This document shows positions 1 through 64,000 of a DNA stretch of 64,000 nucleotides, piece after piece. Under the pieces are notes generated by a model. That model made no database searches and was not told the origin of the DNA. It saw nothing but the letters and a program-made list of their open reading frames with translations. Made by a program: the position numbers and the translations under genes. The DNA comes from Amoeboaphelidium protococcarum X5 (taxonomy: Eukaryota > Fungi > Aphelidiomycota), in NCBI GenBank assembly GCA_023515725.1, contig JALDTO010000013.1, forward strand, positions 1 through 64,000. The letters run 5' to 3'. Position 1 is the first letter of the stretch, and each line of letters starts with the position of its first letter.

Positions 1-72
1 CTCTCCGTCTGGGAATCGAACCCAGCTTACCCGCGTGACAGGCGGGGGTACTAACCAATATACTAACGAAGA
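1..72 (-). tRNA. tRNA-Asp (anticodon GTC)
   Basis: Reverse complement TCTTCGTTAGTATATTGGTTAGTACCCCCGCCTGTCACGCGGGTAAGCTGGGTTCGATTCCCAGACGGAGAG folds as a cloverleaf: acceptor TCTTCGT/ACGGAGA, anticodon arm CCCGC-CTGTCAC-GCGGG, T arm CTGGG-TTCGATT-CCCAG. Confidence 0.97.
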
Positions 73-76
73 TTCG
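67..76 (+). repeat. Left copy of 10-bp direct repeat CGAAGATTCG (target-site duplication candidate)
   Basis: Covers the first 6 nt of the tRNA (TCTTCG on minus) plus 4 nt upstream; identical to 4112-4121. Confidence 0.7.
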
Positions 77-3000
77 GGTACCTTACTACTCTTAAGCCAA
101 ATGTCGCTACAAAATTGTCGCTAACACGATCAAACGAATGTCGCTGACAATGTTGTTGACAATGTCGCTACATAAACTGCGCGTGCGACCAACACTGTTT
201 CAGAAATATCAGCTTCAGTATCAGATATACAGTTGCCTATATCTGACTCTGATATCAGCATTCAAAATAAAAAGTGCCGTGAGAAGCCTAAAAGAAAGTC
301 GTAGTCAAAATATAGTATGATTTAATTTCCAATCTCAATACTTATTTCATTACTTTTGTAGAGCGAACTTCACTGTTAAGAGAGATTTTGAGAATGAACA
401 CTACCAATGGAATGTCCATCAGCAATTATGTCCCTCCTCCTGGTGCAAGGAAGATCAAGAGGCAGAGAGAAGACGCAGAAAATGCACCGATCCATCCTGG
501 TAAGACTTGGAAGTGCCCGATATGTAAAAATCTTCATTTCCCATCTAATAAGAAGCCGCACACTAAATTTTGTTTGGAATAGTTAAAGAAGAACAACAGT
601 ATCGCAGGTTCCGCGAATACTTTGTCAAGTTGGCTGACTGGAGCATCCTTACAATCAGTGGACTCTTTCGCTAATGTACCAGTTCATCAATCCGCGTCTG
701 ATCAGACGCCTGAAACAAATGATATTAATGCTCATCATGATACTACCTCCTCAGTCGAAAATGATGATCAAGTTAATGCCACGTTAGTGATTGAGTAGAA
801 AGATTAGAATTGGAGAAGTCATCCCTCCACCGCATTTATAGTCAAGTACACTGATGAGATTGACTACGCCATTAAAGGAACAGGTTCGCGCGGCTATCAA
901 TGCAATGCAACGTCGTCAAGGTGTCATGGTGTCTGCGATTGCAAGCCGCTGAATCCTCTGTCCTGGCGTGATATCTGGATTTATCCGCCTAATCCTTTAT
1001 TAGTCTCAGATTATATGGAGAGCTAGGATTTTGTGAAGGAGAAAGTTATATTCTGGACGCCAGAAGTGTTTTTCCATCATCTTGGTGTTCGCCACATGCC
1101 TTGTCCAGTTCATGGCGTTGTGGATGGTCACGTTAAGGTAGCAGGCTGGTCAGCAGTAGGGCCTCGAAAAGTAATAGGCATTGGTCAGTCGTATTACATC
1201 ATGTTCAAGAGGTACAAATGCAATCTGTGTCACTGTGGTACTGGTGGCAGGACTGGTAAGGAGTTTCGTGGAATAGATCCAGATACTTTGCAGCATCTTC
1301 CTCCTCATGTTTAGCAATAGTTGCCGTGTACGGTGATTGACAACACGATCCTGGACAACTAATTGATTTAATTAATGGATAGGATGATCATGCGAGGAGT
1401 CTCTTTTAATGAGTTTGTAAAGATGTTGGATGAGCTGTTCAACAACTAGCATTAATCAAGACATCTTGCCTATCTGTCCGCATCAACATTTGTTAGAAGG
1501 AACCCATAGAAGACTTTAATGTTTTAAGCTTTGCCTGCACTGATTGACCCATTTCCAGAATTCAGCGACAAAGATTAGTATAACGTATCCATTCCATCCA
1601 CTACTGTTTTAAAGAAATTCTATTATAAGAGCCAAATGGATGTGTATGATCTGAAGAACGCCGCTGTCGCGCAAGTTACTGGCAAAGTTTTGAGCGGTGA
1701 TCACACTTTCAAAGCAGCCAAGGTGCCTGTGTCTAAGTCTCAGTAGATATTTGAGGGATTATACTCCTTGGTGAATGAGTATGGCCAAGTAGCTGGATTC
1801 TGGCTTGTGCCAAACAAAAGTCTGAAAGAGTTGACTGGTGAATTTGAAGTCTTGAAGCAGCGCTATGCGGCCAAAGATGAAGAGGGTCCTCAGGCTTTCT
1901 TCACAGATCTCTGCTGCACTGAAAGAGCATTTCTCTCTGATATGTTTGAATCTCTGTCAGCTACTGGATAAGGATAGCGAGTACTCTTGGATATATTTCA
2001 TTTCATGGAGCGGTATCCTGTTAAGAAGAAACATCCTCTATACTCTCTCTTTGCCTCCAACCTCCGCGACGCGATATTCATCTGTTCTGAAGAAGACATG
2101 CAAGATGTGAAGTCAGTATTACAGCAGCGTGGAGTATCAGATAAGTAAATGGATCAGATCAAGAGAAGCTATCTATTGCGTAATGGTAAAGTGAGAAGAT
2201 TTGTTCCACCTGCGGATATTTTGTCGAATAGAATTGATCAGGTGGTCTAAATGTTCAGAGCGGTTAACAGTGAGTTCATTGATGATCAAGTAATGAAACA
2301 TCACGAGCGTAATCTGAAGCACGCCAAAGATGGCTGTTTATCAGATCCTCCTGGTGTTGACATGTACTTGCAATTAAAGCCTGGAGATGATGGATCTTTT
2401 AAGTAGTTCAAGTGTTTTAGAGGTACCAGCCAATAAGAAGGATATCACATGATGTTGTACAATGCGTTTTAAGCAAAGTCTATCTCTCCTGAGCTATATA
2501 ATGTTATGCTCATGGACTTTGTCTACAGAAGAAATCAAGATGCGGCACTGACCTGTGGGCTGACTCCGGATTTTCATATTTACAACCCACTAGTGCTGAG
2601 CTAAATTAAGCAGTTGTATGTCGACAATGCGAAATACTTCAAGTGTCCTGTTTTTGAGAATCTGACCATTCCACAGGTATCTGAATTCTCAAAATCTGTT
2701 AAATTTGGCTGTAGTAAGTATTTGGGCAAATCTCTTGATCTAAAGAACATTTCTGACTAGTAGCTGATGATGGAATGCGAAGGTGGCTTTGATGAAGAAC
2801 TGATTGATGCACTGGCCGATCCAGTTGAAGTTGATTTGACTGTTATTGATATGGATTAGAGTGATATATCTACTGAGCCCATCAAGCTGAACTCTGATGA
2901 TATGATCTCTAAGTTTGCATTCAATGTCATATCACGTCCCGTCTCCTCCCAAAAAGAGCTCATCTTATTCATGTCACTGTTTGAACAATATTGCACCAAG

Positions 3001-4111
3001 AAAAACGGTGATGATAAGTAAGTAGATTATGAGTAAATGGCTGATCGATGGAATTTTCTGGTTTATAACAAGATTGCCGCCTGCTCAAATTAGTCTGAAG
3101 TTGATGATTTGTTATCAGAATACTCTTTTAAAGCACCAAGCCATTTGAAGAGTTTTGAAGATATTGTGGAACGTAAGTTGGCATGCAAATACGCGATTGA
3201 TCCATTTAAGGCCCAGTTCAGACAGCTATAAAATCATTTGACTGACCCAACAGCATTGCATATTCCGTTCGAAATTCCGTAGTTGCATTAGGTGTCTACT
3301 GAGTAAACTGTCTAAGTAGTTGAACATGTATCTGTAGAAACACAGACTTCATTGAACAATTTGAGCTGCATCTGTCCTGCTACTCAGTCTGTTTAGAGTG
3401 TCAATGATTTGCTTGCTACTGCAGATTAGGATATTTAGAGATTAGTTGATAGTATAGACGATGCTTACTTCACCAATCTGGATATGGGCACTTTGTTCAA
3501 TCCAGTTTTGGGTCTGCCTGATGGTGATGATATTCCTAGAGTTGACAATTTTGGAGAGAATGTAGACATCAACGAACAGCCGACCTTTAACTAATTAACT
3601 TATCATACCGTCGATATCATTTAAGCTGATACTGGGCCTGTCACAATGACTGAGGCTGTCAATTTGACTGAACTGCTGCGTTAGAGATTCGGCGACGACG
3701 TGTTGACACCTGAAAACGGATTTGTCAATGAAGAAGAGTTGGACAGTAATTTGAGAAGCGAATCAGTGAAACAAGTCTGCAAAATCTGCTGGAAGCCAAG
3801 ATTGATGGCTGATTCCAATTAATGTACTGAAGGCCATTCTTCCAAAAGATGCGATGCATCAAGTTAGTTAGACGATTCTTTGTTGTAAATGCGTACAAGT
3901 CTCTATAAAAAGTTCAGAAAGCGTGTAGAAAGAGAGAGAAAGTTGAAATAGACGTGATTTTATGAACTGATTGAGTAATTGAGTGGATATGATCGCAGAT
4001 CTTCGGTTTCTTCTTACTCATCCCTTGAAATCCGTATAAAATATCGCAACCGACCTGCGGTCGGCAGCGATATAATTTTTTCCCGACTAGGCGTATAACC
4101 ATATAATTTGC
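77..4111 (+). mobile_element. Dada-like DDE DNA transposon inserted at the 5' end of tRNA-Asp
   Basis: Single large transposase gene flanked by the identical 10-mer CGAAGATTCG at 67-76 and 4112-4121; no clear terminal inverted repeats; directly abuts a tRNA gene. The right boundary is inferred from the direct repeat. Confidence 0.75.
101..3957 (+). CDS. Dada-like DDE transposase (~1270 aa; probable exon 1 101-314, intron 315-361, exon 2 362-3957; alternative start ATG 394)
   Basis: Open in table 6 up to TGA 3955-3957. Motifs: SGDHTFK (D at 1699), NEYGQV, FFTDLCC (D at 1906), LDIFH (DxxH, 1990-2001), FRGTSQQEGYH (E at 2437); Cys/His clusters near both termini; basic NLS-like KKCREKPKRKSQSKYKR across the splice. 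Confidence 0.85.
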
Positions 4112-4121
4112 CGAAGATTCG
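4112..4121 (+). repeat. Right copy of 10-bp direct repeat CGAAGATTCG
   Basis: Exact match to 67-76, 154 nt downstream of the transposase stop. Confidence 0.7.
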
Positions 4122-4839
4122 CTTGTAGAGCTGATTTGATGAGTGTTAATCTACAGCAAGTATATGTAGATACAATAGGAAAACCACCAGAGCAGGTTCG
4201 AGGGACAGACACAAGATGAAATAGTATAACGTGCAAATAAGTAAAAACTATATTAACACGATGATCATAAAAAGAAGGATGTACTCAGACATCCGCATAT
4301 ATAACTCAAGGCGTGGGAAACATCGGTAGCGACATGAGGCGTGGGAAGATCAGTACGCCACTCAGCACCGAGATGTGGTATCAGCCTCATGACCAGGTGT
4401 TACGTTAACATGAAAATTTAATTTTTGTTAAAATATATTTTCTAAAATTTGACTAAAATATGAGGTATATTCGACACAGCATAGTACATGTAAAATGTTA
4501 GAGAGTATCACGATTCATTTGATTAAATTGTCTACTCCCTATCCATGACAATAGTGCCTTAATGTAGCAGGAGCTAATAGATTGAACTCAAAGCAGTTTG
4601 ACGTGTTAGTTTCAAATCAGCTTTACGTGAGACTTTATTTCGTTTCATCATCAAAAAGCGTCAAGCTGATATGCCGACTTGTTCTTTGTACTGTAGGCGT
4701 TCAAAGTGAATGAGACTGTTTCTGCTTCCTGTTTCCATTTCTTCTTTTGCTGCAGAACGTTTTCTCTTTACCGTCTTTCTATTTACAATTTTGTTGTTTA
4801 GACTTATTGCATAAATATATTCAGTGCTATTTATCAATT

Positions 4840-6426
4840 ATGCCAGTGTCTGTTGAGTATTAGACTGTGTATGACAAGTACAAGGCTGCTGGCCAGGAAC
4901 ATGTCTTCCATTATTATAGTAGCCTACCTGCCGAGCAGTAGCAATCTTTGTTACAACAACTGTCTCAGATTGATCCTGCTCGCATTAACCGCATATTCAA
5001 GCAGGCCACTGCTCCTAAGGATTAGAGTGCTGCTGCCAAGAAGCTAGATCCTCTGCCTACTGATGCGTATGATAGTGTCGAAAATGTGTCTGCGGATCAG
5101 TTGGCCAAGTGGAATCAGCTGGGCCTGGATGCTATCAAGAAGGGTCAAGTCTGTGTGGTACTGCTAGCCGGTGGACAGGGAACTAGATTGGGTAGCTCAA
5201 ATCCTAAGGGTTGTTTTGATATTGGTCTACCATCTCACAAGTCTCTGTTCTAGTTACAGGCTGAGAGGATTGTGCGCTTGGTTAAGCTTGCTGGTATTCC
5301 AAACAACAAGCTCAAGTGGTATGTGATGACCAGTGGTCCTACTAGAAAGGCCACCGAAGAATTTTTTGTCAAGAATAACTATTTCGGTGTGGATAAAGAT
5401 GCCATCCAGTTCTTTGAATAAGGTGTTCTGCCTGCGTTGACTGAAGATGGCAAGATATTCCTGGAAGATAAGAGTACTGTAAGTGTAGCTCCTGATGGAA
5501 ATGGTGGTATTTATGCTTCCTTGAGAAATAGCGGCATCTTGCAAGACATGAAGAATCGTGGTGTAAAATATATCCATGCATACTGTGTTGACAATTGTCT
5601 TGTTCGTGTTGCAGATCCTCAGTTTATCGGATATTGCATCGACAAGGATGCTCAGTGCGGAGTTAAGGTAGTTAGAAAGCTCTTTGCTGAGGAGCCTGTT
5701 GGCATTATATGTAAATTGAATGGAAAGTATGGTGCTGTTGAGTACAGCGAAATATCAAAGGCTGACTCTGAGGCCAAGGGCAACGGTGGCAAGTTGTTGT
5801 ATGATGCCGCTAATATTGCCAACCACTTCTACACAATCGAGGCTTTGCATGAATTTTGCAGTGAGGAGTTTGAACGCTCATTGGAGTTTCATATTGCGCG
5901 CAAGAAGATTAAGCATATCAGTTTTGATAATGATCAGCAGGTGGCTCCTTCTAAGCCGAATGGAATCAAGTTGGAGTTGTTCATTTTTGATATTCTGGCC
6001 TCGTTGCCTCTGTAGCAGTTGACCTCTACTTACAAGAGTCCGCTGGCTGTGTACTCTGTGCCTCGCCAGCAAGATTTCAGTCCGTTGAAGAATGCATCTG
6101 GCGCCGGTGTTGACTGTCCAGAGACCTCGAAGAAGGATTATTATGTGCAATCTGAATAATTTTTGCGCGATGCCGGTCTGAAGGTACAAGCTAGTGATAA
6201 AGCTTACGAAACTTTTGACGTCAAGGAGATGAAGGTTGGTGGCGATGGAAAGGCGAAAGAAGTTCCAGTTTAGCTGAAGCAGGTGGCCATTGAGATCAGT
6301 CCTCTGGTTACGTTTGCAGGTGAGGGCCTAAAAGAGGCTCTAGGTGGTAGCAGCGATAAGGTGATCAAGTTGAGTAAGCCGACTTACATTGCCACCATTG
6401 AAGATTTACGTAAGTTAATCTAGTGA
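4840..6426 (+). CDS. UAP1: UDP-N-acetylglucosamine pyrophosphorylase
   Basis: LLAGGQGTRLGSSNPKG, SLFQLQAERI, APDGNGG, YCVDN, NGIKLELFIFD; continuous in table 6. Confidence 0.96.
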
Positions 6427-6560
6427 ATATAAACTGAAGGCGAGAATTTTGATTTGACAAATGAGGATGATTATTATAATAATACACTGATTGTTATTTG
6501 TTATTATTCAAATCAATGCTAGCCAATACTACAGTATATAGATAATAGCAATTCTGTCAT

Positions 6561-7937
6561 TCATTAATCCAGTACTTGGAGAACGTCTTCCCACTCCTTG
6601 ACACACTTTTCAAAGTATGAATGATGAACTTTTGCAAATCTCTCCATGATGGCTCGTAAATCTCTCGTCTTGACCTCCTGGAATCTATTCAACTCTTGGC
6701 TGACCAGCTCATTAAATTTCAACAAATCCTAATGCGCTTCCTCCCGACTCTTCTCCAGGGTGATTATAGTATCCTTCAACTTGGCAACATTATTCCTCCT
6801 GGTCATCTCAGGATCATTATCCAATAGACTCTAGAATTTACCAGTGATTGCACCAAAAAATCCTGAACCGCTAGCGCTTGGACTAACAAGCCCCTGCTCC
6901 AGATTGTTAAGATGCATCTTCTTCTACTCCAACGTATCACCCAAGTCTTCCCATTGCGCGTGCTTCAAATGTCTCAATTTCAACAGATCCACCACAGTCT
7001 GAGCAATCTAACTCTGCTCATGCAGCGATAGAGACAAGTCCTTGAGACCGACATTGAACCGCTGTGTCAGCTCATGCATAGTATCGTACACTCCACCTAT
7101 AGCCTCGATATACTGCTCAGTTTTCACATCTTTAATCTATTTATCAGCGATCGACACCTCGCTATTCATATTCAGGGATATGCCATTAAATATCAGGCCC
7201 AACTCACTCAACAATTGGTCACTCTCAGCCAACTTTTTAAATATTCCCTTCTAAGACTTTTCTAAGCTGAGGACACTATTCAAGTACTGCTCAGATCCTG
7301 ATTCTAACGATAGAAACTTCAAATCTGGATTCTTCAGCTTTCTAGCAGGTCCAACTTTACTAACAATCTTCTGCTTCGTTCCTGCAGACACTGATGATTA
7401 TGCTTATTATGAGGACTATTACGACTAACCCACGGATGATGAAGAGGAGGAGAACAATACATCAGACCAGGTGCCCTGTTCGAGAAAGCGATGAAATAGA
7501 TGCTCTTTAGACAGCACTGGATGTTCATTAACCTTGCGAAGAAATGATTACAGCATCTTCTTCCTCACCTCTACAATCTCAGAATCCTCTGCTGCCTTCT
7601 TCATCTTGAGTGTGGCATACGATGTCAACTTGTGCTTCTCCGGTATTGGCGGGATGATCAGGTGCGGGTATAGACGCTTCAAGATCTTTCTAATAGACTC
7701 AAACTCGCTGTATCTCCGCTTCAACTATACTCCATTAACATCAATAATATAAGCAGTGTACGCACTTCCACCATCGCTTACTCTCTCGCTTCCTATAATC
7801 TCAATCCTGCCCAGCACGCAGCAGTTGGTGGAGTTACCATTATCAATTTTATCATTCACCGCAGAACTCAAGTTCTAGCTGACAATATTCGCAACCTCTT
7901 ACTCCTCATCATTATCGCTATCAAAAGGCGAAGACAT
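6561..7937 (-). CDS. PX-BAR sorting nexin (Snx4/Snx41/Atg20 family)
   Basis: PX motif RRYSEFESIRKILKRLYPHLIIPPIPEKH followed by a helical BAR-like region; 459 codons from ATG to TGA. Confidence 0.88.
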
Positions 7938-8177
7938 TTACACAATGATAATTTCTCTATTTAGTAGATAGATAGATGGTATTTTCAATATAAATAAATA
8001 TAAGAAGAAGTCTTGCAAGTACCAGGAGAGTCTTAGTGATCACAAAGCAGAATTTAATAAAAAAGGAGAAGAATAAAATAGCGCGTTGATAACAAGCGGA
8101 TAAGGAAGCGAACACTGAATAAAGCAATACGGTACAATGATTTGCATTAAGAATTTGATATATTTATAAAATACGAT

Positions 8178-10613
8178 TCAAATGGTAATGTCAGATAACA
8201 GGCTCTGCTCTTCCTCCAACAAGATTTTGTTCTTCTATTTGGCCTTATACATTGCAATACCACTGATTACTAGGAGAATGGATCCGACAATGACACCGAC
8301 CAGATAGACGTAATGGGATAGGCCCAGAGCGAAATACACCTGAGACTTGAACTTTTAGGCTAGATCAGCGGTGACTTGACTATCAATCTATTGAATCATC
8401 ACGGGTATAGGCTTTCTCGCCATAAGAGGTGCAAACACGTTCAGATTCACTTCAGGATGTGAATAGTCGGCAGTGAGCTGAACTGACACTCGAGCGCGCA
8501 TAGCTTTACCAGTCAGTGGTTCTACATCGACAAAAGTCTCGCCCACTCCTTCCACGTCCGCAGGCGCCTCTTCAGCTATCAAGTGCAAATGCTTCGGCTC
8601 GTACAGACTCATCCGCATAGTCTCCTCTATTCCGGAGCGTTTGAACTTGTCAAAAGTGAACCTCTTCATCTTAATACCAAACAAATCATCTACATAGCCC
8701 TTCTATTTGAACTCGACACTTCCCGTCAGGGCAGGTACAAACAATTAGAATGATCTAATCTGCTAAATCTTGTTCAGCGGCTCAAAATCAGTTCCCGCGT
8801 ATAAATTACCTCCAGATATCTACAATGTACGGCCTGGGAACATCTCCTTCAACTCTTCACGTCCATCAAAAGACTTGAATTGCCCAGTCAGCGATGCATC
8901 ATCTTTACCAGTGTGCATCTCGATCGGCTGTTTATGATACTCTTTCACAATCTAGCCTTTAGAATTGCGATAACGATACTACCTGCATGAGAACAATTCG
9001 TTGGACAAATCAGCACTAGAAGTACATCTAGGAGTTCCATACACGTCATCCGTATGAGGCAAGAGAGCAATCGAATGATGCCGCGGATCTGATGGCTCCA
9101 ATACAAAACTGATAAACTCATCTTGATATCCGAGAACGTGTTCATGAACAGATCTGGTGCTGAATACACCATTGACTTGCGCCTTAATCTTGGACTAGAA
9201 TATACCTTTGATCACAGTTTTAGAAACATGATCCAGATACTTTCTTACCAGCATAAGGTCAGCATATGGACTAGGCAGGCACTCTTCTATGGAATAAAAG
9301 AGAGGTTGATCATCAAGCGAGGGCAATATAAACTCCTCCGCTTTACCTTCAGGTAGGTGGAAGTTGAGGAAACTCTACTGAGCATACGTCTTGTTCGCCG
9401 TCATCAATTCCTCCAGGCATCGCATAGTGGTCAAGTTCCAACCCTGAAAATACTCGGCAGCACCTCCGAAAGCAAATGGCAACTCTGGAGGACTAGCTGG
9501 ATCAGCAGAGATGGGCGTCTTGGCTCTCTACAACTTTTAAAGAACATCTCCTCTAAGCATCTGTCTGTACGGAACATCTTCCCAGTTCTGAACCTTGACC
9601 GCTTTATCAACTCCCTGATTAATCAGTAAAAAGGCCATTTACCTCACCAGTGGACATTCGCCAGCCTATTTCAACCAGAATAGCAAGTGATGATACTGCC
9701 AATATGAGATACCGAAATGTTCCATAATCTCATGCTTACGATCGACACCATCAGCCTCCAACCAATAATTAACACCCACACCATCTTCAACATTCAAAAT
9801 AGAATACTTGTCTTTGGCATTCAACACTTGATCAATGATACTGGTAGAAATAGGCTCAGCGTACTAACCGACACCAGAGGTGAGAGAATTATACAAGCAA
9901 CCAACACCGGTCCAAATATTTTTACACTTTATACCACCATCACCACCGCAATGACCACCGATACGTTTACGCATATTCTCCTTACCACCGACCAATTTCT
10001 CGACAACAGGCAAAGACTGTGTAATCAGAGTGGACGCAATGTTACCTTTAATACCCGACACCAACAATTTCTTCATGGTGGCTATCGCCTCCGGTATGAC
10101 CTGAAGTGAGCCAAACAGCAGCGTGTCAGATTCATCACCATACGTGGACATGGTCTGAAAGTATGCCAAATTTACAATAGTTAGCGTATCATTAGCTGGA
10201 CCTGCAGACATTTCTGGTACAAACTTATTCTAAATCGACTCAGTGTAACGATAAATAGCTCCATCATCAGTGAACTGCCCATGTCTATAGTAGTACTCCC
10301 TGTACACGTATGGACCAACCAAATTATACTCTGGCGATTCACCAAGCACGACGCGATGAGGATTAGTGATATTATAAAACCACATCTTGTTGTACTTGGG
10401 AGGACTGCCATCATCCATATTAGATTTAAGCTGATCATACTCGGGATGGTGCTCAGAAGCGACCACGACAGTATCTAATACCGCGGAATTCACAATAGAT
10501 GGAATCAGCACCTTTGACAGGATCCCAAGCACTAGCATAAGAATGGCCAATATAAAGAAGCACAGCGACACTCTAAACACTCTGCTTCTCTTCACTGACA
10601 GTGCCTTGAACAT
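8178..10613 (-). CDS. CD36/LIMP-2 family class B scavenger receptor
   Basis: N- and C-terminal TM helices, FYNITNP...VGPYVYREY, FSTRSVHEHVLGYQD, FVDVEPLTG; cytosolic tail EEEQSLL; 812 codons. Confidence 0.88.
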
Positions 10614-11130
10614 TTTTCAACAATTCTATCTCACTCTCGATGTGATGATCAATATATGCAATGAAAAATAGCAGAGTTATTATACAGTGAAAGCACCTCC
10701 TTGCGCTAAACAGCAATGAAAATTGATGGAGACAAAGAGCTGTATAGATTAACAACCAAAATTGTGACTGCCTGTCGATCAGTCAATGTTTGATGAAGAT
10801 CTTTTTAAAAAATTGGAGAATCGTTTTTTAATCGCGCTCTGCTTTTGTAAGCCATCGCGTCCCTGATTTGGTAAACGCTGGCTATATATAAGTTACGCTT
10901 ATCTGCTGCGCCATATAAACACTATTTCGGTAACTTTGAGGCAATAGTAGTTTCAATTCTAATCCCATTCAAGGACATAGCTGCTCATTCTATGCATTTC
11001 CATAAGTGTTTCGTGTCTGTAAAATCGTGCATCAATTGTAAATACAACAATGAGCAAACGAGAAGTAATTTCCATTCAACAAAACTCTATATATCATACA
11101 GAACACACGTGCGCCTCTAATCAGATGCTA

Positions 11131-11441
11131 TCAATATCCTTTGAATCCAACTAATCTATTTCTCTTATCCAACTACATGTACATTAAAATTATTTAGAAT
11201 ATCACGCATCACTAAATCATATCACAAACATCAAAATTACCAATCCTTTGAGGCATACATCGTGCGCTCTCTGCAACTAGCGACATTTCTCAGGTACGCC
11301 GTCACCTTCCGGTCCATATTTGTCCACTCGTTCCTAATCTCCCACTAGACACTCTTTAACAGACTTTTTATCCTTGACCACACAGTCGCTCAGCAGGATA
11401 CAATCAATCACTTCTTACCGTAATCCTTTACACGTTGGCAT
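11131..11441 (-). CDS. PET191: Cytochrome c oxidase assembly factor Pet191/COA5 (intron 11173-11240)
   Basis: MPTCKGLRQEVIDCILLSDCVVKDKKSVKECL...VPEKCRQLQRAHDVCLKGL|LDKRNRLVGFKGY; conserved Cys spacing. Confidence 0.88.
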
Positions 11442-11594
11442 TTATATTTTACTGATGATGATGTATCTATTTTGTAAATTGATAGAAAGAAGACTAGGAA
11501 ATAGCAATCAATCAGCAACAAATACTAAACTATTAAAATGGTGAAAAGATTCAGTAGGGAACGAGTTTTGCTAAAAATGTCTAATAATTCATAA

Positions 11595-12710
11595 TCAATT
11601 ATGAGCAGATGACTACTACTACTACTACTTATACTTTGCCTACTTTAAAATAGGATGATTGAAGACTGGAGTATCATCATCCTTCATTATGATCCATTAG
11701 TGTCCAGCTGGCTACTCTTTGAACCACTGCTACTACTTCCAACCTTCTTTCATCTACTTTTACTGGGCCGCTTTAACCTTCTCAGCGTGCTCATAAACTC
11801 TCAGTCTATCCTATCGTCTCTATTCCAACCACTAGAGCAGCTCCTACTAATCTTCCACCTGCAACGGTTGATCGACAGCAAAAACGCGATCGCTGTTCGA
11901 CTTTGACGCGTCCAGCAGTTCTGCGGCAGATTTCAAGTAGCCTCGTGGTCTGAACACATTCTCGAATCGCTGCTCATCTGCTAGGTATCCTCTATTCTAT
12001 GGATCTCGATAGTAGGCAATATCAGACTCCAGAACAGGCGCCTCATAAAACTTTTATAGACCATCTGAGGAGACAGCGCTATAACCTCTCAGCATCTACT
12101 TCAGTCCACTCCTAGTATGATACACACATGTCACACTACCACCGTGTTTCTCAATGCCAGCAATGGCAGTCTTTGATGCTTTACTTACCTCTATACTAAT
12201 CTTATACTTGAAATATTCAGCACCATTACCCAGCAATTTAACTCCATCAACAATCTTGCCATTAAGAACGCGTGCCTATTTCAAATCTCTCATGGTTAAC
12301 ACATCACCATCTTGATACTTTAACCGACCGCTCTCGATACAAAACTGTAGATAGTCCAAATTCAAAGTCCTGTACCGTGGCTTCACTTCTCTCGGTGCCC
12401 AGCTCCAGCGCGGAATTGCCTGGATAATCGGATTAGTAGTCAGACCAGTGAACCATGGCTTAGATGGGCCGTCATGATGTTTCTACCCACCGTTACCACG
12501 TCCAGAAGATCCACCGCGTTTTCCTCCACGCCCGACGCGTTACTTTTTTATATGAGATCCTGGGATTGGTGATACATTACTCACCATCACCTGATCATGG
12601 CGTTCTTGTACTATAGGTGAGGATTACTGCAGACTATCCAGCGACATAGAACGCATAAACGATACGCTAGAGAGAGTTGCTCTCTTGGTAACTCGGATTG
12701 ACGTTAACAT
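11595..12710 (-). CDS. MRPL15: Mitochondrial ribosomal protein uL15m
   Basis: Presequence-like N-terminus; RVGRGGKRGGSSGRGNGGQK, GVKLLGNG, EVSKASKTAIAGIEKHGG, YYRDPQNRGYL. Confidence 0.88.
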
Positions 12711-12940
12711 TTTTATAGCTTTGTTTCTCTCCTCTATCGTTTCTCTTAATGAAAACAGTGTAAGTGAACGGCACAGTTAACGAAAGAAACGCGAAAAGTC
12801 GTGAAAGTCTCTCGTTCTCGCTCCTCTTCAAAGTGTCAGCTAATCTTTCTCTTTAACCAAGAAGCGAGGAAGTTCTTTTCTTCATTGCAAAGAAATAGTA
12901 ATAACTTGTCAAATTCTGTTAAACTAATAAAATCATCATT

Positions 12941-13340
12941 ATGAGCGATTCATAGAAGCAGTAAAAAGATTTAAAGGCACCTGCTAGTAAGGAGGAAGCG
13001 TCAAAGAATTTGCAGAAATTGACGTTCATTGAGGAAGACGATGAGTTTGAAGAGTTTCCAACGCAAGGTATTTTATTAGGCCTTTTATTACGCATACAAT
13101 ATTAGGCACATTATATTTCAAATTATTAATCATGTAGAATGGCAATAGTAAAGTAATGGAAAGAATGAAGTTGAGCAGTTGAGTATTTGGAATAATGACT
13201 GGGATGATGATGAAGTTGAAGATGATTTCACTGTTCAGTTGAGGTACTTATTAGTGTGCTTTTAGTATTGTCGTATATAGAGTATGTATGTACTTTTAAT
13301 AAAGTGTAGGAGCGAAATTTCCAAAGTTAAAGCCAAGTGA
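12941..13340 (+). CDS. SEM1: 26S proteasome subunit Sem1/DSS1 (introns 13068-13137, 13244-13309)
   Basis: IEEDDEFEEFP...WNNDWDDDEVEDDFTVQLRSEI. Confidence 0.95.
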
Positions 13341-13521
13341 ATATCTGTATAATTATGAAATTATATCTACTTCCCTTTATACACTGACTTTCATTTTGAT
13401 GATATGATGATTCATATTGTCTCAGTTATCGTTAACTTGTTTTGCCATTATAAACTTCTTACTCTTTAAACTCTCGCATTTGACACCATTTAAAGTACTT
13501 TAAACTATTTATTGCATTAAA

Positions 13522-15084
13522 ATGATTAAGAATCACTTGTAAAAGAGGCTAAAGTTGAAGAATTTGGAATTGTTGAAGAGTGATGCGTTTATTGGAGGTT
13601 AGTGGATTAGTAGTGGTAGTAAAGTTGATGGTGATAGCAGGTATGTTGTCAGAGATCCTCTAACTGGCGATGAGCTGGCAAAAGTCTCAAATTGTACAGG
13701 CCATGAAGGTACAAAACTGGCTATAGATGCTGCTTATGATACGTTCCGCTCTCCGCAATATAAATCTCTATCTCCTGTGCACAGATCTAGATTACTACTC
13801 AAATGGCATGACTTGATTGTGGATAACAAGGATGATTTGGCGAATATCGTCGTGTCTGAGAACGGGAAGCCATTCAAAGAAGCTGTGGGAGAAGTGCTGT
13901 ATGCTGCATCTTTTGTCAAGTGGTTCGCTGAGGAAGTGAAGCGTGATTATGGACGTCTGATACCATCTAATGATTTACGATTGAGATTGGAGGTTCGTCA
14001 TGAGGCGATCGGTGTGTGTGCTTTAATTACACCATGGAATTTCCCGCTGGCTATGGTGACTAGAAAGATTGCTCCTGCCATAGCTGCGGGGAATACAGTT
14101 GTCTTGAAGCCATCGCCAGAGACTCCGCTATCTGCTCTAGCATTAGCACATCTGGCAGATTAAGCTGGCTTTCTGAAGGGCTCCATAAATGTGGTACCGT
14201 GTGATAAGGATAATGTTGCAGATGTGGGAGATATGTTATGCGGGGATGACAGGGTGCTTAAATTGAGTTTTACTGGAAGCACTGGTGTTGGAGTGCATTT
14301 GATGGCCCAGTGTGCCAATACAGTTAAGCGGACATCAATGGAACTTGGTGGTAATGCACCATTCGTAGTGCTTGGACCTTCTTCTAGTATGAATTATAGT
14401 GAATCTCAGATTGATTAATATCTGGATTAGTGTGTTAAGAACTTGGTTGATGCCAAGTTGAGGAATGCTGGATAGACTTGTATTGCACCGAATAGAATCA
14501 TTGTACAAAAGTAGATCCATGAATAGTTTGTACGTAAATTGACTCAGTATCTCCGTGATAACACTGTGTGTGGTAGTGGATTTGATTCCAGAGTTACTGT
14601 TGGACCTCTTATCACTAGTCAGGCAAAGTAGAAAGTGCTGAGGCATTTGGACGATGCATAATAAAAGGGAGCGGAAGTATTGTACAATGGCGCTAATAAT
14701 CAATCTCTGCATAATATTGAATCGTAAAATCTAGTGGCGCCTATTTTAATTTCTGGCTGCACAAAAGATATGGCAGTGGCGAGTGAAGAGACATTTGGTC
14801 CTCTCTTTTCTGTATTCCGATGCGAGTCTAGTGAGGATGCTATTCAAATGGCCAATGACACTCAGTTCGGACTCGCCGCTTATCTAATGCATCCAGATCG
14901 ACACATGGCTCAGTTGCTGGCATAGTAGTTGGAAAGTGGCATGGTCGGAGTTAACACTGGGACTATATCCTACCCACAATGTCCTTTCGGTGGTGTCAAG
15001 CATTCCGGTGTTGGGAGAGAGGGTGGTGTCGAAGGCTTATAGGAGTTTTTAAATGTGAAATACATGGCAATCAATGAGAATTGA
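13522..15084 (+). CDS. UGA2: Succinate-semialdehyde dehydrogenase (ALDH5/GabD type)
   Basis: [53 protein letters not shown]. Confidence 0.92.
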
Positions 15085-15234
15085 CTCTATCATTATAAAA
15101 GTAAAAAGATATTGATGAACTTGAAGATTTTACAAATATCATTTCAATGTCATGTGTTTCAATATCATATCGTATCATAGGCTCCCTAATTAGTTCTCTG
15201 TCAATTCGTACAATGCCACCACACTTCATACCAT

Positions 15235-16407
15235 TCAAGCAAAGCGGATCGAGCTCTTGCCACCAGGCACATTCAAAACGCGGCTAGATGGTCTGTTCTG
15301 CACTGATCCAAGTCCATTAGAACTGCTAGCCCATTTACCGACATCACCGGGTTCTTGCTAGTTCCCAGCTGTGGTAGCAGATTTACTCTTCTCATTCCCA
15401 GAGTAACCGCCAAAGATATCGTGATGAGAGTCATTACGTCTTGCAGCAGCAGCATTGTGTCCCTTGTGGTGCCCATGTCTGGTTGGTGAAGATCTTCCGG
15501 ATGGAGACTTTTGATCCAGATGATCAACCTGAGTGTTGGGAAACATTTTCTTGGCAGACTTTGGTGGTTGATAAATATCCTTACCACCGGCATAATCATC
15601 ACCCAGGCTGAAATGTGAGACATTGGTAGAGTTCTGAGCTAGACGTTTACCATGACGCTCTCCCTACTCCTACTGAGGCACATACTCATCATCCTGACCA
15701 ATCGAGAAATGGCTCTAATGATGGTACGGATCAGCCGTGACAGAGGACTTGTACACTCCTCTGGTGGTGGTTGAGGATGAGAGCTGATTTCTGTTAATCT
15801 AAACATCCACCCCGGTCAGCTACTTCTCCAGACAATTACTGCTCCCATCCTGCTCTTCATACAGCAGACGATTCACAGCATCACTAGTGGCAACTGGTAG
15901 AATCTGAGCACTAACTGGAAACTGATTGCTCATAGGAAGACGACTCACATCAGAAGGCAGGAGATAGATTTGACGCATGACAGCCGCCTGGTCCCAGTAA
16001 ATTCTTTTGGCTCTTACCAATTATTATTGTTATTAATTATCACCACTGGCAACTTCATACTCGGTGATGATGACAAACGCAACAGTCACTGAGCGATTGG
16101 TTCCCTTAACACCAGGCAGTAACCACAACATTTCACCACTATGCGTGAATCTGACCACCAACTCCAGTACGGACATGTGATCAGAATCAAACTTGTTCTT
16201 TATCCATACACCTTCATCAGAATTACCGAAATCACGAGCCTCCACAGCATTAGACGTCGACAGCACATTCAGAGATGGATTCTTCTTCAAGAAACTAACC
16301 ACCGAATTACGACCTGATGCACCAGCAGACGTAGGCACACAAGTGATGGTAGCATCTTCAGCCCATCCTTGAGCAGACGTAGGATTGTTATAATGCAGAC
16401 TTGTCAT
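15235..16407 (-). CDS. Hypothetical protein: SnoaL/NTF2-like N-domain plus low-complexity tail ending in a Jupiter/HN1-like motif
   Basis: FTHSGEMLWLLPGVKGTNRSVTV...RIYWDQAAVMRQI; C-terminus RPSSRVLNVPGGKSSIRF; 391 codons open. Confidence 0.7.
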
Positions 16408-16804
16408 TTATAGAACAACCATAACAGAATCAAAGTAAAAAGTAGATGATAATAAGAGTAAGTAGAGTCACAAATATACTGTTACAGATTATAAAGGGGG
16501 CCTTGTGACTATGATGTTTCAACTTTCAACGGCGCGTCACAGAACAGAAGAAGAAAGGGAGAGAAAGAGAAAGAGAAACGGGAACTTACGAGCTTGTTCT
16601 CCGCTCGTTTTCTCGGGGCGTTTCAGTTAGAAGTTGCGCATTCCCGTTTCAGCTTCATAGTAGATTATTAAACTGTCTTGATAGTAAACAGCAACGAACT
16701 TAAGCCTATCGCCGGCCATGAATTAAAAAAATAAACATAAGAAATACACTATAGAGTATATACATTTCCACTCGTCGCGAAATAATGATAACATACTCAA
16801 TCAG

Positions 16805-18544
16805 TCATGTTTCCACAGATCCAAACATTGAGCTTAAACTTTCTCCGTGATGGATTCGGCGTATGGCTTCTGCAAACATACCACTCACATCAAAGATTCC
16901 GAGCTTGCCAGCATGTGAGGTCTTGATCATCATTTCTGAATTATTCGCGCTTACTGACAGTCCATTCATAGACTGATCCAGAGTATCCTTAGACAGACAC
17001 TTCTTACGACTTCCCTGAAGTGGACCAAGTATAGACAAATTTCTCTTCTGAGGAACAGTATTACTGAATATAATCTCATCGATATGAGAATCTCTAACGC
17101 GATATGGAGCATCACCACTCAAAACACCGTGAGTTATAATGGCAATGATACGACTAGCTCCGTTCTCTTTGAGTAGCTATGCAGCTTTAGTTATGGTGCC
17201 TGAGGTATCTGCAATGTCATCAATGAGTACGCACACCTTGTCCTTTACCTGTCCCACCAGAACCATGCCTTCCAGAGTCTACTTTTGTATTGGAGATTGA
17301 CCACCAGACTAAGATGAATCAGCACTTTATTAATGTTTTTAATGTTAGTTATCAACATCAACATTGAACATTTGTGTCAAATGCTATGCTCCACCGTGCT
17401 GCTACTTACTTTACTATTACTCTCTATTACCGCCTGATTACTAGTTACCACCACCAGTGTTATAATGATTAACCGCCCGCTTCTCCTTGTGAATAAGAGC
17501 AAACTGCATGCCCAACTTGTTCGCGATAGAGCTGGACCGTTTAGCACCACCAGCATCCGGGCTGATTATCATTGCATGTTTGTAATCTTTAACATTCTCC
17601 CTAATGTACTTGACCATCAATGAAGATCCATAAAGATTATCCACAGGACAATCAAAGAATCCCTGGAATTGAGCATCGTGCAGATCCATGGTGATTAGGT
17701 GATCCATACCAGCAGCAGTGAGCATATTAGCAATCAGTGTTCCACTACGAGCCACCCAGTGTCTATAACCCGTCTTTACAAGTCCAAGCTGGGATATTGT
17801 AGGTTGAACTGGTGAAGATACGACAAGTCTCCTGACACCATCATTCTCAGTGGACAATATATTCACCTTTGGCAGGGTGTGCAGCGATGATGATCTATCG
17901 GGAGACTATGACCTGGATGCTGCTCCAGTGGCAACTTCATTATGCAACTAGCTATGACCATGCTTGGATACTTCATGCAACTTCCTCAGAGATTTCTCCG
18001 CCTAAACATTCACCAGCGATCGCACGGATGGTGCAGGTTCAAACAATTACATTTAGTTCTAGTGCTACTATTACTGCTGGTAAGATTCATGTGACGGCGA
18101 TTAGTTGGATGAAGATTAATCGCGAGCAGCATTATAATTACTTGAGCTAGCAGATTCAGCTGGCCTTACAGTACCGCTCTTCTTATAAGGTACATCAGGT
18201 TGACGAGCATAGAAGAAGGATGGAATAACAGCAATCACCTTGCGAGCACTGGCCATCTTACAAGCACTAATCATAATCAGCAGCTCCATCAAGTTGTCAT
18301 TTAGACTCAGATTCTTATTACTACTAATAGAACTACCATCGCCGCTCTAGCTAGCATCAGAGTGACAAGAAGTCTATATAATGTACACATCCATATCGCG
18401 GACACTCTCCATAATCTGCACCTGTGTCTCCTTGTTACTGAACTTGCCCAACTTGCATTTACCCAAATCCAAGCCCAGTTTCTACGCAATCTACCTCGAC
18501 AGTTCCGGATGTGAACTTCCACCAAACACCACGATGTCCCTCAT
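16805..18544 (-). CDS. Ribose-phosphate pyrophosphokinase with long non-homologous insertions (Prs5/Prs1-like)
   Basis: [72 protein letters not shown]; two Gln/Ser-rich inserts. Confidence 0.93.
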
Positions 18545-18760
18545 TTTATCTTTATACAACGTTCGCTAAGATTTACAACTAAATTTGAAAGGTGTCTTTT
18601 AGTTGTAAGAGAAGAGGAAGAAGCACATGCGCGTCGAAGGAGAAAGAAATCATAAAGCGACAGACCTTTACAGATGTATCCAACAGTCAGCGGCTTGTCA
18701 TTTAAGTCATATCTGAAAAAGTAAAGGTGAATAAAATACAGTTCTAAATGTACATTTATA

Positions 18761-19207
18761 TCATTCAAACCGCTTAATATTTAAAATTTCATTGAGGAGC
18801 GTGGATAGCTCGTACTCTTCAATTTTAGAGCGGAGAGATGGAATCAGAGCATAAGCTTCTTCAGCGAGTTGAGGCATTAGATTGCATATTTAAGCCACTT
18901 CATAATCGCTGAGTGAGTGCTACATCTGTGCCTCTGACAAAACTCTACGCACCTCCTTCACAGAGTCTGTTCTATTGAGTTTAGACATTTTAGACACGTA
19001 TGCTAGCGTAGACTCGAACTGTTCATTCATTCGCTGAGGGAACGATGGAGGTAGATCCTTGTTCGCCTACGCCTTTAGTCTATCCAACACCACTTTTACC
19101 TCGCTATAAAATAAGCATCTCTCTCCATTAAATTCTGGTCCAAGATTATTCACACTAGCATCTTCCTCCTGCTCACTTGTAAATCGATGTAACTGTCTCT
19201 TTTACAT
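18761..19207 (-). CDS. RPB4: RNA polymerase II subunit Rpb4
   Basis: EEDASVNNLGPEF...CLFYSEV...YEVAQICNLMPQLAEEAYALIPSL; absent from the supplied ORF track because codon 2 is TAA. Confidence 0.92.
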
Positions 19208-19388
19208 TTCTGATATTATCTCGAACGGGCGATTCAAGGAGAAAAGAGCAATGACAATAAAAAAATACAAATTGTCATTGTAAATGTCAAAACTCTATTG
19301 AAATGATATATTACTCTAATATACAAATGTATAATCTGTGAATTCATGACGCGCTGAAGTATAAACGATCCTAATTGACTTTCAGCGG

Positions 19389-20381
19389 TCAATGCCTGTC
19401 GAGGTTCGAATGATCATATCTATCGCGATCTCTATAAGTTTAGTAAAAATTACCACGACCTCGCTCTTATTCACGACGGTAGTTTCCATGATTATGCTAG
19501 TGATAGTCTTCTCTGTATTAACTGTACTACTCCGAGTCATGATATCGCCTAGCATTTGACGATGAAGAGCGCTCACGCATGTCTCTCTAAAAATGTCTAC
19601 TATAATCCTCGTGTCTATTACCATCAATCTACCTGCGTTATCTATGCCTTGATTCATCATGATATCTACCATCAGCATATCTACCATGCCCATACTAATC
19701 TCTTGAGTCATCTCGAGGATAGGACCGATTATGATGATCATTAGATTACCCTCGCCAAGAAGATTCACCACCAACCGACCTGGCCTGATATGGATGAGAT
19801 CTAACTTACGACCTCTCCTAACGCTAAGCCTTCAAAGCCTTCTCCTTTTCGTATTACAATTCCTACTTTTTGATGGCAAACATTGGATCCTCCCTAACTT
19901 TGTTCTCTAAGTCTCTTTACTGATTACGCGCATTAATTCCAGTCTTGGCATGTATTGAGTACTGATCAGCCGCTCCTTATATATTAGAGCTTTAAGCAAT
20001 TTCGCTGGTATCTGCGAGTAGAGAACTAACCTTCTTCTTTCCAGTCAGGTAATCATTAGATTCATCATCGGCAACAGCAGCATTATTATCACCATCACCC
20101 TGCGCAGCTTACTCCTGCTATTCTTTAGCGATTTGCGGTACTGCATACATCCATTCCAGGCGTTCTTTCTGCTTATTTTTCTGCTTATCTTTGGGTACAA
20201 ATCCACTCTTCTCTTGCATCTCTCGCAGTGACTGAGCCTCTCGCTCACGTTAAATCTCCTTCTTGAGCTCATCCAGACGCTGATGCTCCTTCTTTGCCTT
20301 CTCCTCTGCTATCCACACCTTTTCTAGATTGGCTCTAGTCGCTGGATGCCAAGACTTTTTCAAATTCAAATCACCACCCAT
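19389..20381 (-). CDS. CWC25: Pre-mRNA splicing factor Cwc25
   Basis: MGGDLNLKKSWHP, RLEWMYA, KVREDPMFAIKK; Arg/Asp-rich tail. Confidence 0.92.
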
Positions 20382-20520
20382 TAATCTAATTAATGAGTGT
20401 ATGCGGAGTTGTTTGACGAGTATAGCTACTAAAATCAAATCTTTGCACTGAAGAGGAAAGAGAGAAAGCGCAAAACAAAAAGCGATCAATTGTTATATAA
20501 AGCTTAAATTTAGTCAACGA

Positions 20521-21171
20521 TCATACACGACGCATCTTCTTAGGCTTGGTACCACCGTGTCTGATAGGAGTCTTGTCTATAATCTTGTTAATTTTGAGTC
20601 CACTAGCAATAATTGATCTAAATGCCGCCTCACGACCAGAACCGAAGCCTTTGAATGTGATCCACACGTCTCTGAATCCTCGCTCCACAGCGATACTGCC
20701 AATACGCGCACCTACACGCGTTCCACACTCCACAGATCCCCGCAGTGCTCCCTTGAGACCAACCAGTCCGCCAGTTACAGATGGCGCCACTATCTTGCGG
20801 TTCCAATCAGACAGAGTGCAAATAGTGTTGTTCCTCCCAGCGAAAATGTTGATCATGCCGATTCCATATGGTAATTTCTTGACGTGTTCCTAAGGACTCA
20901 TCGATCCATTGTTGGCGGAATTATTTCGCATCCATTCACGCATACTTTGATTTTAGTTGATCAATTGAGCCAGTTCTTATTTCATGGACGCGACTTTATT
21001 TGCTGCTAACTATCTGTCTTTAGCACCTTCATTGATCAGGCTATAGCTATGGAGAGCGCGTAAATCTGATATCTAATTGGATGATACTACAGCCTACTAT
21101 TCGATATTAGCTTTATGCTGAGTGCTATAGCTTCGCCTCCACACTAACTTTCCAATTGATATTCTCATCAT
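20521..21171 (-). CDS. MRPS11: Mitochondrial ribosomal protein uS11m
   Basis: NNTICTLSD, FKGFGSGREAA, DKTPIRHGGTKPKKMRRV; presequence-like MMRISIGKLVWRRSYS. Confidence 0.9.
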
Positions 21172-21330
21172 AATCAGATACTTTCACTGTTGATAAACTC
21201 TTCTCGTACTATGGCAACAGTTTAATCAGAAGAAGTTTATGAAAGGCGAAAGGGAAAAATTACAACAATAAATTTTGCATTTGTTCAAATCTTACCCATC
21301 ATTCTTAAATTATTTACACAAAATGTAGAA

Positions 21331-24300
21331 TCAGTTACGCGGACGCTCACCACCTCTGAATAAATAGAGCAACTCATTGCGAGATAGACGATTAGCACGA
21401 GCATTGCCTCCGTCACCCTCACCAAGAGCACCATTGGCCAGCTGCTGTTTTGCTTCCTGCAACGCCTTAATTCTATCTTCAATCGTGTTCGGAATAGTGA
21501 TGGTATGAACATACACCGCCTCCTTCATCTGGCCAATACGATGTACTCTATCTATTGCCTAATTCTAGATGGCAGGATTCCACCACAAGGAGAGCATAAT
21601 GACATGATTGGCGGCGACCAGATTCAAACCAACACATCCAGCTTTGAGACTAGCCAACATTACCATCACATTTGGCTCATTCAGACGATTGATGGATATA
21701 GCTCGTTCAGATAGCTTCATTGAGCCATCAATACGGACAAATTGAATACCGGCCTGACGTAGAGCAGGCTCTATCAGACTCAACATGGAAGTAAAATCAC
21801 AAAACACGATAGCCTTTTCACCAGGGTGCTCTTTTCTTAGCTTATCAAGTAAATTCATAAGCTCTGTAATCTTTGTGGAAGTTATATACTTGGACTGCTC
21901 CTACATCTATTCCATTTCCCTATTCTCAAGCTCATACTGCTCAGGACGTAACACGCGCTCAACAGCTTTCAGCGGGATCAGTTCAGTCTTCTTAATTGGA
22001 TGACGGCAGATGGGACACGTCGCATTAGATGGCATCTCATCCTGACGAGAATTTATGCAGTTCAAAATACACTCCACGCAGTAAATGTGTCCACATACAG
22101 TGACCACAGGAGTATCGATCGGAGAGAAGCACACGGCACACTCCTCCATCACCTCATAACCATCCAGAATAGCACCAAGTCTGTTAGCAACAGCAACATT
22201 CAAATTGTGCACCATGTGATCCATATTAAGCTCATCGTTCATCATTTCATCAACCAGGGATTTACCTTTAGTAACAAGAGAATAGTGTAGACACATCTAT
22301 CGCATTTTAGTGATCATACCAAAGATGTGATGATAGTGCTTCTACAATTCAGCTTCAAACTGCTTAAATTTCTCCAAACTGCGCTACGCAAACGCATCAT
22401 ACAGCTCTCTCTCCTTCTACGTAAACTCAGGCTAGTACTCAATAAAAGTCTTCTCTGGCAATTCAACAATTGGCCTATCAGAGCCGTCAATTTTAGAGTC
22501 CTTGGTTCTCCTCATCATCACACACTACAGGATGGTTTATAACTTCTTCATGCGGTCCTCTTCTCGGCCAGCAATTCTCATTCTATCCTCTTTGGTCTTT
22601 GGATTAATAGAAAGGTCCATCTTAAATCTATTCCAATGACAGTACGGTTCAACTTCCAAAAATCTAAACAGTGGATACAAATCATCAGATGAGTTCTGGA
22701 TAGGAGTACCTGTCAGACACCATCTTTTCTCAGCCATCAGATAGGAGAGAGCAATAGAACTTCTAGCAGCACGATTTTTAATCACATGAGCTTCATCAAG
22801 AACGACACGATGCCATTTATATTTGAAGAAGCAGCCCAACTTGCGATCACCTCTGTTCAGCATAAACGTGCCCATAGTGTACTGTCTCTGCTTCTCCTTG
22901 TCAAATGTGAACTGCATCGCAACCGTCTAATACGTGGCCAGCACAATATCAAACTCACCCAAAGCATTAGGATCCTATTCAAATTTCTTTCTCTGCACAG
23001 CTGTAAGATAGTCACTGTGATACTAGATAACTTTCAATCTAAACGCAGGCTTGAGAAATTTTTCAAACTCTAATCTCCACTGCTCCATTAAGCTTAGAGG
23101 GACAATCACCAGAGTAGCTCTGCCAGAACGAGCACTAGGAGGCTGCGTACTAAAATTGGCAAATATGGAATGTGCCATCTCCTCTCTGTGTCCACCGTAC
23201 AGGTCTCCACCACCATTTGAAGATGACTTAGAAGCAGGAGGGTTGGCAACTATCGTCGAGATGGTCAGACAAGTCTTACCAAGGCCCATGGTATCGCACA
23301 CCAAACCACCGCGGAACGTCGACTTCTCCATGTGAGTCATCCAAGTAAGCCCAATCTTCTGATACTCCTTCAACTCGACTTACATCTAAGTTGGAGTCTA
23401 CATTCTTTAATCCGGAGGATATTAGATGTTAAAATTATCCAAAAGTTTCTACAATTTTTCATGGGCAACCTCATCGGTGACAAGTTGACCTTCAATACCA
23501 TTCTGCAGTGTCATAAACTCATTCTACTATAAATCAGAGCCAGGATATTCCTTCTTGGCAGGCTTTTAGTATTAATGCTGCATCTCAGTGAGCGCCTGCT
23601 TGAACTCATGCTCCTAAAACGTCTTACGTGATACTTGACTGCCCAAATGTAAACCATCCAGGGCGGTCCTAAATGCAGAGGCGGCTTTCTAAAAGGGCTA
23701 CATGTCACTTTGAGGCAGATTACGAGCAAAAGACTTGGACTACTATACTGATGATGATATGGATTAACCAGCATTATTACTCGGTGTTGGCTGATACATT
23801 ATCATGTCATCATCATCCAGATCGCTATCAATTTCAACAATGTTACGCTTCAAATTAGAGTTATTTGAAGATGAATATTATGGCTTTGAACTTGACTACA
23901 CACTTTACAAGACACCATTTTCAACAACATAAATGTCATCATCATCTTCCACTGGTTACTTCTACAGCGACTATTTCTCACGAGCCTTCATGGCATCATA
24001 CTCCACAAAGTCATATGCGACAATCACATAATCATGACCGGGAAGCATACCTATGGCGGTTGGAGTAGAACGTTCACTAACAACTTCTCCGTCAAACAGG
24101 TAGACCATGTTAGACTCCAACTGAGCCATTTATTCATATTATTTGAATAACTTTGAGAACAGAACGTCTGGCTTAATATCAAACTTGACTCCCTTATTAG
24201 CAACCTGACATCGCTTAACACGCACTATAATTCTACTGGAAGACTGAGATTGAGACAAGTCAGCACGTGATAGATTCTAAGCCTTTGATATCAGACTAAT

Positions 24301-24747
24301 CATCTTGATGGTGTAAGTTTAACCAGGTCTTTTCATACCAAGAGCATGAGGAACATCTTGAAGATTCAACTTGAGATCATCAAAGACAAGTTGGTACTCA
24401 GACTGAAATAGCTATATCAATTAATTTTTTTCCAATTTCAAGATTGTCTGCATAGATTTGGCAGAGTATGGATGCTTCTCCCCAGTAAGATAATTCTTCA
24501 GTACAGGAGCAGTTTTGTACACAAACTGTGCCGTATGTAGAAACACGGCATTTAGAGAGTTGGTGGGCAATGTCCTAAATCTCAAAGGACTTATCACCGT
24601 TTCAACCAGCAGCACAATGACATTTTAATGAGACTACTACAGTTGTGCAGAAGAGGATGCAGTGGCAGTTTAAGGGGTCTTTTGCACAGAGTTTGAAGGC
24701 GTACGCTGTTAGCCACCAGCGAGTTGAGAGGAGAGAGAATTGTTCAT
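21331..24747 (-). CDS. SNF2-family ATPase with internal RING finger (Rad5/Rad16/Uls1-like)
   Basis: DTMGLGKT, VVLDEAH, LTGTPIQN, RING CAVC...CGHIYCVEC...CPICR, WWNPAIQNQAIDRVHRIGQ. The start codon is the furthest upstream in-frame ATG I found. Confidence 0.9.
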
Positions 24748-24872
24748 CCGATTCTCTTTATCAATTCTTTGATACATAATTCCCAGATATGGTGTTTGAA
24801 TGGACGGATATATTCACTACTAATAACTCCAACCAGATAAAGAGCAACTGAATTATTGATAAGAATATCACA

Positions 24873-24906
24873 CAGACAGACGGATAGACAGATAGACAGA
24901 TAGATA
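24873..24906. repeat. Imperfect (GACA/GATA)n tetranucleotide microsatellite
   Basis: cagacagacggatagacagatagacagatagata in intergenic DNA. Confidence 0.7.
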
Positions 24907-25112
24907 CGCAGAGAAAGACAGTGGGGGAAAATGCACAAGATGAAATGGTTTGAAATATCGGCAGGTGAAACGAAACGGCCCTTCTGAAACGGCAATTCTG
25001 AAATGAAACGACAGCGGATGGAAAAGGAAATTCACGTCATACGAAAAAATAGGAAATGCCAAATACTGTAAACGATCGGCTATCTCTCTCAAACAGTTTC
25101 ACATTGTCACTA

Positions 25113-25967
25113 TCACTCTTCTGGGGTAGAGATCTATTGCATTAATTGCTAGACGCGTTCTCTGCACTCCTGCTCCGATCTGTTGCGAGATTTAAGAGCG
25201 ATCGCAATCTTGTCATATCGCGGCTTGCCATTATCACCACCTTATTGATTATAAGAATCTACACCCTCAAGTAACAGCATATCTTCTTCTGGAGTCCATG
25301 TCAGACTAGACACATGTACACTACCAGTCTGGTTAGTTTTATGCAATTTCTCAACGTCAGATTTGCGTCCTTGAGTACGGGTGATATCCGCAACTAATCT
25401 ACTCATTACAGACATTGAACTAACATCGCCCTTCTCCACAGACTGAACGTGCTCATTTATAGACTACTGCAGTGGAGTCCAGGCCTCCTTCAACTTTGAT
25501 GGGTTATTATGAGGTATCAGAACGTATCTTCCATTATGTAAGGTAACTTACCCCAGTTCTCCACGTCGCCCAGATTACTACTTCATCATCTTGACATCAC
25601 GGCGAAATTTGTCAAAGTGATGCGATTTTTTACTTCTTAAATAGGTGGACCATCTGACGCGTATATCACGCTCACTCACCTTACTAAACTCTGAATCGGT
25701 GATTGACAGATTTCTATAGACTTTGTCATAATTCAGCATCTATCCATCCAAAGTGCTCTCCATCGCCTCTATCACTTTCCTATCCAAGTCATCAGTCCAG
25801 AACGCTTCGTCATATGCTCGATCATTCGCCGGCATATAACCACTTCTGGTCGGCTTATTACGCGTACTATCATCAAATATCTATTTCTCCAAAGGAATTA
25901 TTGATACCACTTAAGATGTCGGTCTAGCAGCGTAAAATCGCGTCTTGTACAACTACTTCAAAATCAT
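25113..25967 (-). CDS. Protein with two Myb/SANT-like repeats
   Basis: FWTDDLDRKVIEAM...RDIRVRWSTYL and WTPEEDMLLLEGV...RSEQECRERV. Confidence 0.72.
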
Positions 25968-26114
25968 CACTATTACTCTGATTATCGCTTACCAATCAAT
26001 GAGTCTTTTGCAAACGAAGATAAAAATTTCGTTTAAATTGATTATTTAGCGAAAATTTTAAAAAGTCTGTGCTAGTGTAATAGAATAACAATATCTGATC
26101 ACAAATATTTAAAA

Positions 26115-27455
26115 ATGGATAATAATAACGATTAATAAAGTCAAGATTTCTCGGATGGAAAAGAGTATCAGGAGGAGGTTGAGATTATTTAGGCAGATGA
26201 AATTGCAGATGTGTACGATGGTAATGTGGGTGCTAATGCGTCTTAATCTGCCGGTGTCCACAATGATTACGATGATGGTATGAACGTGGAAGAGATTGAG
26301 TATCTAGATGACGAAGAGTAATATGACGAAGATTTAGAAGATGACATGGTGGACTTGGATCAGCCTTAGATTAGAATATCAACAGAGTAGTCAATATTTG
26401 CCATCGCGTTAAATCGATAGTACCCGCTGCTCACTATCGGCGGTTCTAATGATCAAGTGTCCTTGTTCCAATATGATCTAAATGCAGCTCCGAGTGCTGT
26501 ACTCGTTAAAGAATTCGATAAACATTCTGATTCTATAGTATCCATCAAGTGGTCGCATGATAATTAATATTGCGCGTGTGCTGGCATGGATGGCAAGGTG
26601 CTGGTGCTTAAGATCGATTACAATTCTTAAACTTGCAATGTACTGGAAGAGTTCTGGCTTAGTGGACCAGAGGAAATTACATATCTTACGTGGCACTAGA
26701 AAGGCCTGGTTCTGTGTGCTGGTACTCAGGAAGGATCAGTGTGGGTCTGGCACGTACCAACGCAAAAGGTTATGCGCGTCATGACTGGTAGTATTAACGG
26801 TGAGCACTGTGTTGATGGTCATTTTGTACAAGATGGCAAATATCTACTTAATCTTTCTGTTGATCCTTGTCTATCACTGATGGATATCAAGAACGACGCT
26901 ATGGTGTGGCGCGCACAAGTAAATTCTCATTTCAGACCAAGCGAAGATGGCCTTCCTATACCAGCCATATCGCTAGCTGTGTAATAGTCGGCGAATCTCG
27001 TGGCAGTCGGTACTGAAGAGGGAAAAGTATACCTCCTGAATGGTTAAACTGGAAAAGTTATTAATCAGTTGGCAGGTCACTCTGCCGAGGTTGAGTAGAT
27101 CAAGTTTTGGTCTAATCACGCCTCTAATGTTTCCGGTGGCCTAAATCTGCTGGTGACTGCCTCTATGGACTTTCAAATCATAGTATGGAATCTGGATACT
27201 CTCTCGGTGAGAACGCGTATCGATGTTGGAGAGTCTGTCAATTCAGTGTACATTGTCAGTGATATCTACATTGTATGTACTGATGTTGCAGGTTCTGTAT
27301 ACGTGTACAATCTCATGAACGGTCAACAGGTGGGAAAGTATAAACTGCACAGAGATCCAATTTTATGCAGTGATAATGTTCACGATATCCTCGCTTCGGC
27401 TGATGATCACGGTGACATTTGTCTACTGAGAATATCTTCTTAAAGTTAGTAATGA
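26115..27455 (+). CDS. SQT1: WD40 ribosome assembly chaperone Sqt1/AAMP-like
   Basis: Acidic N-terminus, HSDSIVSIKWSHDNQYCACAGMDGKV, WHQKGLVLCAGTQEGSVWVW, TASMD. Confidence 0.8.
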
Positions 27456-27723
27456 AATTTATAAACTAATTTTAAAATTTTTATCGAATGACTTTTTTTG
27501 ATTTGATTTGTTGTCTAAAATGTCTTTTAAATTGGTTTCTACTTCTACTGGACTGTAATAGCATTAAAAAACCGACCTGTCAGCAAGATTCAATTTTTTG
27601 AGGAACTCCTAGGCAAACGACGACGATGATCAAATGAACGCTCGCGTTTCGAGTCGCTTCTTCCTTCTTTTATTCAAAGTGAGCGCGTTTGAGAGAGAGA
27701 TAGTGAAACTTTTGAACAAAGTC

Positions 27724-30700
27724 ATGTCTCAGATTCATTAGTACTAAGCATAGAACGGAGATAATACTAGTAGCCCCAACTTGCCACAATAAAATCTTGT
27801 ATAGTAAAATCGAGTAGCATATAGAATATAGTCTTTAGTTGAAAAGTATGGACGGTAGATTGCGATTGAGTAATTGATAAATTCTTTACATGGAGATGAC
27901 AGTATGTTATCTATGGAGTAGTAACAAGATGGTGATAGTAAAGACAACTTTAATAATCTACTTGAAAGCACTATTGTTGAATAGTTGAAGCTGTTGGCTG
28001 AGGAGCAGTTGAGCTCTACTGACTTTAGTTCCGGTGTATAGGAGAGCATTTACAGCGGTAGTCTTGCCGGAGATTTGAGTGTTGTTATAGATGAGGATGA
28101 TCAGTTGGCATATTTTGATTAGAGATAGACTCTGACCTTTGTATTGGAAACCCTGATTAAATTAAATTGTAGATAGTAATTTATAGCCGGTGAATTTTAT
28201 TCCATTGCTTAAGCACATAAAGCAGAAGAAATTTACTTGGACATTGTATCGGATATGGTGATTGACTGGCGATTTGATTTGAGTCAAGATTTGGAACTTT
28301 AACTAATTGAGCCATTGTTGATGACTCTTCTAATTGATCATCATGTAAATGCATTTAAAATCTACTAGAGTCCAATGACTGCAGAAAGATTAGAGAAACT
28401 TTTGCTTGCTGTAGATTGTCGCATGATTGATTTAAATTTGGCTGTGTCTGCCTGTAAAGTTGTGGGATGTGGTGAGGCACTGATTTATCTTGAAACTCTT
28501 GGCCTTATGGATAGTATACAGCCACTTCTAAGATGGCTCAAGTAGATTCAAAGTGCAATGAAATCTCATCATCCTGCGGACCAACGTGAACGGCATTAAT
28601 CTTCATTGTATAAAGTGTATGTATATATCACTAACATTCTCAATGGCCCGCTGTATCCCCAGGGAATATTATATCGTTCTGTACCTCAATTTGATATACT
28701 CCGATGCTAATTGTCAAATTTCTTATTCTCACGAACTTATGTTGGATGGCCCAATTCACAGACTAAAATCATCCTCTCTGACAAGGTGAAGTTATATCCT
28801 TATCTGGTACCTCTTGTATGTTACGATCCTTAAGAATTCTTTAAAATGATGACAACTCTGTTTTCTGGTGATTGCTTTGATCAAGAATCTACACCTCTCA
28901 GTGGTGGCGGTAATAATTCTGGGCTCACTTTGTATATAGATCGACAGTTTGTTATGATGGGAGTAATGTCTGCATTTGAGAATAACTCTTTGTTATAAGG
29001 TGACGATGTTCTATTTCATTTTAATGGCTGGTTGTTGCGGATAGCTGATTTGTATAAATAGGATGTTTCGATCTCTGTTGAGGTATTATTGAGGACTTTG
29101 AATGATATGATTGAATTCATGTCAAGTGATACTATGAATACTGACAATTTAGCTGATTTGATTAATATTCCTCTGGTTGAGCAGTCTCTCTTGTCTGGAT
29201 TGAAAGTTCTATCATCAGATATTGATCGCGCAACTTGTGAGTTGATGTTAAAGTTGGCGAATTAGTATCATATGGATCGTCTCCTTGAACGCATTTATCT
29301 GCAATAGAACAATGCACTCAAGTTGATTGATATCTGGATTTCGAGGGAACAGACTGATCGCTCTGGTGATGTTTGGCGTACATTATCTGCTGTGCTTAAA
29401 AGTCCTATATTAAAATCAGACTAAAAGAAGTAGATGCTTTAATAATTAAAGTCACAGTATTTGGATATTCTTGCGGGAGTTAATTTGTCGAAGTTCTACT
29501 AGTTTACTAAGGACGAACTTGAATTGAGTAGCTAAGCGGTGCTCGAATGCCTTAAGACTCAGGAACTCAAGTTGAAATTTCTCAAGACTTTATACGATAC
29601 CGATTTTGATTCCTTTAAATCAATAATTTAAGATAATGATGATTATATGGAGCAATTTATCATATTCATATCTCAAGAAGATGTTGACTTTGCTGTTGAT
29701 TATCTGGGAGATTAAAGGATACAAGTCGATGGCATTATTATTGATATACTGATTCGGAACCGTCTTCCTATTAAGCTTTTGTGGATTGCCTGTATTCGCT
29801 GCAATAAATCAGAGTCGTTTATTTAGCATGTGGTTTAGCTATTCTCTAAGTTTGGATAGGAGCTTAATTGCGGCAACTCTGAAAATCAATAAGACGCAAT
29901 AGAATAAGCATTGTCTTAATGCTAGGATGTTACTTCTCAGTTTTTGGATATTTTAAGCTGTAATACTAATGCGCTGGCTTTTATCATTTAAGTGCAAGAT
30001 ACCGGATTGATTTCAAGCTTAATATAATTGCTAATTGTATCTGAACGAGGTAACTCTAATGAAGTTGGTTAATCAGCCGATATGAATTCTCACAATCAGT
30101 TCGATCAAGTAACTGCCGATGAGTCTGAGAGTATTTATAAGTAGGAATCTTTAAAGAATTAACTGAAGTCTATTATTCTCAAGATATCCGAAGCGGCAAG
30201 TTGTAGCGAAGTAGTTTTAAATTATATTCTATAGTCTGGCCTCAAATACTCTCAATCCAGAGATCTGATTTTGTCATTGCTGGATATGAGTGTAAAGTAG
30301 GATAGAATAGTGCGCGATTACTTGGCTATTCAATATTCAGACTCAAAATCTATCGTATCCCGGTATGCTCAATGTTAAGATTAGGGAAGTGTTGCATTAT
30401 AAGTTTATCGATGTCTGTTATGTGAAAATACCGCATCAACTGTTCCTCAGTATAATCTATCGATATCGGACAAGGATGTGGTGATTAATTAAAGTTTCAA
30501 GGTGAATTCGAATGAAGTTATCGTGCTCAAGTGCGGACATTTCGTCCATGGCGTCTGTCTCACTAGATATCAAGTGACCGCTTTACAATGCTATCACTGC
30601 CAAGGGTCGGCTTTGGATGACGTTAAACTTATGATGAGGCATGATAAAGGAAAGTAGAAGGTTGTTACTGTAGAAGACTCGGACATGGATTAAACCACTT

Positions 30701-30759
30701 AAAAGCTGCTTCAAGATTAATACTTGTATGCCGCCTATGCTAGCTCAAGAAGATACTGA
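27724..30759 (+). CDS. VPS8: CORVET subunit Vps8-like (alpha-solenoid plus C-terminal RING)
   Basis: LEKLLLAVDCRMIDLNLAVSACK...ALIYL, KVYVYISLTFNGPLYP, YPYLVPLVCYDPQEFF; RING CLLC...CGHFVHGVCL...CYHC; ~1011 aa in table 6 (frame spot-checked). Confidence 0.8.
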
Positions 30760-30839
30760 TAGTGTCTTGAATTAGAATCGCTGTATTCTCATGTAACAAA
30801 TAGAAGCTTTTATATACAATCAAATTATCATTAATCCAC

Positions 30840-31028
30840 TCAATTACCAATTTATTTAATCTAAGGCAAGTTATCTCCGTCAATCCAGTAGTAATTGCTC
30901 AGCATACGGAATGCGACATTAACACCGACAAAAGTCAAGAATCTAAAGAATGCAACATTACTCAGATAAACTTCTTCTGCCACAGATCGAGAAGATCCAT
31001 AAATTTTCCTCAAATTTGGGATCGCCAT
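30840..31028 (-). CDS. Candidate 62-aa single-pass membrane microprotein
   Basis: MAIPNLRKIYGSSRSVAEEVYLSNVAFFRFLTFVGVNVAFRMLSNYYW...; ATAATG start context; occupies the gap between VPS8 and the lactone oxidase. Confidence 0.5.
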
Positions 31029-31654
31029 TATAATATTGCAAGTGTGCGATAACTTTAAAGCTCAAATACCAAGTTATAATTCCAAACACGGAACTAGAAG
31101 CTTTATTCAGCGCAACATGGAAACTAAAGCGATCAGAAGCCGAAAAGTTGAAATCTGAAAAAATAGCGCCATCCCTCTCTTCCTCTTCTTTTCTCTTTAG
31201 AAATCAATCTTCGACTCAACTTTCCTGCGCTGATTATTTCCATTATCTTTAGAGGGGGTGGTACGTATTTTGCTTTAGATCGCGCACATGCTCATTCATA
31301 CTAATTGCGTGAACTATGTGTGTTTGTGTGTCTACTGTGAAATACTCACACGAATACCGTCTTTTGATAATGTAGAATACTAGTGATGCGCAGATATACC
31401 GTTGAAGTATACTGAAAATCAGCGACTCTATGCTTTAACTATGCGATTACTCAATATCGCAAAGGTCATTTATGAGTCTCACATCTTATACTTTACGTAT
31501 TCAAAATAATCTTAAATGATATTAACGCGTTCAATACCCTTCTATCCATGGTACTTCTTAGTCTCTTTTACACATTTCCACCGACGCGCTTTCTTGGTCC
31601 CAGTACATCCTTCAACTCATAATCAATCATCAACAACGTATTGAAGTAATCATA

Positions 31655-33178
31655 ATGAGAGTTTAAAATAACTATCATTTCTAGAATTGGTCCAAGACAT
31701 TTTCATGTTAAAGCAAAGCTCTGTATTAGCCACGAAGCGAAGATGAATTGAAAGACGTTCTGATGATTGCGTAGAGAGACAATGCTGTGGTTAAAGTTAT
31801 TGGATCTGGTCACTCTCCCTCAGACATCGCTTGTGTTGGTGACTTGCACGCTGGCTCGGATACATCTCCAACCTCATCTTAGTAGTCTAACGCATAGTCC
31901 AAGTACAGAAAATCTAGAGATATTTTAATTAATTTGGACTTGTATGATCGAGTGCTGGTATTGAATAAAGCGAATAGCACTATCACTGTTCAGGCAGGAA
32001 TCAGATTGAGGTAGTTGAATGAGTACCTCGACTCGAATGGTCTAGCACTGACTAATCTTGGATCTATCTCTGAGCAGTCTATCGCCGGTGCTATATCCAC
32101 CGGAACTCATGGCACCGGGATAGATTATGGAATTTTGGCATCGAGCGTCATTGAAATGACTCTGATCAAGGCAGATTGTTCAGTGATAACACTATCATTA
32201 TCGCAGAATCCATCCATCTTTAAAGCGGCTCTGTGTGGGCTTGGTTGTCTAGGTATAATAAGCACAGTGACATTGAAAGTCGTTCCAGCGTTTAATCTCG
32301 TAATCTCACATCACACAATGTCTTTTGATTGTATGATCGAATAGTGGTAGGTGTTGGTAAATAGTGCTGATCATGTAAGATTCTGGTGGTTTCCTTATAC
32401 TGATAGAGTTGTCTGTTGGCGGGCTATGCGTTCAAATGATATTGATTAAGCGTAGAGATAGTCGGCGTAGAAGCAGTTATAGAATCAATCGTCATGGATG
32501 AAGGATAAGTTTTATGGCAAGTTTGTGTTAGAATCTTTGCTATACTGTACGCGATTTGTACCGAGTTTATTACCAGTGTTGAATGAAGCATCTTTTAATT
32601 ATCAATTCAAGTAGAGATATGATAAAATGGAACCAGATTCGGATTTGAAGTTATCAATGATCAAGAGAAATCTGAGTATTCACAAGTCTTTTCAAGGCTT
32701 CAATTTTGATTGTCTATTCCCGCAGCATGTCACAGAGTGGTGCGTTGAGTGGAAATCAGCTGCGCCCAAGGCTCTTGTGGATTTAAAAGCGTCGATTGAC
32801 AGAGATCCACAGTGCAAATAGATTCAAGCGCACTTCCCAGTGGAGATTCGGTTTGTCAAAGGAGATGATATCCACCTAAGTCCGGCTTATGGTACTGAAG
32901 GTGTGTGTTATATAGGAATTATTGTGTTTAAACCTTTTGGTGTGGATTTTGTGGATCGTAAAGTATTCTGGCAGGAGTATGAGTCGATAATGCAGCGATA
33001 TAACGGGCGTCCGCATTGGGCTAAATAGCATCAACTCACACCGTCTGATTTAAATGTATTGTATCCAAAATTTGAAGAGTTCTGTGCTCTCAGGAAGCAG
33101 ATGGATCCAGATGGTCGTTTTGTAAATAATTATATCTAGAGACACCTGCTTGGCACAGACACCAAGTCGAAATTGTGA
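31655..33178 (+). CDS. ALO1: Aldonolactone oxidase (D-arabinono-1,4-lactone / L-gulonolactone oxidase family)
   Basis: FQNWSKTF, GSGHSPSDI (covalent FAD His), GAISTGTHG, EIRF, GRPHWAK; ends TKSKL. Confidence 0.92.
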
Positions 33179-33332
33179 GATATATGACTAAATAAATTAC
33201 ATCCCGGTCTCTTAATCAAACTCTTTATCATCCATCATACCATGTTCTGTAAATCATTTTACATATTCTTCTCAATTTTTAACCTTTAACCCTTTCACAA
33301 TCTCACCAATGTACGTACGTAGACGAATGACA

Positions 33333-35758
33333 TCAGAAAAAGATCAACTTGTTTCCACTCTCCATCCATACGTTCAAGTCTTCATACTTCTTGATAGTCT
33401 CCATCAGACGAGCCTCTTCAAAACCACCAGAGAATCTTAATCTATCACGAATGTCTTCAACATCCAACTGATCAATTCCACGCTCATCGCGCAGCTTGCG
33501 AATCTCTTGATAGATGGTGGTCAATGGATTCTGGTGCTAATTCTTCTTTAACAAGTGATTATTGTCCATTGATCTCTTGGCCTCATCCATAAGACGCAGC
33601 GCCTCGCGAACATCAGCCTCCGCAATCTCAGGAGAGAATCTTAAACGGGCAAGAGCCTGCGACATTCTCAAGATGGCCAACAGGGTACGCGGCTGAGTAT
33701 AAATAAAATTGCCGTTCATTCTCTACTGCGCCTGATGAGCCTCTGCACGTTTTTGCACGTATGCTCCAACAACAAACTCCATCAGATGAGGTGGCAATTT
33801 CGGTACGAATTGTCTAGCTTAAGCAACATACTGACGAATGACTTCAGCTGGGATAGGCTCAAATTCAATATCCGGTTAATGGCCATTTCTATGCACAAAC
33901 AGAATGTGCTCCGCCATCTTCATGTCATTGTCGACATCGCTCTTATCCGTGATCAGGAACAGTAAATCGAATCTAGACAGCAGAGCAGCAGGTAGGTTGA
34001 TGTTCTCACTTGCACTCTTATTGACGTTATAGCGGCCAAAAGCCGGATTAGCTGCAGCCAGTATAGAGCTACGAGCATTCAGAGTAGTCGTAATACCAGC
34101 TTTCGAGATACTAATGGTCTACTGTTCCATAACTTCATGAATTGCAGTACGGTCGGATTCATCCATCTTATCAAACTCATCGATACAGCATATTCCATTA
34201 TCAGCCAAAACCAGAGATCCACCTTCCAAGATCATCTCTCCAGTGATTGGCTCTTTGACTACCGCGGCAGTCAGACCAACACCACTACTACCTTTGCCTG
34301 TGGTGTAGACTCCTCTAGGAGCAACTCTGGCAACCCACTTCAAAAGCTGAGATTTAGCTACACCGGGATCGCCCATGAGACAAATGTTGATATCACCTCT
34401 AGTCTTCATACCATCCTTGGTCGTGTTGGTTGCTCCACCAACTAGAAGCAGGAGAAGAGCCTTCTTCACATCCTCATGTCCAAAGATTTCAGGTGCAATA
34501 GACTTGGCTAATCTTTGATATGCATTAGCATCATTAACAACTGCATTAACGTTATGAATGATCTCTGGGGTCAAGTTATACTGACTGTACTTCTTCTTAC
34601 TCAACTGGACATCCGATACTTCAAGGTAAGTATCTGTCAGTAAACCAACTTTCATGGCACGGAAGCCACGATGAATCTTGGGTAGAAATATTCCAGTTAT
34701 GGTAGCAATATCACCAGGTGCAAGTTTACGGGTCATGTCATTGTATAGATAGACAGACATTGACCGCGGAATGTGACCCATAGGAACTTGATCAGTCAAT
34801 TCTTGAATCTTGGCCTTTTGCATACGCATAAACTTGGAGGCTCTGGTCTGCATCGTCAACTCACCTTTCATATTGTTATTCTTACAGATACCACTTGGAC
34901 ATTCAACAATAGGATTGAAAGTATCTCCCTTGACCTCTTGAAATATTTCAGTGTTACAAGCACTGCAAGTATAGCACACAATCTGCGCACAAGGCTTAAC
35001 ATCGGATATTCTAGTAACCATTCCACGTAGAGATATCAATTGACCGACATGTTCACCTTTAGCTTCTCTCACAGCAAGAGGCTTCACAGCAGACAAAGGT
35101 TTGAAATAAACATTGATGCGGTACAGCAGTTTATCAGGAAATCCTTGATAAACTTCATCTTCATTCTCCTACTGATTTCTAGCGAGTTCAAGTCTCTGCT
35201 AGACTAGAACATCAGTAGGCTCGTCGCGGTCTGACAGAGGGCGATTATGAACAGGCAAGAAGGATTTGACAGCGTCATAGAATAGCTGTTGGTATCTCTT
35301 AGTGTGTGCAGCAATTCTAGCCACCAAAGCTTCTCCATCCTCATACTACACAGAAACTGATTGAAGTCAAATGGTTCTGTACTGAGACTGAATGGGTAAC
35401 CAGACTTACCTTTGAAACATCGTCCAAGTCCACAACAAAACTACCACTCAAAGTCTCTCTTAACAAAGCCTACAAACGTGAAATAAGAATATAGCTCTCA
35501 AACTATGGAAAATTCTTACAACTTGGTCCATGTATTTATTACATGGCTAGGCATTGTTCTCTACGTCGTCAAAGCCTTCATCAACAGGCACGTAGACAAA
35601 CTTTTCAATAAAGTCCTTGATTCTATCTACACATTCAGACGTTCATCCATTCAAACAATGATACACTCATTATGCAAAGACAGATAAAATCACTTACCCA
35701 GTTCTTGAGCATAATCAATATTAATATGTGCACGAGGCAATGTCACTGAAGTCTCCAT
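33333..35758 (-). CDS. MCM7: DNA replication licensing factor Mcm7 (introns 35627-35697, 35470-35519, 35346-35409)
   Basis: [73 protein letters not shown]. Confidence 0.96.
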
Positions 35759-35970
35759 CCTGAGACAAGAAGTAAAAAATATATATGCTGTAAACAAGTA
35801 ATAAAGCTCAGCTGTAAAGGGAAGAGGAATTAAAGTGAAATAAAGCTACGCTCTCTGAAACAACTACAAGATGAAACGAAAAGACGCGAGGCGCGTTTCA
35901 GCTGGGACCAAGTTTATTCTTTCAGCCGTTGAGGTTCTTTCACGATATTCATTAAGTCGCCTGCTCCGTT

Positions 35971-36781
35971 TCAGTCAAACTTGGGAGGATTGATACTCAA
36001 ATCGTTCATTGAATGACTCTAGTATTTCAGGAATGGAGTCTTGGGAGTGACATTGCTGAAATTGAATCCTTTTGATTTCCCGCCGGACTGCCATTAATTA
36101 TTGAAACTGTCGTAGGAGTTTCTTGCACGATCGCGTTCAAAGTGTTTGAGTTAGTCTTCCAACAGAGATTTCTACGCGCGTTCCTGTTTCAAAAGGTCTG
36201 ACAACTTCTGACATTAATCTTCGTACTGTTGGATTAATGCAGCATTTGCCTTGTGGATAGATTCAATTTACGCGTCAGATTCTTTCTACTTGGCGTTATA
36301 CTCTTTCAGCTGATGCTGAGAGAACATCATCTCTTGCTCCATTTAATACAGCCAAAACTGCATTCCATACTGCAAAGCTTTGTTCATTGCTTATGGGAAA
36401 TACCCACTCAGTATACTCTACATGAAGAAGACAATTGGTACTTTAATATCCACTGAAAATAAAATTTACCATGAGCAATTGTTCAGATGGCTCTGCCTCA
36501 ATGCACTTAATATCATCCCTACAAAACACGATATGTATGTTTGGATAATCACAGGGTGTATTTTTACGCTTTTAAGAGTGGTGTACGGCAAACTGGACAT
36601 TGCAACTTCTTTTCAAAACTATTCTAACTGCACGACAAGCAGAATATGTCTACACAATATCAAACAATCAGTACAGTTTACACTATAACGCGTAAATTTT
36701 CATACGTGAACAAGTTGTCACACATGCTTAATCTTGGTTAAGTACAGTTCTGCACGACACCAGATTGCATCTCAAATGCAT
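35971..36781 (-). CDS. HEI10: Meiotic RING E3 ligase HEI10/CCNB1IP1 (introns 36650-36705, 36519-36567, 36418-36469)
   Basis: Spliced product MHLRCNLVSCRTVL...ACVTTCSHIFCLSC...CPVCRTPL...EPSEQLLMSILSGYFP...MQFWLYQMEQE, followed by a coiled coil. Confidence 0.85.
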
Positions 36782-36891
36782 TTTGCAGACTCTTAATGTC
36801 AGATTTAACAACAATAAGACTGTTGACAGCTGAAACAAAAAGGAATGTGGCAAGTTGACGCACATTTGTAACAAATCTGAAACTATAAACA

Positions 36892-37662
36892 TCATTTTCT
36901 AGCAGAGCCGAGGCCCAGCCTGTCATTCTTTACATTTACAACAATGCCAGCTGAGGCAGTACCTTATTGAGTTTCAATGGCATCTGGATCAAAGCCCATC
37001 TCTCTCAGCAGTCTAAAGCCAACATTTTACTCATTCAAAGGTTCAGCATGAGCGTCGACAGCTGAGCCACTTTGAGCATTAAGGAGATAATTTTGTTTAA
37101 CTCTTACTATGTCTACATTGAACCCGGAGAGAAGGACGCGTCTGAAACTATCCTCATCTCCGGCACAAGTATGCGATGTCTTGTACACAACCAACGACTT
37201 TGACGTGTCACGTCCCCTTGTACTCACAGTTAGTTTATACTCTTATTCGCATAATTACCGAAATAAATCGCGAACTTTATGCGACTTCATAGGCGGCAAA
37301 GTCATCTACTCACCGGATGAAGGCGATTTAACGAAAGCTTATATGTCCAAGGCTATCTGTTCCAATAGAACAAGAATATTGTAGTTCCAGTTACCACGCG
37401 ACTTTTAAAGCTGTTATTGCAGGCATTTTCCCAGCAGCTCACGACTTCTCTAACGCTATTGGCCTTCATGTCTTACATTACGCTTCTATTTTTACCGCTG
37501 CTTTTTCATTGCTGATTGGGACATAGCGGCACTATTGTCAGAATCAATGGAATACTTTTATTCACTAGACTGCGTGTTGTCTTCATCAGAACTAGAATCA
37601 CTCTCTTATATAATTGTTTAATCAATCAGCTAGTCGAATCGATTGTGATCTGTTTCTTACAT
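36892..37662 (-). CDS. R3H-like plus G-patch domain protein (short Sqs1/Pfa1-like)
   Basis: MTLPPMKSHKVRDLFRQLCEQEYKLTVSTRG (R3H-like); AEPLNEQNVGFRLLREMGF...KNDRLGLG (G-patch). Confidence 0.75.
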
Positions 37663-37798
37663 GTTTATTTATACTCTTAGGATTGCGTGAAGGTGTAAGT
37701 TTTTATAAAATGAATTCAAGATTGAAAAGAACAACTACAGTATCATAGCAATTTGGTAATGTATTTACAACAGCAACTCAAAAATTTGTATTAGCAAA

Positions 37799-40700
37799 TC
37801 AAAGCTAAGACAGCATTTGCTTCAGTGACTTGCCATTCTTCTCACAGTTATCAGCTAGAAACGTTTCCATCTCATGTCGAATCTGCTTCAACTTGAACAA
37901 TTGCAATTTGAAATCCAAATCTCGAGCGGCATCACCTTCTGACGAGTCATCCAGCGATAGAAGTACCTTAAACAGATGGACCCAAATATCCTTGTGCCAA
38001 TATCTTTTCCACGTCCTATGCATCAAATCATCAAAATAGCATTAACTGTCCCAGTGAGACGCATGCAGGCGCTATGGAACTTCCCAATACTTGCCGAAAA
38101 GCATCACAAACACACATCCTGCCAAGCCAACATAATCAATATCGTGACGCCATGGAAACCTTAATCTATCATCAAAAATTGTATTCTCACCAGCTTTACC
38201 ATGACCAGAATTTGACTTGGATCTCCACGATGTCTAAAATTTCACCGCTTCAACTTCATCTTTCTTAAACATGGACAAATCTACACTTTAACCAAAATCT
38301 ACACACAACAAACCCCTCCACAGCCATCCATTACAACCAGATTCTTCGTAACAACTAATCCATGGATCATTAACCATAGACTCAAGCAATGGATTAACTT
38401 TAACAGGAGGTGCCATTCTTAGCAGAAAATTGTCAGGCTTTATATCTCCGTGAATGATACCAGACTAATGCATCCTGTCCACCATACGAAGAAGTTCTAT
38501 AGTGAAGAACATCACAAGTAATTCATCCATTCCACCACCTCCAATAGTAGCTTTACTGCAGCGATTGACAGCATCCAGCAGCGTTCCCTTTCCAGCATAG
38601 TCCATGATAAGATAGCTCTCATCCTAATACAAATAGAAATTATGAGCCGATACAAACTGAAGCTTATCCACAGGATGATCTGAACGCATCGCCAATTGCT
38701 CCATAATGTAAAATTCCCAACAGCTCGGCGAATTGTGGATCTTCATGGCGACCTTCATCAATTAGCCATTTAGATCCTCATCAGCATGCTGTGACAGATA
38801 AACAGCCCCATACTATCCTTCTCCCAGCTTTTTCATCACAATGTACTCTTCTGCGCCGAGAGAGATCGTCATATGAGGATGAATCTTGGTGCTCATAGTT
38901 TTGCTAATAGCTCCTCCTTTACCAAACTTCATGCCAGACATGTCATTAAATTTACCACTTGAAGTGATGACAGACATTTATTGTTTCAAAAATGTCAGAA
39001 TACGTTGCTTGTCAGGCCACTCAACAACAGTAAAAGCTGTTTCCTCTTGCTGCTTCACAGACAGATTTTAAAACTTTTTTGTTGCATCCAAAGTCAGATC
39101 ATTTATGAGAGAATTTGAAGGATACTTTTGATAATGGGAGGTTATATTAGACACCGTAGGATCTGGAATGGCGGCGATATCAGGTATATTCAAAGTAAAA
39201 TTGGTATGATTATGATCCACAATAGACTAGACACTTAATTACCCTTGACGAGGCATCAAACCAAATGTGACATTATGGTTAGTCTCAGCTATGGAGTACA
39301 GAGAGTAATTATCACCAGCCTTGGACATTGTGGATAGAAGTGAGTTGGAGCCGCCAGTGGAAGATGTATGAGCAGATTTGGAATTACTGGACTTCTATAA
39401 TCGTGACGCTGAAGATGCACTCTTGCTATTAGTAGACTTGTATTCTGCACTCATTTCAGCAATAGGAGTCATAATGTCAAGACCGCGAGATGTCGTTGGT
39501 ACAGCTGCAGGAGGAGGCATATCCTCATAATCTTCCACTCTCGCACTTACAACTTTTTCATTCGCACCAGAAGCCTGGTCTTGGAGGAACATGTTATTCT
39601 GTGGCGCCGAAGAGTACTGCTTAAATGTCTCTCTAAAAGGAGAATCTCTCTCCTCTTCTGGCACGCCGTTACACGGGCTTGTGTTAGTTCCACCACTACT
39701 GCATTACTTAGGACTTTGAAAATCATTAGCAGCCGCTTCATCATCTTCGTCATCATTATAAAGCGCAGTTCCAGCCTTAAGCTTTATACCAGCAAATGAA
39801 AGCTTTCTATTGATCTACCTTTGACGCTCCTCTCGTCTTCGTTGCTCCTTCAGCTCTTTCTCCTTCTGATCACGCTCTAATTAGACTCTAATCTACTCCT
39901 ATTCATCCTGTTTACTCTATAGTACGTCGCCATCATTGTCATCTTAAAAGGGTTTAATCTAATCATTGCGTTCATATTAAGGAACTTCTTGATTGGTCAA
40001 TTGATCGCTAGGTTGTTCATCCTCATAAACCTCTAGAGCAGAGTTGAACAATTTCTACACAGGCAATCTCTCAATTATCGTACACGTCTTCTCCACTTCA
40101 TCATCTGCTAGATTAGTGATTGCACTTATAGCAGTCATATTGGTCTATGTGCCACAAAATTGAAAGCTATCATCATCGTCGTCATCATCAGATTAGTATT
40201 TAGACAGAGTAGCATTTATATTTCCACCAGTACTGAACACTGACATTATTTGACTGAGAGCAGTATCATTATGCTGAGTTGCATCATTAGCCGCAGAATG
40301 AGCCACTCTAGACTTTTGTTACTGCTATAACTTTTAAGCTCTAAACTATTCCACCACACGTCTATACTTGAGACTTCTAGCCTCTTCAAAAGACTAATCT
40401 CTGCCTTGAGAATTTACCACCAGATTGGTATCATAGCCGTGCACTTCACCTTAAGATTAAACATTAGCAGTGTCTTATCTATTAGAACTCTTACTTACTA
40501 AATTATCAACCATCTTTATATTAGGATTCTAATTTTCATGAGAGCCTCCAGCCAAATCATTAACATCAACATTCTAAGAATCAACCATCGCTTTATACGA
40601 AGCTCTAAGTCTATCTATTGGCTGAGCATTCTTCTACACGCCACGCTTTAACACCTGGATTGCCTTATCTCGTCTATGCAGTGATTTAACGCACACTCTA

Positions 40701-41080
40701 GCATACTCTTCATAAAACAACGCCAGCTCCGATCCAATACCTTTCCCCTCCAAGTAGGCAAATACATCTGCAGGACTATCAACTTGATGACTAAACTTTA
40801 TCCAAACCTTGAGATAGTTGAGATTCTGCTTATATCTGGAATCAGCTTTAAACACTTTAGTAGTCAACTCAAGGAGTGCCACATAATAGTCTCTAGCAGT
40901 CAAACTTTCCTCCTACTCAGACTCACAATAGAGAATGTGTCCCTTCTTAAAATACTAATTCATAACACGGTCAGGATTCTACTACTCCAAATAACTCAAA
41001 TACTCCAGGTAAATTACCAGCGGATCGTCATGACAAGAACTATTCCGAATCTATTACTCAAAATACTCCACTCTACTCAT
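37799..41080 (-). CDS. BUB1: Spindle checkpoint kinase Bub1
   Basis: N-terminal TPR DDPLVIYLEYLSYLEQ...YLKVWIKF...GIGSELALFYEEYA; GLEBS-like SFEEAR; kinase WEFYIM, IIHGDIKPDNFLL. Confidence 0.92.
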
Positions 41081-41260
41081 TATTAATTCAACAGATCCAG
41101 AATAATAATACAACAATCCAAAGTAGATTGAAATACAAAGCGCACTCAGCAGTTTTAGTGAGAGTTAAAGAGAGTGAGTAAATTAGTCGTGAATCAAAGC
41201 AATAACTGAAGAAACACCCAGAACTAAGACGGAGCGATAACAGTTGTTGAAACAAGAGAA

Positions 41261-41278
41261 GGCGCGCGTCAATTTGAA
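41261..41278 (+). promoter_or_regulatory. CDE/E2F-like plus CHR-like element in the BUB1-WEE1 divergent promoter
   Basis: GGCGCGCG-tcaa-TTTGAA, a 4-nt spacer as in animal CDE/CHR elements; short motif, function untested. Confidence 0.35.
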
Positions 41279-41538
41279 AAGTGTTTCAGCTCGTCCGACC
41301 TGTCGCGGCTGTCTGTCGTATTGTTTAGGAACAAAGTCAGTCAGTCAGTGAATACTGCAAAAAAGCATTTCTCTGCCGCTCAACTGCCAGCAGCTCTTCT
41401 AACTGACGCTTCAACTGTACAAACTTCATCATTTCCAACTCTGAAACAAGTCGCGTTTAAGAGACGCGTCACGTCTCTTCTGTTCTTACCTTTTATACAC
41501 TTTACTGTCAATTTTGGTACTGTAACGACTGTGTAGAG

Positions 41539-43602
41539 ATGACTAAAAATAATTAGTAGTAGTAGTAATAATAGCAAGTAAAGTAGACACCAAGTACTCC
41601 TAGTAAGAGGCATTCATTTATACTCAAGGCAATCTAGAATTAATAGTAATAGAATGGCGGTGGTAGTACTCAATCTACTCCCATACGATCCATAGCATAG
41701 AGTACGCCAATTTTGCATCGTTCTTAGCAATAGCAAGACTTGTAACTGTAATAATAGACTGCTTAATACTCCTTTGGCTTCAGCAATTCTGCAGCATTGA
41801 ATGGTATGAACATTGACGGCGGTGATTAGTCAGCATCTCGGTAGCAGTAGTAGTAGTAGTATTCACTTGTGTCCGAGAGTCCTCTCAGTAGTTGGATGTA
41901 GTAGGAGAGGACTATGAACTCTGAGACTCCTGTACATTCTGGAGTACTAACTTCGCGTCACTCTGTTGGATCTAGTAGTGAGCAGAGTAAATCCTTTTCG
42001 TCGTTATAATTGTCAAGGAATTTGCAGAATAATAATCTATTTCAATTTGAGACACCATCCAGATTATTGAATGGTAATGATGATGGATCGCGCGACTCCC
42101 TGCTGCAATGCCGAACTGAACCTATTCATAAGTCTGAAATGTTTTTACTCAATAGAAATAGAAATAGTTATAGTAGTCCTCAGCAGTTATCATAAGTTGG
42201 CGATCATGATAATAATAATTGCTCCTTGCGTGGTAATAAGGAAAACTCTGTAAATCTACTTGATCGCCTGATGCAATGTGGATCTGATTTGAATGATGGT
42301 GATGATGATGATGGTATGGAAGATGATTCTGACAGTGACGGATTCCAGAGCCCACATTTCTCTTCACATTATAATCTTGGTGGAACTAATAATAATGGAA
42401 TGTCAAAATTTAGTAGAAGGTAGAGATTGTCTGGTTTCACTACCTCAATGGTAAATATGCCGTCAGAGACGAGATAGATGGAGCTAGATCATGAGGATAA
42501 TGATCATAGTGACGATGGTGATAACATTTTTGCGCACGATTACGTTCTATCTGTGCCTAGATAGTCTAGTTCTGATTAAATGCAGGACATCAATTACTCG
42601 TCATCGTCATGGTGCAGTCCACATGTTAATCTTTTGAATTCTTAATACTTTAATCTTCTAGATCATGATGACTATGTTACAAGTCGTGTTGATATCATTG
42701 ACACTGCGTAAGATTATTTGGACAGGCAATATGATGTCATCAGCAAGATTGGTTCAGGGTAATATGCTGAAGTTCTTCTTGTAAAGTCTCGACCAGATGG
42801 AAATTTGTATGCTTTAAAGCGAGCTTTTATCCCATACAGTGGTGCTAAAGATCGTTTGAATGCCATTAAAGAAGTTGAAATTCTCTTGCGTCTTCGTTAG
42901 AATTAGAATTATATTTCTAGTTATGCTTAATCTGACAATCCAATTAAGGTCAATGTAATTAAAATGCATGAAGCATGGGAGTAGGCTGGTATATTGTTCA
43001 CTGTTACAGAGTATTGTTCTCGAGGTACATTGTCCGATTTTATAGTATAAAGTTAGAGCATATTATAGTTTGAGTTATATTCTGTGGCATTTTAGATTGC
43101 TTCAGGTCTTTAATACATACACAGCTTGAATATTGTACATTTGGACTTGACTCCCTTCAATATACTATTGGCTGCAGATGGAACGTGGAAGATTGCAGAT
43201 TTTGGTCTATCTGAACTTTGTTATACTGCCGAATCGTCGAGTAATGATATAAAAGATAGAGCTGTGTTGGGCAGAATGCTTGAAGGTGATAGAAGATATA
43301 TTGCACCTGAAGTTTTGAATGGAGATTATCTACCAGTACCGGCGACTGATGTGTTCATGTTTGGATTGATGCTGTTGCAAATGACAACCATGTCTCATAA
43401 ACAACTACCTGACAATGGTCCTGAATGGACTAGGCTGAGGAATGAAGATTTTTCATAGGTGGTATGGCGATAAGATATATCATTGAAGTTGTAACAATTC
43501 GTCACCACGAAGCTTTTAAGACGTAATTTTGAAGATCGCGCATTGGCACTGGAGCTGGTGTAGTTTTTTCAAGAGTAGCAGAGTCGTCTAAATAGTCACT
43601 GA
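41539..43602 (+). CDS. WEE1: Wee1/Myt1-family protein kinase
   Basis: Low-complexity N-terminus; IGSGQYAEV, YALKR, EAWEQ, HLDLTPFNILL, KIADFG, family-typical EGDRRYIAPE. Confidence 0.85.
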
Positions 43603-43696
43603 ATAAATAAATGAATGAATATACTTTTTAACCGTATATAAAACGTTGTAATGATATCCGATACAAAAATTTGACAAAAACTGCATTTATTCCAAT

Positions 43697-44965
43697 TCAT
43701 TGACCTTCATGCTGAGATAAATTTTGATTGCTCGCATGTGACTGAACTTGCTACTGCTGCTGCTATTAGAACTATTACTGTTGAAGATTCCCAGGTAAAT
43801 TATCAGCAGAACTCAACAAAGATGATGATACGTAATCTGATCGGTCAATGATGGAATGTTAATTCAACAACTTACACTCACCGCCATTCTCCAAATCAAT
43901 CTAATACTACAAATACCATCCATTTGAGGTGCACACTATAACCTACGGCAAAGTATTTGACAATGCAGCAATGCACCGAAACTTGGAACCATATCCCACC
44001 GATGCACTACCGCCAGATTAAGATGCAGATGCAGATGATGATGATGATTATTTAGTCAAAAGTGCAGAAGGCAATTTAATAAAGGCAAAGTCTCGCACAG
44101 GCTCAATCATCTCTGATAATATCTCTGGCAGATATGAGCCAACCACAGCGCTCCCAGTGCCGAAAGCTCTACTCAGACGGAAGATATGTATGGTCTGACT
44201 GCCAGACACTACACAAATCATGTTACTCTAGCTATTAAATGAGATATACTGAATCTTTGCCGATGTTGATCCCCTCCTGAACTAATACAATCTGCGACCA
44301 TCTGGTACTGAGAATACTCTGATCACTGTGCCCTTCTCAGAACTTGTGGCCAGTAGAGATCCATCTTGATTCATGGCCAGGTAGGATAGCGTGCTCTTGT
44401 GTGCCTAGATGATATTCACAGTCTACAGAGTGTTGGCATCAAATATCAACACTTCTCCCGTAAGATTATTCGCCGGATACGCCACGTAGCAGTTCTCACT
44501 ACTGGAGGCCATCGCTATAACACCCCTTGGATTGGGTGATGTATCGATCGTATGCAGCAGCTTCATATTACTGATATCATATACGTGAACACTGTTCTCA
44601 AGCACTACCAGCAACCGCCTCCTATTCAACTTTACCGCAACCACGGTGGTGACAAAGTTCAATTCACAAATCACACTCTACCTTTTGGTGTTGATCAACT
44701 ACAGCCGCCTAGGACTATACTAAGGATGAATACCAGCACCAACCAGGGCCACTAAAGAGGTGGTAAACAGCATCTCGGCAATCCCAATTCCACCATCATT
44801 ACTCTGAAAACAGCATGTAAAAGGGTCATTATTGTAAATCTTGTATCCGATAGATGTTCCCACAGCAAAGCATGACTGGTCCTGATTAAAACTCAGATGC
44901 AGAATATCATACTTGTCTCTAGTATCAATGCTAAGTTGACTACTATTAGATCTATCCAAACTCAT
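43697..44965 (-). CDS. ATG18: PROPPIN autophagy protein Atg18/WIPI
   Basis: [47 protein letters not shown]. Confidence 0.95.
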
Positions 44966-45279
44966 TATAATGATTGATTTATTTATTAAAATATAAATCC
45001 AAATAATTAAAGGTAGAAATAGTTGAGTTTGATTCCACACACAATATGCTGTATTGTAATAAAGAAGTGACTGACTGACGAAAGAGTAAACAGAAGAACT
45101 GAGAGCGTGTGAGCGATCACTTGACATTTTACAAAACCGTGTTCCGGTGGAGTTCATCACATCTTCAGCATGCTTCATAAGATTCTTCAAGTATGATACA
45201 TACTCATTAAGTTCAAAGTCAAACTTAAATAGCAAATGTGCATAAGCCTGGTGAATCGTAAGAATTATCATAGAATTCA

Positions 45280-47772
45280 TCACGACTAGTTTTGATTAAG
45301 CACATTGCCGATTGCACTGACACTGCCGAGTCTATTCTTCAGAGTGACAAATGCAGAAGATTGAGGCAGGAGCATCAAGACGCCGTATAGACACTTGTAC
45401 AAGGCGGAGTATTTGGATGGTTGTAGTAACTGCAGGCGCATATAAGCAAACGATGGTGACTCCAAAAGTTGGACCAACTTGTCTAACTGAACCAATTCCG
45501 AGATTGAGATTCCACTTTCAGCCATCCTGTTAATTAACTGAGCGCCATCTTCATACTATTGGGATATGAGACAGAGTGATAACAATGATACAGAGTCTGA
45601 TGACCAGCAATCGTACAGAACTTTGTACAATCCTGACTGATGACTTTAAGACACGCCCAGCTAATTGGTTTGTTGCAGGTATCTACGCAAGTCGGATAGC
45701 TCGGAACAAGTCATCAGTAGAACATTCAAATGCCTCACCATGTTCACAATAAAAGATGCATCTTGTTATACATTTCTCGCATTATTGCCCAGTATTGAAT
45801 CTTAATTCTAGTACGTGGCAAGCAACTACGCTGCAATACTGCCATAAACTTGGCTTGGACTAGATTACGTGCACAATCTTCTGATAATCAAAGATCCTCT
45901 CTTCTCCAATAATTACTTATCAGTGGAAAAAAGCTATAGTATAGATTTAATCACCAGTTAAAATTCTTCATTAACAGAATCACCTACAAACTGTGATTCA
46001 CTAGATTCACGATACAGAGCCTTCTTCTGACCATCATTATTATCACCATCATTCGTCAGCCCAGCCCGTTAACGACAAATCAAAGACAGTAAATCTAAAT
46101 CTTTAACCACCACCCGTTCAGAGACATCAGTCAATAGCTGAATTAAAGCCGGGAAAGTTGAAGATTTCTCTGCCTCAAATATCAATCTGCCATCACCAAT
46201 ATTCTTCTACAAATCCACCAGCCACTCAAGACTCTCCGCTCTGGTCAGCTCACTCTCACTAAGAAAGAGTAGTGTCAGAGAATCAATAATTTAATCCAAC
46301 TTCAACTACTCTGGCAGAGTTAGTGAAGAAATTACCAACTTTTTCATTTCATTATTACACTGTGCTGCAATTTCTCTTATATCCAAATAACTATGATCAA
46401 TACATGGTAAAGTGACAGATATCATCTTGGGCATTGCCGGTAATACCTGCTTGCCATCCAATCTGACAAGTGTCTTTATCCACTCAATGGCAATCTACTG
46501 AGTCTTTTGATTTATAATTGGCTATTTTCTGACTAAAGACAGTTCATCCAGTGACTGAGGGCTAATATGAGGCAACAAAATGTCAATCAACTATAGAAAT
46601 GATAGGTGTACACCTTAATGAGACTTTTCTCCCTACTCAACAAATTCTTCATGATCATTATGCTACGACCGGGCATTCTACTACACTACTTGTTATCCGC
46701 TATTCTAAGTCTATGTTACAATCTCGGAGCTGCTTTCAATTAATTAATGAGAGTAAATGGAACTTATTTCATTCAAGAGTTCAGCAAGTAAATTAACAGC
46801 CGTATCAGAAACTTCATCATCTTTATCTTATTAATGACCAACCATCAACAGGAGACCATCCAAAAAGTATATTAAATAAGAGATTAGCTCAAATTACGGC
46901 ACTGAATCCAGGGATTAAAGCCATTTAAGTAAAAATAGACGAGCTTGAGTATTCTAAGAGTATATTCGAGTGCTGAGTAATGGAACAAATCTATCCAGCC
47001 TGAAATTACTCCATCCCGTCAATCTCATCAAAGGATCACTCTGAGCACCATCACTCTGCACAGACTACTTTCTCTACTATTACTTTTATTATTAAGATTA
47101 TTACTAAGCGACATGGTCCACTTTCAAGCGACCACTCTATTTAGTCTTGACATTACTAACGATATCCAAAACTTGATTCACAACCAGCCATCCTCCATTA
47201 CGCACAGAGTTCTCAGAGTCACTGACTATTGTCAACAGAATGTCAAACAGCTCATTAAAATATCCACATACAATATACTAGTGAGACTTGATGATGTTAT
47301 ACAGAGTTTCTGTGGCATAATACTTTGTCCGTGAATCAGTATCTGTAAGAAGATTGAGAACTGGTGGAACTATCTGATGTATCAGCTCAGACTCTTGGGG
47401 AATACATATGGAGACGGCAGCCATTGCAATAAGTCCGCCATTGCGCATATGAGACGATGTCACATTCTGCATGAACTCACTCTTGATAAAATTTAGAATT
47501 TTGACCACCCTCTAGTACTGAGTCTCCTGACCGGAATTCAGAAGGTCCCTAACAATCTTTTCAACTTCAAGAGCACCCTACTTCCTCTTGTCATAAAACT
47601 TGTCTCCAAGCTATCTAAGTATCTATTGTGGAATCAAGTCTTATTGATTAATACTTATAGAAGCACTACTACTGTTCAAACTCTTGGCATCAACACCTCC
47701 ACCAGTGGCACTGATGTTAACATTAGCACCACCACTTCCTCCAGTATTCTAGTTGCCAGCACTCTGAGACAT
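45280..47772 (-). CDS. VAC14: PIKfyve/Fab1 complex scaffold Vac14
   Basis: [67 protein letters not shown]. Confidence 0.94.
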
Positions 47773-48092
47773 TTTATTATATCTAGAATTTATCTTTTAA
47801 TAAAAACCTTTAATTTGAAGATTCTAGGTGAAGAATATACCGTTCCTCGTGCAAAAAGAAACAAACTACCAGTAAAGACCGTCAAATGTTCTCTCTTTCT
47901 TTATCTCTTCTTTCTCCCTTTAACGCTTCCTTGTATGAAACTCTCTCTTACTGTTTCTCTCTCAGAAAATCAATACAATGCGGCGATCGCTTCTCTTTGC
48001 TCGTTCTGCGTTTCGATCAAGGTAAGATATTCTACTCTGATCGAATATCTTTTTCATTGCAATTTTGTGAATTGTGTAAAAGTGAATTAAAT

Positions 48093-49451
48093 ATGCGACT
48101 CTTTGTGCGTGTATCGTTCTTTGAAGGGACGCGTATAGAGTTTGAGAATTGTCGTGCTTATAATTTAGCAGAAGTGGATAAACTCGTCGTGATAGATTAA
48201 GGGCACCAATACGTGTACGTGGTGAACAATGATGATGAGAGTATCGCTGATATGGCGAGTAAGTTGTTTAATGGACTAAGTAATGATTTATCGACTAGAC
48301 TAGAAGACTTCATAGTTGCTTGCATCGATACTTAGAATATATTAAAAGATTCATTATAGTTGTATTATTATGCTGGAGATGTTAATGCGCGATAGAATAC
48401 TGTTTTTAGAGATGGAGATTACATCAAGTTGATATTTTGTGTTGATCCTTATAAAGAGTAATATCGGAGTTAAATGTTATAAGAGTCTTTAATGAATCAA
48501 GCTAAAGGTAATCTAGGCAGTAAATAGTTTGATCAGTAATCCAATTTCTCTGATAATGGGGAAGATTAATCGCCTGAGGAAGTTCCCATCACCATGTCAC
48601 GACCAGATCCATCTAGGCCGCCAAGTAAAAAAGTAGCTAAAAAGTGGCAAACTTTGGCTGCGAATAACGTACTGACAAATATTGTCATTAGAGATGTTGG
48701 TGGATATACTGATTTTTCAAGTTAGTAATTGAATGTGCCATTTGAAGGAGACGCGTTTTCTATTATGGATTTGGTGTTATTAGATCAGGATATATAGAGC
48801 TAGATTAACAAAAATGATCGAACTATAACGCGTTCATACTCTTGGAATAAGGTTCTAGCTTCTACGGAAGCGCAATACTATTAGAAAGATTCCGCTCAAG
48901 ATGATTATCATGTTGATGATGATGATGATTTTAAAGTAAGGCATGTTAAGAGTTCAGTACTTGAATAAAACGGTAAAAGAAGAGCTGAGACAGATGGTGA
49001 TTATGACGACGCTCCTAATTCATCTTCCGCTACGTATAGCACGGATATGCTCAATGATGTGATAGATGACCACGACATTGATATAGACATGCTTATATCA
49101 TTGAACGACTTCAGCAATGTAGAGGTTGGCTCTTCGCTGGCCTTCAAGACTTTGGAAATGAATCAACACACATGTTGCCCGTATTGGACAGATTGGCGAT
49201 ACGGACGTGTTGTCACAGTAAATTCTTTAACTAGTGTCGATGTAAAGTTGCAATGTGTGCGTTAGAGTACCAGTTTATAAGTCCCTAAGCGATAGTCGCG
49301 CAAGAGAAAATCTAAGAGTTCTTTGCTTCTGGCTGGTAATAATGCCAATGACTAATTGGTCTGTTCTGCTGCGGATTAAATTTTGAGTCTTGAAGTTAAT
49401 TAAACGACTACTATCCGATGTCTATCAATTAAAAAAGCAGCTATTGAATGA
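48093..49451 (+). CDS. Coilin-like protein
   Basis: N-domain ending VFRDGDYIKL; C-terminal Tudor-like VGSSLAFKTLEMNQHTCCPYWTDWRYGRVV resembles coilin GDKIAFKLLEL...SDYKEGRI. Confidence 0.65.
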
Positions 49452-49554
49452 GTTGAGTGCATAATAGAGAAAAATTCATTTGATACGTTACCTTTATTAC
49501 TTTAAATAAAATTTTACATTCTCCGTCGGAAGCCAATACACTCAATTGTTAAAC

Positions 49555-50562
49555 TCATTGCGGCAGACGCGAATAGATTAAGCCTTGTTCACGCTACTTG
49601 CGACGACGATAATAGAACCCACCGCCAATAATAGCTCCGACAATTACCAGGGCCATGATCACCATACCGGCGATAAGTCCAGCATTGACACCACCACTAG
49701 CATCATCAACACTACTACCAGGATTATAGTCGTTCAACTAACGTACATCGTTGACATGAGCATAACCTTTCAAACCGGTGGATGGTATGGTCTAGACGTC
49801 ATAAGCAAAACCGCCGCGATCATTGTCGACCAGATCAAACTAGACATCCGCGTCCTACACAGCCTTCTTCAACTCTTCCAATCTACCATCCACTAAGAAA
49901 GCCGGCACCTGAACAATCACTTCTCCCTTGTTCTTTTTAGACAAAAAGTTGCCAAATTGAGCCAAAAATACAGAGCTACGAGGTAGATCCATCCTCTTTT
50001 CAACAGCTTAAACAATATGGTTGATATCTTTTGCCTCACGCGAGTATTCAAGTGGCTCGCGATTAATAGAGAAAAGATTCATTTCCATCAGCAGGTACAC
50101 AAACTCAGAAACTGGGTCACAGAAATCTTTCGCCAAGATGCTATTACATGTGCCATCTTGGTCGACACTGTCATAATAAAATACAGCATTAGACGCGTGA
50201 TCTTTGTCAACACTGACCAGAGTCTGTGCGGCGAGCTCGTTAGGCTCAAATCTGGCCTTTGGAGCCTTGGAAAAGAAGTCCTTCTTTTGACATGGCAATT
50301 CCACAGGGTGAGTAGTCAGCTTACTCTTTAAATTGGTAATCTTACATTCGTACTTGTCCTTAGACTCATTACATGAGGTCTGATAACTTGTTTTGAAGGA
50401 GGTGGAAGACGAAGAGCAAGTTTTAGTACCAGTCTTGTATTCTAGAGAGTATTGAGCGGGACATGTCTAGATAACGGCACAAATAGGCTCACTCTCACTT
50501 ATCGACACTGCTTTACGATCGCCGACAGCGAAATTCCATTGATGAGGTACACCCTTTTCCAT
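49555..50562 (-). CDS. Hypothetical type I membrane protein (N-terminus uncertain)
   Basis: Cys-containing ectodomain, TM GLIAGMVIMALVIVGAIIGGGFYY, RRRK stop-transfer, tail YSRL (YxxPhi). Confidence 0.7.

Positions 50563-64000: not shown

What the first reader, a model, noticed from the sequence alone, without database searches (positions are those of the whole stretch)
1..4121. Intact tRNA-Asp-targeting Dada-like DNA transposon that leaves its target gene whole
Seen: an uninterrupted ~1270-aa DDE transposase (D..D, DxxH, RGT..E..H) lies between two copies of CGAAGATTCG. The repeat contains the first 6 nt of tRNA-Asp, so the tRNA is complete and only its upstream flank is displaced. Known: Dada-superfamily transposons lack clear TIRs, make ~6-7 bp duplications and target U1/U6/tRNA genes. 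Inferred: this is a potentially active, site-specific safe-harbour integrator aimed at the tRNA 5' boundary, with a longer (10 bp) repeat, in an aphelid-like host. I do not know of such a family being described.
Basis: partly seen in the sequence, partly recalled or inferred. Interest (0 to 1): 0.85.

Follow-up and report, generated by a model that had tools for sequence, protein, structure and literature searches.

The report
Active Dada transposon without tRNA targeting
This is a recently active DNA transposon of the Dada group in an aphelid (a relative of fungi); it has about 20 copies at unrelated places and only one sits at a tRNA gene, so it is not a tRNA-targeting element but an exception to the published rule that Dada elements insert only into small-RNA genes.

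Summary
The element is real; the targeting reading is wrong. Window 76-4112 (4,037 bp, GGGTACC...TTTGCC) is a Dada-superfamily DDE transposon of Amoeboaphelidium protococcarum (TAA/TAG = Gln; 1,187-aa transposase). The duplication is 8 bp (GAAGATTC), not 10. The genome holds 13 full copies >=99.8% identical, plus truncated and older ones (19 left, 21 right ends). Their flanks are unrelated and their 8-bp duplications differ. Only this site is at a tRNA, three of four tRNA-Asp genes are empty, and at least three copies sit in long ORFs. Copies in a second strain and a metagenome, and three sister families, also lie away from RNA genes. There is only a weak palindromic preference (SAANNTTS), which this site fits. 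What is new: published Dada families with defined ends all target small-RNA genes and are given 6-7-bp duplications, and the fungal/algal branch had no defined ends. Here that branch has mapped ends, 8-bp duplications and no targeting. A tandem dimer with a 6-bp spacer and an IS256-like predicted fold suggest a testable end-to-end junction step. First readers of this scan noted other copies in this genome.

The parts
1..72 (-). tRNA-Asp(GTC) gene, body intact; one of four identical genes (two homeologous pairs), the only one occupied
68..75 (+). Left target-site duplication GAAGATTC (tRNA nt 1-5 plus 3 upstream bases)
   Evidence: single copy in the empty allele L041
76..4112 (+). Dada-superfamily DNA transposon, family A, 4,037 bp, ends GGGTACC... 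and ...TTTGCC (only GG/CC complementary)
   Evidence: same boundaries in 13 full copies, in a second strain and in a metagenome contig
99..172 (+). Four subterminal direct repeats (A/T)TGTCGCT at 101, 115, 138 and 162; candidate transposase binding sites, also seen in sister families B and C
   Evidence: function inferred
101..314 (+). Possible upstream exon (ATG at 101) of an annotated 1,269-aa model; intron 315-361
   Evidence: P0053 matches this splice; no RNA evidence
394..3957 (+). Transposase ORF, 1,187 aa in code table 6 (19 TAA and 24 TAG read as Gln): DUF6729/zinc-finger region, D436 (nt 1699), D505 (nt 1906), D533xxH536 (nt 1990), E682 (nt 2437), C-terminal Cys/His cluster
   Evidence: identical to database protein P0052
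4041..4073 (.). Right subterminal palindrome (ATATCGC..CCGACC/GGTCGG..GCGATAT); a similar palindrome lies at the same place in families B and C
   Evidence: (z = -3.4); function inferred
4113..4120 (+). Right target-site duplication GAAGATTC
4144..4410 (.). Separate element: 267-bp solo LTR (TGTTAA...TTAACA) of a Ty3/gypsy-type retrotransposon, about 27 bp upstream of the tRNA in the allele without Dada; absent from the homeolog

Best explanation
An autonomous, recently active DNA transposon of the Dada superfamily (the branch that holds Dada-1_ES and Dada-1_LB) that integrates at many unrelated sites. Inferred steps: the RNase H-fold DDE transposase binds the subterminal TGTCGCT/TATCGC motifs rather than long TIRs, frees the GG...CC ends, and joins them to target DNA with an 8-bp stagger; repair gives the 8-bp duplication. 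Target choice is a weak palindromic preference (about SAANNTTS, AT-rich core), not recognition of an RNA gene. The tRNA-Asp site GAAGATTC fits that preference exactly and is one of about 20 sites; it leaves the internal-promoter tRNA gene whole, so it is probably tolerated. Shown: ends, duplications, dispersal, near-identity, intact ORFs, empty allele, protein family. Inferred: binding sites, chemistry, present-day activity.
For: 13 full copies 99.8-100% identical with an intact 1,224-codon frame; 19 left and 21 right ends; contig depth about 1,600-1,800 over the element against 81 on the unique flank (rough). Exact 8-bp duplications, all different, at 11 sites in this genome, at the 5'-shortened L014, at L052 and L056 in a second strain and at three family C sites. 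No shared flank sequence. ARAGORN and Rfam find an RNA gene at the junction only here. The 16 duplications match each other 3.47/8 against 2.75/8 for random 8-mers (0 of 5,000 draws reached it); A is enriched at positions 2 and 3, T at 6 and 7. Protein motifs match Dada-1_ES, Dada-1_LB and Dada-1_Ec32 block by block, by eye. Relatives carry the DEDDy exonuclease between the second D and DxxH, as Dada-1_LB/ES do. Best structural match is ISCth4 of the IS256 family (Z 13.2, 338 aligned, rmsd 5.0).
Against: Three full copies (L004, L009, L017) and two unpaired right ends show no matching duplication, and two show only 6 bp (L005, L055); these may be assembly swaps, recombination or imprecise reactions. 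One family C left end lies 82 bp from a tRNA 3' end (coordinates only) and a U3 gene lies about 480 bp from copy L012, so a mild bias to RNA-gene neighbourhoods is not excluded. No raw RNA reads were available, so expression is untested. Reference Dada proteins could be compared only by eye, not placed in the tree.
Confidence: 0.88

Rival explanations
1. Site-specific tRNA-Asp 5'-boundary integrator with a 10-bp repeat.
For: One insertion overlaps tRNA nt 1-5 and leaves the gene whole; empty allele exists; described Dada families target tRNAs (PMC3706591, PMC8869645).
Against: All other copies lie at unrelated non-RNA sites; three of four tRNA-Asp genes are empty; the duplication is 8 bp; C98:28290 is the same locus split at a scaffold gap, not a second hit.
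Confidence: 0.02
2. Same element, but with a weak regional bias to open chromatin near Pol III and other RNA genes on top of the sequence preference, possibly a relic or precursor of targeting.
For: Two of about 25 sites of families A-C lie within 100 bp of a tRNA. Leaving out this selected site, one in 24 has a chance of about 3-7% for 100-250 tRNA genes.
Confidence: 0.2
3. Mechanistic alternative to plain cut-and-paste: one end first attacks DNA about 6 bp outside the other end, as IS256-family elements do (copy-out/paste-in), giving junctions, circles or tandem dimers with a 6-bp spacer, then integrates with an 8-bp duplication.
For: L056 is a head-to-tail dimer with outer duplication GAAATCAA and spacer AATCAA, its last 6 bases, and the junction is in an independent read contig (X8). 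Crossing-over between duplications would leave 8 bp. ISCth4 makes A/T-rich 8-bp TSDs and 6-8-bp junction spacers, best at 6 (PMC7780238), and is the top fold match. Zebrafish Dada-U1 shows the same 8-bp flank and 6-bp tandem spacer (PMC3706591).
Against: One dimer only; an insertion next to an existing end with a 6-bp stagger gives the same picture, and 6-bp duplications occur (L005, L055). Fold similarity does not fix the pathway. No circle junction was listed for this strain, but contigs drop rare forms.
Confidence: 0.3
4. A MuDR, hAT or KDZ/Zisupton element (8-9-bp duplications are typical of these) rather than Dada.
For: 8-bp duplications, GG...CC ends and IS256/MULE-like fold.
Against: No MULE, hAT or KDZ Pfam hit on the full protein, only DUF6729; motifs and exonuclease insertion match Dada references; an HMM of agaric DUF6729 proteins scores it at E 3e-81 across the core; no long TIRs.
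Confidence: 0.05

Closest known systems
Dada-1_ES / Dada-1_Ec32 (Ectocarpus) and Dada-1_LB, Dada-2_LB (Laccaria) (PMC3706591; PMC12477816)
   Same: Same motif series along the transposase (zinc finger, DH[TS]FK, D..CC, LD.FH, CLSDP.G, RGT...E..H, .RWN); same exonuclease insertion point in sister families of this genome.
   Different: Family A lacks the exonuclease. Their ends, duplications and targets were not defined (Dada-1_Ec32 is listed as 'incomplete', TSD '?' in 2025); here ends and 8-bp duplications are mapped at many sites.
Target-specific Dada families of fish, Daphnia and Perkinsus, including Dada-tD (PMC3706591; PMC8869645)
   Same: DDE with DxxH, N- and C-terminal Cys/His clusters, no long TIRs, subterminal repeats, tandem copies with a 6-bp spacer, some copies with unmatched flanks.
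   Different: They insert at one position inside U1, U6, 5S or tRNA genes with stated 6-7-bp duplications; this family inserts at unrelated sites with 8-bp duplications. It is shorter (4,037 bp against 4,666-10,979 bp) and has at most one small intron.
IS256 family (ISCth4) and eukaryotic MuDR/MULE
   Same: Predicted fold (Z 13.2), C/DxxH motif, A/T-rich 8-bp duplications, 6-bp end-to-end spacer in one dimer.
   Different: About 11% identity; no TIRs beyond GG/CC; three times longer protein; copy-out/paste-in is not shown here.
KDZ/Zisupton
   Same: 8-bp duplications (own knowledge of Zisupton); found in fungi and algae.
   Different: No KDZ or CxC Pfam hit; motifs are those of Dada.

Membership tests
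Dada superfamily | DDE triad with DxxH after the second D | tested here: met
   D436, D505, D533xxH536, E682, conserved across relatives; RNase H fold in the model
Dada superfamily | Sequence similarity to reference Dada transposases | tested here: met
   Block-by-block motif match to Dada-1_ES, Dada-1_LB, Dada-1_MB and Dada-1_Ec32, by eye only; agaric DUF6729 HMM at E 3e-81. No computed score against the references themselves.
Dada superfamily | N-terminal CCCC and C-terminal CCHC zinc fingers | tested here: inconclusive
   N-terminal site is C237/H240...C276/C279, with CxxC in most relatives; C-terminal CxxC...H....C from residue 1129. Positions agree; spacing differs from the zebrafish example.
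Dada superfamily | No terminal inverted repeats; subterminal repeats | tested here: met
   Ends GGGTA / GGCAA share only GG; subterminal TGTCGCT and TATCGC motifs
Dada superfamily | 6-7-bp target-site duplication | tested here: not met
   8 bp at 14 family A and 3 family C sites; 6 bp at two. The 2013 authors did not rule out 8 bp.
Dada superfamily (target-specific families) | Insertion at a fixed site inside a multicopy small-RNA gene | tested here: not met
   One of about 20 loci at a tRNA; the others unrelated. So it is filed as a variant with a Dada transposase, not as a target-specific Dada family.
Dada, LB/ES subgroup | DEDDy exonuclease between the second D and DxxH | tested here: not met
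   Absent from family A; present in sister families P0011 and P0045 and in P0001, P0014
MuDR/MULE | MULE transposase domain, long TIRs, 9-bp duplication | tested here: not met
   No Pfam hit; no long TIRs; 8 bp
KDZ/Zisupton | KDZ transposase and CxC domains | tested here: not met
   No Pfam hit at E up to 0.1
IS256-type copy-out/paste-in pathway | Circular intermediate with an end-to-end junction and short spacer | tested here: inconclusive
   One chromosomal dimer junction with a 6-bp spacer; raw reads were not available

The most novel reading that the evidence does not exclude
Untargeted insertion with an 8-bp duplication is the general or ancestral state of Dada, RNA-gene targeting is a derived trait of some lineages, the published 6-7-bp duplication is an undercount caused by identical targets, and Dada moves through an IS256-like end-to-end junction with a 6-bp spacer. 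That would be a copy-out/paste-in-type step in a eukaryotic DDE transposon.
Probability: 0.2. Interest if true: 0.8.

Novelty: new variant of a known kind. Interest (0 to 1): 0.5.

Why it matters
A 2026 review still states that each Dada family inserts specifically in tRNA, rRNA or snRNA genes (PMC13565253), and the largest survey kept only copies flanked by RNA genes (PMC8869645). These aphelid families are a clear counter-example with many independent sites. Because the targets differ, the duplication length can be read without ambiguity (8 bp), which the targeted families do not allow. A compact, probably active, untargeted Dada transposase is the natural comparison for asking which part of the protein gives fish Dada its specificity, and it suggests that Pfam DUF6729 is part of a Dada transposase. 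It is not a safe-harbour tool.

Tried and rejected
10-bp repeat: rejected, the outer bases are the element's ends. Second tRNA insertion at C98: same locus split at a scaffold gap. Nested arrangement on C205 (L013, L019, L020): two sites with similar duplications joined across N gaps, treated as an assembly artefact. A 383-bp 'MITE' in L056: it has an N gap and is a collapsed second copy. Domesticated single-copy gene: rejected. Genic against intergenic test: too crude, 86% of random positions lie in a 120-codon table-6 ORF; only the three long-ORF cases are used. Pfam on stop-free pieces gave only a faint DUF6729 hit. Word-index searches did not reach animal Dada proteins. The tree is the quick version, has no reference Dada rows and is used only to show that families A, B and C are sisters. 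A right-end pattern search was badly built and told nothing. No paper held in the library mentions DUF6729 or aphelid transposons in substance. Reference Dada sequences in paper supplements have no tool reference, so they were not typed in; they were compared by eye.
Full report
Observation. The window starts with a tRNA-Asp(GTC) gene on the minus strand, 1-72. CGAAGATTCG stands at 67-76 and 4112-4121 and nowhere else in the window. Between them is a frame free of TGA from 283 to 3957. From the ATG at 394 it gives 1,187 aa, with 19 TAA and 24 TAG read as Gln beside 16 CAA and 18 CAG. This equals database protein P0052.

Boundaries. A DNA search of the genome found 13 full copies at 99.8-100% identity, two shortened at the 5' end, two at 91-93%, and fragments at contig ends. 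Pattern searches count 19 left and 21 right ends. All copies start GGGTACC and end TTTGCC (one TTTGCG), so the element is 76-4112, 4,037 bp. It covers tRNA nt 1-5 and three upstream bases. The homeologous locus L041 has the tRNA followed by a single GAAGATTC and the same downstream sequence, which proves an insertion. Read contigs of this strain and of an unrelated biofilm sample also hold the empty form.

Targeting. Eleven sites in this genome have exact 8-bp duplications, all different; L014 keeps an 8-bp duplication although 27-28 bases of its left end are gone. Flanks share no sequence, except L001 with L025, which is the same locus split at a scaffold gap. ARAGORN and Rfam find an RNA gene at the junction only here; a U3 gene lies about 480 bp from L012. 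There are four identical tRNA-Asp genes in two homeologous pairs and three are empty. At L007, L011 and L012 the rebuilt empty site lies inside ORFs of 671, 594 and at least 538 codons. Three copies from a second strain (GCA_023515745.1) sit at other sites without RNA genes, and a full-length contig in a biofilm metagenome has non-tRNA flanks. The 16 duplications are more alike than random 8-mers (3.47 against 2.75 of 8; 0 of 5,000 draws), with A at positions 2-3 and T at 6-7. GAAGATTC fits this weak palindrome exactly. Site-specific tRNA targeting is refuted. A mild regional bias remains possible: a family C end lies 82 bp from another tRNA (coordinates only), a chance of about 3-7%.

Sister families. 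Family B (L026/L046) and family C (4,288 bp) share the GGGTACC start, the TGTCGCT repeats, a right-end palindrome and a GCC end and form one clade with family A (quick tree). Family C has exact 8-bp duplications at three unrelated sites. An exonuclease-bearing family D (GGGGG...AGAGCC) has 7-of-8 matches at two unrelated sites in the second strain. None of the fetched loci has an RNA gene nearby (L059 was not scanned). About seven more Dada-like loci exist but could not be fetched.

Protein. The only Pfam hit is DUF6729. Relatives come from metagenomes, Paraphelidium, Klebsormidium and agarics. Several carry a DEDDy exonuclease between the second D and DxxH, the arrangement reported for Dada-1_LB and Dada-1_ES (PMC3706591). 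The motif series of Dada-1_ES, Dada-1_LB, Dada-1_MB and Dada-1_Ec32 in the paper supplements matches this protein block by block; this was judged by eye because those sequences have no tool reference. Catalytic residues are D436, D505 and E682, with D533xxH536. An AlphaFold model of residues 140-790 (pLDDT 86.5) matches ISCth4 of the IS256 family best (Foldseek E 4.5e-6; Z 13.2 over 338 residues at rmsd 5.0), ahead of integrases, Hermes and P.

How it most likely works. Shown: fixed ends, staggered insertion with an 8-bp duplication, a recent burst to about 20 copies with intact ORFs. Inferred from the C/DxxH group: the transposase binds the subterminal motifs, cuts at the GG/CC ends and integrates with a weak target preference. 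One detail points further. L056 is a head-to-tail dimer with outer duplication GAAATCAA and spacer AATCAA, confirmed in a read contig. Crossing-over between duplications would leave 8 bp. ISCth4 joins one end 6-8 bp outside the other and makes A/T-rich 8-bp duplications (PMC7780238). Zebrafish Dada-U1 shows an apparent 8-bp flank and a 6-bp tandem spacer, from which the authors chose 6 bp while not ruling out 8. So the Dada duplication may be 8 bp generally and the 6 bp a junction spacer. This rests on one dimer; I give the IS256-like step about 0.3.

Comparison. Kojima and Jurka found that all Dada with definable ends were in small-RNA genes. The 2022 survey kept only copies flanked by RNA genes and already lists tRNA-Asp-targeting Dada-tD. 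A 2025 library lists the Ectocarpus Dada as incomplete with unknown duplication, and a 2026 review repeats that each family is target-specific. I found no paper on an untargeted Dada with mapped ends, but Repbase and subscription journals could not be searched. The element has a Dada transposase and fails the two insertion criteria, so it is a new variant, not a target-specific family.

The neighbour. A 267-bp solo LTR at 4144-4410 lies about 27 bp upstream of the tRNA in the allele without Dada. Another copy ends 4 bases before a tRNA-Glu, and related relics cluster upstream of other tRNAs. This retrotransposon, not the Dada element, is the tRNA-associated one here.

Limits and rules. Window pieces were searched apart by reference. 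Only assembled contigs were available for reads, so depth is a rough guide, and expression and rare circles are untested.

Verdict. Observation partly confirmed, targeting refuted. A real, recently active, untargeted Dada variant with 8-bp duplications. Interest 0.5.

Noticed in passing
window 4144-4410; L032-L035, L037-L040, L042: Solo LTR of a Ty3/gypsy-type element with 4-bp duplications; copies or relics lie just upstream of tRNA-Asp, tRNA-Glu and tRNA-Lys genes, but one full copy (C207) has no tRNA within 1.5 kb. Looks like Ty3-style Pol III-upstream preference.
   Followed up: partly
L056:5718-5724 (second strain): Head-to-tail dimer of the element with a 6-bp spacer equal to the last 6 bases of the 8-bp duplication; the second copy is collapsed at an N gap.
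   Followed up: partly
L014 and L015 left junctions: Copies lacking the first 27-28 and 56 bases; L014 keeps a perfect 8-bp duplication, which suggests an aborted cut at the left end followed by repair.
   Followed up: no
L004, L009, L015, L017, L029, L047: Copies with unmatched flanks. L004's left flank holds GAATCCCT plus CCCT, and GAATCCCT is L015's right flank on another contig: possible rearrangement between copies or an assembly swap.
   Followed up: no
G000 C154:350500, C155:888512, C231, C162:526242, C136:81732, C264:112205, C264:1496882, C146:195038, C179, C233:257579: Further Dada-like families, several with a WRN-type exonuclease inside the DDE core; ends and targets not examined.
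   Followed up: no
G000 C9:100 and C9:183-254: A family C left end lies 82 bp from the 3' end of a tRNA gene (coordinates only).
   Followed up: no
P0052 194-383; P0075-P0115: Pfam DUF6729 covers the zinc-finger region ahead of the DDE core of Dada-type transposases, which are abundant as 'hypothetical proteins' in agaric genomes.
   Followed up: partly
L041/L044 and L042/L043: Loci come in pairs 87-91% identical, as expected for a hybrid or duplicated genome; the second copy serves as an empty-site control.
   Followed up: yes
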